Source: Candidatus Eiseniibacteriota bacterium
GTDB taxonomy: Bacteria; Eisenbacteria; RBG-16-71-46; CAZAMP01
Length of the DNA: 64,000 bases
Assembly: GCA_965224245.1 (NCBI GenBank)
Contig: OZ245046.1
Span: 5,888,001-5,952,000 of the forward strand
Direction of reading: 5' to 3'
Shown here: positions 1 to 64,000 of the stretch, piece after piece
How positions within the stretch are numbered: position 1 is the first letter of the stretch
How the letters are laid out: every line of letters starts with the position of its first letter
Notes under the pieces: model-generated
Databases searched by the model: none
What the model was told of the DNA's origin: nothing
What the model saw: only the letters and a program-made list of their open reading frames with translations
Position numbers and translations under genes: made by a program

Positions 1-385
1 TGACCGCGCCGCCCGAGAAGGCGACGTTCAGCGCCGGTCCGAGCCCGGTGATCGCCGCGTGGGTCGTGCGGTTGTTGGCGGCGGTGGCCACCCGCATGCC
101 GATGAAGCCGGCCAGTCCGGACGCGAACGCGCCCACGAGGAACGACACCGCCACCAACCCCGTGTGCTGGCTACGGTTGCCGAAGTAGAGCAAGATCGCG
201 ACGACGACCACGAATACCGCCAGGACCCGGTACTCGCGCTTCAGGAAGGCCATGGCGCCCTCTCGGACCGCCTGACCGATCTCCTGCATCGTCTCGTTCC
301 CCTGGCTCTGCCGGTTGATCCAGCTCGCCTTCGCGAAAGCGAAGACCAGCGCGAGCACTCCGGCCGCCGGAATGAGCCACTTCAT
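1..385 (-). CDS. hppA: Membrane-bound H+/Na+-translocating pyrophosphatase, 5' part (runs off window start)
   Basis: Not in the ORF track (no stop in window). Manual translation from ATG 385: [52 protein letters not shown]...[19 protein letters not shown]...[11 protein letters not shown], the typical mPPase N-terminus; GAGGGGG upstream. Confidence 0.92.
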
Positions 386-680
386 GCGTTCCCATCCCCC
401 TCTTCGAGAGTTGATCGGTGGGCCGAACGCGCGAACCGGCACCACCTTCGGACCCACGTCTGAAACAAAGGCGGCGATCATAGCGGAGCGCCACCGAGCA
501 CGCCAAGGGCGATCTCCCGGCGGGTGCGAGAGGGGATTGCGGGGGTAAGGGGTGGGCTTCGGGGCACCCGAGCGCGGGCGCACCCCGTGGGCGCGGGGAC
601 CCGGCCGGGGCTTTAAGTCACTTTGGCGTATTGGCTTAGCGGATCAATCGGCAGTGGCCGGCGCGTGGCGCCGGCGCGGC

Positions 681-1718
681 TCACGCGACCTCGTTCCGGT
701 CGTGCTCATCCCCCTTCTCGAAGTCGATCTCCGGGCAGTCCCGACCGCCACGGACCGGCGTGACCGGCGCGTATCCCGGGCTCGGGTCGCTCTTGGCCAG
801 GTACTCCTCGATGGCCAGCGACTTGCCGTGGTGATTCGAGTGCAGCTCGAGCTCGGTCCGATCGATGCGGTCGAACAGCCGTCCGGTCTGGTAGAGGGCG
901 ATGAACGTCTCGACGACCGTCCGGTCGAACATCGTGCCGGCGTGACGACGCAGCTCCTCGCACGCCTTGCTCGGTCCGAATCCGGGCCGGTACGGGCGGT
1001 CGGAGGTCATGGCGTCGAACGCGGCGGCGACCATGATGATCCGGCTGCCGAGCGGGATGGCTTCGCCCGTCAGCCCCTGGGGATAGCCCTCGCCGTCGGG
1101 CTGCTCGTGGTGGAACCGCACGAGCTGGGCGGCCCGCGCCAGAGCCGGGATGTCCTTGAGGATGTAGAACCCGGTCTGTGAGTGCGTCGTCATCAGCGCG
1201 TGCTCGTCCTCGTCGAGCGATCCCGCCTTGTGGAAGATCTCGTGCTGGATCGCCGTCTTGCCCACGTCGTGGAGCAGCGCCGCGAGTTCGAGGTCCGCCA
1301 GATCGGACGCCGGCATCCCGAGCTCCTCCCCGACGCGTAACGCGTACCGGGAGATGCGATAGCTCCGACCGCTCGTGAAGGGATCCTCCGAGTCGATGAT
1401 CGACGCGAGCACACGCACGAGGTCCACGTCGGGGCACTCTGCGACGGCCCCATCCGCCGGGAGGTCGTCGCGCGGCTCCGGCGCGGCTGCCGGCGTCCAG
1501 TGGCGATCCGGGCGTCCGCCGCTCGCGGGCCGCGGGCCCAAGCGGTGGTGGGTGTAGGCCAGCGCCAGCACGCCGGCCAGACCGCCGAGCGCGAGGCTCA
1601 GCTCGGCGCCGGTGTGCGCGCCGAGCCGCCACCAGAACGTGACGATCGCCGCGATCGCGAACACGGGACCCAACACTCCAACGATCCGGTCGCGCACATT
1701 CGATCGTGAGTCAGCCAT
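681..1718 (-). CDS. Membrane-anchored HD-GYP domain protein (degenerate metal site)
   Basis: C-terminal part of ORF 681..2987; start MADSRS at 1718 with GGGAG RBS; two TM helices; LLHDVGK, HHEQPDGEGYPQGL, FDAMTSDRPYR. Confidence 0.88.
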   Translation of the reverse strand: MADSRSNVRDRIVGVLGPVFAIAAIVTFWWRLGAHTGAELSLALGGLAGVLALAYTHHRLGPRPASGGRPDRHWTPAAAPEPRDDLPADGAVAECPDVDLVRVLASIIDSEDPFTSGRSYRISRYALRVGEELGMPASDLADLELAALLHDVGKTAIQHEIFHKAGSLDEDEHALMTTHSQTGFYILKDIPALARAAQLVRFHHEQPDGEGYPQGLTGEAIPLGSRIIMVAAAFDAMTSDRPYRPGFGPSKACEELRRHAGTMFDRTVVETFIALYQTGRLFDRIDRTELELHSNHHGKSLAIEEYLAKSDPSPGYAPVTPVRGGRDCPEIDFEKGDEHDRNEVA

Positions 1719-1774
1719 CGTTTCCACGCTCCCAACTACTCGACGTGCCCGTACGCACGCACGGGCCTCGATCA

Positions 1775-2866
1775 CTACGCAAGCTGTACCCTCGTGGCGA
1801 ACGACTCGAACTGCGACTTGTCGATCGCGTGGCGGTACGCCTCTTCGCCGGAGATCTTGCCCGCGTCGAAGAGCTTCTCGATTTCCTCGTCCATGAGCTG
1901 CATGCCGAGCTTGCCGCCCGACCGCATCAGCGACGTGAGCTGGTTGGTCTTGCCCGAACGGATGAGGGAGCCCGCGGCGTTGGCGTTCACGAGCACCTCG
2001 GCGGCCATGTGCATCGACGCCCCGTCGGAGCCGGGGATGAGATGCTGCGAGACCACCATGCTCAGGCTCTCCGAGAGCATCGTCCGGACCTGCGACTGGC
2101 GACCGGCCGGGAACACGTTGACGATTCGATCCACCGTGCGGACGGCACCGGTCGTGTGCAGGCTCGCCAGGACCTGGATGCCCGTCTCGGCCGCGGTCAG
2201 CGCCAGCCCGATCGTCTCGACGTCGCGCATCTCGCCCACCATGACGACGTCCGGGTCCTCTCGCAGGGCGTCCCGAAGCGCGTTGGCGAAGCTCTCGGAG
2301 TGCGCGCCCACCTCGCGCTGAGTGACGATGCAGTGGCGGTTCCCGTGGACGTACTCCACCGGATCCTCGATGGTGATGATCCGACCCATGCGACGCGAGT
2401 TGATGTGATCGATCATCGCGGCCAGCGTGGTGGACTTGCCCGATCCGGTCGGTCCGGTGACCAGCGTCAAGCCGCGCGGCTGGGACAGCATCTGGGTGAC
2501 GCCGGCCGGCAGGTTCAGCGACTCGAGCGATCGGATCTTCCTGGGAATGACCCGGAACGCGCACGCGATGCCCTCGAGGTGGTGCGAGACGTTCGCGCGG
2601 AAGTGACCCAGGTCGTCGAGGGTGAAGCCGAGGTCGACGGTCTTTCGCTCGGCGAACTGCTCCGAGAGGAGCGTCGTCTGCATCAGCTGTTCGGCGATCA
2701 CGCGCATCTCGGGTGCCTTCAGCGCCCGGAACTTGACGCGGTGAAGGTGCCCGTTCACGCGGATGCGCGGGGGCTCTCCGGCCGCCAGATGAAGATCCGA
2801 GCCGCCGCGCTGCACCGTCAGCTCGAGGAACGGGCGGACGAGCTCCAGGGAGGTTCCGGTACTCAT
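1775..2866 (-). CDS. pilT: Type IV pilus retraction ATPase, PilT/PilU family
   Basis: GSDLHL, Walker A GPTGSGKST, Asp box TIEDPVE, ALREDPDVVMVGEMRD, SLHT, GMQLMD. Confidence 0.92.
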   Translation of the reverse strand: MSTGTSLELVRPFLELTVQRGGSDLHLAAGEPPRIRVNGHLHRVKFRALKAPEMRVIAEQLMQTTLLSEQFAERKTVDLGFTLDDLGHFRANVSHHLEGIACAFRVIPRKIRSLESLNLPAGVTQMLSQPRGLTLVTGPTGSGKSTTLAAMIDHINSRRMGRIITIEDPVEYVHGNRHCIVTQREVGAHSESFANALRDALREDPDVVMVGEMRDVETIGLALTAAETGIQVLASLHTTGAVRTVDRIVNVFPAGRQSQVRTMLSESLSMVVSQHLIPGSDGASMHMAAEVLVNANAAGSLIRSGKTNQLTSLMRSGGKLGMQLMDEEIEKLFDAGKISGEEAYRHAIDKSQFESFATRVQLA

Positions 2867-3972
2867 CTGAGGCTCGCCGACGACATGCTCTTCTTCCCCT
2901 TGAAACCCTGCACGGGCCGCGAGACGTACGGACCGAACGCCGACTTGTCGTTCGCGATCCGACGGGCGTCGTCCGCGTCGATGTCACCGGACCGCACGAG
3001 GCTCAGCAGCGAGTCGTCCATCAGTCGCATGCCGTGTCGGCGTCCCGTGGTGATGACGCTGGGCAGCTTGAACGTCTCGCCGTCACGGATGAGCTGCGCG
3101 ACCGCGGGCATGTTGGTCAGAATCTCGGTGGTCGGCCGGCGGCCTCCGCCGTCCGCGGTGCGAACGAGCTCCTGGCAGATGACGCACTTCAGATTGTCCG
3201 CCAGCGTCGTGCGTACCTGACCGTGGGCGTCCGGCGGGAACGAGTCGAGAATGCGATCGATGGTGGAGACCGCACTGCGCGTGTGGAGCGTGGCGAACAC
3301 CAGATGTCCGGTCTCGCAGGCCTCGAGCGCGAGCTGCATCGATTCGCGGTCGAGAAGCTCGCCGACGAGAATCACGTCCGGATCCTGGCGGAGCGCGGCT
3401 CTGAGCCCGTCCGAGTACGACCGCACGTGCGTGCCGATCTCGCGCTGGAGCACCATCGATCCCTTGCTCTCGTGAACGAACTCGATCGGGTCCTCGATGG
3501 TGACGATGGTGCCGAAGCGCGTCTCGTTGATCCGGTCCACGAGCGAGGCCAGCGTGGTCGATTTGCCGGTTCCGGTGGCCCCGGTCACGAGCACGAGCCC
3601 GGACTTCAGCTCGGTCAGCGACGCGACGACCCTCGGGAGGCCGAGCGCGTTCAGCGGGATGACCGTCTCGGCGATCACTCTGGCCGTGATCACGAGACCA
3701 TCGCGATGCCGCGTCACGCTGATCCGGAGACGTCCGGCGATCTCGGAGCCGTAGCAGAAGCTGAGCCCACCCCGGGCGTCGAAGCGCCCGTACAGCTCGT
3801 CGGTCATGAGCGCGTGCGCGAACCGTTCGACGTCGTCGGCGGAGAACGGCTCGCCGCCGGCCGGAATCAGCTCCCCGTGCACGCGGCGCATCGGGGGATG
3901 ATCCGGAATCAGATGGACGTCGGAGGCGCTCGCCCGGCGTCCATCCGCGAAGATCTCGTCGATCTGTGACAT
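2863..3972 (-). CDS. pilT: Second PilT/PilU family ATPase
   Basis: ASDVHL, GATGTGKST, TIEDPIE, ALRQDPDVILVGE, ETGHLVFATLHT; start placed at MSQID (ORF is open to 4167); 4-nt overlap with downstream paralogue. Confidence 0.9.
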   Translation of the reverse strand: MSQIDEIFADGRRASASDVHLIPDHPPMRRVHGELIPAGGEPFSADDVERFAHALMTDELYGRFDARGGLSFCYGSEIAGRLRISVTRHRDGLVITARVIAETVIPLNALGLPRVVASLTELKSGLVLVTGATGTGKSTTLASLVDRINETRFGTIVTIEDPIEFVHESKGSMVLQREIGTHVRSYSDGLRAALRQDPDVILVGELLDRESMQLALEACETGHLVFATLHTRSAVSTIDRILDSFPPDAHGQVRTTLADNLKCVICQELVRTADGGGRRPTTEILTNMPAVAQLIRDGETFKLPSVITTGRRHGMRLMDDSLLSLVRSGDIDADDARRIANDKSAFGPYVSRPVQGFKGKKSMSSASLR

Positions 3973-4269
3973 GCCGCTTCCGGTCTCGGGTTGTGGGGTC
4001 GGAGCGTTCGATCGCGAGGGCCTCGCCGAGCCGGGCCGGATGACCCCCGTCGTGGAGCCTCGCGCATCGTCCTCGTTATCGGCCGGTGCGAGCCGCGGCT
4101 CAACTTCGTTCTGGCCGGCGGCGTTTCCTGGCGCGGGACCGCGAGAGCGCCTCGCCGGTGAGGTCACGTGTGCGGGAACGTCGTGCGGCGCAAGCCACTG
4201 CGTGCACCTGGCGCGAACCAGCCGCCGCGGACCAGGACCCGGCCACCCGGGGCCGCGCGTGCCCGGCCG

Positions 4270-7200
4270 TCAGTCGCCCAGCTCGGCCATGAGCTCCCGG
4301 ACGGCGCGATCCAGCTGCGGATCGCGTCCGGCGACGGCGTCGTCGGGTGCGTTCTCGACCCGCACGTCGGGCACGCACGGGTTTCGCTCCATCGGTGGCA
4401 TCTCGTCCAAGGTGCTGCCGCGCTTGGCGTACCAGCCGCGGTTGGGGCGTCTCACCCGGGACCCGTCGAGGAGCCGGACCTGGGACGTCGAGATCACGCC
4501 CCCGAACGTCGGCTGTCCCACGAGCTTGCCACGGCCCAGCGTCTGGACCGCCCGGGCGAAGATCTCGCCGTTCGAGAACGTGGTCTCGTTGATCAGCACG
4601 ATGATCGGCTTCGTCCACGCGTAGATCAGCCGCCGCGTCGTCGGATAGCCGGGACCACCCTCGCGCGCCACGGTGACCGCGTGATCACCGGCGAGGATCG
4701 AGCTGAGGAGGATGTCGGTGATCCAGCCGCCCGAGTTGTCCCGGACGTCGATCACGAGGCCCTCCTTGCCGTGAGCGACCGCGTAGAGCTCGCGCTCGAA
4801 CTGGCGCGCGCTGGCGGTGCCCATGTTGCGGAGGTTGATGTACCCGAGGCGCCCGTCCGAGGACTCCTCGACCCGTGCGCGGCTGGCGCGAACGTCGCGC
4901 TCGTAGACGCGGTCGCGATAGCGCGAGCGGGACTCCGGCCGCATGCGCACGTCGAAACGCTCGCCGTCACGCTCGACGCCCACCAGGATCGAACGCTCGT
5001 CGGTCCCCTCGAGCCAGCGGTACAGGTTGTCGCCGCGCGCGAGCTCGTGATCGTCGATCGAGACGAGGACGTCGCCGACCTCCAGCCGACTGGAGACGCG
5101 CGCGGCCGGGCTCTCGGGCAGGACCTCGGCAACCCTGACCCGGTCGTCGGGCAGGGGATCGGGCACGATGCCGAGGTGTCCGGTCATCACCCCCGGGCCC
5201 TCGGCGGGGGGATCGTAGATCTGTGTGTGGCTCGAGTTCAGCTCGCCGATGAGCATGCGGAGCGCGTCGCGGAAGTCCGCGGGATGCGCGGCCGCCTCGG
5301 CTACTCGCCGGTACGTCTCGCGGTCGCGGTCCCAGTCGGTGCCGTGATGATCGGCGTCGTAGAAGCCGGTCGCCAGCACGCGCCAGGCCTCCTCGTAGAT
5401 TTGCCGGCGCTCCGCCACGAGATCGATGCGGGCCCGTCCGCGCGTCCGGTAGCTCTCGGTCTTTCCCTCGAGGTCGACGCTCTCGATCGCGCCGCCGGTC
5501 GTGAAGTAGGCCCGCTCGTTCTCCGGGCTCCACACGAGGCCCGCCGGGACGTCGTCGAACGCGGCCAGGCGCTCCAGCTTCTCGCCGTCCCATCGCACCT
5601 TCCAGAGCGTGTGGTCGTCGCCGGTGCGCGCGGCGAAGACGAACGTCTCGCCGTCGTCGGCGAGCACCACCGAGCGCTCGTCGCCGGGGAACGACGTGAC
5701 CCGGCGGAGTCGGCGGTGAATGTCCTCGAAGTTGATCTCGACCCGCGGCGACGGCTCCTCGTCCTCGGCGGACTCCTCGTCCGACACCGCCTCGGGCTCG
5801 TCGTCTTCGCGGAGCGCCTCGTCGAGGACGTCCTGAGACGTCTTCTCGTCGTCGGCCTCGAGAAGCCACACGAACCAGATGTCCGAGTCACCGTCGTAGC
5901 GCCGCTTGCCGGCGAACGCCAGCTTGCGTCCGTCGGCGGACCAGATGGGCGAGCCCTCGGGGTCGGGATGTCGGGTCACGTTGATCGGCACGACGTCGTC
6001 GGGTCCGGCGTCGTCGTCGACCGAGGCGACGAAGATGTCCGTGTTGAAGTCGTCGTCGGTGCGGGTGAACGCCAGCCAGCGGCCGTCGGGCGACCACGCG
6101 AACTCGGGGCGCTGGAAGTTCGTCGACACGACACGCGGGGAGCCGCCGTCCACGTCCGCGACCACGAGGTCGCCGAGCCCGCGCACGTACGCGATCCGGT
6201 CCCCGGACGGCGACACCCGGGGTCGCGACTCCTCCTCGGGGGACGACGTCAGGCGCGTGATTCGAAAGCGCGCCGACAGCACGAGCCGCTCGCCGTCGAT
6301 CGCGGCCTCGATGCGGTGGAGATCGGACTGTCCGTCCCGGTCGGACGCGAACACGATCGCGCGCGAGTCGGGTAGCCACGAGATCTGGTGGTCGCGCCCC
6401 GGCGAGCGCGTCAACCGCGTGACCGCCGTCGCGTCGGCCTCGGCGCGCCGGACATAGATGTCTCCCCGGAACACGAACGCGATCTCCTTGCCGTCGGGGG
6501 AGACCGCCAGCTCGTCCGCGCGCGACACCGACAGCGTCTCGGCCGTCGGGGACGCGGCGTCGGCCGGAGCGTGGATCTCGATCGGGACCGGCTCGCCGCC
6601 GGGCCGCAGGGTCCACAGGTCGAGGTCCCGCTCGAATGCGATCAGATCGGACCCGCGCGAGACCCGGGGGAAGCGCACCCCGTCGTCGTCGAAGCGCGTG
6701 AGCGGCGCGGCGTCATCGGGGCCCGTGGCCATCCAGACGTTGTAGGTACCGTCGCGCTCGCTGAGGAACACGACGGCCCCGAGCGCACTCGACCAGGACG
6801 GCTGCGTGTCCTGACCCCGGGCGGCCTGGAACGGCTCGACTCTCGCGTCACCGCCGGGGTGGATCCAGAGCTCTCGCGCGGCCGGACCGTCGTAGCCCTG
6901 GCGCCACCAGGTACCGGCGGTGGCTCCGCGCGAGAAGACGATCGCGCCGCCGTCGCGCACGGCGACGTGATCGGCGACCGACGGGAGCGCTCGGACCGAC
7001 GTCCCGCCGGTGATCGGCACCACGTGGATTCCCGAGAGTCGGAACTCGTAGAGCTCCCGGTACGTCGAGAAGAGCACGCCGGACCCGTCGGCCGTGAAGG
7101 CCTCCGCCCGATCGGTGCCGTCGTGGAACGTGAGCTGTACGCTCTCGCCGCCTGCCACCGGGATCACGAACACGTCGTTGTTTCCGGTTCGATCCGACGT

Positions 7201-7494
7201 GAACGCGATCCGCGTCCCGTCGGGCGACCAGCGCGGGTACGCATCGTACCCCGGGTGTGCGGTCAGACGCCGGGCGAGCCCGCCCTCGGCGGGCACGGTC
7301 CAGATGTCGCCCTGCCAGGAGAACGCGATCAGCCGGCCATCGGGCGACGGAGCGGGGTGTCGAGGGAAGCGGACGTTGGCCGTCGCGGTTCCTGCGACGG
7401 CGAGCGCGAGCGACGCGACCAGGGTCAGGCGAACACCCGTGCCCGCAAGGGCGCGCGAGCGACCGGACCACACGGCGCGATCGAGATTCCGCAT
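4270..7494 (-). CDS. Tricorn-like S41 protease (signal peptide, PD40 beta-propellers, PDZ, S41 domain)
   Basis: Signal peptide ...AGTATA; repeated SPDG/WSPDG propeller blades; GELNSSHT; IDVRDNSGG; FSNGEIF; GKLVGQPTFGGVI. Confidence 0.92.
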   Translation of the reverse strand: MRNLDRAVWSGRSRALAGTGVRLTLVASLALAVAGTATANVRFPRHPAPSPDGRLIAFSWQGDIWTVPAEGGLARRLTAHPGYDAYPRWSPDGTRIAFTSDRTGNNDVFVIPVAGGESVQLTFHDGTDRAEAFTADGSGVLFSTYRELYEFRLSGIHVVPITGGTSVRALPSVADHVAVRDGGAIVFSRGATAGTWWRQGYDGPAARELWIHPGGDARVEPFQAARGQDTQPSWSSALGAVVFLSERDGTYNVWMATGPDDAAPLTRFDDDGVRFPRVSRGSDLIAFERDLDLWTLRPGGEPVPIEIHAPADAASPTAETLSVSRADELAVSPDGKEIAFVFRGDIYVRRAEADATAVTRLTRSPGRDHQISWLPDSRAIVFASDRDGQSDLHRIEAAIDGERLVLSARFRITRLTSSPEEESRPRVSPSGDRIAYVRGLGDLVVADVDGGSPRVVSTNFQRPEFAWSPDGRWLAFTRTDDDFNTDIFVASVDDDAGPDDVVPINVTRHPDPEGSPIWSADGRKLAFAGKRRYDGDSDIWFVWLLEADDEKTSQDVLDEALREDDEPEAVSDEESAEDEEPSPRVEINFEDIHRRLRRVTSFPGDERSVVLADDGETFVFAARTGDDHTLWKVRWDGEKLERLAAFDDVPAGLVWSPENERAYFTTGGAIESVDLEGKTESYRTRGRARIDLVAERRQIYEEAWRVLATGFYDADHHGTDWDRDRETYRRVAEAAAHPADFRDALRMLIGELNSSHTQIYDPPAEGPGVMTGHLGIVPDPLPDDRVRVAEVLPESPAARVSSRLEVGDVLVSIDDHELARGDNLYRWLEGTDERSILVGVERDGERFDVRMRPESRSRYRDRVYERDVRASRARVEESSDGRLGYINLRNMGTASARQFERELYAVAHGKEGLVIDVRDNSGGWITDILLSSILAGDHAVTVAREGGPGYPTTRRLIYAWTKPIIVLINETTFSNGEIFARAVQTLGRGKLVGQPTFGGVISTSQVRLLDGSRVRRPNRGWYAKRGSTLDEMPPMERNPCVPDVRVENAPDDAVAGRDPQLDRAVRELMAELGD

Positions 7495-7501
7495 CCCGAT
7501 C

Positions 7502-7993
7502 CTAGGACAGCTCGGGCGCAGGCGGTCGACCGCCGTCGTCGCGCAGGTGGCCGTGGTGGATGAGCTCGAAGCCCTTGCGGGCGAGGACCGCCGTTCCCGC
7601 GGTGAGGTCGTCGCAGTGGATCAGCATGACGGGCCGCGCGAACGGTCGGCAGAAGAGCGGGTACGAGTAGTGGATGTTGACCTCGGCTTCCAGGAGGGCC
7701 CGGCAGACGTTGCCGATCGCGTCATGGCCTCTCCGGAGGCTCACCGCCAGGAGCTCGCTCTTGGTGACCGAGTACCCGCACTCGCGGAGCGTCTTGTACG
7801 CCCACGGGGGGTCGCTCAGAATGATCCGGACGACCGCGTGATCGGTGGCGTCCCAGACGCTCATGCCGTAGATCTCGATGCGGGCCTCGTCGAGCTTGGT
7901 CGTCAGCTCCAGCAGCTCGCCGACGCGGTTGCGAAGGAATATCGAGAACTGCGTGACGCTGGGCTCGTCGAACTTGTGGAAAGTGGCCGACAT
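7502..7993 (-). CDS. Tandem ACT-domain protein (COG4747-like)
   Basis: QFSIFLRNRVGEL...INIHYSY-like second repeat (VNIHYSYP); start MSATFH at 7993; 7 nt upstream of the tricorn gene. Confidence 0.8.
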   Translation of the reverse strand: MSATFHKFDEPSVTQFSIFLRNRVGELLELTTKLDEARIEIYGMSVWDATDHAVVRIILSDPPWAYKTLRECGYSVTKSELLAVSLRRGHDAIGNVCRALLEAEVNIHYSYPLFCRPFARPVMLIHCDDLTAGTAVLARKGFELIHHGHLRDDGGRPPAPELS

Positions 7994-8114
7994 CGAGGGA
8001 TGGACCTCCGACTCGCGGTACCGTCTCGAGGCTCGGAGTGAGTGCGCGGAGCGTAGCAAACGGCCGGTCCCCCCACAACGCGATAGTGGCCCAGGAGTCC
8101 GAGGGTTACGCGGC

Positions 8115-8429
8115 TCAGCGGAGTCGCACGGCCGTCCCGTAGGCGAGGATCTCGGCGGCCTGTGCCTGCACCATCGACGTCGTGAACGTGATCCCGACCA
8201 CCGCATCGGCTCCCAGCGCGCGGGCCCGCTCGCGCATCCGGTCGAGCGCCTGCTCGCGGCTCTCGGCCAGGAGCTTGGTGTACTCGCCGATCTCGCCGCC
8301 CACGAGGCCCTTCAGGCCCGCTATGAAGTCGTGCCCGAAGTGGCGGGCGCGGATCGTGTTGCCCGTGACCACCCCGAGCACCTCGCCGATCTCGCGTTCC
8401 GGAACCGTGAAGGTCGTGGTCTCGATCAT
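8115..8429 (-). CDS. YbjQ/UPF0145 family protein
   Basis: LGVVTG...AGLKGLVGGEIGEYTKLLAESREQALDRMRERARALGADAVVG...AYGTAV; 4-nt overlap with the anti-sigma gene. Confidence 0.92.
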   Translation of the reverse strand: MIETTTFTVPEREIGEVLGVVTGNTIRARHFGHDFIAGLKGLVGGEIGEYTKLLAESREQALDRMRERARALGADAVVGITFTTSMVQAQAAEILAYGTAVRLR

Positions 8430-8911
8430 CGCTTCACCTCTCGATAGGGGTCGCGCCGTTCGGTGAAGAACCGCTCGCGAATCACCGAGACGACGATCAC
8501 GGCGCCGCCGACCGACAGCAGGCCGATCGCGAGACGGACCCACCATGGGTCCTCGGGGCTGGCCAGGAGCCAGTGCACGAAGTCGGGGAGCGCTCGAGCC
8601 AGCGCCGCCGCGAGCAGGATGATCGCCCCGATCGACACCAGCAGCCACCCGAACCGTCGCTCGAGGCGGTTGTAGGTGGTCCGCCAGTAATCGTCGAAGA
8701 CGTCGTCCGGGAACGGATCGAGCTTCATGGCCGCGGTGACTCCTCTCAGCTGCCGGAAGGCCTCCAGCTCCTGGGCCAGCTCGGGGGAGCGAACCAGCTC
8801 CGCCTCGAACTCGGCGCGCTCGGTCGGGTCGAGCTCGTCGTCGAGGTAGCCGCTGATCAGATGACTCCGGCGACCGACGTCCTCGGGACGTCGCGGGTCG
8901 TGGTCAGTCAT
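8426..8911 (-). CDS. Membrane anti-sigma factor (RsiW-like N-terminus, two TM helices)
   Basis: LISGYLDDELDPTERAEFEAEL N-domain, two hydrophobic segments, C-terminal DPYREVKR; overlaps ECF gene. Confidence 0.8.
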   Translation of the reverse strand: MTDHDPRRPEDVGRRSHLISGYLDDELDPTERAEFEAELVRSPELAQELEAFRQLRGVTAAMKLDPFPDDVFDDYWRTTYNRLERRFGWLLVSIGAIILLAAALARALPDFVHWLLASPEDPWWVRLAIGLLSVGGAVIVVSVIRERFFTERRDPYREVKR

Positions 8912-9497
8912 GCTGCTCTCCTCGGGCGTCGCCTCCGCGCAGCACCGGCGCGAGCAGTGCCCGCAGCCTGGCTCGCGCGTGGTGGAGACGGCTCATCACC
9001 GTCCCCTTCGGGATGTCGAGCACCGCGGCGATCTCCGCATACGTGAGATCCTGAAACTCGCGCAGCACGAGGATCTCGCGATCGTTCTCGCCCAGACGCC
9101 GGATCGCGCTCCAGACGAGGGCCCGGAGCTCCGCCCGCTCGGCCAGGAGCTCGGGCGACGGGGCGGGCGAGGCGAGGGGGGCGTCGTCCCCGAGCGGTGT
9201 CTCGCGCCGCGTCGACGCGCGCGCCAGGTGGTTGAGGCACAGGTTCCTCAGGATCCGGTGAAACCACGGATAGAATGGGCGGTCGGGGTCGAACCGCCTG
9301 ATCGCCCGGAATGCTCTGGCGAACGCCTCCTGGGACAGGTCGAGCGCGTCGTCCCGGCTCCCCGTCCAGCCCATGGCGAAGCCGGCCGCTCGTCGCATGT
9401 AGCGGCTGACGATGGGCTCGAACGCATCCCGCTCGCCGTCCTGGCAGCGGAGGATGAGCGCGCGCTCGTCGGCATCGAGATCCAGGGCATGGTCCAT
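8904..9497 (-). CDS. ECF RNA polymerase sigma factor
   Basis: GERDAFEPIV, DALDLSQEAF, FYPWFHRILRN, LTYAEIAAVLDIPKGTVMSRLHHAR; start MDHALD at 9497. Confidence 0.92.
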   Translation of the reverse strand: MDHALDLDADERALILRCQDGERDAFEPIVSRYMRRAAGFAMGWTGSRDDALDLSQEAFARAFRAIRRFDPDRPFYPWFHRILRNLCLNHLARASTRRETPLGDDAPLASPAPSPELLAERAELRALVWSAIRRLGENDREILVLREFQDLTYAEIAAVLDIPKGTVMSRLHHARARLRALLAPVLRGGDARGEQHD

Positions 9498-9797
9498 CGC
9501 ATCGGCCTTTCTGTCGCCGCTCGGCTTCGAGGGGGAGTACCGGCGACCGGGCGGCGTATTCATGCGATCGTGCGACCTTCCTCGGGCTCCGGAGCCTCTC
9601 CCGCGGCCGGCCCGCCCCGTGAGTCCGAGCGGGAGGGGACCGGGGAGTCCAGCCGACCGTGCCCGCCGTGCCGACCGTGGGCCAGGGTACGCGATCGACG
9701 GCCGCAGCGTCGCGGCCGACCCTGGGGACGGACCGGCGCCGGCCGGGGTTGCCTCAACTCGGCTCGACCCACGTTCGGAGGCGATCGTGGAGAGCCG

Positions 9798-9841
9798 CCA
9801 CGCGCCGCGTTCCCACACGCCGCGTACCACGCGCCGCGTGG
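9798..9841. repeat. Three near-tandem 13-bp repeats CCAC(G/A)CGCCGCGT
   Basis: Copies at 9798-9810, 9813-9825, 9827-9839, in the intergenic region just past the alr stop. Confidence 0.6.
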
Positions 9842-9859
9842 CAGTCGGACGGCCGACCG

Positions 9860-11035
9860 CTAGCTCAGGATCCTCGGCAGGTGAGCGGGAATCCGCGTCA
9901 CGACCTCGTAGTTGATCGTGTCGCACCAGCGGGCGAGATCGTCCGCGCGGATCTCCTCGTCCCCCTGAACGCCGAGGAGACACGCCTCGTCGCCGACGCG
10001 CGCGTCGGGGATGTGCGTGACGTCGATCATGCACATGTTCATGCACACCCGCCCCCGGACCGGTGCTCGCTCGCCGCGCACCAGGACGTGCGCGCGGCCC
10101 GAGAGGCCGCGATCGTATCCTTCGTAGTACCCGATCGGCAGGATCGCGATCCGGCTGGGGACGCTCGTCCGGTAGGTCCGGCCGTAGCCGATGAACGCGC
10201 CCGCCGGCACGTCCTTGACCTCCGTCACGGTGGTGACCCAGCGGAGAGCCGGTCGCAGCTCGATCGGATGGTCCCGCTCGGTGCGATAGCTGAGAAGCGT
10301 CTCTCGGCTCGGCCAGAGGCCGTACAGTCCGATGCCGACGCGAACCATCTCCAGGTGCGTCTCGGGAAACAAGAGCGCGGCCGCGGTACACGCGATGTGG
10401 CGGGACGCGAACCGAACGCCGAGCGCCGACAGCTCCTTCTCGGCGGCCGTGAAAGCCCGCTTCTGGGAGTCGGCGTAGTCGTGCTCGAGCGTGTCCTCGA
10501 TGTTGGCGAAGTGCGTGGTCAGACCGACGGGCTCGAGACGATCCGGATGCCGGGTGATGGCGGCCGCGACGTCGGTGAACGTGGACGGCATCGCGCCCCG
10601 CCGATGCGTGCCCGTCTCGACCTTGAGGTGCGCCCGGGCCCGCGTGCCGGCCGCTCCGGCCGCCTCGGCCAGGCGATCCAGCTCCGCCGCCGTGGTCACG
10701 ACCACGTCCAGGTCGTGGGCCAGCACGTCGTCGTAGCGATCGGGGTCCACGAAGCCCATCACGAGCACGCGCACGTTCGGGAGGTGCCCGCGGAGCGCCA
10801 GCCCCTCCTCCAGCGAGTTGACCCCGTACCAGCTCACGTTCGAATCGCCGAGCGCGCCCAGCACCTGGACGAGCCCGTGCCCGTAGGCGTTCGACTTCAC
10901 CACGGGCATCACGTGACGGTCGTGGCCGGCCAGGAGCCGGAACAGCTCGAGGTTGTGAACGAGAGCGTCGCGGCTCACGTAGACGCGCGTCAGGGCTTCC
11001 AGGATCTCCTCCAGTCTCCGCGCCGGTGGTGGCAT
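9860..11035 (-). CDS. alr: Alanine racemase
   Basis: PLP motif VVKSNAYGHG, HLKVETGTHRRG, MVRVGIGLYG, IGYG, GRVCMN, TINYEV. Start is ATG 11035 or possibly the in-frame CTG at 11002 behind GGAGG. Confidence 0.95.
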   Translation of the reverse strand: MPPPARRLEEILEALTRVYVSRDALVHNLELFRLLAGHDRHVMPVVKSNAYGHGLVQVLGALGDSNVSWYGVNSLEEGLALRGHLPNVRVLVMGFVDPDRYDDVLAHDLDVVVTTAAELDRLAEAAGAAGTRARAHLKVETGTHRRGAMPSTFTDVAAAITRHPDRLEPVGLTTHFANIEDTLEHDYADSQKRAFTAAEKELSALGVRFASRHIACTAAALLFPETHLEMVRVGIGLYGLWPSRETLLSYRTERDHPIELRPALRWVTTVTEVKDVPAGAFIGYGRTYRTSVPSRIAILPIGYYEGYDRGLSGRAHVLVRGERAPVRGRVCMNMCMIDVTHIPDARVGDEACLLGVQGDEEIRADDLARWCDTINYEVVTRIPAHLPRILS

Positions 11036-11246
11036 CTCGGGGCGCAGTCTAGCGTCCGGCGACGGTCGTGTCTCTGTTCGATGCCGTCGTGCATGACGCC
11101 TGGACCGCGCCCGCGCGGGGTGGCCGCAATCGCGCACCCGGCGGTGCATCCCCGCCATCTCGATCCTCGGGCGCGCCCCCGGCACCGGGAGTCCGATCGA
11201 TTGAGGGTGATCGCCGGAACACCTCTCACGCGGACGGGAAGCACCG

Positions 11247-12251
11247 ATGCTCTACTCCCAACATCTCGTCGACCACTTCCGGTCACGGCTCGTGGGCCAG
11301 GATCTCGCGATCCGCGAGATGGTGCGCGCGCTGACGGTGGCGCGCTCGGGACTCCACGCCCGCACCGGTCCGCTGGGCGCGTTCATGTTCCTGGGTCCGA
11401 CCGGTACCGGAAAGACGACGCTGGCCCGGGCCGTGGCCACCGAGCTGTTCGGACGCCCCGAGCTGGTGATCAACCTCGGCGTGTCCTCGGCGAGCTCGGC
11501 CGTGAACCTGATCGAGTCGCTCGGCTTCCACGTCGAGCGCTGCGGCGGACTCGTCACGGCCAGCGACACCGAGGGCCGCGCGCGCCGGCTCGTGCACGCG
11601 GTGGTCATCATCGAGGACTACCTCGACGCCGAGGCCGAGATCGGGCGAATGCTGTGCCAGCTCATCGACGACGCGGCGCTGCCGCTCGGCGGAGGCGACG
11701 TGCTGGACCTCTCGCGCGTCGTCTTCGTGTTCGAGTCCCGCGAGTGCACCGATCAGCTGGACGAGCTGGCGCGCTCGTCGTCGCGGATTGGATTCCACGA
11801 TCGACCCGATGCGCACGACCTGGATGCCAACGACGAGGTCGACGAGAAGCTCTACCTCGCCGCGCGCAAGCAGATCGAGTCCGAGTTTCCCTCGGAGTTC
11901 GTGGGGCGACTGGATCGCGTGATCGTCTTCAAACGCCTGCGTCCGGAGCATCTGGCCTTGCTCGTGGACCGGCAGGTGGCGGAGATCGAGAGCGGACTGG
12001 CGGCGCGCGGTCTGCCCGGGGTACGGCTGCGCCTGGAGGAGCCGCTTCGCGAGCACCTGCTCGGCAAGGCCCAGCGTCGGCTGCATCTCGGCGCGCGTCC
12101 GCTCCTGCGCAACGTGCGCAAGTACGTTCTGTTCCCGGTGGCCGATCTGGTCGCGTCCGGTGCCATCGTGCCAAACGTCGACGTCCGGCTGGACATCGCC
12201 GGCGGACGATCGATCGCACGGGTGCGTGCATCCAACGTGGACGCGGCCTGA
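11247..12251 (+). CDS. Stand-alone Clp/Hsp100 D2-type AAA+ protein with degenerate catalytic motifs
   Basis: RLVGQDLAI, FMFLGPTGTGKT, RIGF, FPSEFVGRLDRVIVF, GARPL; no N-domain or D1 ring. Confidence 0.85.
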   Translation: MLYSQHLVDHFRSRLVGQDLAIREMVRALTVARSGLHARTGPLGAFMFLGPTGTGKTTLARAVATELFGRPELVINLGVSSASSAVNLIESLGFHVERCGGLVTASDTEGRARRLVHAVVIIEDYLDAEAEIGRMLCQLIDDAALPLGGGDVLDLSRVVFVFESRECTDQLDELARSSSRIGFHDRPDAHDLDANDEVDEKLYLAARKQIESEFPSEFVGRLDRVIVFKRLRPEHLALLVDRQVAEIESGLAARGLPGVRLRLEEPLREHLLGKAQRRLHLGARPLLRNVRKYVLFPVADLVASGAIVPNVDVRLDIAGGRSIARVRASNVDAA

Positions 12252-12267
12252 GCGCGAGGTCCGGTGG

Positions 12268-13071
12268 TCACCCCTCGCGGCGCGCGTGAGCGCGGGCGGT
12301 CAGGCGTCGTGCCAGACCCTCGAGCCGTTCGAGACACTCGGGCGTCCGGAACGCCGCGAGCTGGGCGGCCTCCTCGTTCGCGAGAGCCCGCCGTAGCGGC
12401 GCCTCCGCGCGCGCCGCGTGCTCGCGCTTGATGCTGGAGACGACCGCCTCGGTCACGTCGACCAGGCGAGCCGCCAACGTACCCGGCTCGCGCTCGACCG
12501 CGTGGGGCGGCACCACCCGGTCCACCACGCGGAGCTTCGCGGCGTCGTGAGCGTCGACGACACGCCCCGACCAGAGTAGATCCTGTGCGATCGCGCGCCC
12601 GCAGCGCGCGGCCAGCGTGTGCGTGAGTCCCAGGTCCGGATGCAGCCCCAGACGAACCTGCGTGGCGCCCAGGGTGGCGCGTGGCGTCGCGATGACCACG
12701 TCGCACGCGAGCGCCAGACCCAGGCCCGCACCGGCGGCGGGGCCGTTCACGAGCGCCAGAATCGGCTTCGGGCATTCGATGGCCAGGCGGGCCACGACGT
12801 CGTGTGCGGATCGAACGAGGCGCGCGAAGCCGTTCCAATCGCGGCGGCGCCGGAGCTCGATGAGATCGGTCAGATCGAGTCCGGTGCTGAACGCCCGTGA
12901 CGCCCCCTCCAGCGCGATCACGCGCGCGTCCGAATCGGACGCGCGATGCAGCGCGGCCAGCAGCTCGGTCAGCGTGTCGCCGCACAGCGCGTTGTGGCGC
13001 TCCGGACGGTCGATGACGATGCGCGTGCACGGACCGTCGCGGCGCATGAGAACGCTGGACGTCGCGGGCAT
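12268..13071 (-). CDS. Enoyl-CoA hydratase/isomerase family protein
   Basis: IDRPERHNAL, AFSTGLDL, KPILALVNGPAAGAGLGLALACD, LGLHPDLG; start MPATSS at 13071. Confidence 0.88.
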   Translation of the reverse strand: MPATSSVLMRRDGPCTRIVIDRPERHNALCGDTLTELLAALHRASDSDARVIALEGASRAFSTGLDLTDLIELRRRRDWNGFARLVRSAHDVVARLAIECPKPILALVNGPAAGAGLGLALACDVVIATPRATLGATQVRLGLHPDLGLTHTLAARCGRAIAQDLLWSGRVVDAHDAAKLRVVDRVVPPHAVEREPGTLAARLVDVTEAVVSSIKREHAARAEAPLRRALANEEAAQLAAFRTPECLERLEGLARRLTARAHARREG

Positions 13072-13511
13072 CTCGGACCTCCCGTCACCGAGCAACGGCG
13101 AGACGACGGCGGCGAGCCGGATCACGCGGGGCGCCTGGGACCGAGGGTGAGGCGCGAGGAGGGATCGAGCGCACGAACGTGGCCGGTCGGACCCGCCGAC
13201 GGAGGGACTGGGCTGGGTTCCACCTGACGTCACGCTAGCACCGGCCCAGGGAGAGGTCAACGGCCGGGCCGCGATGCCGGGGATCGACCAGGGAAGCAAG
13301 TTCCCTGGCCCGCCGGGGCCGACGGCTCGACGTTCAGATCCGGCGGCGCATCCCCGACGTATTGCGTACGGCGGGGCCGTCCCCGGTGGATGCGGGACGC
13401 CTCGCGGACGGGTTACACTCATCGGACTCGCCCCTCCGATCACGACGCGCGCCGGCGGCCCGGCCCGTTCCGCCGAGAGGCACGCCCGGTCCACCACGAG
13501 GACGACGATCG

Positions 13512-15638
13512 ATGGAAGCTCACGAACGAAAGCGGACACCCCGGCCTGCACCCGAGCCGATCCCGATCACATCGCTCGAGGATCCCTCGCTCTACTTCAA
13601 TCGGGAGCTCAGCCGCGTGTGGTTCTACTTCCGCGTGCTGGATCAGGCCCGGGACGCGAACGTCCCGCTCCTGGAGCGCGTCCGGTTCCTGACCATCTCC
13701 AGCGCGATCCTCGACGAGTTCTTCGAAATCCGTGTCGCGGGTCTCGAGGAGCAGGTCGCGATGGGCATCTCGAAGCCCGGCGCCGACGGGCTCACCGCCA
13801 CCGCGACGCTGGAGCAGATCCGCACGCTCGTCGTACGGCTGGTGGCCGAGCAATACGAGACGCTCGACCAAGAGCTCTTGCCCGCGCTGCGCGACGAGGG
13901 GATCGACGTCCGCTTCGCCGACCGGTGGACAAAGGCCGAGGTCGAGTGGCTTCGCCGGTACTTCGATGCCGAGGTCCTGCCGGTGCTGACCCCCGTGGGG
14001 CTCGACCCCGCGCACCCGTTCCCGAAGATCCTGAACAAGAGCCTCAACTTCCTGGTGACGCTGGAGGGCAAGGATGCGTTCGGGAGACGGGGCGGACGCG
14101 CCGTCATCCAGGCGCCGCGGCTCTTGCCGCGACTGGTCCGCGTGCCCGACGACGTGAGCCACGACGCCACCGTGATCGTCCCCCTGGTCAGCATCATCGA
14201 GGCCTTCGTGGGCGAGCTCTTCCCGGGCATGAAGGTGCGCGACTGCCACCAGTTCCGCGTCACGCGCAACAGCGATCTCTGGATCGAAGAGGAGGAGGTC
14301 GACGATCTCCTGAGCGCGCTGCAGGGCGAGCTCGCGGGGCGGCACTACGCGCACGCGGTCCGACTCGAGGTGGATGCCGAGATCGGTGACGACGTCCTGG
14401 AGTTTCTGTGTTCCCGGTTCCAGCTCCACGAGGCCGACGTCTACCGGGTCGAGGGCCCGGTGAACCTGAGCCGTTTCTCGTCCCTGCTGGATCTCGTCGA
14501 CCGGCCCGCGCTCAAGTATCCTCCGTTCAAGCCGGGGCTCCCCGGCAAGCTCAACGCCCGGTCCAAGGATCTCTTCTCGATCATCCGCGACCGGGATCTC
14601 CTCCTCCATCATCCGTATCAGAGCTTCGCGCCGGTGCTCGAGCTCCTGCACGAGGCGGCGCGCGATCCCAACGTGCTGGCCATCAAGCAGACCGTCTATC
14701 GCACCGGGATGGCGTCGGCGGTCGGTCGGGCGCTTCTGGAGGCGGCGCGCGCGGGCAAGGAGGTCACCGCGGTCGTCGAGCTCCGGGCCCGGTTCGACGA
14801 GGCCGCCAACATCAAGCTCGCGTCGGATCTCCAGGAGGCGGGGGCGAAGGTCGTGTACGGCGTCGTCGGCTTCAAGGCGCACGGCAAGATGCTGATGATC
14901 GTGCGCCGCGAGGGCGACCGCCTCCGGCGCTACGTGCACCTCGGCACCGGAAACTACAACGACGTCACCGCGCGCCAGTACACCGACTTCAGCCTCATCA
15001 CCGCCGACGACGAGATCGGCGAGGACACGCACGCGCTCTTCCAGCAGCTCACCGGGCTCGGGAAGGTGCGCAGGCTGAAGAAGCTCCATCAGACCCCGTT
15101 CGGGCTTCACGACACGCTTCTCGAACGGATCGAGCTCGAGATCGAAGAGGCCAACGCCGGCCGCCCGGCCCGCATCGCGGCGAAGATGAACTCGCTGATC
15201 GAGACCGACATCATCCGCGCGCTGTACCGTGCCTCGCGCGCGGGCGTCCAGGTCGACCTGGTCGTGCGGGGGATCTGCTGCCTTCGCCCCGGCGTGCCCG
15301 GTGTGTCGGAGAACATCCGCGTGCGGTCGGTTCTCGGTCGCTTCCTCGAGCATCACCGCGTGTTTCACTTTCACGCGGCCGGCGAGAAGGTGATCATGTG
15401 CTCCAGCGCCGACTGGATGCCCCGCAACTTCTTCAAGCGGGTCGAGGTCGCGTTCCCGATAGAGGCGCGAAAGCTCAAACGTCGCCTCATCGACGAGGGT
15501 CTCGACGTGTACTTCCGGGACAACTGCCAGGCCTACGAGATGGGAGCAGAGGGCCAGTACACCCGAGAGGATCCCGGCGCCGAGCCCCGCTGGTCGGCCC
15601 AGGAATCGCTGCTCGACGCGCTCGCCGACTGGACCTGA
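13512..15638 (+). CDS. ppk1: Polyphosphate kinase 1
   Basis: YFNRELS, LDEFFEIRVAGL, DPAHPFP, LLHHPYQSF, ELRARFDE, HLGTGNYN, GRFLEHHR, SADWMPRN. Confidence 0.97.
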   Translation: MEAHERKRTPRPAPEPIPITSLEDPSLYFNRELSRVWFYFRVLDQARDANVPLLERVRFLTISSAILDEFFEIRVAGLEEQVAMGISKPGADGLTATATLEQIRTLVVRLVAEQYETLDQELLPALRDEGIDVRFADRWTKAEVEWLRRYFDAEVLPVLTPVGLDPAHPFPKILNKSLNFLVTLEGKDAFGRRGGRAVIQAPRLLPRLVRVPDDVSHDATVIVPLVSIIEAFVGELFPGMKVRDCHQFRVTRNSDLWIEEEEVDDLLSALQGELAGRHYAHAVRLEVDAEIGDDVLEFLCSRFQLHEADVYRVEGPVNLSRFSSLLDLVDRPALKYPPFKPGLPGKLNARSKDLFSIIRDRDLLLHHPYQSFAPVLELLHEAARDPNVLAIKQTVYRTGMASAVGRALLEAARAGKEVTAVVELRARFDEAANIKLASDLQEAGAKVVYGVVGFKAHGKMLMIVRREGDRLRRYVHLGTGNYNDVTARQYTDFSLITADDEIGEDTHALFQQLTGLGKVRRLKKLHQTPFGLHDTLLERIELEIEEANAGRPARIAAKMNSLIETDIIRALYRASRAGVQVDLVVRGICCLRPGVPGVSENIRVRSVLGRFLEHHRVFHFHAAGEKVIMCSSADWMPRNFFKRVEVAFPIEARKLKRRLIDEGLDVYFRDNCQAYEMGAEGQYTREDPGAEPRWSAQESLLDALADWT

Positions 15639-15641
15639 CGG

Positions 15642-17198
15642 TCAGCTCGAACCCGGTGCGTCACCCACCTGGGCATTGCTCTCGACCACGAGGCGCGTGC
15701 CCACCGCATCCAGCCACTTGGCCTCGGCGCGGAGATCGCCGGCCGTGAGGGGATGCTCGTCCAGCCAGCCCGGCGGAAACTCGACCGTGAGCGTGTCGGG
15801 GTCGCGTAGCGCGATGACTGGTGGCGTCTGGTCGGTCCGGCTCCGGCACAGGAGCGCGCTCAGCCGGAAGAGGATGGCCAGCCGCATCGCGAACGCGTGT
15901 CGCTGCCGGGGGATGTCGCCGAAGGGGAGGCGGGAGATCCCCCGCCGGTGATTGTGGATGAGCATCGCCAGGAGCGCCTGGTCGTCGGCGCTGAAGCCGG
16001 GCATGTGAGAGTGCCGTACCAGGTACGCGCCGTGCTTGTGGTAGCCCGAGTATGAGAGCGCCAGGCCGATCTCGTGCAGGGAGGACGCCCAGGCCAGGAA
16101 CCGCTCGGCCACGTCGTGCGGCATGTCGGGCGTGTCGGGCAGCTGAGCCAGGAGCGCGCTGGAGAAGGCCTGGAGCCGGTCGGCCTGATCCACGTCGACG
16201 CCGTATCGACGCATGAAGCGCTGGATCGTCCGTTCGCGAACGTCCTGACGCTGCAGGCGGCCGAGGAGGTCGTAGATCACGCCCTCGCGGAGCGCGCCGC
16301 TGGCCCGCACGAGCTCGTCGATCCCCAGGCTCTTGAACACCCCGATCAGAATGGCGAGCCCGCCCGCCAGCACCGGGGCCCGATCGGACTTGAGACCGTT
16401 CAGCGAGAGTCCGGCCGTGGAGCCGGCGTTGACCAGGAGACGGCGCAGCTTCTTCAACGCCGGAAGCGTGATCTCGCCCGCGGTGATCTCCTCCCCGCGC
16501 AGGATGTCGCTGATCGCGTTGATCGTGCCCGACGCACCGAGCGTCGAGCTCCAGCCGTGCTTGCGAAACGCGCCCTCGAGGCTCTGCAGCTCGCGCCGCG
16601 CCTCGGTCTCGGCCAGGCGAAACGCCTCGCGTTCGATCCGGCCCTTGGGGAAGTACCGGCGCGAGTAGCTCACGCAGCCCATGAACAGGCTGTGCGCCAG
16701 ATCGACGTCGTATCCCTCGCCGACGATGACCTCGGTGGAGCCGCCGCCGATGTCGATGACGAGCCGCCGGCCGTCCGCGCCGTGCAGGTGCGAGACACCC
16801 AGGTAGATGAGTCGCGCCTCTTCCTCGCCCCCGATGACCTCGATCGGGTGGCCGAGCGCCCGGGCCGCCCCCTCACGGAACGCGTCGTCGTGGCGCGCCT
16901 GCCGCAGCGTGTTGGTCCCGACCGCGCGCACGAACCGGGGGCTCAGTGAGCCGAGACGCTGCCCGAACCGCCCCAGGCAATCGATCGCACGGGCGCGCGC
17001 CTTCTCCGAGAGCGTGTGTTCGTGCGTCAGCCCGGCGGCCAGCCGGACCGGCTCCTTCAGGCGATCGATGACGTAGAGCCCATCCGGGGTGGCCCTGGCG
17101 ATGATCAGGTGGAAGCTGTTGGAGCCCAGGTCGACCGCCGCCACCGTCTCGGTGTCGGTGGGCTGCTCGGTCGTATCGGCGTCGGAGAAGGGGCTCAT
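15642..17198 (-). CDS. ppx: Exopolyphosphatase, Ppx/GppA family
   Basis: AAVDLGSNSFHL, VGTNTLR, EEARLIYLGV, DIGGGSTE, GALREG, LHEIG. Confidence 0.95.
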   Translation of the reverse strand: MSPFSDADTTEQPTDTETVAAVDLGSNSFHLIIARATPDGLYVIDRLKEPVRLAAGLTHEHTLSEKARARAIDCLGRFGQRLGSLSPRFVRAVGTNTLRQARHDDAFREGAARALGHPIEVIGGEEEARLIYLGVSHLHGADGRRLVIDIGGGSTEVIVGEGYDVDLAHSLFMGCVSYSRRYFPKGRIEREAFRLAETEARRELQSLEGAFRKHGWSSTLGASGTINAISDILRGEEITAGEITLPALKKLRRLLVNAGSTAGLSLNGLKSDRAPVLAGGLAILIGVFKSLGIDELVRASGALREGVIYDLLGRLQRQDVRERTIQRFMRRYGVDVDQADRLQAFSSALLAQLPDTPDMPHDVAERFLAWASSLHEIGLALSYSGYHKHGAYLVRHSHMPGFSADDQALLAMLIHNHRRGISRLPFGDIPRQRHAFAMRLAILFRLSALLCRSRTDQTPPVIALRDPDTLTVEFPPGWLDEHPLTAGDLRAEAKWLDAVGTRLVVESNAQVGDAPGSS

Positions 17199-17722
17199 GT
17201 GCCGACGTCACGCCCGAGCGAACGCAACGCGCGCGCCCCCAGAAGCCACAGGAGTCGCCCCGTGCCCGGTCGCGGGGTCTCGAACTCGATGGCCGCGGCG
17301 CCCGCCTTCTTGAGGTGCGTGAACGTGCGGGTCGCACCCACCGCGGCGGCCAGGAACACGTCGAGCTGAGGGGCGTGGCCGGTACACACGACGTGCTCGG
17401 TACGAGCGTTCACCCCGGCGGTCTGGTGCGTCAGATCGTCGAACAGACGCTCGGGCTCGGCGTCGAACAGGAGGCTGTCGGTCTCGTGCACGCGCGTGTC
17501 ACCGAGACCCAGCATCGCGCGGGCGATCTCCGCGGTCTCGACGGCGCGCCGGTACGGACTGGTCAGGATCAGGTCGGGCAGGAGTCCCATCGCACGAAGC
17601 CCGAGGGCGGACCGCCGCGTCCGCCTCACGCCCTTCGGCGTGAGCGCCCGCTCGGCATCCGGGGGGCAGTCCGGCGCGAGGCGGTCGTGGGCGATACCGT
17701 GTCGGAAGAGACAGACGATCAC
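17195..17722 (-). CDS. sixA: Phosphohistidine phosphatase SixA
   Basis: FRHG catalytic motif, RALTPKG, ILTSPYRRAVETA, TGHAP; 4-nt overlap with ppx. Confidence 0.88.
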   Translation of the reverse strand: MIVCLFRHGIAHDRLAPDCPPDAERALTPKGVRRTRRSALGLRAMGLLPDLILTSPYRRAVETAEIARAMLGLGDTRVHETDSLLFDAEPERLFDDLTHQTAGVNARTEHVVCTGHAPQLDVFLAAAVGATRTFTHLKKAGAAAIEFETPRPGTGRLLWLLGARALRSLGRDVGT

Positions 17723-17766
17723 GCGTGAACCTCTCGAGGATGGGTTGCGAACGCCGTCGGACCGCG

Positions 17767-19461
17767 CTACTCGTGCGGCTCGGCCGTTGCGTCGCCACCG
17801 GCGGGCTCGCCGTCGGTCGTCGCGTCCACATCGACGTCGTCACGCGTCGCCCGCCGCCGCGGCACCCGGAACGCCAGCGCCATCGCCTTCTCATACCGCC
17901 TGGCCATCTGTGCTTGCAAGCGTGACCATCGTGCGCCGGCGAGTTTCGGGTACTCGGCCCGGAAGCGCCCGCGCAGCCGTTCGGCCTGTCGTTCGTATCG
18001 TTCGACGAGTCGCCCGATCACGAACGCCGTGCCCGGGGAGACCGGCTCGTCGGTGCGGAGCGCCTCGGACGTGAGCCACTCCACGGCGACGTCGGCGTCC
18101 TGGTGCAGCCCCAGGATCTCCTGAAGCGCCACCAGGCGGCGGAGAAAGCGCTCGGCGGGGCGTCCGTAGAGCTCGCGGTGAAACTCGATCGCGTAGCGCA
18201 GCGCCTTCGCGCGAATGCGCACGCGATGGTAGTCGGCGGCCGGTGAGGACCGGCGGAGGCGGTTTCCGGGCTTGATCACGCGGGTGAACCGGCGGGTGAT
18301 GACGGCCGGAGCCACCAGCAGGACCGGGGCCTCCGCGGCCCCGTAGCCGCTCACGGGGGACGTGAGCACGTCGGTGAAGTCGGCCACGAGGCGCTGGTAG
18401 CGGGGGGCGTCGAGGCCCTCCAGCATGCGCGTGCGGGCGATCCCGCGGCGGCGAGTCAGGCGCGCCGCGAGCTCGTCGAACGCGCCCGTGCGGTCCTCGG
18501 TGTCGTGCCGCCAGGCGTCGAGCTGCTCGAGCTGGACGTCGAGATCGCGCACCTCGCCCAGCAACGCGGCCACCCATCGGAGCTCGTCCCGCCACTCCAG
18601 CACGGCGTCGGGCAGGAACGGCTCGAAGAGCTGGATGGCCGCCCGCAGCCGGCGGAGCGCGACGCGCATGTCGTGCAGCTCCTCGGGATCGTCGCCGAGC
18701 CGGGTGCCAGGCTCGTGCCGGCGCCACTTCAGGAACTGGGCGCGGAAGACGGCCATGGACGCCGCGAGCGCGGTGTCGTCGGCGTCGACCCGGGTCGGGC
18801 CGAGATCGGGCTCGCCCGGCGCGGCCACGTTCGCGTCTGCATACAACCGGCCGTGGGTGACCGATCGTTCCTCGTCGTCGAGCAGCCCGACGAGTCGCCG
18901 CGCCAGCTTCAGTGCGAAGGACTGGTCTCCGGCGTTGACGCGGACGCGGGCCCGTCCGGCGGCGGTGGGGTCGACGTGGTGACGCACGCAGACGATCTCG
19001 GCCAGCGCGCGTCCGGCCCGCCGGAGCGCCCACCGGGTCTGCGTCGCGTGCACGTCGAAGATCGGGACCAGGGGCGCGGCTCCGCGCACGGCGTGGATCC
19101 GGTCTCCCAGTGGGCCCTCCGCCCGCTCCAGGAGCTCGATCTCGTCGGGCGGGCGCGAGCCGTCCGTCTTCACGTCCACCGTCAGCTCGGCGGGGGAGCC
19201 CAGCGAGTCGGTGAGCGACGCCATCGCGATCTCGAGACCCCCGGCGCGCCGGCGGACGGAGAGCGCGTGCCCCGCGCGATGGAGACGCCAGTCGGCGGTG
19301 TCGTAGTAGGTCTCGGTGTGGCCGGTCTGGCTCACGCCAGCCAGCTCGGCATCCTCCTCGGAGCCGATGCGACGGAGCTCGGCCGCCAGCCGGGACTCCA
19401 CCGCACCGAGCGACGCCGGCTGGGCGCTGCTGAAGGGTCGGGCCGTGTGGGCGTCTGACAT
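17767..19461 (-). CDS. CYTH + CHAD domain polyphosphate-binding protein
   Basis: TYYDTADWRL (CYTH), DPEELHDMRVALRRLRA, LGEVRDLDV, YHRVRIRAKALRY, LQEILGLHQD (CHAD). Confidence 0.9.
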   Translation of the reverse strand: MSDAHTARPFSSAQPASLGAVESRLAAELRRIGSEEDAELAGVSQTGHTETYYDTADWRLHRAGHALSVRRRAGGLEIAMASLTDSLGSPAELTVDVKTDGSRPPDEIELLERAEGPLGDRIHAVRGAAPLVPIFDVHATQTRWALRRAGRALAEIVCVRHHVDPTAAGRARVRVNAGDQSFALKLARRLVGLLDDEERSVTHGRLYADANVAAPGEPDLGPTRVDADDTALAASMAVFRAQFLKWRRHEPGTRLGDDPEELHDMRVALRRLRAAIQLFEPFLPDAVLEWRDELRWVAALLGEVRDLDVQLEQLDAWRHDTEDRTGAFDELAARLTRRRGIARTRMLEGLDAPRYQRLVADFTDVLTSPVSGYGAAEAPVLLVAPAVITRRFTRVIKPGNRLRRSSPAADYHRVRIRAKALRYAIEFHRELYGRPAERFLRRLVALQEILGLHQDADVAVEWLTSEALRTDEPVSPGTAFVIGRLVERYERQAERLRGRFRAEYPKLAGARWSRLQAQMARRYEKAMALAFRVPRRRATRDDVDVDATTDGEPAGGDATAEPHE

Positions 19462-19568
19462 CGCGGGTGACTCGGCTTCTCGGAGGATCGAGTGATCGCG
19501 CGGGGGCGCGGAGCATGCTCAGGATAACACGCTCGCCCGGTCGTCCCCCCCGGCGGGGCCCGGGCCGG

Positions 19569-19991
19569 TCAGCGCCGGGCGTCCGACGGAAAGCGGGTGC
19601 CGTCGGGGGCGACGCCCCACTTCCAGATCGGCACGTCTTCCTTGAGTCGGCGGACGAAGGCGTCCAGCGCGTCGATGGCCTCGCGCCGATGGCCCGATCG
19701 GATCGTCACCCGCAGCGACGCCTCCCCGAGCGGCACCTCGCCCACCCGGTGCAGGCACGACAGCTCCAGAAGGCCGTGCTCGGCGACGATCTCGCGCGCG
19801 AGCGCATCCAGGGACCGTTCGGCCATCTCGAGATAGTGCTCGTAGAACAGCGCCCGGATCTCGCGTCCGCCCTCGCCGGCCCGCACGCGGCCGTGGAAGA
19901 TCAGCTCGGCCCCCGCGTCGGGACGCGACGACAGCTCGGGCTCCGGCAGGGGCCCGGAAACCAGACGCACGTTCACGACGGCGCTCGGCAC
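19569..19991 (-). CDS. moaE: Molybdopterin synthase catalytic subunit
   Basis: GAELIFHGRVR, YEHY, HRVG, SGHRREA, LKEDVPIWK; GTG start inferred just after the moaD stop. Confidence 0.9.
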   Translation of the reverse strand: MPSAVVNVRLVSGPLPEPELSSRPDAGAELIFHGRVRAGEGGREIRALFYEHYLEMAERSLDALAREIVAEHGLLELSCLHRVGEVPLGEASLRVTIRSGHRREAIDALDAFVRRLKEDVPIWKWGVAPDGTRFPSDARR

Positions 19992-19993
19992 GG

Positions 19994-20248
19994 CTAGCCG
20001 CCCTGAACCGGGGGGATCAGCGCGACCTCGTCGCCCGTCGCGAGCGCGGTCGCGCCGTCGGTGAACGCCTGGTTGACGGCGATTCGCAGGGGCAGACCGT
20101 CCAGCGCGCCGCCGGCCCGCTCCCGCACGGCCGCCTCCGCGTCGCGCGCGAACGCGGGTGCGGGCAGCTCGATCGTCAGCTGATCGCAGTCGAGCGCGTG
20201 ACGCACGTGCGAGAAGCACTTGACGGTGATCGAGATTCGATCGGCCAC
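19994..20248 (-). CDS. moaD: Molybdopterin synthase sulfur carrier
   Basis: 84 aa, IAVNQ, GDEVALIPPVQGG with C-terminal GG. Confidence 0.93.
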   Translation of the reverse strand: MADRISITVKCFSHVRHALDCDQLTIELPAPAFARDAEAAVRERAGGALDGLPLRIAVNQAFTDGATALATGDEVALIPPVQGG

Positions 20249-20249
20249 C

Positions 20250-21317
20250 TCATCCTCCGATCTGCGTCATGCTGATGCGTGACGTGTCGATCGTCGAGGT
20301 CGTGGGCTCCCCGGCGCCGTCCTTCTGGGCCGCCCAGCCGTCGACGGCTTTCTCCCAGATCGCGGTGCGGAAGACGGCGGCCACGGCGCGGTCATCGGCT
20401 CCGGCCCGCATCAGATCACGCACGTCGTACTCGGTGGTGGAGTAGAGACAGTTGCGGATCTTGCCGTCGGCGGTCAGCCGGATGCGGTTGCAGTCGCCGC
20501 AGAGGGTGCGGGTGTAGGCGTCGATCACGGCGATCGTCCCCGCGTGTCCGGGGATCCGGAACACGTGCGTCTCGGTGCGGCTGCCCCCGACGGGCTCGAG
20601 CCCGGGGAAGGCCTCTCGCAATGCCTCGACGATCCAGCGCGCACTGAAGAAGCGGCCGGTCTTCCAGATCTGGTGGGCGTCGAAGGGCATCAGCTCGATG
20701 AACCGCACGGTGACCGGCAGATCCCGCGTGAGCGCGCCGAACGCCCCGATCTCGTCGTGGTTGAAGTCGCGCAGGGCGACCGCGTTCACCTTCACCGACC
20801 GGAACCCGAGACGCACCGCCTCGTGAACCGCCTCCAGGACGGACTCCAGTCCCGGACGCCGCGTGATGCGCTGGAACTTCTCGGCGTCGAGCGTGTCGAG
20901 GCTCACGTTGAGCCCCGTGAGCCCCGCGTCGCGGAGCGCCTCCGCGTGTCGGGCGAAGAGAAGCCCGTTCGTCGTGATGTGGACCGCGTCGATGCCCGGC
21001 GTGCCGGATGCCGCGCGTACCAGCTCGACGACGTCCTTGCGCAGGAGCGGCTCGCCGCCGGTGTAGCGAATCTTCGAGACGCCGAGCTCCGCCACGATGC
21101 CGAGCACCCGGCGAAGCTCGTCCGCGGACAGGAGCGCCTCGTTCGGCGGGAACGCGACGCCCTCCTCGGGCATGCAGTAGACGCAGCGCAGGTTGCAACG
21201 CTCGGTGACGGCGATGCGCAGGTAGTCGAACGTGCGGCCGTGCGTGTCCACGAGGGGACCGGTGGTGGGCATGGGCGTCGTGTTGGTCGTCATCCGGTGA
21301 ACGGTAGCGATCCTCAC
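20250..21317 (-). CDS. moaA: GTP 3',8-cyclase (radical SAM)
   Basis: YLRIAVTERCNLRCVYCM, TGGEPLLR, CGDCNRIRLTADGKIRNCL, MTQIGG end. Confidence 0.96.
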   Translation of the reverse strand: MRIATVHRMTTNTTPMPTTGPLVDTHGRTFDYLRIAVTERCNLRCVYCMPEEGVAFPPNEALLSADELRRVLGIVAELGVSKIRYTGGEPLLRKDVVELVRAASGTPGIDAVHITTNGLLFARHAEALRDAGLTGLNVSLDTLDAEKFQRITRRPGLESVLEAVHEAVRLGFRSVKVNAVALRDFNHDEIGAFGALTRDLPVTVRFIELMPFDAHQIWKTGRFFSARWIVEALREAFPGLEPVGGSRTETHVFRIPGHAGTIAVIDAYTRTLCGDCNRIRLTADGKIRNCLYSTTEYDVRDLMRAGADDRAVAAVFRTAIWEKAVDGWAAQKDGAGEPTTSTIDTSRISMTQIGG

Positions 21318-22423
21318 CGCGCGGCGTCAATCCCGCCCACGACGGCGCTCGCGCCGTGTGCACGGCGAATGGCGTCGATCACGGCCAGGTTGGCCTTCGG
21401 GAACGGCAACGCCGAGAGGTCCGGGAGGCGGACCCATCGGAGCGCATCGGTGGACCGCGCCACCGGGCGACCCCGATCCGATCGACACGGGAAGGCGGTC
21501 AGCGTGATCCGGAAGTGCGAGTAGGTGTGCTCGACGACCGCGTACGGGGTCTCGTCCAGGACGACCTCGAGCCCGGTCTCCTCCAGGATCTCCCGCCGGG
21601 CCGTCTCCGCCAGGGACTCGCCCGGCCGGCGCTTGCCGCCGGGAAACTCCCAGAGCCCCCCGAGCATCTGATCGGCGCGCCGCCGGCCGACCAGGATCCG
21701 CCCCCGTCGCCAGATCACGCCAACCGCGATCTCGTGATGCGGGATCGGCTTCGCCCGCGACTTGACCGGAAGCTCGCCCGTCCGGTTCTCCCGCCGGGCC
21801 ACGCAGGGGGCCGCGATCGGGCAGCGCGGGCAATCGGGTGACGTCGGGCGACACACGAGCGCGCCGAGCTCCATGATCGACTGGTTGAACGCCGAGGGCG
21901 GCGCGCCGGCCACGTAGGGGCCGAGCCGGTCGAAGAGTGCGTCGCGCACGCGCGGCCGGCGAATGTCGTCCTCGATGCCCCAGAAGCGGGTGAACACCCG
22001 GAGGACGTTGCCGTCGACCACCGGCACCGCCTCGCCGAACGCGATGCTGGCGATCGCCGCGGCGGTGTAAGGCCCCAGACCGGGCAGCTTCCGGAGCTCC
22101 TCGAACGACCCGGGGATCCTCCCGTCCATCTCGCTGGCCACGATGCCCGCCGCGCGATGGAGGTTCCGGGCGCGCGCGTAGTAGCCGAGCCCCTGCCAGG
22201 CGCGGAGGACGTCCTGAAGATCGGCGCGGGCGAGCGAGCGGATGTCCGGGAAGCGGGCCACGAAGCGCTCGAAGTACGGAATGACGGTGTCCACCTGCGT
22301 CTGCTGGAGCATGATCTCCGAGATCCAGACCCGGTACGGCGTGGGATCGGCGCGCCAGGGCATCGGACGCCGGTTCGCGTCGTACCACTCGAGAAGGCGT
22401 TCGGGCCAGGCGGCTCGGGGCAT
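21314..22423 (-). CDS. mutY: A/G-specific adenine glycosylase with C-terminal MutT-like Nudix domain
   Basis: WISEIMLQQTQV, WQGLGYYARARN, LPGLGPYTA, VDGNVLRV, CxxxxxxCxxCxxxxxC, intact Nudix box. Confidence 0.95.
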   Translation of the reverse strand: MPRAAWPERLLEWYDANRRPMPWRADPTPYRVWISEIMLQQTQVDTVIPYFERFVARFPDIRSLARADLQDVLRAWQGLGYYARARNLHRAAGIVASEMDGRIPGSFEELRKLPGLGPYTAAAIASIAFGEAVPVVDGNVLRVFTRFWGIEDDIRRPRVRDALFDRLGPYVAGAPPSAFNQSIMELGALVCRPTSPDCPRCPIAAPCVARRENRTGELPVKSRAKPIPHHEIAVGVIWRRGRILVGRRRADQMLGGLWEFPGGKRRPGESLAETARREILEETGLEVVLDETPYAVVEHTYSHFRITLTAFPCRSDRGRPVARSTDALRWVRLPDLSALPFPKANLAVIDAIRRAHGASAVVGGIDAAR

Positions 22424-22586
22424 TGGGGTCTCGTGCGAGCGACGCCGGCGAGGGCGCGAAACGATGCCGTGCGTGCGATGACCCCGGCGGTTGGAAGGCC
22501 GTCGCCATGAGGATACAATCCCGCACGCGGAAACCGAGGCGGCGAGCATAGCGTACCCGACGCTCGCGCGAGGACTGGAGATCACG

Positions 22587-23582
22587 ATGCCGGTGAGCTT
22601 TCGCACCTTCATGAGCGGTCTGATCGACTACGCGGGGCTGTTCCCCCCGGCCAGGCTGCCGCTGGACGATGCCATCCGCGCCTACGCCGCGTATCGCCGG
22701 ATCCCGGACGCGTGGATGCTGTCCCGGTTCATCTGTCCGTCCACGCGGCTCGAGGAGCTCGGCGCATACGACGATCTCTTCGCCGCCGGCGAGCCGTTCC
22801 GCTTCTCGGTCCTCGGGCGGGGCGGGTCGTCCCGGGGCGAGTTCCTCGAGGGCCTCGCGGCCGACCTCGCGGCCATCGCCGCGTTCGAGCGCCGCCACGC
22901 CGGACGGGTCGTCGCCGACGTGTTCGAGGTCCGGCTGCCCGCCGACGTGGTCGCCTCCGGGTGCGAGGATACCGCGGCCGGTCTCGTCGCCGCGGCGCTG
23001 GACGCGATCGACCCCGCGTCGTCCGGTCGCATCACGCCGTGGTTCGAGGGCGGTTTTCCCGACGGGTGGGAACACGCGTTGCCCAGCGTGTGGGCGGGCA
23101 TGCGTCACGCGAACACCGCGCGTCAGGGTGACGCGGCGCGCCGCCCCGGCGGCGTGTCTCTCGCCGGGTACAAGCTCCGCTGTGGTGGAGTGGAGGCGTC
23201 GGCGTTTCCGCCGGTCCGGGCGGTGGCGTCCGTGATCGCCGGCTGCCGGGACGCGGGGCTCGGGCTCAAGTTCACCGCCGGCCTTCATCATCCGGTCCGG
23301 CGTTTCGCCGAGTCCGTGGACACGAAGATGCACGGCTTCCTGAACGTGTTCGGCGCCGCGATCCTTGCCCACGCCGACGGTCTGGACGTGCCGGCCCTGA
23401 TGGAGATCCTCGCGGACGAGGACCCCGTGAGCTTCGCGTTCGACGATGCCGGGCTCTCGTGGCGCGCTCACCGCGTCTCCACCGAGTTCATCGCCGACGC
23501 ACGCCGCCGCTGGGCGACGTCGTACGGAAGTTGTAGCTTCGACGAGCCGCGAGAGGATCTCGCCGCGCTCGGCCTTCTCTAG
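22587..23582 (+). CDS. Conserved hypothetical protein upstream of fahA
   Basis: GGAG RBS; motif-like blocks [45 protein letters not shown]; 14 nt before fahA. Confidence 0.75.
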
Positions 23583-23596
23583 GAGTCGACGACACC

Positions 23597-24871
23597 ATGG
23601 ACCCGACCTGCGATCCCGCGCTCCGCTCGTTCGTGCCCGTATCGGCCGACAGCCACTTTCCCATCCAGAACCTGCCCTACGGCATCTTTCGCCCCGCCAA
23701 GGGCGGCCCCCCCCGCGCCGGCGTCGCGATCGGCGATCACGTCGTGGACCTGTCCGTGCTGGAGGAGGCCGGGCTGATCGTGCTGACCGGCTACGGCGGT
23801 CGCGTGTTCGATCGCCCGAGCCTGAACACGTTCATGTCGCGAGGTCGCCCGGCCTGGCGGGAGGTTCGCGAGAGCGTGAGCCGGCTCCTGCGCGAGGACG
23901 TGGCCACGCTGCGCGACGACGCGGCTCTCCGCGAGCGCGCCGTGATCCCGATGTCGGACGTGACCATGGAGCTGCCGGTCGCGATCGGGGACTACACCGA
24001 CTTCTACTCGTCGCGCGAGCACGCGACCAACGTGGGCACGATGTTCCGGGGTGCCGACAACGCGCTGATGCCGAACTGGCTCCACCTGCCGGTCGCGTAC
24101 CACGGGCGCGCGAGCTCGATCGTGGTCAGCGGCGTCGGCGTGTGCCGTCCGTCGGGTCAGACGAAGGCCGACGACGCCGACGCGCCGGGCTTCGGGCCGA
24201 GCCGGCTCCTGGACTTCGAGCTCGAGATGGGCTTCTTCATCGGTCCCGGATCCGAGCTGGGGCGCCCGATTCCGGTGAGCGAGGCCGAGAGCCACATCTT
24301 CGGTCTCTCGCTCGTGAACGACTGGAGCGCCCGCGACATTCAGAAGTGGGAGTACGTGCCCCTGGGCCCGTTCCTGGCCAAGAACTTCGCGACGTCGATC
24401 TCTCCCTGGATCGTAACCATGGACGCGCTGGAGCCGTTCCGGTGCCCCGGTCCGGTTCAGGATCCGGTTCCGTTGCCGTATCTCCGGCACGACGTCCCGT
24501 CGACGTTCGACATCGAGCTCGAGGTGGCGATCGAGCCCGAGGGCGGAGAGCCCCACCGCGTCTGCAGGTCGAACTTCAAGCACCTGTACTGGAGCATGGC
24601 CCAGCAGCTGGCGCATCACACCATCACCGGGTGCAACACGCGCACCGGCGATCTCCTGGCGTCCGGTACGATCTCCGGCCCCACGCCCGACAGCTACGGC
24701 AGCATGCTGGAGATCGCCTGGCGCGGCACGAAGCCGGTGAGCATGCCCGACGGGACGGAGCGGAAGTTCATCCTCGACGGCGACTCGGTCGTCATGACCG
24801 GATCCTGCCGGGGCGACGGCTATCGCGTCGGCTTCGGCGAGGTTCGTTCCAAGGTACTGCCGGCGCGCTGA
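23597..24871 (+). CDS. fahA: Fumarylacetoacetase
   Basis: [71 protein letters not shown]. Confidence 0.96.
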
Positions 24872-24943
24872 GGTGTACCGGCGGATCGCCGACCCGGCCG
24901 CTGTCCGGTGCGAGCGTCGCCACGCGAGACCACGAGGCAATCG

Positions 24944-25774
24944 ATGTCCGAACGACCCGTTGGATGGTGGGGGGACTTCACGCTACCCGCCGACCGAGCG
25001 CTCTTCTGGCGGATCGGTCCCTTGCACGTGTGGATCGTGCGCGCGGGCAACGAGTGGCGCGTGACGACCGAGACGAACGGCGACGTCCTGGCCACCGATC
25101 TCGTGGTCGCCGACGCCGCGAGCCGCGAGCCCGGCGACGCGGCCTCGTGCACGCGGCTCGGCTTCGGGCGCTCACGTGACCGCATTCATCTCCGGCCGCG
25201 CACGGCCGACCGGCCGGTCGTGGTGCGAGCCGACATGCCGCTCGTGGTACCGCCCCGGGAGGACCTCTCGCTCTACATCAGCACGCCTGTGTGGCTCGAG
25301 CTGAGCGAGAGCGAGTCGTCGCCGGTGCTCCACGCGCTGCCCACGTATCGATTGAGCGACACGTGGTTCGGCTCGTCCACGCGCGTGGGACAGCTCTGCT
25401 ACTCGTCGAAGGTGCGTCTGGAGCTGGAGCCCACCGGCGAGCTCCACCGGCCTCATCGTGCGGTGTCGATGGTCCGCATTCGCAATCGTCTGCCGAGCGC
25501 GCTCTCGCTGGAACGGCTGAAGCTGCCGGTACCGCTCCTGTCGGTCTACGCCGACGGCGACGGGCGACTGTGGACCGAGTCGCTGACCCTGGATCGCGAC
25601 GAGGACAGCCCGCATGCCGCGGTGCGTGTGGCCAGCGGGGCGCCCGGCGTCGCGTCGGACGCGGTGGCCATCGCGGCGCCGCGCGAGCGCTTCGAACGGA
25701 ACATCCTGTCCCGCACGTTCGGCGAGATCTTCGGCCTGAAGGGGGGGCGGCTCGATGCCCGACTGGATGACTGA
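24944..25774 (+). CDS. DUF432-like protein
   Basis: PRTADRPVV, YISTPVW, LSDTWFG, GQLCY, LWT; overlaps mscS, a known pairing. Confidence 0.7.
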   Translation: MSERPVGWWGDFTLPADRALFWRIGPLHVWIVRAGNEWRVTTETNGDVLATDLVVADAASREPGDAASCTRLGFGRSRDRIHLRPRTADRPVVVRADMPLVVPPREDLSLYISTPVWLELSESESSPVLHALPTYRLSDTWFGSSTRVGQLCYSSKVRLELEPTGELHRPHRAVSMVRIRNRLPSALSLERLKLPVPLLSVYADGDGRLWTESLTLDRDEDSPHAAVRVASGAPGVASDAVAIAAPRERFERNILSRTFGEIFGLKGGRLDARLDD

Positions 25775-26627
25775 CCTCGACGTCGAGCGGCTCGTGACCG
25801 CCGAGCGGATGATGTCCGTGTTGCGAGCGGTGATCATCCTGGCGGTGGGGCTGACCCTGGCCCGGCTGGTCAGTCGCGGGGTCGGACGAACCGTCCACGT
25901 CCGGTCCACGCCCCAGCAGTCGATGCTCGCGCGGCGGTTCACGTACTACACGCTGTTCGGGCTCGTCGTGGCGGCCACGCTCCAGCAGCTGGGGTTCCAC
26001 CTGGGGGTCGTGCTCGGAGCCGCCGGCGTCCTGTCGGTGGCCCTGGGGTTCGCGTCGCAGACGTCGGCGTCGAACCTGATCAGCGGCCTGTTCCTGATCG
26101 CGGAGCGTCCGTTCGTGGTGGGCGACGTCATCGTCGTGGACGGCACCACCGGCGAGGTGCTGTCGGTGGATCTCCTGTCGGTGAAGATCCGCACGTTCGA
26201 CAATCTGCTCGTGCGGATCCCGAACGAGACCATCATCAAGTCCCAGCTCCGCAACCTGACCCACTTCCCGATCCGGCGCGTCGACGTCGACCTGGGCGTG
26301 GCGTACAAGGAGGATCTCTCTCGCGTGCGGGAGATCCTGCTCTCGGTGGCCGAGGAGAATCCACACGTCCTCGACGATCCCGCACCGATCCTGATGGTGC
26401 GCAACTTCGGCGATTCGGCGATCGAGCTCCGGCTCGCGGTGTGGGGCGCGCGGGAGTCCTACCTGACGGTGTCCACCGGCATGCGCGAGCGCATCAAGGC
26501 CGCGTTCGACGCCGAGGGGATCGAGATCCCGTTCCCGCACCGGACGCTGTACGCGGGGTCGGCAACGGGGCCGATGCCGGTTCGCGTCGACGGGTCGAGC
26601 GCGGGCGACGCCGCCGGGGCGCCGTGA
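25755..26627 (+). CDS. mscS: Small-conductance mechanosensitive channel
   Basis: Three TMs, ALGFASQ, SNLISG, PFVVGD, VRIPN, GIEIPFP. Confidence 0.92.
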   Translation: MPDWMTDLDVERLVTAERMMSVLRAVIILAVGLTLARLVSRGVGRTVHVRSTPQQSMLARRFTYYTLFGLVVAATLQQLGFHLGVVLGAAGVLSVALGFASQTSASNLISGLFLIAERPFVVGDVIVVDGTTGEVLSVDLLSVKIRTFDNLLVRIPNETIIKSQLRNLTHFPIRRVDVDLGVAYKEDLSRVREILLSVAEENPHVLDDPAPILMVRNFGDSAIELRLAVWGARESYLTVSTGMRERIKAAFDAEGIEIPFPHRTLYAGSATGPMPVRVDGSSAGDAAGAP

Positions 26628-26645
26628 TCCCGCCGGCCGTCGCGG

Positions 26646-27731
26646 TCACAGCCACTTGCGCCGGCGAAAGTACACCAGGAGCCCGAGCGCGATCACGAGC
26701 ATCAGCCCCAGCGCGTAGGGATACCCGAACGTCCAGCTCAGCTCCGGCAGGTTCCACCGCGACGTCTCGGTGTTGAAGTTCATGCCGTAGAGCCCCGCCA
26801 CGAACGAGAGCGGGATGAAGATCGTGGCGATGATCGTCAGCACCTTCATGACCTCGTTCATGCGGTTGCTGATCGTGGACAGGTAGAAGTCCATCAATCC
26901 CCCGGCGGTGTCGCGCGAGGTCTCGGTGAGCTCCAGCAGCTGGATGGCGTGGTCGTAGCAGTCGCGGAGGAAGTCCCGGGTCTGGGCCTCGATGAACGTC
27001 GCGTCCTCGCGCGTGAGCAGCATCGTGATCTCCCGGATCGGCCAGACGTATCGACGCAGGACGCCGAGCTCGCGCTTGGTCTGATGGAGACGCGCGATCG
27101 TGTTCGTGCTGGTCTCGGCGATGATCTCGTCCTCGAGATCCTGCAGCAGATCGCCGTAGTGCTCGAGAACCGGGAAGTACGAGTCGATGATCGCATCCAG
27201 GATCGCGTAGGCGAGGTAGTCGGCCCCTCGGTTGCGCAGGCGCCCGTTCGGGTCCTCGAGCCGGCGTCGTACGGGCTCCAGACAGTCGCCAGGGAGCTCC
27301 TGGAACGTGATCACGAAGTCCTCGCCCAGAAGCAGGCTGAACTGCTCGGTGGACAGCGGAGACGCCCCTCTCGGCATGCGCAGCACGACGAACACGTAGT
27401 CTTCCATCGTGTCCGCCTTGGCGCGCTGGGTCGTGTTCAGGACGTCCTCGAGCGAGAGCCGGTGGATGCCGTAGGTGTCGCCGATGGCCTCGATGACGGC
27501 CGCGTCGCCGAGCCCGGTGACGTCGATCCAGGTCACGGTGGCATCGGCGAGCCGCGACTTCAGCGACGACGTCTCCACGCCGGTCTCGGTGTGAAGGTCG
27601 CGAGGATCGTACGAGATGCGGGTCACGACCGGCGGGGGCGCGTTCGGGTCGACCTGTAGCGTGCCGGGGCGGCTGCCGGGTGCCAGGCGCTGCCTGGCCA
27701 GGTTCCGGCGGCGATGCGGGCCGTGGCTCAT
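26646..27731 (-). CDS. corA: Magnesium/cobalt transporter
   Basis: PGTL, IHRLSLED, ITFQE, RMNEVMKVLT, signature YGMNF, PELSWTFGY. Confidence 0.95.
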   Translation of the reverse strand: MSHGPHRRRNLARQRLAPGSRPGTLQVDPNAPPPVVTRISYDPRDLHTETGVETSSLKSRLADATVTWIDVTGLGDAAVIEAIGDTYGIHRLSLEDVLNTTQRAKADTMEDYVFVVLRMPRGASPLSTEQFSLLLGEDFVITFQELPGDCLEPVRRRLEDPNGRLRNRGADYLAYAILDAIIDSYFPVLEHYGDLLQDLEDEIIAETSTNTIARLHQTKRELGVLRRYVWPIREITMLLTREDATFIEAQTRDFLRDCYDHAIQLLELTETSRDTAGGLMDFYLSTISNRMNEVMKVLTIIATIFIPLSFVAGLYGMNFNTETSRWNLPELSWTFGYPYALGLMLVIALGLLVYFRRRKWL

Positions 27732-27903
27732 GGCGGGACTCCTCCGGATCGGACTCGAGCGTGTCGTGTGTCCTGTTCGCGCGCGGCGCATGATGCCGAC
27801 CCGGGCCGAGCCCGGCAAGAGCGAGAGCGCGATCACCACGATCGTGCCCGGGTACGTGAGCTCGCCCCGAGCGCGGGCATCATCGGGCGAGATGAATCGA
27901 CCG

Positions 27904-28803
27904 TCAGCGCGTCATCGGCGCCGTGCCGTCGTCCCCGAACTCCCAGGTCATCGGCCCGAAGGGCGTGCCGACGGTGAGGCCCAGGTCGAGCGCGTACGGC
28001 GCCTGATGTCCCCGGAGCACGTCGAACACCGACGCCCCGAGAGACACCGGTGAGATGTCCAGCGGAAGCTCGAGCGAGGCGGTGCTGCCCGGCGCGAACG
28101 CGGCCGTTCGTGACGTGGATCCGTCCGCGACCCGGTTGTGCCCGAGCGACAGGCCATACCGGAGCGCCGACAGGTCGAACGGGAACGCGTTCGTGTTCGT
28201 GACGTCGAGCGACACGACGCCACGGGCCCGGGTCAGCGAGAGCTCGTCCCAGCGAATGCCCGAGATCCCCACGTCGGGTGCATCGGGGACCGGGACCTCG
28301 CCCCGTCTGGAGAGCGGCAGCCGGAGCGCCTGCCCGCCGGGAATCGAGAGGCTGAGCGTGAGCGACGCGTCGTAGGGAACGACCTGTCCCGGCCGAACCG
28401 ACGCCAGCGTTCGCACGAGCTCGACGTAGTCGAGCGACACCGGGAGCGTCACCGTCTCGGTGGCCCCCGCGCCGATGGACCGATCGAAGGCCGTGACCCC
28501 CTCGACGAACGGGCTCCCACTGGAGGCCAGTGAGAACGCCACGTCGACCAGCGGCACCGGGACGCTCATCGGGTTCGTGATCGCCACGTCGAAGGCCAGG
28601 TCGGCCGACGAGAGCGTGACGTTCGTGAGCCGGACGCCGGTCACGTCGGCCGAGGGCCGCGCCAGGGCCTGAGACGCGATCTCGCGCACGGCGGCGCATC
28701 CGACGAGCACGCCGACCCCGATGGCCGAGACGATTCCGAGGGTCCCGACGGCCGCCGGCGTTGGGCGACCCCGCCGGATCCATCCCGCGAGGGTTCGAAT
28801 CAT
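27904..28803 (-). CDS. Lipoprotein with two LEA_2/WHy domains
   Basis: Lipobox-like VLVGC; two repeats containing ITNPMSVPV and VTNTNAFPF. Confidence 0.78.
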   Translation of the reverse strand: MIRTLAGWIRRGRPTPAAVGTLGIVSAIGVGVLVGCAAVREIASQALARPSADVTGVRLTNVTLSSADLAFDVAITNPMSVPVPLVDVAFSLASSGSPFVEGVTAFDRSIGAGATETVTLPVSLDYVELVRTLASVRPGQVVPYDASLTLSLSIPGGQALRLPLSRRGEVPVPDAPDVGISGIRWDELSLTRARGVVSLDVTNTNAFPFDLSALRYGLSLGHNRVADGSTSRTAAFAPGSTASLELPLDISPVSLGASVFDVLRGHQAPYALDLGLTVGTPFGPMTWEFGDDGTAPMTR

Positions 28804-28980
28804 CGCAAACTCCCCGAGCGTGAGTGGCGGTCGAGCGGTGGGCGAGTCGCTTCCGGACGCCCGCTCTCCCGGACGTCCCGGATCGTACACATCGCGCGGA
28901 CCGAGCGCACTTCGCATCCGGCGGGGTCGACCCGACGCCCGCGAGTCGGTGAGGGATCGGTGGGGGGCTCCCGTCGCGAC

Positions 28981-30339
28981 TCACCTCGTCAACGTGGGCA
29001 GCATCAGCGTCGCGAAGCTCAGCACCAGGAGAAAGCCGCACATGTCGGTGACCGTGGTCAGGATCGGACCCGACGCGAGCGCGGGGTCCATCCGCAGACG
29101 CTTCAGGAGAAGAGGGACCGTGCCGCCGATGGACACGGCCACGATCGTGTTCAGCATCAGCGCGCCGCCCACGACGAGACCCAGCGCCGGCATGCCCTTC
29201 CAGAGCCAGGCCACCGCGCCGATCAGAACGCCCAGCACCAGCCCGTTCAGCATGCCGACGCTGACCTCTTTCGTCCACACGCGCGCGACGTCGCGCGGTG
29301 TCGCGAGCCCCAGCGAGAGCTCACGCATGCTGACGGCGACGGCCTGGTTGCCCGAGCAGCCGCTCATGTCCGAGATGATGGGAAGGAACACCGCCAGCGA
29401 GATCACCGACGCGATCGTGTCCTGATAGAACGCGATCACGCTCGCCGCCAGCACGTTCAGCCCGATGTTCACCGAGAGCCACGAGAGGCGGCGCGTGGAG
29501 CGTCGCCACACGGGCATCGAGCGGAGCTCCTCGCCGCCCACGATGCCCTGCGTCTTCCGGAACTCGTCCTCGATGCGCTCGCCGACCGCCTCCTCCACGT
29601 CGTGGCGCCGGACCACGCCGACCAGGCGCCCCGCGACGTCGACCACCGGCACACCGAGGAAGGTGTGATGGGCGAAGAAGTCGTCCAGGTCGTCGAGCGG
29701 CGCGCGGACGTCGACCGAGTGGGGATCGCGGACCATGATGTCGCGCGCGATCCGCTTCGGGGACGAGAGCAGGAGATCCCGGAGCCGGAGAACGCCCACG
29801 AGCCGTCCCTCGCCCGACGTCACGTAGATGTACTGCACGTCGAACGTGACGACCGATCGGTCCCGGAGCACGTCGATGATCTCCGCGAGCGTGGCGGATT
29901 CGTCGACGGCGGCGTACTCGGTGACCATGAGACCGCCGGCCACGTTCGGCTCGTAGCTTGCGAGCTCGCGGATCGCGACCGCGGAGTCCGCGGGCATCGC
30001 GCCGAGGATGGCCTCTCGGTCCTCGTGAACCAGCTCGTTCAGGAGGTCGGCCCGCTCGTCACTGGGGAGCTCGGTGACGATGGCCGCGGCGTGCGCGGGC
30101 TCCAGCTCGGCGATCAGCGAGGCCGCCTGCACGTCGGAGATCTCGTCGATCAGGAGCGCGGCCCGCTCGGGATCGAGCGTCGTCAGCACGCGGGACTGGG
30201 TGTCCGCGTCCAGTCGGTCCAGCGCGCGGGCCGCCTCACCGGGGTCCAGCTCCTCGATCAGCGAGCCGAGCGCCTCGGCGTTCCCGTCGTCTACCAGCCG
30301 CTCCAGCGCGTCGGTACTCACGTCGAATGGATCGGGCAT
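28981..30339 (-). CDS. mgtE: Magnesium transporter
   Basis: Acidic N-domain, CBS pair (AGGLM, YIYV), RLSWL, GCSGNQ, DPALASGPILTTVTD. Confidence 0.95.
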   Translation of the reverse strand: MPDPFDVSTDALERLVDDGNAEALGSLIEELDPGEAARALDRLDADTQSRVLTTLDPERAALLIDEISDVQAASLIAELEPAHAAAIVTELPSDERADLLNELVHEDREAILGAMPADSAVAIRELASYEPNVAGGLMVTEYAAVDESATLAEIIDVLRDRSVVTFDVQYIYVTSGEGRLVGVLRLRDLLLSSPKRIARDIMVRDPHSVDVRAPLDDLDDFFAHHTFLGVPVVDVAGRLVGVVRRHDVEEAVGERIEDEFRKTQGIVGGEELRSMPVWRRSTRRLSWLSVNIGLNVLAASVIAFYQDTIASVISLAVFLPIISDMSGCSGNQAVAVSMRELSLGLATPRDVARVWTKEVSVGMLNGLVLGVLIGAVAWLWKGMPALGLVVGGALMLNTIVAVSIGGTVPLLLKRLRMDPALASGPILTTVTDMCGFLLVLSFATLMLPTLTR

Positions 30340-30545
30340 TTCGGAATCCGATCGGCGTCGCGCGCACGCGCGCGCGGTGGGGCCAGAGACTCGCGCTCGA
30401 CGTGCCCGGCGGCCTCGGCCGACCGGACGGCGCGGGGGAGAACGGTCGGCAGGGACGATAGCGTGTTCTCGAACCGCGGGCAGGCGGAAAAGGGAGAAGC
30501 GCCCGCCCCCCCGGCCGAATGGCGGCGCGCTCCTCGCGGCGGTGC

Positions 30546-30574
30546 TTGAGGCGTACCGAGATCACTGCTAACCT
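30546..30574 (+). promoter_or_regulatory. Sigma70-type promoter of the pyrimidine catabolic operon
   Basis: TTGAGG (30546-30551), 17-nt spacer, TAACCT (30569-30574) with extended -10 TG; GGAGG RBS before ATG 30608. Confidence 0.65.
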
Positions 30575-30607
30575 TGCTTCAGTCAACCAACTACACGGAG
30601 GGGCGGC

Positions 30608-32056
30608 ATGTCGGAACGACTTCGCAACTTCATCGGGGGCGAGTGGGTCGATTCCAGCGCGGGCAGCGTGCACGCGGTGCGTAATCCCGCCACCGGCCAG
30701 CACCTCGCCGACACACCGCTCGGGGGCGCCGAGGACGTCGACGCCGCGGTGGCCGCCGCGCGGACTGCCTTCGACGCATGGCGGGAAGTGCCGGCCGTCG
30801 TCCGCGCCCGGTATCTCTTCGACCTGAAGTTCCAGCTCGAGAAGCACGCCGAGGAGCTGGCCGCGATCTGCACCCGGGAGAACGGCAAGACGCTTCACGA
30901 GTCCCGCGGCAGCGTGCGCCGCGGCATCGAGTGCGTCGAGGTGGCCGCTGGCGCGCCGTCGCTGTTGATGGGATCGTCGCTGGAGGACGTGGCCGGCGGC
31001 ATCGACTGCGAGGCCGTGCGGCAGCCGATCGGGGTCTTCGCGTGCATCGCGCCGTTCAACTTCCCGGCCATGGTGCCGCTCTGGTTCTATCCGTTCGCGG
31101 TCGCGTGCGGGAACACGTTCGTGTGCAAGCCGTCCGAGCAGGTTCCGCTGAGCCAGCGCTTCATCTTCCAGCTCATCGAGGACGTGGGCTTTCCGCCCGG
31201 GGTCCTCAATCTCGTGAACGGCGGACGCGAGGCGGTCGAGGCGATCGTGGCGCATCCGGACATCGCCGGCGTGTCGTTCGTCGGCTCGAGCCCGGTGGCG
31301 AAGTTCGTATACAAGGCGGCGGCGGAGAGCGGCAAGCGCGTGCAGGCGCTCGGTGGGGCCAAGAACTACATCATCGTGATGCCCGACGCGGAGATGGAGC
31401 CGACCGTGGACGCGATCGTGGAGTCGGCCTACGGCTGTGCGGGCGAGCGCTGCCTGGCGGGCAGCGTCGTGTTGACGGTGGGGGATGCGCACCAGCGCCT
31501 GCGCGACGGCATCCTCCGGCGCCTCGAGGGCTGGACGGTGGGCGACGGCTCGAGGGACGGCGTCGACATGGGGCCCCTCATCTCGGCCACGCACCGCAAT
31601 CGCGTCGAGGCCTACATCAGGAAGGGGACCGACGAGGGCGCGAAGCTCCTTCTCGACGGCCGCGAGCACCCGCAGACCCGGACCGAGGGATATTTCCTCG
31701 GCCCGTCGCTCTTCGACGAGGTCACGCCGGAGATGACGATTGGTCGGGAGGAGATCTTCGGCCCCGTGCTGTGTCTGTCGAACGTGGACTCGCTAGACGA
31801 CGCGCTGGCGGTGGTCAAGCAGCACCCGCTGGCCAACGCCAGCTCGATCTTCACCACGAGCGGCAAGCACGCGCGGGAGTTCAAGTACCGCGTGGACGCG
31901 AGCATGTCGGCGATCAACATCGGCGTCGCGGCGCCGATGTCGTTCTTCTCGTTCGGGGGCGCCAAGGGCTCGTTCTTCGGGGATCTGAAGGCGCACGGGC
32001 GCGAGTCGTTCGACTTCTTCACGGACAAGAAGATCGTCATCTCGCGGTGGTTCTGA
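30608..32056 (+). CDS. mmsA: CoA-acylating (methyl)malonate-semialdehyde dehydrogenase
   Basis: PFNFPAMVPLW, KPSEQVP, SFVGS, GKRVQALGGAKN, AGERCLA, EEIFGPV, INIGVAAP, FSFGG. Confidence 0.93.
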   Translation: MSERLRNFIGGEWVDSSAGSVHAVRNPATGQHLADTPLGGAEDVDAAVAAARTAFDAWREVPAVVRARYLFDLKFQLEKHAEELAAICTRENGKTLHESRGSVRRGIECVEVAAGAPSLLMGSSLEDVAGGIDCEAVRQPIGVFACIAPFNFPAMVPLWFYPFAVACGNTFVCKPSEQVPLSQRFIFQLIEDVGFPPGVLNLVNGGREAVEAIVAHPDIAGVSFVGSSPVAKFVYKAAAESGKRVQALGGAKNYIIVMPDAEMEPTVDAIVESAYGCAGERCLAGSVVLTVGDAHQRLRDGILRRLEGWTVGDGSRDGVDMGPLISATHRNRVEAYIRKGTDEGAKLLLDGREHPQTRTEGYFLGPSLFDEVTPEMTIGREEIFGPVLCLSNVDSLDDALAVVKQHPLANASSIFTTSGKHAREFKYRVDASMSAINIGVAAPMSFFSFGGAKGSFFGDLKAHGRESFDFFTDKKIVISRWF

Positions 32057-32066
32057 GGAGGTCGGC

Positions 32067-32939
32067 GTGAGCAGAACGGTTCGATGCGGGCTCATCCAGT
32101 GCGCGAACCCGATCAACGACGAGAGCGTCCCCGTCGACGAGATCAAGCGGGCCGCGTTCGAGAAGCACCTGCCCTTCATCGAGAAGGCGGGCGCCGACGG
32201 CGTGAGGATCCTGTGCATGCAGGAGATCTTCGACGGGCCGTACTTCTGCCCCAGCCAGGACGGGCGCTGGTACGACGCGGCCGAGTCGGTCCCCGGTCCC
32301 ACGACCGAGCGGCTGGCGGCCCTGGCCAGGCAGCACGAGATGGTGCTGGTGGTCCCGATCTACGAGCGCGAGCAGGCCGGCGTCTACTACAACACGGCGG
32401 CGGTGATCGACGCCGACGGCACGTACCTCGGCAAGTACCGGAAGAACCACATCCCGCAGATCGCCGGCTTCTGGGAGAAGTTCTTCTTCAAGCCGGGGAA
32501 CCTCGGGTATCCGGTGTTCGAGACCGCGTACGCGAAGGTCGGCGTGTACATCTGCTACGACCGGCACTTTCCCGAGGGCGCGCGCCTGCTGGGCCTGAAC
32601 GGCGCGGAGATCGTGTTCAACCCGTCGGCCACGGTCGCGGGCCTCTCGCAGTACCTGTGGAAGCTCGAGCAGCCGGCGCACGCGGTGGCCAACGGCTACT
32701 TCATGGGGTGCATCAACCGCGTCGGCAACGAGGGTCCCTGGAACATCGGCAAGTTCTACGGATCGAGCTACTTCGTGGACCCGCGCGGGCAGTTCCTGGT
32801 CGAGGCGTCAGAGGACCGGGACGAGCTCGTGGTGGCGGATCTCGATCTGGACATGATCGAGGAGGTGCGGCGGACCTGGCAGTTCTACCGGGATCGCCGC
32901 CCCGAGACGTACCGGCCGATGACGGAGCTCCTGCCGTAG
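32067..32939 (+). CDS. pydC: Beta-ureidopropionase (nitrilase superfamily)
   Basis: Triad QE, YRKNHIP, ICYDRHFPE; FWEKFFFKPGN; WQFYRDRRPE; operon context. Confidence 0.9.
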   Translation: MSRTVRCGLIQCANPINDESVPVDEIKRAAFEKHLPFIEKAGADGVRILCMQEIFDGPYFCPSQDGRWYDAAESVPGPTTERLAALARQHEMVLVVPIYEREQAGVYYNTAAVIDADGTYLGKYRKNHIPQIAGFWEKFFFKPGNLGYPVFETAYAKVGVYICYDRHFPEGARLLGLNGAEIVFNPSATVAGLSQYLWKLEQPAHAVANGYFMGCINRVGNEGPWNIGKFYGSSYFVDPRGQFLVEASEDRDELVVADLDLDMIEEVRRTWQFYRDRRPETYRPMTELLP

Positions 32940-33003
32940 ACCGTTCGATCACGCGTTCCCTCCCCGGCGCGATCGACACTGTCTCGACGAGGGGAGAGGC
33001 GAC

Positions 33004-33753
33004 ATGACGGAACGAACCACACGTCGGTGGGCGCCGATCACCGGCGCCATGCTCGTGATCGTGATCGCGCCCGTGGACGCAGACGCGGGCGGGCGGCCCC
33101 CCGACGACGCCTGTCTGTTTCTCGATCTGCATACGACGGACGCGACTTACTCCGGGTGCGAGAGCATGGACTACATCGAGACGCTGGAGTGCGAGGACTT
33201 CCGCGGTCTCGATCAGCCCGGCGGACCGTTGGTCTGGTACTGGATCATCGCGACGTGGGCTCGTGGGTGGACCTTCGACGACGGCATCGGCTCGATCCGC
33301 TTCGGGCTCGAGCGGAGCGAGGACGAGCCCGCCACCTGGGCGTCATGCACGGCGGGGGCCGACGTGCCGGGAGTGGGCTGGCCGAGCTCGGGGACCGGGT
33401 ACGAAGCAAGCTGGGCCGGCGGCTGCTACGTGCCGTCCGGCCCGACGGCCAGGATCGGATTCCTGTGGCCCGACGAGCATTCGATCGACGGGCTCACCGG
33501 GGAGTACCGGTTCGGCGTGCATCCGGACGACCCGGGCGACCTCGCCCACTGGCGCACGTGCGGCGGGGAGGAGCGCGCGATGGGCTTCCAGCCGCACTGG
33601 TGGTACGACCTCGTCGAGCTCCGGCACCTCTGTCAGCTCTACACCGATCCCATCGGGGAGCCGATCTGTTCCGCGTTCACCCCGACGGCGGGCGCGTCAT
33701 GGGGTAGGATCAAGAGCTGCTACCGGACCGAACCGCCACTCGAGACGAGGTGA
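33004..33753 (+). CDS. Cys-rich secreted hypothetical protein with C-terminal SWGRIKSCYR motif
   Basis: GGGGAG RBS; signal peptide ending ADA; GC3-rich codons; GTGA overlap with hydA. Confidence 0.75.
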   Translation: MTERTTRRWAPITGAMLVIVIAPVDADAGGRPPDDACLFLDLHTTDATYSGCESMDYIETLECEDFRGLDQPGGPLVWYWIIATWARGWTFDDGIGSIRFGLERSEDEPATWASCTAGADVPGVGWPSSGTGYEASWAGGCYVPSGPTARIGFLWPDEHSIDGLTGEYRFGVHPDDPGDLAHWRTCGGEERAMGFQPHWWYDLVELRHLCQLYTDPIGEPICSAFTPTAGASWGRIKSCYRTEPPLETR

Positions 33754-35150
33754 CGACCATGGGCATGATCATTCGAAACGGGACGATCGTCACGGCCGTC
33801 GATCGGTTCAAGGCCGACGTCCTCACGCGCGACGGGAAGATCGCCGCGATCGGCGCCGGGCTGGACGCCGCCTCGGACGACGAGGTCGTCGACGCATCGG
33901 GCCAGTACGTGTTCCCCGGCGGCGTGGACCCACACGTCCACATGGAGCTGCCGTTCATGGGGACCGTCTCCGCCGACGACTTCGAGACCGGCACCGCGGC
34001 CGGCATCGCGGGCGGGACGACGTCCATCATCGACTTCTGCATCCCCGGTCGGGGACAGAACATGTTCGAGGCGCTCGATGCGTGGCACGAGAAGTCGGCC
34101 AAGGCCTGTGCCGACTACACGTACCACATGGCGATCACCTGGTGGTCGGACGACCACGAGGAGTGGATGACGCGCTGTGTGCGCGAGCACGGCATCACGT
34201 CGTTCAAGGTGTTCCTGGCCTACCGCGACGCGATCGGGGTCAGCGATACCGAGCTCATCCACTGCCTCCGCGTCGCGGGCCAGCTGGGCGCGGTGGTCAC
34301 CGTCCACGCCGAGCACGGCGAGATGGTGGCCGAGCTCCAGAAGGAGTTCGCGGACGCGGGCAAGATGACGCCCCGGTACCACGCGCTCTCGCGACCCTCG
34401 CCCGTCGAGGGCGAGGCCACCAATCGCGTGCTGATGCTGGCCGAGCTGACCGGCGCCACCGTGTACATCGTCCACATGACCTGCCGCGAGGCGGTGGACG
34501 CGCTGGCACGGGCGCGCATGCGCGGGCAGCGCGCGTTCGGCGAGACCTGTCCGCAGTATCTCCTCCTGGACGACTCGGTCTACGACAAGCCGGACTTCGA
34601 GGGTGCCGCCTACGTCATGTCCCCGCCGATACGGCCGCGAGGACACCAGGAGCCGCTCTGGGCCGCGCTGAAGTCGGGAGTGCTGCAGGTGGTCGGCACC
34701 GATCACTGTCCGTTCAACCAGGTCGGCCAGAAGGACATCGGAAGAGACGACTTCCGCATCATCCCCAACGGCGCCGCCGGCATCGAGAACCGCCTGGCGC
34801 TCCTGTACACGTACGGGGTCCGGGAAGGACGGCTCGATCTGAATCAGTTCGTCGATCTCACGTCGACGCGCGCGGCCAAGATCTTCGGGCTGTACCCCCG
34901 CAAGGGATCGGTCACGGTGGGGGCCGACGCCGACCTCGTGGTCTGGGATCCGAGCGCGACCGGCACGATCTCGGCGAAGACGCACCATCACCGGGTGGAC
35001 CGCAACATCTACGAGGGTTTTCACGTCGAGGGACTGCCGTCCCACGTGCTCGTCGGGGGTAAGATGGCCTATCGGAAGGGGTCGCTCGACGCCGAGCGGG
35101 GCGCGGGGCGCTTCATGACGCGCAAGCCGACCGAGCCGATCCGCCGCTGA
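33750..35150 (+). CDS. hydA: Dihydropyrimidinase
   Basis: PGGVDPHVHM, GGTTSIIDF, SFKVF, VHAE, GETCPQY, MSPP, GTDHCPF, IPNG. Confidence 0.95.
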   Translation: MTTMGMIIRNGTIVTAVDRFKADVLTRDGKIAAIGAGLDAASDDEVVDASGQYVFPGGVDPHVHMELPFMGTVSADDFETGTAAGIAGGTTSIIDFCIPGRGQNMFEALDAWHEKSAKACADYTYHMAITWWSDDHEEWMTRCVREHGITSFKVFLAYRDAIGVSDTELIHCLRVAGQLGAVVTVHAEHGEMVAELQKEFADAGKMTPRYHALSRPSPVEGEATNRVLMLAELTGATVYIVHMTCREAVDALARARMRGQRAFGETCPQYLLLDDSVYDKPDFEGAAYVMSPPIRPRGHQEPLWAALKSGVLQVVGTDHCPFNQVGQKDIGRDDFRIIPNGAAGIENRLALLYTYGVREGRLDLNQFVDLTSTRAAKIFGLYPRKGSVTVGADADLVVWDPSATGTISAKTHHHRVDRNIYEGFHVEGLPSHVLVGGKMAYRKGSLDAERGAGRFMTRKPTEPIRR

Positions 35151-35171
35151 CGCTCTTGGAGAGGATCATCG

Positions 35172-36503
<1,332 letters not shown>

Positions 36504-36506
36504 CCG

Positions 36507-37829
36507 ATGTCGGACGCGTACCGGCTCCCCGACGGGCGCCTCGAGGAGGGATTCGAGGATCGGAAGCCCCTCTTCACCGAGAGCGAGGCCCGCTTCGAAG
36601 CGAACCGCTGCCTCTACTGCTTCGACGCGCCGTGCATTCCGGCCTGTCCCACGGCCATCGACATTCCCACGTTCATTCGCAAGATCGCGACCGGCAACCT
36701 CCGCGGCTCGGCGCGCACCATTCTCGAGGCCAACCTCCTGGGGATGAGCTGCGCGCGCGCGTGTCCGGTGGAGGTGCTGTGCGAGGGATCCTGCGTCTAC
36801 GTCGGCTGGGGACGCCCCGCGATCGCGATCGGCCGGCTCCAGCGCTACGCGATGGCGCACGGTGCCTCCGCTGCGCTTCTCGACAGGCGGCCGTCCAACG
36901 GGCACTCGATCGGTCTGATCGGCGCAGGACCGGCGTCGCTGGCCTGCGCGGGCACGCTGGCCCGCCTCGGACACGAGCCGGTCATCTACGAGCAGCGCGA
37001 CGTGCTCGGGGGGCTCAACACGATCGGCATCGCGCCGTACAAGCTGCCCGCGAACGACGCGCTCGACGACGTGCGCTTCGTGGCCGAGCTGGGCGTCACG
37101 TTCCGGACCAGGGTCACGGTCGGGCAGGACGTCACGATCGACGAGCTCCTCGCCCGGCACGAGGCGGTCTTCCTCGGTGTGGGGCTCGGCGCCGATCGCA
37201 TGCTCGAGGTTCCCGGTGCCGGCGGTCCCGGCGTCGTCGGCGCGGTGGAGTGGATCGAGTCGATGAAGACCGACCCCGCCGCCAGCGTGGCCGGCGTCTC
37301 GCACGCCGTCGTGATCGGCGGGGGGAACACGGCGGTGGACGTCGTGCGCGAGCTCCGCGGGCTCGGCGTGGATTCCGTCACGCTCGTGTATCGACGGGAT
37401 GACTCACGGCTGAGCGCCTATCGCCACGAGCTCGACGCCGCGCGACGCGAGGGCGTTCGCGTGCTGGTGTCGCGCTCGCTCGGGGAGGTCGTCCGGTCGG
37501 GAAGCGCGATCAGCGCCGTCCGGCTCGTCCACACCGAGGACGGCGCACCGACCGATCGCGACGCCGAGACGCTTCCGGCCGATCTCGTCGTGTGGGCGAT
37601 CGGCCAGTCCACGCTCCGGGAGCTCGCCGAGTCGTGCCAGGGCGTCCGTGTGGACGCGCGCGGGCGCGTGCTCGTCGACGGGGAGTCGTTCGTGACCGGG
37701 AACCCGCGCGTGTACGCCGGCGGAGATGCGATCAACGGCGGCAAGGAGGTCGTGAACGCGGTCCACGACGGGCAGGCCGCCGCCCGGGCCATGCACGCCG
37801 CGCTGACCGGGGAGCATCTCGATGGCTGA
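36507..37829 (+). CDS. preT: Dihydropyrimidine dehydrogenase subunit, GltD-like
   Basis: EANRCLYCFDAPCIPACP, CARACPVEVLCEGSC, GAGPA, IGGGNTAVD, YAGGD. Confidence 0.92.
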   Translation: MSDAYRLPDGRLEEGFEDRKPLFTESEARFEANRCLYCFDAPCIPACPTAIDIPTFIRKIATGNLRGSARTILEANLLGMSCARACPVEVLCEGSCVYVGWGRPAIAIGRLQRYAMAHGASAALLDRRPSNGHSIGLIGAGPASLACAGTLARLGHEPVIYEQRDVLGGLNTIGIAPYKLPANDALDDVRFVAELGVTFRTRVTVGQDVTIDELLARHEAVFLGVGLGADRMLEVPGAGGPGVVGAVEWIESMKTDPAASVAGVSHAVVIGGGNTAVDVVRELRGLGVDSVTLVYRRDDSRLSAYRHELDAARREGVRVLVSRSLGEVVRSGSAISAVRLVHTEDGAPTDRDAETLPADLVVWAIGQSTLRELAESCQGVRVDARGRVLVDGESFVTGNPRVYAGGDAINGGKEVVNAVHDGQAAARAMHAALTGEHLDG

Positions 37830-39177
37830 TCTGTCGATCGACTTCGCGGGCATCCGGAGCCCGAACCCGTTCTGGCTGGCCTCGGCGCCGCCCACCAACT
37901 CCGGCGATCAGGTGCTGCGCGCGTTCGACGCCGGATGGGGCGGTGCGGTGTGGAAGACGCTCGGCAATCCGATCGTGAACGTCTCCAGCCGTCTCGGCGG
38001 CGTCCACCTCGGTCACGAGCGACTGATGGGACTCAACAACATCGAGCTCATCACCGATCGCCCGCTGGACGTGAACCTGCGCGAGATCGCCGAGGTCAAG
38101 CGCCTGCGTCCCTCGCACGCGGTGATCGTGTCGTTGATGTTCGAGTCGCGTGAGGAGTGGCGCGAGATCATCCGCCGCTGCGAGGACACGGGCTGTGATG
38201 GGCTGGAGCTGAACTTCGGCTGCCCCCACGGCATGTGCGAGCGCGGCATGGGCTCTGCGGTGGGCCAGGAGCCCAAGGTGCTCGAGGAGCTCGTGCGCTG
38301 GGTGATGGCCGAGACGTCGCTGCCGGTGATCGCCAAGCTGACCCCGAACATCACCGACGTTCGCGAGCCCGCGCACGCCGCCCAGCGCGGCGGGGCGACC
38401 GCGGTCTCGCTGATCAACACCGTCCAGAGCGTCATCGGCGTCGACCTCGAGCGGCTGGTGCCGCTGCCGAGGGTCGACGACGCGTCGTCCCACGGCGGCT
38501 ACTGCGGCCCCGCGGTGCGGCCGATCGCGCTCCGGATGGTGGCCGATCTGGCCCGGGCTCGCGACTTCACGCTGCCCATCAGCGGCATCGGGGGCATCGG
38601 GACGTGGCGGGACGCGGCCGAGTTCATCGCCCTCGGGGCGGGATCGGTCCAGGTGTGCACGGCGGTCATGCACCACGGATACCGGATCGTCGAGGACCTG
38701 ATCGACGGGCTCTCGTCGTATCTGGATACGAAGGGCATGTCGGCGGTCTCCGATCTCGTCGGGCGTGCGATCCCCGGGTACCGCGAGTGGGGCGAGCTCG
38801 ATCTGAACTACCACATCGTGGCCGAGATCGATCCCCGGACGTGCATCGGGTGTCAGCTCTGTCACGTGGCGTGTCACGACGGGGCGCATCAGTGCATTCA
38901 CCTCCCGGGCACGTCGCCGATCGACGGGCACGTAGCGCCGATGGCATCCATGGCGGCCGAGCGCGCGGCCCGGGCGGTAGCGGACGGCACGGAGCCGTAC
39001 CGCGTTCCCTGGGTGGACGAGACCGAGTGCGTGGGCTGCAATCTCTGCGAGATGGTCTGTCCGGTCGAGGGCTGCATCACGATGGTGGAGCGCCGGCGCG
39101 GACCGGAGCCTGACTCGTGGAACGATCGCGTCGCGAGCGGGCGCGATCACGTTCCGGGAGGGCTCGGCGACGTCTGA
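37822..39177 (+). CDS. preA: Dihydropyrimidine dehydrogenase FMN subunit with C-terminal 2x[4Fe-4S]
   Basis: NPFWLASAPPT, NNIELITDR, ELNFGCPHGMCERGMG, KLTPN, GGYCGPAV, CIGCQLCHVAC, CVGCNLCEMVCP. Confidence 0.95.
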   Translation: MADLSIDFAGIRSPNPFWLASAPPTNSGDQVLRAFDAGWGGAVWKTLGNPIVNVSSRLGGVHLGHERLMGLNNIELITDRPLDVNLREIAEVKRLRPSHAVIVSLMFESREEWREIIRRCEDTGCDGLELNFGCPHGMCERGMGSAVGQEPKVLEELVRWVMAETSLPVIAKLTPNITDVREPAHAAQRGGATAVSLINTVQSVIGVDLERLVPLPRVDDASSHGGYCGPAVRPIALRMVADLARARDFTLPISGIGGIGTWRDAAEFIALGAGSVQVCTAVMHHGYRIVEDLIDGLSSYLDTKGMSAVSDLVGRAIPGYREWGELDLNYHIVAEIDPRTCIGCQLCHVACHDGAHQCIHLPGTSPIDGHVAPMASMAAERAARAVADGTEPYRVPWVDETECVGCNLCEMVCPVEGCITMVERRRGPEPDSWNDRVASGRDHVPGGLGDV

Positions 39178-39182
39178 GGCCT

Positions 39183-39248
39183 CGCGGCTCCGATCCATCC
39201 GGATCCGATCCGGAGAGCCACCCGCCGCCGCGCCACCGAGGAGCCGCG
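39183..39248. terminator. Inverted repeat between convergent preA and methyltransferase genes
   Basis: CGCGGCTCC (39183-39191) and GGAGCCGCG (39240-39248); no U-tract. Confidence 0.35.
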
Positions 39249-39292
39249 GAAGCCGAGGAGCTCCCGGCCGCCTGGAGCCCGTTCGCGCCAGA

Positions 39293-40264
39293 TCACGCGG
39301 AGGGGGCTCGCACTCTGGCGACACTCACCAGTGCGTCGACGGCCTGGCCGTGCTGCTTGCGCACCGACGTCGCTTCCAGCGACAGGACGTCGAACGACTC
39401 CTCACACACGCGACGCACGTACGTCTCACCGTGACGGTACCGTCCGTCTGCGCTGAGCTGCACGTCGCGATCGGATGCGCGTTCGACGGTGAACGCGAAC
39501 AGCCCGCCCGGCACGAGACACGCCCGCACGGCGCGAAAGACCGGCGCGAGATCCCCGACGTAGATCAGGACCTCGATGGCCACGACGAGCGAGTAGCGTC
39601 CGGCGCGCTCCATCATCGTGGCGATCATGTCGCCCGCCGTCAGCTCGTCGTAGTGACCGGTCGCCCGCGCGCGCGTCAGCATCTCGGAGGAGAGATCCAC
39701 GCCGTCCAGCCGGTGGGCCAGCGTGCGCAACGACGCACCGGCGAGTCCGGTTCCGCATCCGGCGTCGAGGACGTCGTGTCGGTCGTCACCCACGAGAGGG
39801 GCCAGTGCCCGCATCACGACGGCCGGCCCGTCGTAGGAGAGGGTATCGGTCAGGTGCTCGTCGTACGTCCTCGCGTACTCGTCGAACCGCACCCGGAGAT
39901 ACTCTATGGGGACGCGGTCGGGCGCGTCGGTGGTGCCGTCCCGGGCCAGGAGATAGTCGGCGACCTCGTCCACGCTCGCCTCGTCGATGGCGAGCGCGCG
40001 GGCCTCGGCGGTCCGGAGCCGGCGCCGGCACTCGAGCGCCTCGGTGTGGCGCCCCGACTTCTGGAGCAGATAGGCCAGCCCTTCCAGGCCCGCCGCGTGA
40101 TCGGGGTCGGTCTCCAGGAGTCGGCGGAAGGCCGCCTCCGCGGCCGCGTGATCCCCCGCCGGATTCGCGAGGCTCGACCAGTGGAAGCTCGCGGGATGTG
40201 GATGTGTGAAACCCGCGTCGGCCAGCGCGGCCAGCCACGCGCGCTCGGCGCTGGTGAAGGTCAT
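39293..40264 (-). CDS. TPR-containing SAM-dependent methyltransferase (COG4976-like)
   Basis: TPR-like AEAAFRRLLETDPDH; FDEYARTYDEHL, LDAGCGTGL, GVDLSSEML, VLIYVGDL, GRYRH. Confidence 0.88.
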   Translation of the reverse strand: MTFTSAERAWLAALADAGFTHPHPASFHWSSLANPAGDHAAAEAAFRRLLETDPDHAAGLEGLAYLLQKSGRHTEALECRRRLRTAEARALAIDEASVDEVADYLLARDGTTDAPDRVPIEYLRVRFDEYARTYDEHLTDTLSYDGPAVVMRALAPLVGDDRHDVLDAGCGTGLAGASLRTLAHRLDGVDLSSEMLTRARATGHYDELTAGDMIATMMERAGRYSLVVAIEVLIYVGDLAPVFRAVRACLVPGGLFAFTVERASDRDVQLSADGRYRHGETYVRRVCEESFDVLSLEATSVRKQHGQAVDALVSVARVRAPSA

Positions 40265-40351
40265 CGATACCCCCCTCGGCCGGCTCGCCCGCGGCCCGTG
40301 CTCGTGCCGCCGTCCGGGCGCGCGATCATCGGCGCGACCACGGCGATGCGA

Positions 40352-41740
40352 TCATCGGGACGTGCGCCACGCCGCGAGCCCGCGCTCGGCGTCCGTGCCC
40401 GGGATCGTGTTGTCGAGGAACGTGGCGATGATCGCCCCCACGGCCATGCCGGTCTGTCCGATCGTGTTGACCACGTCGGCCAGCCAGGACGGCGAGAACG
40501 TGGCCGGATTGGCGGCGACGTACTCGGGCACCGAGAGCCCCATGAAGATCGCGAATCCCAGGATGAACAGGTTTCGCGCGGAGTTGAGATCCACGAACTG
40601 GAGGTTGGACAGCCCCACCGATGCGATCATGCCGAACATCGTGCAGTACATGCCGCCCACGATCGGCTGGGGAATCGTGGTGAAGAGCGCGCCGAACTTT
40701 CCAAGCACGGCGAGAAGCATCATCAGGATCGCGCCCATCTGCACCACGCGGCGACTGCCCACGCGGGTGAGGCCGATCGCGCCGATGTTCTCCGAGTACG
40801 ACGTCGTTCCGTTGCCGGTGCCGAAGACTCCGGCGATCAGACAGCCCACGCCCTCCATGCCGATGCCCCGATTCACGACGCGCGGGGTGGGAACCGGCGC
40901 GCCCGAGAGACGCGCGCACGCGTAGTAATCACCCACGGACTCCACCATCGACGCGATGTAGCCCGCGAGCATGCCCACGGTGGCGGCGGCGCCGAAGACG
41001 GGCATCCCCCACTGGAACGGATACGGTACGCGGAGCCAGGGAGCGTTTCGGACGCTGGTCAGGTCGACGTACGCGGGGTGTCCGGTCTCGAACACGCCGG
41101 TCGCGGTGCAGAGCGCGGCGACGCCCCACGCACCCAGGATGCCCAGCAGCACCGGGAACAGCTCGAACGCCCGGTGCGTCCGGCGCAGATACTGGCTGAA
41201 CAGGATCATCAGCGCGATCGTCAGCCCGCCGATTCCCCAGTGCGTTCCCGCCACCGGGGCGCCGAACTTGAACAGCGCGAGCCCGATCAGCGTGATCACC
41301 GGCGCGATGGTCAGGGGGCCCACAAACCGCAGCAGCCTTCCCACGAGGCCGGAGTACCCCAGTGCGATCTCGACCAGCGCGCCCAGGATCACGGCGCCCT
41401 GAACGTGACGCAGCCGCACGTCCCAGCCCTCGCCCGAGAGCGCCGCCATGCCGCAGATCGCGATCGTGGGCGCGAGAAACGAGAACGTGCCGCCCTGCAC
41501 GATGGGAAGGCGGTTGCCGAAGACCGTCTGGAGGAGCGTGGTGATTCCACTGACGAAGAACATCGTGCCGATCAGCCAGCCCAGCTCGACCGGCCGACCC
41601 GAGAGCCCCAGGGGCTCGGCCAGGATGAGCGGGATCGCCACCGTCGAGCCGAACATCGTCAGGTAGTGCTGAAACCCCAGAAGAACCGACTCACGGAGTG
41701 GAGGTTTCTCGTCGATGCGGTAGATGAGATCTCGCGACAT
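40352..41740 (-). CDS. NCS2 (SLC23-like) nucleobase:cation symporter, probably uracil/purine uptake
   Basis: GFQHYLTM, RLPIVQGGTF, ESVGDY, signature SYSENIGAIGLTRVGSR, DNTIPG. Confidence 0.92.
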   Translation of the reverse strand: MSRDLIYRIDEKPPLRESVLLGFQHYLTMFGSTVAIPLILAEPLGLSGRPVELGWLIGTMFFVSGITTLLQTVFGNRLPIVQGGTFSFLAPTIAICGMAALSGEGWDVRLRHVQGAVILGALVEIALGYSGLVGRLLRFVGPLTIAPVITLIGLALFKFGAPVAGTHWGIGGLTIALMILFSQYLRRTHRAFELFPVLLGILGAWGVAALCTATGVFETGHPAYVDLTSVRNAPWLRVPYPFQWGMPVFGAAATVGMLAGYIASMVESVGDYYACARLSGAPVPTPRVVNRGIGMEGVGCLIAGVFGTGNGTTSYSENIGAIGLTRVGSRRVVQMGAILMMLLAVLGKFGALFTTIPQPIVGGMYCTMFGMIASVGLSNLQFVDLNSARNLFILGFAIFMGLSVPEYVAANPATFSPSWLADVVNTIGQTGMAVGAIIATFLDNTIPGTDAERGLAAWRTSR

Positions 41741-41758
41741 GAAGACCTCGCGTGTGTC

Positions 41759-42778
41759 TCACCCCCCGAGCGAGGGGGGTGTCTCGGCGCCCCGTCGGGC
41801 CAGCGTGAGCGCGAACAGGCGCTCGGAGTCGACGAACCAATCGCGAAACTCGAAGCCGGCTGCGGCGAGGAGCGCCTCCACGCGCGGGCGATCGAACTTG
41901 ACGCTGACCTCGGTGCGGATGCCCTCCCCGGCCTCGAACGCGAACTCCCTGGCCAGCTTGCGCGCGTACACGACCTGCCGCGCTCGCGCGTGCAGCCACA
42001 TCTCGATCCGGTGGTGTTCGGCATCGTAGAACGCGCGATGCTCGAACGCGTCGGGTACGAAGTCGGCGTCCAGACGTCTGTTCAGGTGGCGGAGCGAATT
42101 GCGGTTGAACTCGGCGGTGATGCCCTCCGAGTCGTTGTAGGCGGCCTCCAGGCGCGAGGGGTCCTTGACGAGATCGGTGCCCAGGAGGAGGTGATCGCCC
42201 TCGCACATCGTGTCGGCCACGTCGGCCAGGAACGCGGCGGCGTCGTCGGGCAGGAAGTTGCCGATCGTACCGCCCAGGAACAGGGTCAGCCGATCCTGCC
42301 CTCGGGGGATGTGACGGATGTCCAGCGTGAAGTCGCCGGCCACGCCGTGCACCGACAGGTCGGGATACTCGTCGACGAGCTCCAGCGCGACCTGACGCAG
42401 CGTGGCCTCGCTCACGTCGAACGGGACGTACCGCTCGAGCTGTCCCGCGGCGTCCATCGCGTCGAGGAGAACGCGCGTCTTGGTCGACATGCCCGAGCCC
42501 AGCTCCATGAGCTCCCCGGCGCCGGTCTGGCGCACGACGCCGGGCGCCACTCCCATCAGGAGGTGCCGCTCGGTTCGTGTCTGGTAGTACTCGGGGAGCG
42601 AGCAGATCCGATCGAAGAGCTGCGAGCCCACCTCGTCGTAGAAGTAACGGGCATTGACGGTGCGCGGCGATGCATCGAGACCGTCGGCGATCGCGTTCAG
42701 CTCGGTGGCCTCGTCCACGTGGAGGTGCACGTCGATCACGACGCGGTCCTCGTCGGAGGCGAGATTGGGGTCCAGCAT
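41759..42778 (-). CDS. egtD: Histidine N-alpha-trimethyltransferase EgtD family
   Basis: YFYDEVGSQLF, LPEYYQTRTE, ELGSG, GGTIGN, AAYND, IEMWL, IRTEVSVKF; AAGGAG RBS. Confidence 0.9.
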   Translation of the reverse strand: MLDPNLASDEDRVVIDVHLHVDEATELNAIADGLDASPRTVNARYFYDEVGSQLFDRICSLPEYYQTRTERHLLMGVAPGVVRQTGAGELMELGSGMSTKTRVLLDAMDAAGQLERYVPFDVSEATLRQVALELVDEYPDLSVHGVAGDFTLDIRHIPRGQDRLTLFLGGTIGNFLPDDAAAFLADVADTMCEGDHLLLGTDLVKDPSRLEAAYNDSEGITAEFNRNSLRHLNRRLDADFVPDAFEHRAFYDAEHHRIEMWLHARARQVVYARKLAREFAFEAGEGIRTEVSVKFDRPRVEALLAAAGFEFRDWFVDSERLFALTLARRGAETPPSLGG

Positions 42779-43002
42779 CGCGCATGGCTCCTTTGGGGTG
42801 ACCAGCCACGACCGGACCCGAAACCCAGCGCGACGGGGCGCGCAAATCGCGCGCGAAGGCACATGATGTAACTGGCATCTCGTCGCACGTCGTGACGACG
42901 AGCCGTACGATCGTAACCCGGGAGCGATCGGACGCGCAAACCGGCGGCTCACCCGGAGCCGGGCCGATCGTGGGGACTTACGCGGACCCCGTCCGGCTGA
43001 GA

Positions 43003-44637
43003 TCAGCCCAGCCCCCGTGGTGTCAGGTGGCGCTCGACCAGTGCCAGAACGCCGTCCACCGAGAGGGCGAGCGCCGCGGCGGGAACGGCGCCGGACAGGA
43101 TCTCGGTCGTGTCGTTCGACTGGAGTCCGGAGATGATGGGCTCTCCCAGCCCTCCGGCGCCGATGAACGCGGCCAGGGTCGCCGTTCCCACCGTGATCAC
43201 CGCCGCCGTGCGGACGCCGGCCATGATGATCGGTGCGGCCAGCGGCAGCCGGACGTGGAGCAGCACCTGCCTTGCCGTCATCCCGAGCGCGGACGCCGCG
43301 GTGACCGCGCTCGGCGACGCGTCCCGCACGCCCGAGAACGTGTTGCGCACCATCGGAAACAGCGAGTACACGAAGAGCGCCGTGATCGCGGGCGGCGCGC
43401 CGATCCCGAGCAGCGGGATCATGAACGCGAGGAGCGCCAGCGAGGGAACGGTCTGCGTGATCCCGATCGCGCGGATGACGGGCTCGGCCATCCGGCGATT
43501 GCGCTCCAGAGCGAGCCCGATCGGCACGGCGACCACCACGCCGAGCCCCAGCGCGATCACGGTGAGCCCCAGGTGCTCGATCACGCGGTGCCAGAGCGCG
43601 TCGCGGTTGGCCCAGACGTAGCTCCAGAAGCCCCGGTCACGCGTGGTGACCGCGTCGACGTCGCGGGCACCGACGAGACCGAGCGTCTCCAGCGCGTCCT
43701 GCGCCACCACCTCGATCGCCTCGCCGCCGTGCTCGACCCGGAGGTTCAGCGCGCGCATCGCGTCCGCGTCCAGCGCACCGGCCAGGAGCCCGAGCGCAGC
43801 GGCGATCTCGGGGTACGCCTCGAGCGCCGACCCGCGCACCAGCGCGCAGGCCTCGTACGGTGGGAAGAACGAGAGGTCGTCCTCCAGCACGACGAGGTCG
43901 TTCACCACGAGCCGTCCGTCGGTCGTGTAGACGTCCAGGCAGTCGATCTCTCGCGCGCCGGCAGCCTGGTACTTGAGCGCCTGCTGCATGCCGCGCACAC
44001 TGCCGAAGGAGAGGCCGTAGTGGGCCTCGAGGCCGGGCAGACCATCATCGCGCGTGATGAACTCGTATCCGAACGCGGCGGTGAGCTCCGGCGCGATCGG
44101 CACCAGGTCGGAGATCGTGGCCAGCCCATCGCGTTCGGCGAGGTCGCGGGGGACGGCGATCTCGTACGCGTTCTCGAAGCCGAGGGGCGCCAGCCAGTAC
44201 AGGTTCCACTCGGCGAGGAACGCCGATCGCACGCGGTTGAGCGTGGCCACGCCGTCGGTCGACGGCGCGTCGCCGAGGATCGTGACGAGACCGGTGCCGG
44301 TGTACTCGGGATAGACGTCGATGTCGCCCGAGCGGAGGGCGTCGAAGCAGATCTGAGTGCCGGCGAGCCCCAGCGAGCGCTCGACGGTGAGCCCCGTGCG
44401 CGACTCGATCAGGCGGGCGAACATCTCGGCCAGGAGCTTGTTCTCGTCGAAGTTCTTGGATCCGATCGTGATCGAGCCGGCCGGCCCGCTCCGCGCCGGG
44501 TCCGGGGGCACCGGATCGCCCGACGTCGCCGGCGCGGCGTCGGTGTCCGCCGCCGATGCGATCCCGACCCGTGGCGCCGCCGCACCGAGCCCGATGGCCA
44601 GCGAGACGGCCGCGCCGACCCACCCGAGCCCCGTCAC
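43003..44637 (-). CDS. Betaine/osmoprotectant-family ABC transporter, fused substrate-binding (N) + permease (C)
   Basis: Signal peptide; GSKNF, YPEYTGT, GFENAY, YTTDG, FFPPY; permease QTVPSLALL, ALGMT, GAGGLGE. Confidence 0.9.
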   Translation of the reverse strand: MTGLGWVGAAVSLAIGLGAAAPRVGIASAADTDAAPATSGDPVPPDPARSGPAGSITIGSKNFDENKLLAEMFARLIESRTGLTVERSLGLAGTQICFDALRSGDIDVYPEYTGTGLVTILGDAPSTDGVATLNRVRSAFLAEWNLYWLAPLGFENAYEIAVPRDLAERDGLATISDLVPIAPELTAAFGYEFITRDDGLPGLEAHYGLSFGSVRGMQQALKYQAAGAREIDCLDVYTTDGRLVVNDLVVLEDDLSFFPPYEACALVRGSALEAYPEIAAALGLLAGALDADAMRALNLRVEHGGEAIEVVAQDALETLGLVGARDVDAVTTRDRGFWSYVWANRDALWHRVIEHLGLTVIALGLGVVVAVPIGLALERNRRMAEPVIRAIGITQTVPSLALLAFMIPLLGIGAPPAITALFVYSLFPMVRNTFSGVRDASPSAVTAASALGMTARQVLLHVRLPLAAPIIMAGVRTAAVITVGTATLAAFIGAGGLGEPIISGLQSNDTTEILSGAVPAAALALSVDGVLALVERHLTPRGLG

Positions 44638-45383
44638 GCGTCCGTCCGCGCGATCGAGGCGTGGTCGAGGAGCCGGCGCACGTAGGGATCACGGGTCGCC
44701 GCGATCGCCTCGGGCGTGTCATACGCGACGATCACCCCCTCCTTCATGACGCCGACCCGGTCTCCCAGGCGGAATGCCTCGGTCACGTCGTGCGTGACCA
44801 GCACCATCGTCTTGCGCAGCCGCGTGGCCAGCTCGCGAAACGCCTCCTGTACCTCCACGCGCGTGATCGCGTCCAGCGCCCCGAACGGCTCGTCGAGGAG
44901 CACGACGTCAGGGTCCGCGGCCAGCGCGCGTGCGACCGCGACCCGCTGGCGCTGCCCGCCGGAGAGCGCCTTCGGGTAGCGAGCACGGAACGTGGCGGGG
45001 TCGAGTCCGACGAGATCCAGGAGCTCGTCGGTCCTGGCGTCGGTGCGCTTTCGGTCCCAGCCCAGAAGCCCGGGCACGAGCGCGACGTTGCGCGCGACCG
45101 GCCAGTGCGGGAGGAGGCCGCCTTCCTGCTGGACGTATCCGGTGTGCCGGCGGAGCGTGATGGGATCCAGACCCGACGCGTCGGCACCCCGGATCAGCAC
45201 ACGACCACGCGTGGGGCGGACGAGCCGGTTGAACATCTTCAGGAGGGTCGACTTGCCGGAGCCGCTCTCGCCGATCAGCGCGGCCGTCTGGCCCTCGCCG
45301 ATCGCGATCGACACGCCGGCCAGCGCGTGCGTGGGGCCGGGATACACCTTCTCGACGTCGACGGCCTCCAGCGCGGTGGACAT
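44634..45383 (-). CDS. ABC ATPase, OpuA/ProV-like, without CBS domains
   Basis: GESGSGKST, LSGGQRQR, LLDEPFGALD, VTHD; 4-nt overlap with the permease gene. Confidence 0.93.
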   Translation of the reverse strand: MSTALEAVDVEKVYPGPTHALAGVSIAIGEGQTAALIGESGSGKSTLLKMFNRLVRPTRGRVLIRGADASGLDPITLRRHTGYVQQEGGLLPHWPVARNVALVPGLLGWDRKRTDARTDELLDLVGLDPATFRARYPKALSGGQRQRVAVARALAADPDVVLLDEPFGALDAITRVEVQEAFRELATRLRKTMVLVTHDVTEAFRLGDRVGVMKEGVIVAYDTPEAIAATRDPYVRRLLDHASIARTDA

Positions 45384-45517
45384 CGTTGGGTCCTTTCACG
45401 ACGAATGGGGCGGTCAGCTCGTGACTCGCCCCACTCGAGGACTCCGAATGCGATCAGCAGGCGCCGCGCCGGCAGTGCCGCCGCCGCGGTGCCATGGCGG
45501 CAGCGCCGCGCGGGATC

Positions 45518-45823
45518 CTAGAATCCCAGCTCGGCCTTGCGCGCCTCGGCCGTCGGCAGCGGATCTTCCTTCTCGTTGACCACGGGAAGGCCGGGCGCCT
45601 TGTCGGCGTTGATCTGAAGCCACTCCTGCTTGTCGTCGGGGAGATCGGCCTCGTCGTAGATCGCCTGGACGGGGCACTCGGGAACACACGCTCCGCAGTC
45701 GATGCACTCGTCGGGATCGATGTAGAGCATCTCCTCGTCTCCGTGGAAGCAGTCCACGGGACACACCGTGACACAGTCGGTGAAGCGGCACTTCTGGCAG
45801 TTGTCGACGACGACGTACGTCAT
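45518..45823 (-). CDS. fdxA: 7Fe-type ferredoxin
   Basis: CQKCRFTDCVTVCPVDCF, IDPDECIDCGACVPECP. Confidence 0.93.
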   Translation of the reverse strand: MTYVVVDNCQKCRFTDCVTVCPVDCFHGDEEMLYIDPDECIDCGACVPECPVQAIYDEADLPDDKQEWLQINADKAPGLPVVNEKEDPLPTAEARKAELGF

Positions 45824-45921
45824 GCGAGGCCTCCCGCGCCCGCGGCGAGCCGCGGACGAACGTGTGAATATCCAAAGACTTGGGGAGTCTACGGTCGAGC
45901 GTGGGGGGCGTCAAGGCAGGC

Positions 45922-47010
45922 CTAGGACGACTCGTCGCGCGTCAGGGGCACGTCGTACGGCAGATGTCGGACGTGAAGCGTGGGCCCGTCGGCGTCCCCG
46001 AGACGCAGCGCGTCGGAGTCCGATGCGGCCTCGGCGCTCGCGGTCGTGAGCACGGCGAGCGCGTCGAGCCCACCGGCGCGGAGCGACGCGCTCACGACGA
46101 TCGTGCCGGCCCGAGCGTCGTCCTCGGCGGACCAGACGGGCGTGCCCGGCGCCGGCGGATCTCCGGTGGTCGAGCTGACCCGGTACATGCGCCGCTTGAT
46201 CTGGCCCAGGTAGTGGACGCGCGCGACCACCTCCTGACCCGGGTAACACCCCTTGGTGAAGCTCACGCCGTCGATCGCGTGCAGGTTCAGCATCTGGGGG
46301 ACGAACGAGCCGCTCGTCTCCGCGGTGACCGAGGGCTCTCCGGCGCGGATCTGGTGGCGCGTCCACACGTCACGGCCCGCCGGGGCGAGCCGGGGGGTCA
46401 CGCGGCCCCACAGCTCGCGAACCGTGGCCGGCGGGCCCACGGCCAGGAGCCGGGGAACGCGCCCCATCACCCGGACGACCGTGAGTCGGTCACCGGTGGT
46501 GACGCACCAGGCGCCGGGAGGCTCGGACATGCCGGCCCGGGCCAGCGCCTCGCCCACGTCGACGCCGACCAGACCGATCGTGCACGACTCGTCGGACGCG
46601 TCGTGGAACGTGACGTCGGCCCGCAGCCGGAAGCGCTCGAGCTGCGTCCTGGCGATCGGAAGCACGTCGCGAGGCAATAGGAGCCGGTAGCCCGCGCGCG
46701 CGCCGCCGTCACCGGTCGTCGTGGCCACGAAGAGCGCCAGCAGCCGGCCCTTCGCCGTGCAGTAGCCCGAGAGCTGGGCGCTCGACCCGTCGACCCGGGA
46801 CAGGTCGTTCGTGAACTGATTCTGCAGGAACCGAGAGGCGTCCGGTCCGTGTATGTCCAGGGGGACGATGTCCGAGAGGTCCATGACGGCGTCGATGGCC
46901 TCGATCGCATCGCCTTCGCCGGAGACGTGCCCGGGCTCGAAGCCGACGACCACGCCGTCGCGGATCACGGCGCCCTCGTCGATCAGATGGGCGCGCCAGT
47001 CGGGATGCAC
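45922..47010 (-). CDS. ygfZ: Folate-binding Fe-S maturation protein
   Basis: FLQNQFTND, signature KGCYPGQEVVAR, LPY; GTG start at 47010 after GAGG. Confidence 0.92.
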   Translation of the reverse strand: MHPDWRAHLIDEGAVIRDGVVVGFEPGHVSGEGDAIEAIDAVMDLSDIVPLDIHGPDASRFLQNQFTNDLSRVDGSSAQLSGYCTAKGRLLALFVATTTGDGGARAGYRLLLPRDVLPIARTQLERFRLRADVTFHDASDESCTIGLVGVDVGEALARAGMSEPPGAWCVTTGDRLTVVRVMGRVPRLLAVGPPATVRELWGRVTPRLAPAGRDVWTRHQIRAGEPSVTAETSGSFVPQMLNLHAIDGVSFTKGCYPGQEVVARVHYLGQIKRRMYRVSSTTGDPPAPGTPVWSAEDDARAGTIVVSASLRAGGLDALAVLTTASAEAASDSDALRLGDADGPTLHVRHLPYDVPLTRDESS

Positions 47011-47128
47011 GTGAACCTCGCCCCGGCGGGGTGGAACGGCCGCAAATGCCGCTCGTCGCCACCCGCCTCGTGGGTTACCATCTTTCGCTCGAAACCGGAC
47101 TCTTCCTCTCCCTCTCGGAGGCTCTACG

Positions 47129-48142
47129 ATGGCAAAGGTTCGCGTCGGTATCAACGGGTTCGGCCGGATCGGCCGCTGCGCGCTGAAGAACATGATGCGC
47201 CGGGACGACTTCGAGGTCGTCGGCATAAACGACCTGGCCGACATCGGCGATCTCGCCTATCTCCTGAAGTACGACTCGATCCACGGGTGGTATCCCCCGA
47301 AGGTCGAGGCGGACGACTCCACGATCGTCGTCGCCAAGACGCCGATTCGCTTCATGTCCGAGCGCAACCCCGCCGACATCCGCTGGGGCGAGCTCGGCGC
47401 GGACATCGTCATCGAGAGCACCGGCGCGTTCCGAACGCGGGACGAAGCCGGCCTGCACCTCGAGGGTGGCGCCAGGCGCGTGGTCATGTCCGCTCCCGGC
47501 AAGGACGTCGATGGCACGTTCGTCTACGGCGTGAACCACGAGACGTACGACCCCGCGAAGCACGTCGTCATCTCCAACGCGTCCTGCACGACGAACTCGC
47601 TGGCGCCGGTGGCCAAGGTGCTCCACGAGCGCTTCGGGATTGCGCACCTCACGATCACGACCGTGCATGCCTACACGTCGAGTCAGGCGCTGATGGACAC
47701 GCCCATGCGGAAGCGTCGCCGCGGTCGTGCGGCCGCGCTGTCGATCGTGCCCACCACGACCGGGGCGGCGCGGGCCACCGAGCTGGTCATCCCCGAGCTG
47801 ACGGGCCGGATGGACGGCATGGCGCTCCGGGTACCGGTTCCCGACGGATCGGTCACCGACATCACCGTCACCCTGGAATCCGACGTGACCGCCGAGTCGG
47901 TCAACCGTGCACTCCAGGAGGCGTCGAGCGAGCCGCGCTTCGCGGGCGTGCTCCGGGTGTCGGACGAGGCGCTCGTGTCGCGCGACATCCTCGGGGATCC
48001 GCACTCGTCGATCGTCGATGCCGAGTCGACGATGGTTCTCGACAAGCGAATCGTGAAGATCCTGGCCTGGTACGACAACGAGTGGGGATACTCGGCCCGC
48101 CTGGCCGACATGGCCGGCTACATGGCGTCGAAGGGCCTCTGA
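47129..48142 (+). CDS. gap: Glyceraldehyde-3-phosphate dehydrogenase, type I
   Basis: GINGFGRIGR, ISNASCTTN, TTGAA, WYDNEWGYS; GGAGG RBS. Confidence 0.96.
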   Translation: MAKVRVGINGFGRIGRCALKNMMRRDDFEVVGINDLADIGDLAYLLKYDSIHGWYPPKVEADDSTIVVAKTPIRFMSERNPADIRWGELGADIVIESTGAFRTRDEAGLHLEGGARRVVMSAPGKDVDGTFVYGVNHETYDPAKHVVISNASCTTNSLAPVAKVLHERFGIAHLTITTVHAYTSSQALMDTPMRKRRRGRAAALSIVPTTTGAARATELVIPELTGRMDGMALRVPVPDGSVTDITVTLESDVTAESVNRALQEASSEPRFAGVLRVSDEALVSRDILGDPHSSIVDAESTMVLDKRIVKILAWYDNEWGYSARLADMAGYMASKGL

Positions 48143-48147
48143 GGCGA

Positions 48148-48190
48148 GGACCGCGCCGGCGGCGCCGTATCGCGTGAGACGACGCGGTCC
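48148..48190. terminator. Inverted repeat between convergent gap and hypothetical gene
   Basis: GGACCGCG (48148-48155) and CGCGGTCC (48183-48190). Confidence 0.35.
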
Positions 48191-48204
48191 GCGCCGCCGG
48201 ACGA

Positions 48205-48732
48205 TCAGTCGGCGTCGACCATCCTCAGGACCGCGTCCAGATCGACCTGGGCACGCGCACAGCGGTGGATGTTCTTCTGCACGATCACGCGCGCGAGCGT
48301 CGGGTCGATCTCGGCGCCGGCGTCGACCAGTCCCTTCATCGCGCGGTCGAGCCGCCCCATTGCCATCGCCACCAGCGAGCGCTCCATCGCGCAGGGATCG
48401 ATCGAACCGGGATCGATCGACGCCGCCTCGACGGCCGCCAGGCGATCCGCTGCGCGGGCGGTCCTGCCCTCCCGGGGGATCTCGACCACGTCCACGTCGG
48501 CGACGGTGCCACCGCCGGCCACGCGCCGGGCCTCGGCGCGACCCCCGCACAGGATCCCGATCGCCCCGTTGATCTCGAGCCGGATCTGCAGGCATCGGGT
48601 CACGTTGGTGTGCACGATCGCGGAGGCGAACCGGTCGTCGAGGAGATCGGCGGTCCGGGTGAGCGCCGTGATGGCGGCCGCCACGTGGGCGCTGACGTCG
48701 TGCAGGGTGTCTTCGATCGGCGAGGTGTTCAC
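48205..48732 (-). CDS. Hypothetical helical protein with an internal duplication
   Basis: AGGAG RBS before GTG; GC3-rich codons; two copies of A-x2-IV-x2-N-x2-RC. Confidence 0.7.
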   Translation of the reverse strand: MNTSPIEDTLHDVSAHVAAAITALTRTADLLDDRFASAIVHTNVTRCLQIRLEINGAIGILCGGRAEARRVAGGGTVADVDVVEIPREGRTARAADRLAAVEAASIDPGSIDPCAMERSLVAMAMGRLDRAMKGLVDAGAEIDPTLARVIVQKNIHRCARAQVDLDAVLRMVDAD

Positions 48733-48886
48733 GCGCGTGACTCCTGGCCTTCGGAGGAACGGGTCGCACGGCCGATGAGCCGGTGGGGGCCCGCCGGTTC
48801 ACTAGTCATCGGCCGTCGCGACCATCGTTTTGAGCGCAAAGTCACGGCGTGGGGAGGCGGGGCGGCATCGCCGCCCCGTCAGAGGG

Positions 48887-49764
48887 TCAGTCCGTGCGGA
48901 GCTCCACGGTGCCGCTGAACGACGAGAGGTTCACGTGCGCCGATCCGTCACCCACGGTGAAGTGGAGCTCCGAGCCGGGGCCGCGCCGCCGCGAGCGGCC
49001 GTCCTCACGTCCGATCTCGTTCCGGATGGAGCCGGAGAACGTCGAGACGTCGAACTCGGCATCGACATCCCCGACCAGCGTCAGCACGATGTCACCGCTG
49101 TGGCTCTCGCCCTCGACGCGAGCGTCCTCGTTCAGCCGTCCTTCGAACCGGACCAGCCCCGAGACGGTCTCGACCGCGAGCCGGTCGAAGTCGTCGCCGT
49201 AGACGTCCACGTCGCCGCTGACCGACGCGGCCTCCAGCCGCCCGCGCAGTCCCCTGGCCTCGATCGATCCCGAGACGGTGCTCAGCTCGGTCTCGTCGGT
49301 CTTTGCGTCGCAGTCGATGTCGCCGCTGACCGTCGCCGCCGAGAGCTCGCCCGGCTCGCCTCGGATCGTGATGTCGCCGCTGACCGACTCGAGGCTGAGC
49401 GCCGCGGTCAGCTCCTCCACGTCGATGCTGGCGCTGACGGTCTCGACCTCGACGCGGCTGCCCTTCGGCACCCGGATCTCGAGATCGCTTCCGTCCACGT
49501 TCGCGCTCGCCTCGGCAGGACCACCTTGATCCGGGCCCGCGATCCGTCCACGTCGAAGTCGAGCCGCTCGGTGCCACGGCCGAGCTCACCCTGGACATGG
49601 ATCTCGTCGCGGTCCCATCCGATGACCACGATCGACCCCGACACGTTCTCGATGTGGACCCGTCCATCGGGCTCGGCCGACTTCCGCTCGTCGACCTCCT
49701 CGCCTCGCACCACGCCGGCCGTCGAGAACGCCAGCACTGCGAGCCCCATGATGATCGTCTTCAT
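48887..49764 (-). pseudogene. DUF4097 (beta-strand repeat, putative adhesin) exported protein split by a 1-nt frameshift near 49500
   Basis: ORF 49408..49764 has the signal peptide and ENVSGSI; ORF 48887..49498 continues with (T/S)VSG(D/S)I repeats; junction GCG CG AAC GTG. Confidence 0.8.
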
Positions 49765-49833
49765 GATCGTCTCCCATCCACCTCGGAACGAGCCTCGGCG
49801 GGCTTGGTGTCGTTTCGCGCCCGAGGGCGCTGT

Positions 49834-50442
49834 CTACGTGTCGTCGGAGCCGGTCGCCGGCGTCTCGCCGGATGTCTCGGTGTCGTCCGGCGCGGCCATC
49901 CGCGCCGCGCGTCGCGCCAGCGCGAGCCGGTCGGTGTAGTCGTCGACGACACGCCGTGCGAGCGCCTCGTCGTCGGGATGCTGCCGGAGCGCATCCCGAG
50001 ACTCGTCCAGTGCCGTCCGGATCACCGCGAGCGCCGCCTCCACGGTCGCCGCGGTCTCCGGCGACATCGCGCCGCCGCCGGCCGACGTCTCCTCGGTGAA
50101 GATCCGCTCCAGCTCCGAGCACTGGGACTCGAGGCGATCGAAGGTCGCCACCAGCGCCCCGGACGGGGTCACCCCGTCGCGCGGCGTCGGATCGGTTCCC
50201 ATCCGGGTCACGCCGGCGACGATCAGCACCGCGGCGGCCGCCGCCGTCATCCAGCCGAGCCACGTCGCAGACCGACTTCCACCGAAGGTCGGTCGGAGCG
50301 CGATCGTTCCCGGAGCGCCTTCTCTCTCCAGCTGAGCGCGAAGCTCCGGCCAGAGATCGCGGCGCGGCGCGATCTCCCGCGGGAGCGCCCGGGCGGCCTC
50401 GGACAGCGCGTCGGGCGTCGCATCGATTCGTCGATCATCCAT
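49834..50442 (-). CDS. Putative single-TM anti-sigma factor
   Basis: PRRDLWPEL, TM WMTAAAAAVLIVAGV, ALRQHPDD helical C-domain; overlaps ECF gene. Confidence 0.72.
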   Translation of the reverse strand: MDDRRIDATPDALSEAARALPREIAPRRDLWPELRAQLEREGAPGTIALRPTFGGSRSATWLGWMTAAAAAVLIVAGVTRMGTDPTPRDGVTPSGALVATFDRLESQCSELERIFTEETSAGGGAMSPETAATVEAALAVIRTALDESRDALRQHPDDEALARRVVDDYTDRLALARRAARMAAPDDTETSGETPATGSDDT

Positions 50443-50998
50443 GCTGTGCTCCGAGTGTTCGTTTCAAGAGGCGTCGCGCTCGATGAAGCTGCGCCTTCGA
50501 CGTTCCCGGCCGGATGCCGCACATCTGGGCGATCTCGGCGTGACCGAACCCCTCGACCTCGTGCAACACGAACACGATCCGCGCGCCGTCGGGCAGCTCG
50601 CCGATTGCGCGCTCCAGATCCACGCGCGCCCCCGGGTCGACCCGTGGCGGCGCGGCGGCGTCGTCCTCGGTGATGTCGGTCGCATGCTCGAGCGCTCGCC
50701 TGAGCGACGCGCGTCTCGCATCCAGCACCACGTTCACGGTCAGACGATGGAGCCACGTCGCGAACGCCGCCTCGCCGCGAAAGCTCCCGAGCCGCTGCCA
50801 GGCCCGGAGGAACGCGTCCTGCGTCCGGTCCTCGGCGTCGTCGCGCCGCGCGGTCAGGCGCACGCAGATGGCGTGCACGTGGCCGACGTGGCGCCGGTAG
50901 AGTGCCTCGAAGGCGACCAGATCCCCGTCGCGTGCGCGGGCCACCAGGGCCGCGTCCGGCGAGGGGTCGTCGACGTGTCGGGGCGGTGACGTGATCAT
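50435..50998 (-). CDS. ECF RNA polymerase sigma factor
   Basis: GDLVAFEALY, AEDRTQDAFL, FRGEAAFATWLHRL, HAEIA, GTSKAQLHRAR; GAGGAG RBS. Confidence 0.93.
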   Translation of the reverse strand: MITSPPRHVDDPSPDAALVARARDGDLVAFEALYRRHVGHVHAICVRLTARRDDAEDRTQDAFLRAWQRLGSFRGEAAFATWLHRLTVNVVLDARRASLRRALEHATDITEDDAAAPPRVDPGARVDLERAIGELPDGARIVFVLHEVEGFGHAEIAQMCGIRPGTSKAQLHRARRLLKRTLGAQHG

Positions 50999-51104
50999 CG
51001 GGCTCCTCGTCGTTCGTCAACCGATCTGACGTCGTCATGATCGCAGGGGTTTAGTCCCCGGCGCGAGAGGCGCGTAAAAAGCGGGAGATTCCGTGCAACT
51101 CGAG

Positions 51105-51118
51105 ACTACGGGTGTAGT
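51105..51118. promoter_or_regulatory. Putative BlaI/CopY-family operator overlapping a -10-like TAGTAT
   Basis: Palindrome ACTAC-GGGT-GTAGT; core TACG-GG-TGTA is one mismatch from the TACA-NN-TGTA box; 35 nt upstream of blaI. Confidence 0.7.
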
Positions 51119-51153
51119 ATTAAGAGCGTGACCGTCGACGGGACATTCAACGC

Positions 51154-51606
51154 ATGGGGCGCGCCGGCATGGATAAGTCGCAACTAATCAGCGGTTTACA
51201 GCTAGCCATCCTGCGAGAGATCTGGAGTCGTGGAGAGGCCACGGTGGCGGAGGTGCACAACGCCTTGCAGAGGGAACGGGGGCTGGCGATGACGACCGTC
51301 GCCACCGTCCTCTCCCGACTCGAGAAACGCCGGCTCATCACCCACCGACGCGAGGGTCGCCAGTTCGTCTACCGGGCCCGGGTCAGCGAGGAAGACGTCC
51401 GGAGCCAGATGGTGGCCGAGATTACGGAACGTCTCTTCCACGGAGACGTAACCGAGCTGGTGAGCCACCTGGTCGCCGACGGCGACATCAGCCAGGGCGA
51501 CCTGGCCCGCGTGCGGGAGCTCATCGAGACCCGAGAATCCGAGCTCGGTGCCGGAGCCCCACCTCCGGCGCCCGACGAACCCCGCGAGCACCCGGAGGAG
51601 GGGTGA
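51154..51606 (+). CDS. BlaI/MecI/CopY family repressor
   Basis: ILREIWSRGEATVAEV, LAMTTVATVLSRLEKR, REGRQFVYRA, LFHGD. Confidence 0.93.
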   Translation: MGRAGMDKSQLISGLQLAILREIWSRGEATVAEVHNALQRERGLAMTTVATVLSRLEKRRLITHRREGRQFVYRARVSEEDVRSQMVAEITERLFHGDVTELVSHLVADGDISQGDLARVRELIETRESELGAGAPPPAPDEPREHPEEG

Positions 51607-54071
51607 TGGACGCCCACCCGGTTCTGCTGATGCTGTCGACGCTCGCGCTGGCCTGGGCTCTCACCTACCTCCTCCACAGTACGATCTTCCTCGGAATCGC
51701 CTGGGGCCTCTCGCGGGTCCTGCCCACCCGTCTGGCCGCCACCAAGGATGCGGTGATCAAGACGGCGCTCGTGGGCGGGATCGTGACGGCCACGCTCCAG
51801 GTCGGGATCGGCGTGAACCCCCTCGGAGGGGCCATCGAGCTCCCCGGCGCGACCGCGCCGCCCACGGTGCCGGCCGACGTTCCGGTCTCCGAAACCCCGG
51901 ACGCGATCTGGGTCTCGACGCCCGACGGCCTCGTTCCAGTGTCTCCCGCCACAGGACACGCCGATCCGGGCCGTGCCGGCATCGTGCCGGTCGGCGAGGT
52001 CGACCTGCTCGGCATCGGCCGATCCCCGGTGCGCTCGGCCGGCGAGCCAGCGGGCGCGAGCCGGGACCTGCGCGTCGTTCCCGCCCACCGGGTCGGCTCG
52101 CCGCGAAGCCCCCTCGCGCTGATGCTGGCCGACGCCGGACGGATCTCGACCCGCGTCCTGGCCCCGGTGCTCGTGCTCGCCTGGCTCGTCCTGGCGAGCT
52201 TCAACGTGGGGCGGGTCGTCCTGGCGCGCCAGTGGCTCCGGTCCCGGCTGGCCGCCCGGCACGAGCTGATCGACGGACCCATCGTGCACACCGCCGACCG
52301 GCTCAGCCGGGAGCTGGACTTCGACCGGCGGGTCCGCGTCAGCGTCTCGGATCGGATCCAGAGCCCGATCGCGTTCGGCCGCCGCGAGATCTGCCTTCCG
52401 GCGCGCGCGATCGACGAGCTCGAGCCCGAGGCGGTCGAGGCGCTGCTCGTTCACGAGCTCGTCCACCTCGTCCGACGCGACCCGGCCTGGCTCTTCGGAT
52501 CGGTGCTGCTGGAGCGCGCGCTGTTCTTCCAGCCGCTGAACCGCATCGTGCGGCGACTGCTCACCGAGAACGCCGAGTACCTCTGTGACGACCAGGCCGC
52601 GCGCCGGACCGGCAGCGGGCTCCCGCTGGCCAAGTGCCTCGCCCAGGTCGCCACCTGGGTCGACGGCTCCCGGCGACCGAGCCTCGTGCCCGGCATCCTG
52701 ATGCAGGGCGGCCAGCGCGAGCGTTCCCCGCTCGTGAAGCGGGTCGAGCACCTCGTCGGCAACGACAGTGGCCGTCTGCCGGTGCTGAAGCGGCGTCACC
52801 GGCTCGCGGTCGCCGCCGCGTGCTTCGCGGTCGCGTGCTTGACGGTCCCGGCCGTCCGCTCCACCTCGACCCTCAGCTCGCTCCACGCGACCGTCCTCGA
52901 CGGGGCGTCGGGGCCGTTTCGCGTCGCGGGTCTCGAGACCCAGAGCCCGCCCGACACCGCGGCGCGCCGGCTCCGCAGCGGCAGCCTCGCGCGATCGCGC
53001 AATCCCGAGTCCGTGCGCCCGGTCTCCGGCAACGCACGAGGCGAGGACGTCGACGACATCGTGATCCACGACGAGGTCGTCACCCGTCGCGATACCGACG
53101 ATCCCGAGTCGCTGGACACGCTCGAGTCCGTCAAGAATGCCGTCGAGGCCTACCTGGGGGCCGTGGGGGGCGGCGCGGTCGAACTCGGCATGACCGCTCG
53201 CGAGCTCGCCGCGGCGACGCACGGTCTCGGCCTGTCCGCGCACGACACGGCGGCCCGCACGTTCGCCTCGATGCTGGATCACGACCGTGAGCACGATCAC
53301 GACTGTGACGAGGTCGACGACGACCTGTCCGAGACGGCCGAATCGCTGGAGGAGCTGCTCGTGGAGCTCGACGACCACGAGACGCGGGCGATGTATCTCC
53401 AGCTGATGGCCATGGCGCTCGAGGGAGGCGACTCATCGTTGCTCGAGGCCCTGATCGACGGGGGGGAGCTCGAGGCACGGGATCGCCATGGGCGCTCGCC
53501 GCTCCACGTCGCGACCGAGGCGGGAGACCTCGAGGCGATCGAGCGGCTCCTCGGGGCCGGTGCGCGGCTCGCGGCCGAGGACGACAACGGACGCACGGCG
53601 CTCCACCTCGCGGCCATCGAGGGCGAGCTGTCGGCGATCGAGCTGCTTCTGGAGCTCGGCGCCGACATCGATGCGGAGGACGAGCAGGGTCAGACCCCGC
53701 TCCACGTTGCGGTCGACGACGGCGACTTCGAGGTCGTTCAGCTCCTCTGCGTGGCCGGCGCGAACCCTGACCTCCGCGACGTGCACGGCCGCACGCCCCT
53801 TCACGTGGCGATCGAGGAGTCCGACTTCGACATCGTCCGGCTGCTGCTGGCTGCCGGCGCGGACCCCGGCATCGAGGACGAGTACGGCCGGAACGCCCTC
53901 CACCGCGCGATCGACGAGGGCGACGCCGACATCGTGGCCACCCTCGTCGAGAACGGCGCGAACCTGGACGCCGCGGACCGAAGCGGCCGCACGGCGGTCG
54001 ACTGGGCCGAGCGCTCGGGCACCGACGAGATCCGCGAGCTGCTCGAGGAGGCGGCGTCGGCCGGGCGATGA
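51603..54071 (+). CDS. BlaR1-type M56 metalloprotease signal transducer with C-terminal ankyrin repeats
   Basis: TYLLHST, TM helices, SPIAFG, zinc motif HELVH, RRD, AEYLCDD, LVKRV, last TM, then about six ankyrin repeats; GTGA overlap with blaI. Confidence 0.9.
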   Translation: MMDAHPVLLMLSTLALAWALTYLLHSTIFLGIAWGLSRVLPTRLAATKDAVIKTALVGGIVTATLQVGIGVNPLGGAIELPGATAPPTVPADVPVSETPDAIWVSTPDGLVPVSPATGHADPGRAGIVPVGEVDLLGIGRSPVRSAGEPAGASRDLRVVPAHRVGSPRSPLALMLADAGRISTRVLAPVLVLAWLVLASFNVGRVVLARQWLRSRLAARHELIDGPIVHTADRLSRELDFDRRVRVSVSDRIQSPIAFGRREICLPARAIDELEPEAVEALLVHELVHLVRRDPAWLFGSVLLERALFFQPLNRIVRRLLTENAEYLCDDQAARRTGSGLPLAKCLAQVATWVDGSRRPSLVPGILMQGGQRERSPLVKRVEHLVGNDSGRLPVLKRRHRLAVAAACFAVACLTVPAVRSTSTLSSLHATVLDGASGPFRVAGLETQSPPDTAARRLRSGSLARSRNPESVRPVSGNARGEDVDDIVIHDEVVTRRDTDDPESLDTLESVKNAVEAYLGAVGGGAVELGMTARELAAATHGLGLSAHDTAARTFASMLDHDREHDHDCDEVDDDLSETAESLEELLVELDDHETRAMYLQLMAMALEGGDSSLLEALIDGGELEARDRHGRSPLHVATEAGDLEAIERLLGAGARLAAEDDNGRTALHLAAIEGELSAIELLLELGADIDAEDEQGQTPLHVAVDDGDFEVVQLLCVAGANPDLRDVHGRTPLHVAIEESDFDIVRLLLAAGADPGIEDEYGRNALHRAIDEGDADIVATLVENGANLDAADRSGRTAVDWAERSGTDEIRELLEEAASAGR
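53490..54050 (+). repeat. Ankyrin repeat array (99-bp period, about six units)
   Basis: GRSPLHVA, GRTALHLA, GQTPLHVA, GRTPLHVA, GRNALHRA, GRTAVDWA at 33-aa spacing. Confidence 0.92.
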
Positions 54072-54210
54072 CTCACACCGGTCGCCCCGGGGACAGGGCT
54101 TCTCGTGTTCCGGTCGCTCGATTCCATTCGAACGCGTATGATCCCCTCTCGCCCGGGCCGGGCGTCCGCGAGCGGTCATCCTGGTGGCCGCCACTTTCTC
54201 AGGAGCCAGC

Positions 54211-56865
54211 ATGCTGACACTTCGCGTGAGCGCCCTCTCGCTGATCGTCGGTCTCGCGACCGCGTCGGCCGGCACGAGCGAGCCGGCCTATCGACTGGAC
54301 GGCCTCGTGGTTCCCAGCATCCAGCGCGTCGAGCTGACGGTGGATGCGCGCGAGACGAGCTACTCGGGCTCGGTGAGCGCGGACGTGACGGTCGTCTCCG
54401 AGATCCGAAGCTTCCTCTTGAACGCCGAGGACATCGAGATCTCCTCGATCGAGCTCCGGCGGGACGACGCGCGGATCCCCCTCGCCGTCGAGCAGAAGCC
54501 CGAGGGCATCGTGGAGCTGACCGCGGACCGCCCGATCACGGCCGGGACGTACGAGCTCACGGCGACGTTCACGAACGAGTTCAACACCCAGGCCGTGGGT
54601 CTGTACCGGCTCGAGAGCGACGGCGAGGCCTACACGTTCACGCAGTTTCAGGCCGTCGATGCGCGCAAGGCCTTCCCGTGCTGGGACGAGCCCAACGTCA
54701 AGATCCCCTACGAGGTCACGATCACCGTTCCCGCCGAGCACGAGGCCTTCAGCAACACGCCGGTTCGCGCGGACACGCGTGACGGTGATCTCCGGCGTGT
54801 CGCGTTCGCGCGCACGAAGCCCATTCCGGTCTATCTGGTGGCGATGGCGACCGGCCCGCTGGAGCAGGTGCCGGTCGAGGGGCTCCGGGTGCCCGGCCGC
54901 ATCATCACGAAGAAGGGACAGTCGCACCTCGTCGACCACGCGGCCGAGATCACGCCGCGCATCTTCGACGCGCTCGAGGAGTACTTCGGGCGACCCTATC
55001 CATATGCGAAGCTGGATCAGGTGGCGGTGCCCGAGTTCTGGCCCGGCGCGATGGAGAACGCCGGTCTCATCACGTACCGCGAGTCGGCCCTGGCCGTGGA
55101 TCGCGCCCGACTCACGGTCGGACAGCGGCGATGGCAGGCCGAGGTGATCGCCCACGAGGTCGCGCACCAGTGGTTCGGGGATCTCGTCACGATGGAGTGG
55201 TGGGACGATCTGTGGCTGAACGAATCGTTCGCCACGTGGATGGCCACGAAGATCTGCGCGGACCTCTTTCCCGAGCTCGACTTCGACGTGGAAAGCGTGC
55301 GGGGCGGCATCTACGCGATGAGCACCGACGCGCAGCTCTCGACCCGCGCCATTCGTCGTCCGATCGAGAAGACCGCCAATCTGCTCGAGTCCGCCGACGC
55401 GCTCGCCTACGAGAAGGGCGAGAGGGTTCTCGGCATGTTCGAGCAGTGGATGGGGCCCGAGGCGTTCCGCGACGGCGTTCGCGCCTACCTCGACGCCCAC
55501 GCGTTCGGAAACGCCACGGCCGACGATCTGTGGGCGGCGCTCTCCGAGTCGGCCGGTCACGACGTGGGCACCGCGATGGCCACCTTCCTCGATCAGCCCG
55601 GCGTTCCGATCGTCGCGGTCCGGGATCTGGGCGGCGGTCGTGTCCGGATCGATCAGAGGCGATTCTTCAACTACGGGGCCGAGGAGGCCGAGACGAACGA
55701 GCAGACGTGGCGCGTGCCGATCGTGCTCCGGTACGCCGACGCCGAGCAGGTCTACGATCAGGAGATCATGCTGGTCGACCGCTCGCAGACGTTCGAGCTG
55801 GAGACCGACAACGACCTGGCGTGGCTGCATCCGAACGTCGGTGAATCCGGCTACTACCACTGGATGGTCGAGCCCGGCGTGCTGGAGTCGCTGGCCGAGA
55901 ACGCCCCCGACATCCTGGACGTACGCGAGCGGGTAGGGCTCCTGGGGCACATCTCGGCACTGATGGACGCGGGCCTCGTGCACGGCGACGAGTTCCTGGC
56001 ACTGCTGGAGCTGCAGGCCGCCGACCCCGATCCTCAGGTGATGCGGTCGCTTCTCGGCGCGTTGATGGGGGTGCGCGGGGCGTTCGTGACCCCGGAGCTG
56101 GAGGATGCGTTCGGTCTCTACGTCGCCCGCTTCCTGGCACCGTCGTTGGAGGCGTACGGGCTCTTCGAGCAGCCCGGCGAGCCGGAGGCCGTCACGCAGT
56201 TCCGTCCGCAGATGCTGGGCGCGCTGGCCCGGTACGCGCGTGACGCCCGTGTGGTGGAGCAGATGCACGCGTGGGCAGAGACGTATCTGATCGATCCCGA
56301 CGCGGTGCCGGCCTCCATCGTGGGAACCGCGCTCGCAGTATCGGCGATGCAAGGCGACATGGCGCTGTTCGAGCAGTACCGGGCGCGATTCGAGTCCGCG
56401 GCCACCCCGGCCGAGCGGAGCCGGTTCCTGAACACGCTCGGGGAGTTCGAGGATCCGGCCCTCCTGCAGGCGGCGCTCGACTACGTGCTGACGGGACCGC
56501 TTCGTCCTCAGGAGATCTTCTCGATCCCGATGGCGATCGGTGGTGACGATTACACCTACGGCGACGTGCTCTGGACCTGGATGACCGAGCACCACGCGGA
56601 GATTCTCGGACGCATCCCACCGCCGATCGCGATGTACCTGGTCTGGTTCGGCGGGGGATGCGAGCGTGAGCTGATCGCTCGCGTCACCGAGTACTTCGAG
56701 CAGCCCGGGAAGTCGGTCCCCGGCACCGAGAGCGAGCTGGCGAAGGTCGTCGAGAGCATCGAGAACTGCGCCGGTCTCCGAGAGCGGGAGGGCGATCGCG
56801 TGGCGCGGTTCTTCGCGGACTTCGCGTCCCGGGCCGAACGACCGTCGACCGCACGCGGCATGTAG
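54211..56865 (+). CDS. Exported M1 family aminopeptidase with ERAP1-like C-terminal domain
   Basis: Signal peptide, ARKAFPCWDEP, GAMENAGL, HEVAHQWFG, LWLNESFA, AYEKG; AGGAG RBS before ATG 54211. Confidence 0.95.
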   Translation: MLTLRVSALSLIVGLATASAGTSEPAYRLDGLVVPSIQRVELTVDARETSYSGSVSADVTVVSEIRSFLLNAEDIEISSIELRRDDARIPLAVEQKPEGIVELTADRPITAGTYELTATFTNEFNTQAVGLYRLESDGEAYTFTQFQAVDARKAFPCWDEPNVKIPYEVTITVPAEHEAFSNTPVRADTRDGDLRRVAFARTKPIPVYLVAMATGPLEQVPVEGLRVPGRIITKKGQSHLVDHAAEITPRIFDALEEYFGRPYPYAKLDQVAVPEFWPGAMENAGLITYRESALAVDRARLTVGQRRWQAEVIAHEVAHQWFGDLVTMEWWDDLWLNESFATWMATKICADLFPELDFDVESVRGGIYAMSTDAQLSTRAIRRPIEKTANLLESADALAYEKGERVLGMFEQWMGPEAFRDGVRAYLDAHAFGNATADDLWAALSESAGHDVGTAMATFLDQPGVPIVAVRDLGGGRVRIDQRRFFNYGAEEAETNEQTWRVPIVLRYADAEQVYDQEIMLVDRSQTFELETDNDLAWLHPNVGESGYYHWMVEPGVLESLAENAPDILDVRERVGLLGHISALMDAGLVHGDEFLALLELQAADPDPQVMRSLLGALMGVRGAFVTPELEDAFGLYVARFLAPSLEAYGLFEQPGEPEAVTQFRPQMLGALARYARDARVVEQMHAWAETYLIDPDAVPASIVGTALAVSAMQGDMALFEQYRARFESAATPAERSRFLNTLGEFEDPALLQAALDYVLTGPLRPQEIFSIPMAIGGDDYTYGDVLWTWMTEHHAEILGRIPPPIAMYLVWFGGGCERELIARVTEYFEQPGKSVPGTESELAKVVESIENCAGLREREGDRVARFFADFASRAERPSTARGM

Positions 56866-56918
56866 CCGCCGATTCGGGGGTTGACCCCCCGGACCCCTCG
56901 GTCGACACTCAGGTCTCA

Positions 56919-56957
56919 CGCCCCGAGGAGCACCGCTCGCCGGGGCGCGTTCGTTTT
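56919..56957 (+). terminator. Putative intrinsic terminator after the M1 peptidase
   Basis: Stem CGCCCCG/CGGGGCG with inner GAGC/GCTC, followed by CGTTCGTTTT; another GGGGG-TTGA-CCCCC hairpin at 56876-56889. Confidence 0.5.
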
Positions 56958-56986
56958 GGCCTCGGCCGGGAGCCTGGGAGTTCCAG

Positions 56987-59512
56987 ATGCCCCGAGTGCG
57001 TTCCTCGATCCGCCTCGTCCGCGTCGCGCTCCAGATCGGCGCCGCTGCCGTCGTGATCGGTCTGGCCGGACCGCCGGCGCGCGGCGACGGCTGCCGTGAC
57101 TACTCGCGCGCGCTCGTCTGGGAAGAGACCCAGTGGCTCGACAGCACCCCCATCGTCCTGGCCGCGCCGTCGGACGGCGAGCGGCTCGTCGTCCTGACCC
57201 ACTCCGACCCCGACGGTCATCAGCTGCGCGTCTTCGGGCACGACGACGAGACTGACCCCCTGGAGGCGCTGGGGTCGCTCTCGCTGTCCGGATGGCCGCG
57301 AGACGCGATCTTCGTCGGACACCTCGTCTACGTGGCCGCGGGCTCTGCCGGGCTGCACGTCGTCGACGTCTCCGACGCCGCCGCGCCGGTCCTCGTCACG
57401 ACGGTCGAGGGCGGCGGCAGCTTCGAGCGTGTCCGATGTCGGGACGGCCTGGCACTGGTCGCCGCCGGTGTCGCCGGCTGTCACGTGCTCGACTGCGCCG
57501 ATCCGCGGGCGCCCGTCCTCGTGTGGACGCTCTCGACCCCCGACTGGTCCGGTGGCCTCGACATCCGGAACGACCTGGCCGCGCTCACGATGGGTGCCCG
57601 GGGAGTGCGCCTCGTCGATCTCGCGTCGCCGTATCTCGACACCGTGGTCGACCTCCCCGTGCCCGGCTACTGCCTCGACGTCGCGTTCGACGAATCGATG
57701 CGGGTCGCGGTCGCGGAGGCCGACGAGGGTGTTCTGGTCTACGACGTCTCGGATCTCCGCCACGCACGCCTGCTGCGAACGGTCCGGGCGCGCGAGCTCA
57801 TCACCCGCGTCCGCGCGACCGGCGGACGCATCCTCGCCACGGACTACCGCCAGGGGGTCGCGATCATCGACTGCGTCGACGTCACGAACCCGCCCTACTG
57901 GATCCCCACGCTCCGCGACGTCCGCGACGCCATCGGGGTCGGGGATCGGCTCTTCGTGGCCGATGGTCTGGCGGGCGTCACGCGGTACTCCGCGTGGCGC
58001 GAGCCGGTCGACCAGCCGACGACGATCGTCTCCGACGCCCGGGACGTTCGAGACGTTCGAACGGAGGGCCGCTTCGCCTACGTGGCCGAGCGGCTGGATG
58101 GGCTCGGGATCTACGACGTGCACACCGATCACGGCGCCACCGAGGTGGCGCGGGTCCTCGGCCGAGGTATCGTCGACGGCGTAGAGGTGAGCCAGGGCAT
58201 CGCCATCACGCTGGAGGACGCCGGCGCCACCGTGGTGGACGTGACCGACCCGAGGCGGCCGGTCGTCACGGGGTTCGTGCCACTCGAGGAAGCGACCCGC
58301 GGCGTGGCGATCGTGTCGGGGTTCGCGTACCTCGCCGTGGGCTGGGACAAGCTGGCGATCGTGCGTCTCGACGACGAGCCCGGCCCGAGCGTGATCGACA
58401 CGATCGACACGCTGGGGCTCGTGGCCGACGTCATCGTCGACGGTGATCGGATGTACGTCATCGACCGGTACTACGGTGTGCACGTGTACGACGTGACCGA
58501 TCCTCGACATCCGGAGTTTCTGGACCAGTGGACGAGCGTGGGGACGTTCCTGTCCACCGGGACCGTCGCCGACGGTCTCTTGTACGTGGTGTACCGCTCG
58601 CCCTTCGGCTGGCCGGTGGGCGGGTTGCACGTCGTGGACGTCCGGTCCCCGGGAGCGTTCGTCGAGCTGAGCCGCCTGTCCGTGCCGGGGGCGCCGCTCG
58701 ACCTGGACGTGGACGAGCGGGGCCGACACCTCTACGTGGCCGACGCCTGGACGGGCGTCGACGTCTTCTCGATCGACGATCCCGAGCGGCTGATGCACGT
58801 GGGGGCCCTGCCCGCGCCCGGGCTCGCGAGGTCGGTCCGGGTGCACGGCGACGACGTGTACGTCGGCGCTGGAAGCGGCGGGGCGGTGGTGTTCGACGTG
58901 CAGTGCCGCTCCGACGAGACGCCGATCCTGATCGGTGCGGTCTCCGCCGTGGTCGTGCCGAGGGGGGTGGTCGTCTCGTGGGAGAGCGGGTCGGACGGGG
59001 TCGGCGTCGACGTGTTCCGCCGGCGCGACCGCCCCGGATCGTCGCTCGTGAAGCTCACCGGCGAGCCGATTCGCGGTGCGGGACGGCGGAGCTTCCTCGA
59101 CACCGAGGTGGCTCCGGGGACGTACGTCTATCAGCTGCGCTCGTCGGGTCCCGGCGGGATCGAGTGGCTCGAGCCGCTCGACGTCCGGGTCGGGACGCCC
59201 TCGGGCGTGAGTCCGCCGTCACCGAACCCGTTCGCCGCGGAGACGGTCCTGCACCTGGAGTGGCCGTCCGACGGCACGGTGACCGCCGTCGTGTACGACG
59301 TCCGCGGCCGGCGCGTGGCGACGCTGGCCGATCGCGCCCGCGTGTCGGCGGGCTCGGACGTCATCGGCTGGGACGGCCGCGATGCCCGGCGTCACCTCGT
59401 GGCCGCCGGCGTGTACACGATCGTGATCCGGGCCCGGCTCGACGGAGCCTCGTCGTCGCCCGACGCGGCCGACCCGATCGTCGAGCGGCACCGCGTGCTG
59501 TTCGCGCCCTGA
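56987..59512 (+). CDS. Secreted LVIVD-repeat beta-propeller protein with C-terminal FlgD-Ig/T9SS-CTD-like domain
   Basis: Signal peptide; many YVA..GL.VVDVSD repeats; C-terminal PNPF...VYDVRGRRV...WDGRD...AAGVY. Confidence 0.88.
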   Translation: MPRVRSSIRLVRVALQIGAAAVVIGLAGPPARGDGCRDYSRALVWEETQWLDSTPIVLAAPSDGERLVVLTHSDPDGHQLRVFGHDDETDPLEALGSLSLSGWPRDAIFVGHLVYVAAGSAGLHVVDVSDAAAPVLVTTVEGGGSFERVRCRDGLALVAAGVAGCHVLDCADPRAPVLVWTLSTPDWSGGLDIRNDLAALTMGARGVRLVDLASPYLDTVVDLPVPGYCLDVAFDESMRVAVAEADEGVLVYDVSDLRHARLLRTVRARELITRVRATGGRILATDYRQGVAIIDCVDVTNPPYWIPTLRDVRDAIGVGDRLFVADGLAGVTRYSAWREPVDQPTTIVSDARDVRDVRTEGRFAYVAERLDGLGIYDVHTDHGATEVARVLGRGIVDGVEVSQGIAITLEDAGATVVDVTDPRRPVVTGFVPLEEATRGVAIVSGFAYLAVGWDKLAIVRLDDEPGPSVIDTIDTLGLVADVIVDGDRMYVIDRYYGVHVYDVTDPRHPEFLDQWTSVGTFLSTGTVADGLLYVVYRSPFGWPVGGLHVVDVRSPGAFVELSRLSVPGAPLDLDVDERGRHLYVADAWTGVDVFSIDDPERLMHVGALPAPGLARSVRVHGDDVYVGAGSGGAVVFDVQCRSDETPILIGAVSAVVVPRGVVVSWESGSDGVGVDVFRRRDRPGSSLVKLTGEPIRGAGRRSFLDTEVAPGTYVYQLRSSGPGGIEWLEPLDVRVGTPSGVSPPSPNPFAAETVLHLEWPSDGTVTAVVYDVRGRRVATLADRARVSAGSDVIGWDGRDARRHLVAAGVYTIVIRARLDGASSSPDAADPIVERHRVLFAP

Positions 59513-59523
59513 TCGCCGGTCCC

Positions 59524-61044
59524 CTACCGCGCGTCGTCACCGCCGCCGGGGACCTTCGGCACCAGACGCCACACGATCTGCTCGTAGCGGCCGGAACGGA
59601 TCGAGTTGTGGTGGTAGTCCTCGCTCTCGAGCCGCGCCACCTCCTCCAGCGAGAACACCGCGCCCAGCCCCCGGTTCACCAGCTGCCCCGGGTCGTAGGC
59701 GAGGCCGCTCTTGATGAGATACACCGGCGTACCCGAGCACGCCAGATCGTAGACGCGACGCACGAACGCTCGCGCCTCCTCACGGCTCGCGTCCGGCCGT
59801 GACGGATCACCGATCGGATGTCCGAGCGTGCGGCGCTTCGCGTAGTACTGGATGAACGGCGCGTCGTCCATCGCGATGACGATCGCGTTCGCGGGGGTGC
59901 GTTCGGCCAGGACCCGGGCCACCTCCTTGTTCCCGATGCGATCGTGGCGGTACGAGATAACCGGGAACGCGCGCACGAGCGGCACCACGCACACCACGGC
60001 CATCGCGGCCGCGTATCCCCAGCGCCAGCGTCCCAGCGCCAGGTGGCCCCCCGCCGCGATGAGGATGCACGCCGCCGCGAGCGGCTCGATCAGGAACCGT
60101 GCCGAGTACTGCTCGAGATTCGCCGCGTACAGGAACCCGACGACAGACAGCGCCACCAGCGCCCACAGCCTCCGTTCGCGCACGGCGGCGACCACGCCCG
60201 CCACGAACGCCGCGATGCCGATGGGCGTGAACGACGCGTTCACGTCCGCGGCGGCCACGCGCACGATCCCCGGCTCCCAGAGGCGGTATCCGGTGATCGA
60301 CGAGAACCGCGTGATCCACTCCCACTGGAGCGCCAGCACCAGTGCGATCGCGACCGCGGCTCCGGCGGCATACCCCACGATCGCCGGAATGCGGTGACGT
60401 CCGTGGGTGAAGAACATCAGCGCCCCCGGGGCCAGCGCCAGGAGGACCGGCATCCGGACGAGGCCGGACCCTCCGATCCAGAGTCCGGCCGCGACGGCCA
60501 GCGGCACCGACCCGCGTCGGGCCGCGAGCGCGGACAGCACGAGCCCGGCGAGCAGCGCGAAGAGCGCGAGCCCGTGTCCCTTGGCCCCCACGGTCTCGGC
60601 GAAGACGATCGGCGTGCACGCCAGCAGCCCCGCCGCCGCCACCGAGACGGATCGGGGAAGCCCCGAGAGGCGCGCCAGCAGGTGACACATCCCCACCGCC
60701 ATCGATCCGAAGAGCGCCGCCGAGACCAGGAGCGTCCGCTCGGTGCTCCATCCCAACGCGGGCCCCGCGATCGACTGCAGCCCCCAGTTCACGGCGACGA
60801 GCCCGTAGCGCCCCGAGACCGGCGGATCGTGCAGCTGCAACGGCGTGAGCGACCCGATCCGGGCGCTCTCCTCGACGGCCTGAGCCAGGCGCACGGCGTC
60901 GTGGTGGAAGAGACCGTCGTTCAGCAGAAAGAGCCGGGCCAGGAGCGCGGCCAGGGCGAGCGCCGCGAACGCGACCGCGTCGGCGGGCCCGAGCGGGACG
61001 TCCGCGACGGTGCGGGAACGTGTCTTCCGGCGTGAGCGGGCCAA
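59524..61044 (-). CDS. Multi-TM GT-C (ArnT/PMT-like) glycosyltransferase
   Basis: About 11 hydrophobic segments, early loop GLFHHD, RFL motif, soluble C-terminal domain; TTG start 3 nt after the rlmD stop. Confidence 0.65.
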   Translation of the reverse strand: MARSRRKTRSRTVADVPLGPADAVAFAALALAALLARLFLLNDGLFHHDAVRLAQAVEESARIGSLTPLQLHDPPVSGRYGLVAVNWGLQSIAGPALGWSTERTLLVSAALFGSMAVGMCHLLARLSGLPRSVSVAAAGLLACTPIVFAETVGAKGHGLALFALLAGLVLSALAARRGSVPLAVAAGLWIGGSGLVRMPVLLALAPGALMFFTHGRHRIPAIVGYAAGAAVAIALVLALQWEWITRFSSITGYRLWEPGIVRVAAADVNASFTPIGIAAFVAGVVAAVRERRLWALVALSVVGFLYAANLEQYSARFLIEPLAAACILIAAGGHLALGRWRWGYAAAMAVVCVVPLVRAFPVISYRHDRIGNKEVARVLAERTPANAIVIAMDDAPFIQYYAKRRTLGHPIGDPSRPDASREEARAFVRRVYDLACSGTPVYLIKSGLAYDPGQLVNRGLGAVFSLEEVARLESEDYHHNSIRSGRYEQIVWRLVPKVPGGGDDAR

Positions 61045-61047
61045 TGC

Positions 61048-62382
61048 TCAGCGGGCCCTGTCGAGCAGCGTCACGCTCTCGAAGTGGTACGTCTGGGGGA
61101 AGAAGTCGAACGGCACCGAGCGCACGTGTCGGTACCCGCCGGCGCGAAGGCGTGCGATGTCGCGGGCCAGCGTACCGGGCTCGCAGGAGACGTAGATGAT
61201 TCTCTCCGGTGCGAACTTGTCTAGCGACGCGACGACGGGAAGAGGGAGACCCGACCGCGGCGGATCCACGACGGCCAGTGCGAGGGAGCCCTTGAAGTTC
61301 ATCGTGGGCAGGAGCCGCTCGACCGGCCCCGGCACGAAGCGCACGTTGCCGATGCCGGCGCGCCGGATGGCGGCCTCGCCCGCGCGGACGGCGGCCTCGG
61401 AGCCCTCGAGGCACCACACGCGGGCCGCCTCTCCGGCGAACGCCGCGGCCAGGAATCCGACGCCGGCGAAGAGGTCGACCGCGCGATCGCGCGGCGTCAG
61501 CGCCGCCCACTCGGCCACGTGCTCGGCCAGCCGGACGGCCAGGGGAGGGTTCACCTGATAGAACGCCCGCGACGGCAGCCGCCACGAGGCCCAGGGGGTC
61601 TCCAAAACGATGGGGGGCGGCGTCGCCGACGGCGCGCTCCGGCGCGTCCGGCCCTCGTTCCAGAACACGAACGTGCCCCGCTCCTCACGCTCATCGAGAA
61701 CCTGCAACAGAGGGGTCGCGAGCGACTCGGTGCCCGGCTGGAGATACACGTGAACGGTCCTCGCCGGATGGCCGGTCCGGATCTCGACGTCGCCGTTCAC
61801 GTCCGACGCGCGCTCGGCCGCGTCGGCCAGCGCCCCGATCGTTGCGTCCACCCGCGGGTGCGCGATCGGGCAGCCGTCGATCTCGGTCAGCGCGCGGCCG
61901 TCTTCCGAGACGTACCCGACGGCCACCGCGCCCGTCCCGTCGGTGTGGGCATGCAGCGTCACGCGATGGCGGTACGCCCACGCGTCGCCGGTGACGATCG
62001 GATCGATGGCGGGGCTCCGGACCTTCGCCACGCGCTCCAGGAGATCGTGCAGCACCTGCTCGCGTCCGGCTCGCTGCGTCGGGGCGTCGACGTGCTGCCA
62101 GTGGCAGCCGCCGCACGAATCGTAGAACGCGCACCTCGGCGCGATGCGTTCGGCGGCGGGATGGAGGATCTCGACGAGCTCCGAGCGCGCGAACGAGCGC
62201 CGCACGTCGCGCGCGACCACGCGGACGCGCTCGCCGGGCGCGCCGCCCGGGACGAAGTGCACGAAGCCGTCGTGCCGGCCCACGGCCACGCCGCCGTGGC
62301 CGATGCCCGACAGCGTCAGCTCGATCTCGCTTCCGGGTGCCGGTGCCACCGCCGTCGTCTCGTCGTGTTCTTCGTCGGTCAT
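61048..62382 (-). CDS. rlmD: 23S rRNA m5U methyltransferase with TRAM domain (RlmD/TrmA family)
   Basis: TRAM, CAFYDSCGGCHWQH, AFYQVN, DLFAGVG, VDPPRSG, YVSCEPGTLARD, DFFPQTYHFE. Confidence 0.9.
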   Translation of the reverse strand: MTDEEHDETTAVAPAPGSEIELTLSGIGHGGVAVGRHDGFVHFVPGGAPGERVRVVARDVRRSFARSELVEILHPAAERIAPRCAFYDSCGGCHWQHVDAPTQRAGREQVLHDLLERVAKVRSPAIDPIVTGDAWAYRHRVTLHAHTDGTGAVAVGYVSEDGRALTEIDGCPIAHPRVDATIGALADAAERASDVNGDVEIRTGHPARTVHVYLQPGTESLATPLLQVLDEREERGTFVFWNEGRTRRSAPSATPPPIVLETPWASWRLPSRAFYQVNPPLAVRLAEHVAEWAALTPRDRAVDLFAGVGFLAAAFAGEAARVWCLEGSEAAVRAGEAAIRRAGIGNVRFVPGPVERLLPTMNFKGSLALAVVDPPRSGLPLPVVASLDKFAPERIIYVSCEPGTLARDIARLRAGGYRHVRSVPFDFFPQTYHFESVTLLDRAR

Positions 62383-64000
62383 GTCGTTCCTCGGTCCGGG
62401 GGCGCGGACGGGCGACCATCGCTGCCCCCCGCGCGATCCGGGTCCTCCGATGCCGGGTCCTCGTCGGCCGTCCTGAGGGTGTTCAGGTCGGCGGGCTCCA
62501 CCATGATCGTCTTCTCCTGACGGTGCGCGGCCAGACCCGGCGCCGACTTCCGTGGCTTCCAGACGTACTTCTTCAGCGTGTAGACGACCGGCACCGATCC
62601 CGAGTGCCGGGCCTTGCTGAAGGCCGCCGCCAGCGCGGCGGCCTCTTCCAGCGTGCGCCGACTGGGGTTGTCCTTCTTGCCCTCACGCCGGAGGATCACG
62701 TGCGAGCCCGCCACTCCCTGTGCATGCAGCCAGATGTCGTCGGGCTTGGCGAAGCGGTGCGTCAGCCAGTCGTTCTCGGCGTTCGTCCGACCGACGAGTA
62801 TCGTCCATCCGTCGCTCGAACGGTAGCGTCTCGGGTGGAAACCACGCTCGCCCGGCCGGGCGGGTCGGTCGCGGGTCCCTCTGGCGCGGCCGGGCCTGGA
62901 GACGACGCGGTAGCGCTCGAGGCGCTCGCCCAGACCGGACAGCTCGTCGTCCGACCAGGCCTCCCGGGGACGGTCCAGCCGCAGGTCGATCCACTCGAGG
63001 TCGTGCCCCAGGCGCTCGGCGCGTGCGCGCACGAGATCGACCGCTCGCTTGCCGCGCTCGGCGCGCTTGATGTAGGCCGCGCCGTTCTCGATGGCGCTGA
63101 TCTTCGGATCGACCGGAATCTCGAGCGGATCGCCGTCGGGATCGAAGACGTCCGGCACGGTCACCCGCCTCGCGCCGCGTGGCACGAGATCGGGCCGGGC
63201 CATGAGCGCGCTCCCGAAGCGCTCCCAGGTCGGCCAGGCATCCGCGCGTTCCTGATCGGCGCGACACGCGTCGAGCGCCCGGGCGATGCGCTTGTGCAGG
63301 GCTCTCAGACGCTCGGAGAAGGCCCGTGCCTCGGCCGCCAGGCGAGCCTCGCGTCTGGCCAGCACGTAGGCGTGCCGTGCGGCCTCGTCGACCGTGGCCA
63401 CCCGCATCACGCTCTCGTGCGGCGGCAGCGGACCCGGGGTCACCACCAACCGGTCCACGATGCGGACGACGTGCACGCCGTCCGACGTGATGCGCGTCCG
63501 GGCCAGCTCGAGCGCGTCGTCCCAGCGGGTCGCATCCGAGAGGAGGCTGTCGGCGAGGCGACGCTCCACGCCGGGCCAGCGCACGCCGGTGGGGGCGTCG
63601 GGCGGCGCATAGGTCGACCCGGGCTCCAGTCGCTCCCGTCGCCGAGCGCCGTTCCGGTGGGCGTGGAGGATGGTGTCCCGGGGCGAGAGCCACGCGATGG
63701 CCGGTCGTGCCCCCATCAGCTCGACCACGAGCCGGTGAGACCCGGTACCCAGCTCGAGGATGCGTTCTCCGGGGAGCACCGTGAAGGACGTCAGCCGTCG
63801 TCCGATCAGGGCACCGGAGATCGCCGATGGGAACCCGCCGCCCTCACGCGGCGTCCGATCGTCCACGAAGATCGCCGGATCGGGACGGTCGAGCGTGATC
63901 GAGAGCCAGGGTCCGGGGCCGTTCTCGCGTGCGACCGCGATCGCGACCTGCCACGGGCCACCGGCGACCACCGACACGATGGGTCGTCCGACCCAGTCCG
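62379..64000 (-). CDS. rqcH: RqcH/FbpA (NFACT) ribosome quality control protein, 5' end outside window
   Basis: ERILEL, LVVELMG, ENGAAYIKR, ILVGRTNAENDWLT, DIWLHAQGVAGSHV, AAAFSKA, KKYVWKP. Confidence 0.9.
   Translation of the reverse strand, partial: DWVGRPIVSVVAGGPWQVAIAVARENGPGPWLSITLDRPDPAIFVDDRTPREGGGFPSAISGALIGRRLTSFTVLPGERILELGTGSHRLVVELMGARPAIAWLSPRDTILHAHRNGARRRERLEPGSTYAPPDAPTGVRWPGVERRLADSLLSDATRWDDALELARTRITSDGVHVVRIVDRLVVTPGPLPPHESVMRVATVDEAARHAYVLARREARLAAEARAFSERLRALHKRIARALDACRADQERADAWPTWERFGSALMARPDLVPRGARRVTVPDVFDPDGDPLEIPVDPKISAIENGAAYIKRAERGKRAVDLVRARAERLGHDLEWIDLRLDRPREAWSDDELSGLGERLERYRVVSRPGRARGTRDRPARPGERGFHPRRYRSSDGWTILVGRTNAENDWLTHRFAKPDDIWLHAQGVAGSHVILRREGKKDNPSRRTLEEAAALAAAFSKARHSGSVPVVYTLKKYVWKPRKSAPGLAAHRQEKTIMVEPADLNTLRTADEDPASEDPDRAGGSDGRPSAPPDRGTT

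What the first reader, a model, noticed from the sequence alone, without database searches (positions are those of the whole stretch)
11247..12251. Clp D2-only protein that keeps the ClpP-docking IGF loop but has lost Walker B, pore loop and sensor 1: candidate pseudo-ATPase regulator of ClpP
Seen: a 334-aa intact ORF, alone on its strand, equal to just the second AAA+ ring of ClpA/C. It keeps Walker A (GPTGTGKT), the arginine finger (EFVGRLD), sensor 2 (GARPL) and SSRIGFH (IGF at 11787-11795). Walker B reads VVIIEDY instead of hhhhDE, the GYVG pore loop is replaced (SLGFHVERCGG) and sensor-1 TSN reads ESR. Known: IGF/IGL loops dock ClpA/C/X on ClpP, and Walker B DE plus the pore tyrosine are needed for hydrolysis and threading. 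Inference: nucleotide binding, oligomer and ClpP contacts are kept while motor functions are lost. That fits a ClpP gate-opener, a competitor, or a dominant-negative subunit better than random decay.
Basis: partly seen in the sequence, partly recalled or inferred. Interest (0 to 1): 0.7.

Follow-up and report, generated by a model that had tools for sequence, protein, structure and literature searches.

The report
Motor-dead Clp ring keeping ClpP loop
A small conserved bacterial protein looks like half of a Clp unfolding machine that has lost its motor parts but carefully kept the loop such machines use to dock on the ClpP protease, so it may be a natural cap or regulator of that protease.

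Summary
Window 11247-12251(+) encodes an intact 334-aa protein equal to one Hsp100/Clp D2 ring (AAA_2 plus ClpB_D2-small; confident D2 fold).

It is not a decaying fragment:
- 10 metagenomic proteins and one genome orthologue share 48-58% identity, its length and its substitutions.
- Gene order is conserved between the two genomes that carry it.
- Omega is about 0.34.

In 13 of 13 family members with the region covered, the [IV]GF tripeptide is present (G and F invariant). It aligns with the LGF/IGF/VGF loops of the genome's own ClpC, ClpC-like and ClpA proteins. In 0 of 13 is there a Walker B DE, a T-S-N sensor 1 or a GYVG pore loop. Walker A, arginine finger and sensor 2 are invariant.

The family sits inside a larger clade of single-ring proteins. 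Its active-looking members keep pore loop, DE, TSN and IGF. Across 25 degenerate-clade sequences only 12 columns are invariant, and G and F of the loop are two of them.

Best reading (about 0.5): an ATP-binding, non-threading ring that docks on ClpP.

ClpP binding itself is untested, because the complex-prediction tool became unavailable. I found no description of such a family in print.

The parts
11247..12251 (+). Complete gene for the 334-aa single-ring Hsp100/Clp D2-type protein (P0001); the end coordinate includes the stop codon
   Evidence: ORF list. Pfam AAA_2 (47.6 bits, cut-off 27) and ClpB_D2-small (30.1 bits, cut-off 21.9). The N-terminus MLYS/MFYS is shared by orthologues. AF2 model pLDDT 92.4.
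11394..11417 (+). Walker A GPTGTGKT (residues 50-57), retained
   Evidence: G50, P51, T52, G53, G55 and K56 are invariant in 11 of 11 family sequences. G50, P51, G55 and K56 are invariant in 25 of 25 degenerate-clade sequences.
11517..11549 (+). SLGFHVERCGG (residues 91-101): a family-specific conserved motif in the place of the GYVG pore-1 loop
   Evidence: Aligned to GAPPGYVGY of the genome's own ClpB/ClpC/ClpA. G93, H95, E97 and R98 are invariant in 11 of 11. 0 of 13 family members have GY[VL]G. The model puts residues 85-98 in a helix.
11601..11621 (+). Degenerate Walker B VVIIEDY (residues 119-125): no catalytic Glu
   Evidence: Aligned to VVLLDEI of the genome's own Hsp100s. The family reads hhhh[E/D/A/H][D/G]; 0 of 13 have DE.
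11733..11741 (+). ESR (residues 163-165) in place of sensor-1 TSN
   Evidence: Aligned to TSN of the genome's own Hsp100s. The position varies within the family (ESR, ECP, KSS, ECG, NGR, KCR); 0 of 13 have TSN.
11787..11795 (+). IGF tripeptide (residues 181-183), candidate ClpP-docking loop, at the start of a flexible loop (181-191) between two helices
   Evidence: Aligned to ClpC VGF and to the genome's own ClpC LGF, ClpC-like IGF and ClpA VGF; the column is empty in ClpB and L005. G182 and F183 are invariant in 11 of 11 and 25 of 25. The loop has pLDDT about 56 between H168-180 and H192-213.
11829..11855 (+). Acidic motif NDEVDEKLY (residues 195-203) directly after the loop; a signature of the whole single-ring clade
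   Evidence: D196, E197, D199 and Y203 are invariant in 11 of 11. The same motif occurs in degenerate relatives P0039, P0040, P0057 and P0082 and in six active-looking Acidobacteriota relatives.
11901..11918 (+). VGRLDR (residues 219-224): arginine-finger region, retained
   Evidence: Aligned to LNRIDE of the genome's own Hsp100s. V219, G220, R221, D223 and R224 are invariant in 11 of 11. R221 is conserved in at least 90% of 25 sequences.
12090..12101 (+). GARP (residues 282-285): sensor-2 arginine motif, retained
   Evidence: G282, A283, R284 and P285 are invariant in 11 of 11. Aligned to GARP of the genome's own Hsp100s.
9860..11185 (-). Divergently transcribed neighbour: alanine racemase (context only, conserved in G001)
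   Evidence: Pfam Ala_racemase_N and Ala_racemase_C. The same neighbour is present in G001 (L096:49-1185).
12268..13551 (-). Convergent neighbour: enoyl-CoA hydratase family (context only, conserved in G001)
   Evidence: Pfam ECH_1. The same neighbour is present in G001 (L096:2590-3417).

Best explanation
The gene encodes a pseudo-unfoldase: a single-ring, D2-type Clp/Hsp100 protein.

Proposed mechanism:
1. It still binds ATP (Walker A, sensor 2).
2. It still senses ATP across subunit interfaces (arginine finger), so it probably still assembles into a ring when ATP is bound.
3. It cannot hydrolyse ATP at a useful rate (no Walker B Glu, no sensor-1 Asn).
4. It cannot grip or thread a polypeptide (no aromatic pore loop).
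5. It keeps the flexible helix-loop-helix with the [IV]GF tripeptide that ClpX, ClpA and ClpC insert into the hydrophobic sites on the apical face of ClpP.

The most likely mode of action is therefore an ATP-dependent but non-motor cap on the housekeeping ClpP1. By occupying the docking sites it would regulate the protease. It could exclude the four real unfoldases of this genome (ClpX, ClpA, two ClpC-like), or hold the ClpP gate open for unfolded or peptide substrates without threading.

Shown: the anatomy, its conservation and its evolutionary origin.
Inferred: ring assembly, lack of hydrolysis, ClpP docking, and the direction of the effect.
For: Fold and homology: Hsp100 D2.

Real gene under constraint:
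- 10 metagenomic proteins at 48-58% identity and 324-357 aa.
- An orthologue in G001 at 51% identity with the same neighbours.
- pN 0.324 against pS 0.609, omega about 0.34.

Selective pattern:
- xGF present in 13 of 13 tight-family and 14 of 14 looser degenerate relatives.
- DE in 0 of 13 and 1 of 14.
- GYVG in 0 of 27.
- G182 and F183 are 2 of only 12 invariant columns in 25 sequences that go down to 25% identity.

Internal controls: the same column carries [LIV]GF in the genome's own ClpC, ClpC-like and ClpA and is empty in its ClpB and L005. The genome's ClpX also has LGF.

The loop is predicted flexible: pLDDT about 56 inside a model of 92.4.

The arginine finger is invariant, which has a function only in an oligomer (inference).

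Origin: the family lies inside a clade of single-ring proteins whose other members keep pore loop, DE, TSN and IGF.

Established knowledge: IGF loops dock in ClpP H sites formed by two adjacent subunits, and small molecules that bind those sites activate ClpP (passages of PMC9035409). [quoted passage not shown] That grafting the ClpA loop suffices for ClpP binding is recalled, not read here.
Against: No direct or computed evidence of ClpP binding: the complex prediction was never completed.

No clpP gene lies beside the gene in G000 or G001, beside the two degenerate Acidobacteriota relatives, or among 21 flanking ORFs scanned around 8 related loci.

The genome's divergent second ClpP does not co-occur with the gene: G001 lacks it.

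Ring assembly of a D2-only protein is assumed, not shown.

The xGF could be kept for another partner or for a structural reason.

D124 is nearly invariant and might support slow hydrolysis.

The direction of the effect on ClpP cannot be told from sequence.

No expression data were found (one search lists no RNA run).
Confidence: 0.5

Rival explanations
1. A ClpP-independent ATP-binding switch, scaffold or holdase in protein quality control. The ring or monomer binds ATP and client or partner proteins. The xGF loop is kept because it contacts some other partner or stabilises the fold.
For: In two Acidobacteriota genomes the degenerate relatives (42% identical to each other) lie directly downstream, on the same strand, of an orthologous HSP20 small heat-shock gene (45% identity, E 1e-45) plus small proline-rich ORFs. 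That points to chaperone work. No clpP is seen in any neighbourhood examined.
Against: The sHSP linkage is seen in 2 genomes of one sub-branch only and is absent from the window's family. G000 and G001 have only generic HSP20s elsewhere and housekeeping neighbours. Within Hsp100 proteins of this genome the xGF loop is present exactly in the ClpP partners and absent from ClpB and L005. A purely structural role would not explain invariance of G and F in a loop that the model predicts to be disordered. An sHSP link is also compatible with delivering clients to ClpP.
Confidence: 0.25
2. A still active but unconventional unfoldase for ClpP. Hydrolysis would use D124 or another acidic residue, and the conserved H-x-E-R motif would replace the aromatic pore loop as the substrate-contacting element.
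For: D124 is conserved in at least 90% of the family. The replacement motif has invariant G93, H95, E97 and R98, so it is functional in some way. Some looser relatives keep EE or DE at Walker B: P0040, P0082, P0131 and P0035.
Against: The residue before D124 varies (E, D, A or H), and one sub-branch (the P0007 cluster) reads HG with no acidic residue at all. Sensor 1 is not conserved. The model places the H-x-E-R motif at the end of a helix and not in a loop. That all three hydrolysis and threading elements were lost together is most simply read as loss of the motor (inference).
Confidence: 0.1
3. A dominant-negative or modulating subunit that mixes into the D2 ring of the genome's two-ring ClpC or ClpA hexamers.
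For: It keeps the trans-acting arginine finger and the interface-forming D2 fold. The genome has three two-ring ClpP partners with which it could mix.
Against: It lacks a D1 ring and an N-domain, so it would leave a gap in a two-tier hexamer (inference). It is only about 25-30% identical to those D2 rings. It belongs to a separate clade of single-ring proteins, not to the ClpC or ClpA branches. No orphan D1 or N-domain gene exists that could complement it: all 5 AAA_lid_9 hits and all 7 Clp_N hits lie inside long two-ring ORFs.
Confidence: 0.08
4. A decaying gene fragment with no function.
For: Loss of several canonical catalytic motifs.
Against: The frame is intact with conserved length in 11 clusters plus G001. 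70 columns are invariant in the 11-sequence alignment. Omega is about 0.34. Gene order is conserved. The replacement motifs are themselves conserved. The predicted fold is confident.
Confidence: 0.02

Closest known systems
D2 (second AAA+) module of ClpC / ClpA, the two-ring ClpP-partner unfoldases
   Same: Same fold and domain pair (AAA_2 plus D2-small). End-to-end alignment to ClpC 506-807. Walker A, Arg finger, sensor 2 and the [IVL]GF ClpP loop sit in the same columns.
   Different: No N-domain, no D1 ring and no M-domain. Walker B Glu, sensor-1 Asn and the GYVG pore loop are all missing. It scores 104-118 bits against NCBIfam ClpA/ClpB equivalog cut-offs of 993-1232. It branches with single-ring proteins, not with ClpC or ClpA.
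Uncharacterised clade of active-looking single-ring D2-type proteins (P0015, P0017, P0068, P0106; 36 of 401 sampled Acidobacteriota genomes score at that level, and the six I fetched are of this type)
   Same: Single AAA_2 plus D2-small architecture. IGF loop followed by the D/N-x-E-[IV]-D-x-K-I-Y motif. Same clade in both trees (support 99; SH-aLRT 99).
   Different: These keep PPGY[LV]GH, Walker B DE and sensor-1 TSN. The window's family has lost all three. I found no paper on this clade.
ClpX
   Same: A single-ring ClpP partner that docks through IGF/LGF loops (passages of PMC9035409; the genome's own ClpX has LGF).
   Different: ClpX has a zinc-binding N-domain, a GYVG pore loop, and intact Walker B and sensor 1 (visible in the genome's own ClpX). 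The NCBIfam ClpX model matches the query only at the P-loop (E 0.0013).
Chloroplast co-chaperonin Cpn11/20/23 capping ClpP
   Same: [quoted passage not shown] This is a precedent for a natural non-unfoldase ClpP cap.
   Different: Unrelated fold (GroES-like), seven-fold symmetric, eukaryotic organelle. It is not an AAA+ relative and does not bind nucleotide.
Plastid split ClpC2 of Nannochloropsis and apicoplast ClpM (D2-only Clp proteins)
   Same: Stand-alone proteins made of one D2-type AAA module (passage of PMC3999925). For ClpM I saw only the search listing and the start of the abstract of bioRxiv 10.64898/2026.05.20.726455.
   Different: The Nannochloropsis ClpC2 shows the opposite pattern: it keeps the GYVG pore loop, and its ClpP-binding loop is deleted or diverged.
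ATP-independent proteasome activators (PA26/PA28, bacterial Bpa/PafE) and hydrolysis-dead ClpX variants
   Same: Functional analogy only: rings that dock on a self-compartmentalised protease through short motifs and change gate state without threading. A Walker B mutant ClpX still binds ClpP.
   Different: Different folds (the activators) or laboratory mutants (ClpX). No natural AAA+-derived example for ClpP is known to me or was found.

Membership tests
Clp/Hsp100 D2 module (Pfam AAA_2 PF07724 + ClpB_D2-small PF10431) | Scores above the curated Pfam cut-offs for both domains | tested here: met
   AAA_2 47.6 bits (cut-off 27); ClpB_D2-small 30.1 bits (cut-off 21.9).
Clp/Hsp100 D2 module (Pfam AAA_2 PF07724 + ClpB_D2-small PF10431) | D2 three-dimensional fold | tested here: met
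   AF2 model pLDDT 92.4, pTM 0.88. Foldseek top hits are ClpB NBD2 and ClpC D2, E 3e-24, TM 0.65-0.76.
ClpA / ClpC (two-ring ClpP-partner unfoldases) | Two AAA+ rings plus an N-domain | tested here: not met
   334 aa, D2 only. All orthologues are 324-357 aa. No orphan D1 or Clp_N gene in the genome.
ClpA / ClpC (two-ring ClpP-partner unfoldases) | NCBIfam equivalog score cut-off | tested here: not met
   ClpA TIGR02639 104.4 bits against cut-off 993; ClpB TIGR03346 118.5 bits against cut-off 1232.
ClpA / ClpC (two-ring ClpP-partner unfoldases) | Walker B hhhhDE with catalytic Glu in D2 | tested here: not met
   VVIIED. 0 of 13 family members have DE.
ClpA / ClpC (two-ring ClpP-partner unfoldases) | Aromatic pore-1 loop GYVG | tested here: not met
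   Replaced by GFHVERCGG. 0 of 13 have GYVG.
ClpA / ClpC (two-ring ClpP-partner unfoldases) | Sensor-1 Asn (TSN) | tested here: not met
   ESR here; the position varies in the family; 0 of 13 have TSN.
ClpA / ClpC (two-ring ClpP-partner unfoldases) | ClpP-docking [IVL]G[FL] loop in D2 | tested here: met
   IGF is aligned to ClpC VGF and to the genome's own ClpC, ClpC-like and ClpA loops. It is invariant in the family.
ClpA / ClpC (two-ring ClpP-partner unfoldases) | Physical binding to ClpP | not testable with these tools
This needs biochemistry.
ClpX | Zinc-binding N-domain, GYVG and RKH loops, ClpX family model | tested here: not met
   The NCBIfam ClpX model matches residues 47-66 only, E 0.0013. 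The genome's real ClpX is a different gene beside clpP.
ClpB disaggregase | Two rings plus an M-domain and absence of the ClpP loop | tested here: not met
   Single ring. It carries the loop that the genome's own ClpB lacks.
Single-ring D2-type clade with IGF loop (unnamed; P0015-like) | Groups with these proteins in a tree, apart from two-ring Hsp100 D2 modules | tested here: met
   FastTree: 44-row group, support 99. IQ-TREE quick: 40-row group, SH-aLRT 99. No bootstrap was run and the root is not established.
Single-ring D2-type clade with IGF loop (unnamed; P0015-like) | IGF followed by the acidic D/N-x-E-[IV]-D-x-K-I-Y motif | tested here: met
   NDEVDEKLY here. The same motif occurs in six Acidobacteriota active-type members and in P0039, P0040, P0057 and P0082.
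Anti-phage defence systems (PADLOC) | Significant match to a defence-system protein model | tested here: not met
   Only weak P-loop-level matches; the best is DolB, E 2.9e-8, over residues 7-69. The neighbours are housekeeping genes.

The most novel reading that the evidence does not exclude
This is the first natural AAA+-derived, non-motor cap for bacterial ClpP. A ring assembles on ATP binding, plugs its IGF loops into the ClpP docking sites and never threads a substrate. It would be an endogenous protein counterpart of the acyldepsipeptide-type activators, or of the proteasome's ATP-independent activators. It would gate ClpP open for unfolded clients (perhaps clients held by small heat-shock proteins, as the Acidobacteriota operons hint), or it would shut out ClpX, ClpA and ClpC under particular conditions.
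Probability: 0.35. Interest if true: 0.8.

Novelty: new variant of a known kind. Interest (0 to 1): 0.62.

Why it matters
ClpP is a central bacterial protease and a drug target. All known natural protein partners that use its apical docking sites in bacteria are active unfoldases (ClpX, ClpA, ClpC, ClpE). The only known agents that occupy those sites without threading are small molecules.

A conserved protein that keeps the docking loop and nucleotide binding, but has shed hydrolysis and threading, would be a new regulatory layer for ClpP. It would also be a clean natural experiment that separates docking from motor function in AAA+ proteases.

The idea is directly testable with standard assays. 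The wider clade (active and degenerate single-ring D2-type proteins with IGF loops) also appears to be undescribed, and it offers matched active and inactive pairs for comparison.

Tried and rejected
1. Complex prediction (2 x ClpP1 alignment A3 plus protein alignment A2). The job was accepted, polled and lost on the remote machine. There is no verdict of any kind.

2. The search for related loci in genome contigs with A1. It was swamped by ordinary two-ring Hsp100s through the generic Walker A pattern, so it was useless for context.

3. Metagenome scans. The first, with A4, found no relative. The second, with a degenerate DNA pattern of my own, gave one chance hit, L147, which holds a hydrolase and a TetR-like gene. 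So I have no DNA or context for the metagenomic family members, and dN/dS rests on one pair of sequences.

4. Profile search with A5. It recovered only the tight family and P0082 because of the word prefilter, so the family size remains a lower bound.

5. Expression: no RNA holder listed.

6. No Rfam match in 10800-12500. No sigma-70-like promoter or intrinsic terminator in 10900-12500.

7. PADLOC gave only P-loop-level matches.

8. The protein atlas gave nearest clusters of about 300-aa AAA_2 plus D2-small families. It has no exact entry and no structure search for this protein.

9. Split-gene idea rejected: no orphan D1 or Clp_N pieces.

10. Second ClpP (L014) as dedicated partner rejected: not found in G001 with this query.

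11. The G037 short-frame hit turned out to be a normal ClpC D2 interrupted by masked bases.

12. Planctomycetota sample: 0 of 401. Five single genomes of other phyla: 0 of 5. Only 5 candidates per genome were scored in the large searches, so these are weak negatives.

13. clpP adjacency of related single-ring genes: none among 21 ORFs flanking 8 loci. L174 was not scanned because my frame filter failed on its low G+C.

14. Earlier notes of this scan: nothing.

15. One search failed on a wrong parameter ('of' needs a genome handle). I corrected it through.
Full report
**What is there**

Window 11247-12251 (+) is an intact ATG-started ORF of 334 aa. It stands alone on its strand, between a divergently oriented alanine racemase gene (9860-11185, -) and a convergent enoyl-CoA hydratase gene (12268-13551, -).

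Pfam finds AAA_2 and ClpB_D2-small above their cut-offs. NCBIfam matches only the last third of the ClpB, ClpA and ClpV models, far below their cut-offs. HMMER against PDB sequences aligns it end to end with B. subtilis ClpC residues 506-807 (E 4e-28).

An AlphaFold2 model built on 26 sequences is confident (pLDDT 92.4, pTM 0.88). Its best structural matches are ClpB NBD2 and ClpC D2, including chains from ClpC-ClpP complexes.

IGF is exactly at 11787-11795.

**It is a conserved gene, not a remnant**

- A search of 5.8 billion proteins returned ten clusters of 324-357 aa at 48-58% identity.
- An exhaustive HMMER search of 1.84 billion representatives found two representative clusters plus two fragments. 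After a clear gap came more distant single-ring proteins.
- In the 11-sequence alignment 70 columns are invariant.
- Among 61 related genomes the gene is found in G000 and in the only other genome of its taxonomic family, G001 (51% identity). It was not found in the other 59.
- With the family profile, 2 of 206 genomes of the phylum have a true orthologue (E about 1e-159). The other 20 hits are at about 1e-46 to 1e-50. Nineteen of them lie in open frames of 722-930 aa, consistent with two-ring Hsp100s. I did not inspect these individually, except G037, which is a ClpC D2 interrupted by masked bases.
- G000 and G001 share the gene order racemase / gene / hydratase.
- A Nei-Gojobori comparison of the two genes gives pN 0.324, pS 0.609 and omega about 0.34. 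Synonymous sites are close to saturation, so the ratio is rough, but it is far from neutral.
- G053, flagged as unpublished, is one of the relatives counted in these tallies. No claim depends on it.

**The pattern of loss and retention**

I aligned the family with the D2 modules of the genome's own Hsp100 proteins and then with all 185 proteins collected.

| Feature | State in the tight family |
|---|---|
| Walker A (G50, P51, T52, G53, G55, K56) | invariant |
| Arginine-finger region (V219, G220, R221, D223, R224) | invariant |
| Sensor 2 (G282, A283, R284, P285) | invariant |
| Walker B | hhhh[E/D/A/H][D/G]; DE in 0 of 13 |
| Sensor-1 T-S-N | not conserved; TSN in 0 of 13 |
| GYVG pore loop | 0 of 13; replaced by G-[FYL]-H-[VI]-E-R with invariant G93, H95, E97, R98 |

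The 13 are the members with the region covered. The conservation pattern (position 123 variable, D124 nearly invariant) suggests that D124 may be what is left of the Mg-binding aspartate, with the catalytic glutamate gone. That is my inference.

The model puts the replacement motif at the end of a helix (residues 85-98), not in a loop.

By contrast, [IV]GF is present in 13 of 13. It falls in the same column as LGF, IGF and VGF of the genome's ClpC (L002), ClpC-like (L003) and ClpA (L004) proteins, while the column is empty in its ClpB (L001) and in L005. The genome's ClpX also carries LGF.

The tripeptide sits at the start of the only low-confidence stretch of the model (residues 181-191, pLDDT about 56), between two helices. 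This is the helix-loop-helix arrangement of ClpP-docking loops (that description is recalled).

**A wider clade**

The exhaustive search also brought in 14 shorter, more distant proteins (25-37% identity) with no GYVG. Walker B DE is present in 1 of 14, and xGF in 14 of 14.

Across 25 sequences of this degenerate clade only 12 columns are invariant: R27, G50, P51, G55, K56, G182, F183, D223, F228, G282, P297 and D300. So the G and F of the loop are as constrained as the P-loop.

Trees:
- FastTree on 179 rows puts the 13 tight and 14 looser sequences in one group (support 94), inside a 44-row group (99), all of whose rows are under 500 aa.
- An IQ-TREE quick search on 67 rows gives the same picture: single-ring group 99, tight family 100, tight family plus P0035/P0046/P0164 99, all degenerate rows 87, and with the still-canonical P0094 97.
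- Neither tree has bootstraps, and the root is not established.

The other members of the single-ring group keep PPGY[LV]GH, DE, TSN and xGF. The ten I scanned are AAA_2 plus D2-small only, and one has a C-terminal receiver domain.

In a sample of 401 Acidobacteriota genomes, 42 have a hit at E 1e-75 or better:
- 2 degenerate ones.
- 4 with an APPGYVGH pore loop and an EE Walker B.
- 36 at 255-270 bits. I fetched six of these, and all six have PPGYLGH, DE, TSN, IGF and the acidic motif D/N-x-E-[IV]-D-x-K-I-Y.

The window's protein has that same motif after its IGF (NDEVDEKLY; D196, E197, D199 and Y203 are invariant).

So the window's protein is best seen as a motor-dead branch of a single-ring, IGF-bearing Clp clade. 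It is not a truncated ClpC.

**What it probably does**

[quoted passage not shown] The loops are flexible. Small molecules that occupy the same sites activate ClpP (passages of the review PMC9035409).

An ATP-binding ring with intact arginine finger and sensor 2, no catalytic glutamate, no sensor 1 and no aromatic pore loop should assemble with ATP and dock, but should not turn over ATP or thread. It would then act as a cap on ClpP.

A precedent for a natural non-motor cap exists in chloroplasts. There the co-chaperonin Cpn11/20/23 inserts mobile loops into the ClpP clefts and represses proteolysis in vitro (abstract and passages).

Which way the effect goes (excluding ClpX, ClpA and ClpC, or opening the gate for unfolded clients) cannot be read from sequence.

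The candidate partner is the housekeeping ClpP1, encoded in a trigger factor-like / clpP / clpX gene order. The genome's divergent second ClpP (L014) has no counterpart in G001, which nevertheless has the gene.

**What speaks against this reading, or is missing**

- I could not compute the complex.
- No clpP lies next to the gene or next to any relative examined. This is weak evidence, since clpA and clpC are usually not clpP-linked either (recalled).
- Ring formation by a D2-only protein is assumed.
- No RNA data were found.
- The family's size and range are lower bounds, because the word-indexed searches are swamped by canonical Hsp100s and the metagenome DNA scans gave nothing.

**A side lead**

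In both Acidobacteriota genomes that carry a degenerate relative (G394, G494; proteins 42% identical), the gene follows an orthologous HSP20 gene on the same strand (45% identity, E 1e-45). The two HSP20 proteins share a conserved N-terminal region. One or two small proline-rich ORFs lie in between.

This ties that branch to protein quality control. It fits either delivery of sHSP-held clients to ClpP or a ClpP-independent chaperone role. The window's family has no such linkage.

**Rivals**

- A ClpP-independent ATP switch or holdase (0.25).
- An unconventional but active unfoldase (0.10).
- A subunit that poisons ClpC or ClpA rings (0.08). This is disfavoured by the lack of D1, the separate clade and the absence of orphan D1 or N-domain genes.
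- A dead fragment (0.02), contradicted.

**Novelty**

Four full-text searches found no description of a natural pore-less, hydrolysis-motif-less Clp protein that keeps the ClpP loop, nor of the single-ring D2-type clade. The library lacks most subscription journals.

The nearest published D2-only protein I could read about, Nannochloropsis plastid ClpC2, has the opposite pattern: GYVG kept and the ClpP loop lost.

I rate this a new variant of a known kind.

Noticed in passing
L159:6287-9020 (G394) and L160:6853-9029 (G494): In two Acidobacteriota genomes a degenerate single-ring relative lies downstream, on the same strand, of an orthologous HSP20 gene with a shared unusual N-terminal region. 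Small proline-rich low-complexity ORFs lie in between. In L160 a 55-codon ORF overlaps the HSP20 stop codon (ATGA). This is a possible sHSP-linked operon.
   Followed up: partly
L172-L177 (Acidobacteriota genomes G359, G299, G604, G481, G520, G260); proteins P0015, P0017, P0068, P0106, P0150: An apparently undescribed clade of active-looking single-ring D2-type Clp ATPases (PPGYLGH, DE, TSN, IGF plus an acidic D/NxE[IV]DxKIY motif). 36 of 401 sampled Acidobacteriota genomes score at that level, and the six fetched are of this type. In three of the loci scanned (L172, L175, L176) the gene lies beside a myo-inositol-1-phosphate synthase gene.
   Followed up: partly
proteins P0019, P0021, P0022, P0186: Members of the single-ring clade fused to a response-regulator receiver domain (C-terminal in P0019). 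They would be phosphorylation-controlled Clp-type ATPases with an xGF loop.
   Followed up: no
proteins P0084, P0085, P0099, P0113, P0151, P0172 and relatives (500-1170 aa): A separate, well-supported clade that keeps Walker B DE, TSN and xGF but has a non-aromatic, acidic sequence in place of the GYVG pore loop.
   Followed up: no
G000:C1:4477772-4478542 (L014/L148), outside the window: A second, divergent ClpP paralogue with a long N-terminal extension and without the usual N-terminal loop sequence. It was not found in the sister genome G001.
   Followed up: partly
G000:C1:2918512-2919009 (L006), outside the window: A protein with an open frame of more than 1100 aa that has an AAA_2 match (E 8e-43). 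My simple pattern checks found no Walker A, no GYVG and no xGF in it, so it may be another atypical Hsp100 relative in the same genome.
   Followed up: no
window 8426-10391 (-) and 13362-17198: Upstream of the racemase there is an ECF-type sigma factor region followed by a putative membrane anti-sigma ORF (judged by eye from the translations, not scanned). Downstream there are large ppk-like (+) and ppx-like (-) ORFs in convergent orientation, also named by eye only.
   Followed up: no
window 7502-8648 (-) and L161:5160-5591: A YbjQ_1 (putative heavy-metal-binding) gene lies a few genes upstream of the racemase in both G000 and G001, which extends the conserved gene order.
   Followed up: partly
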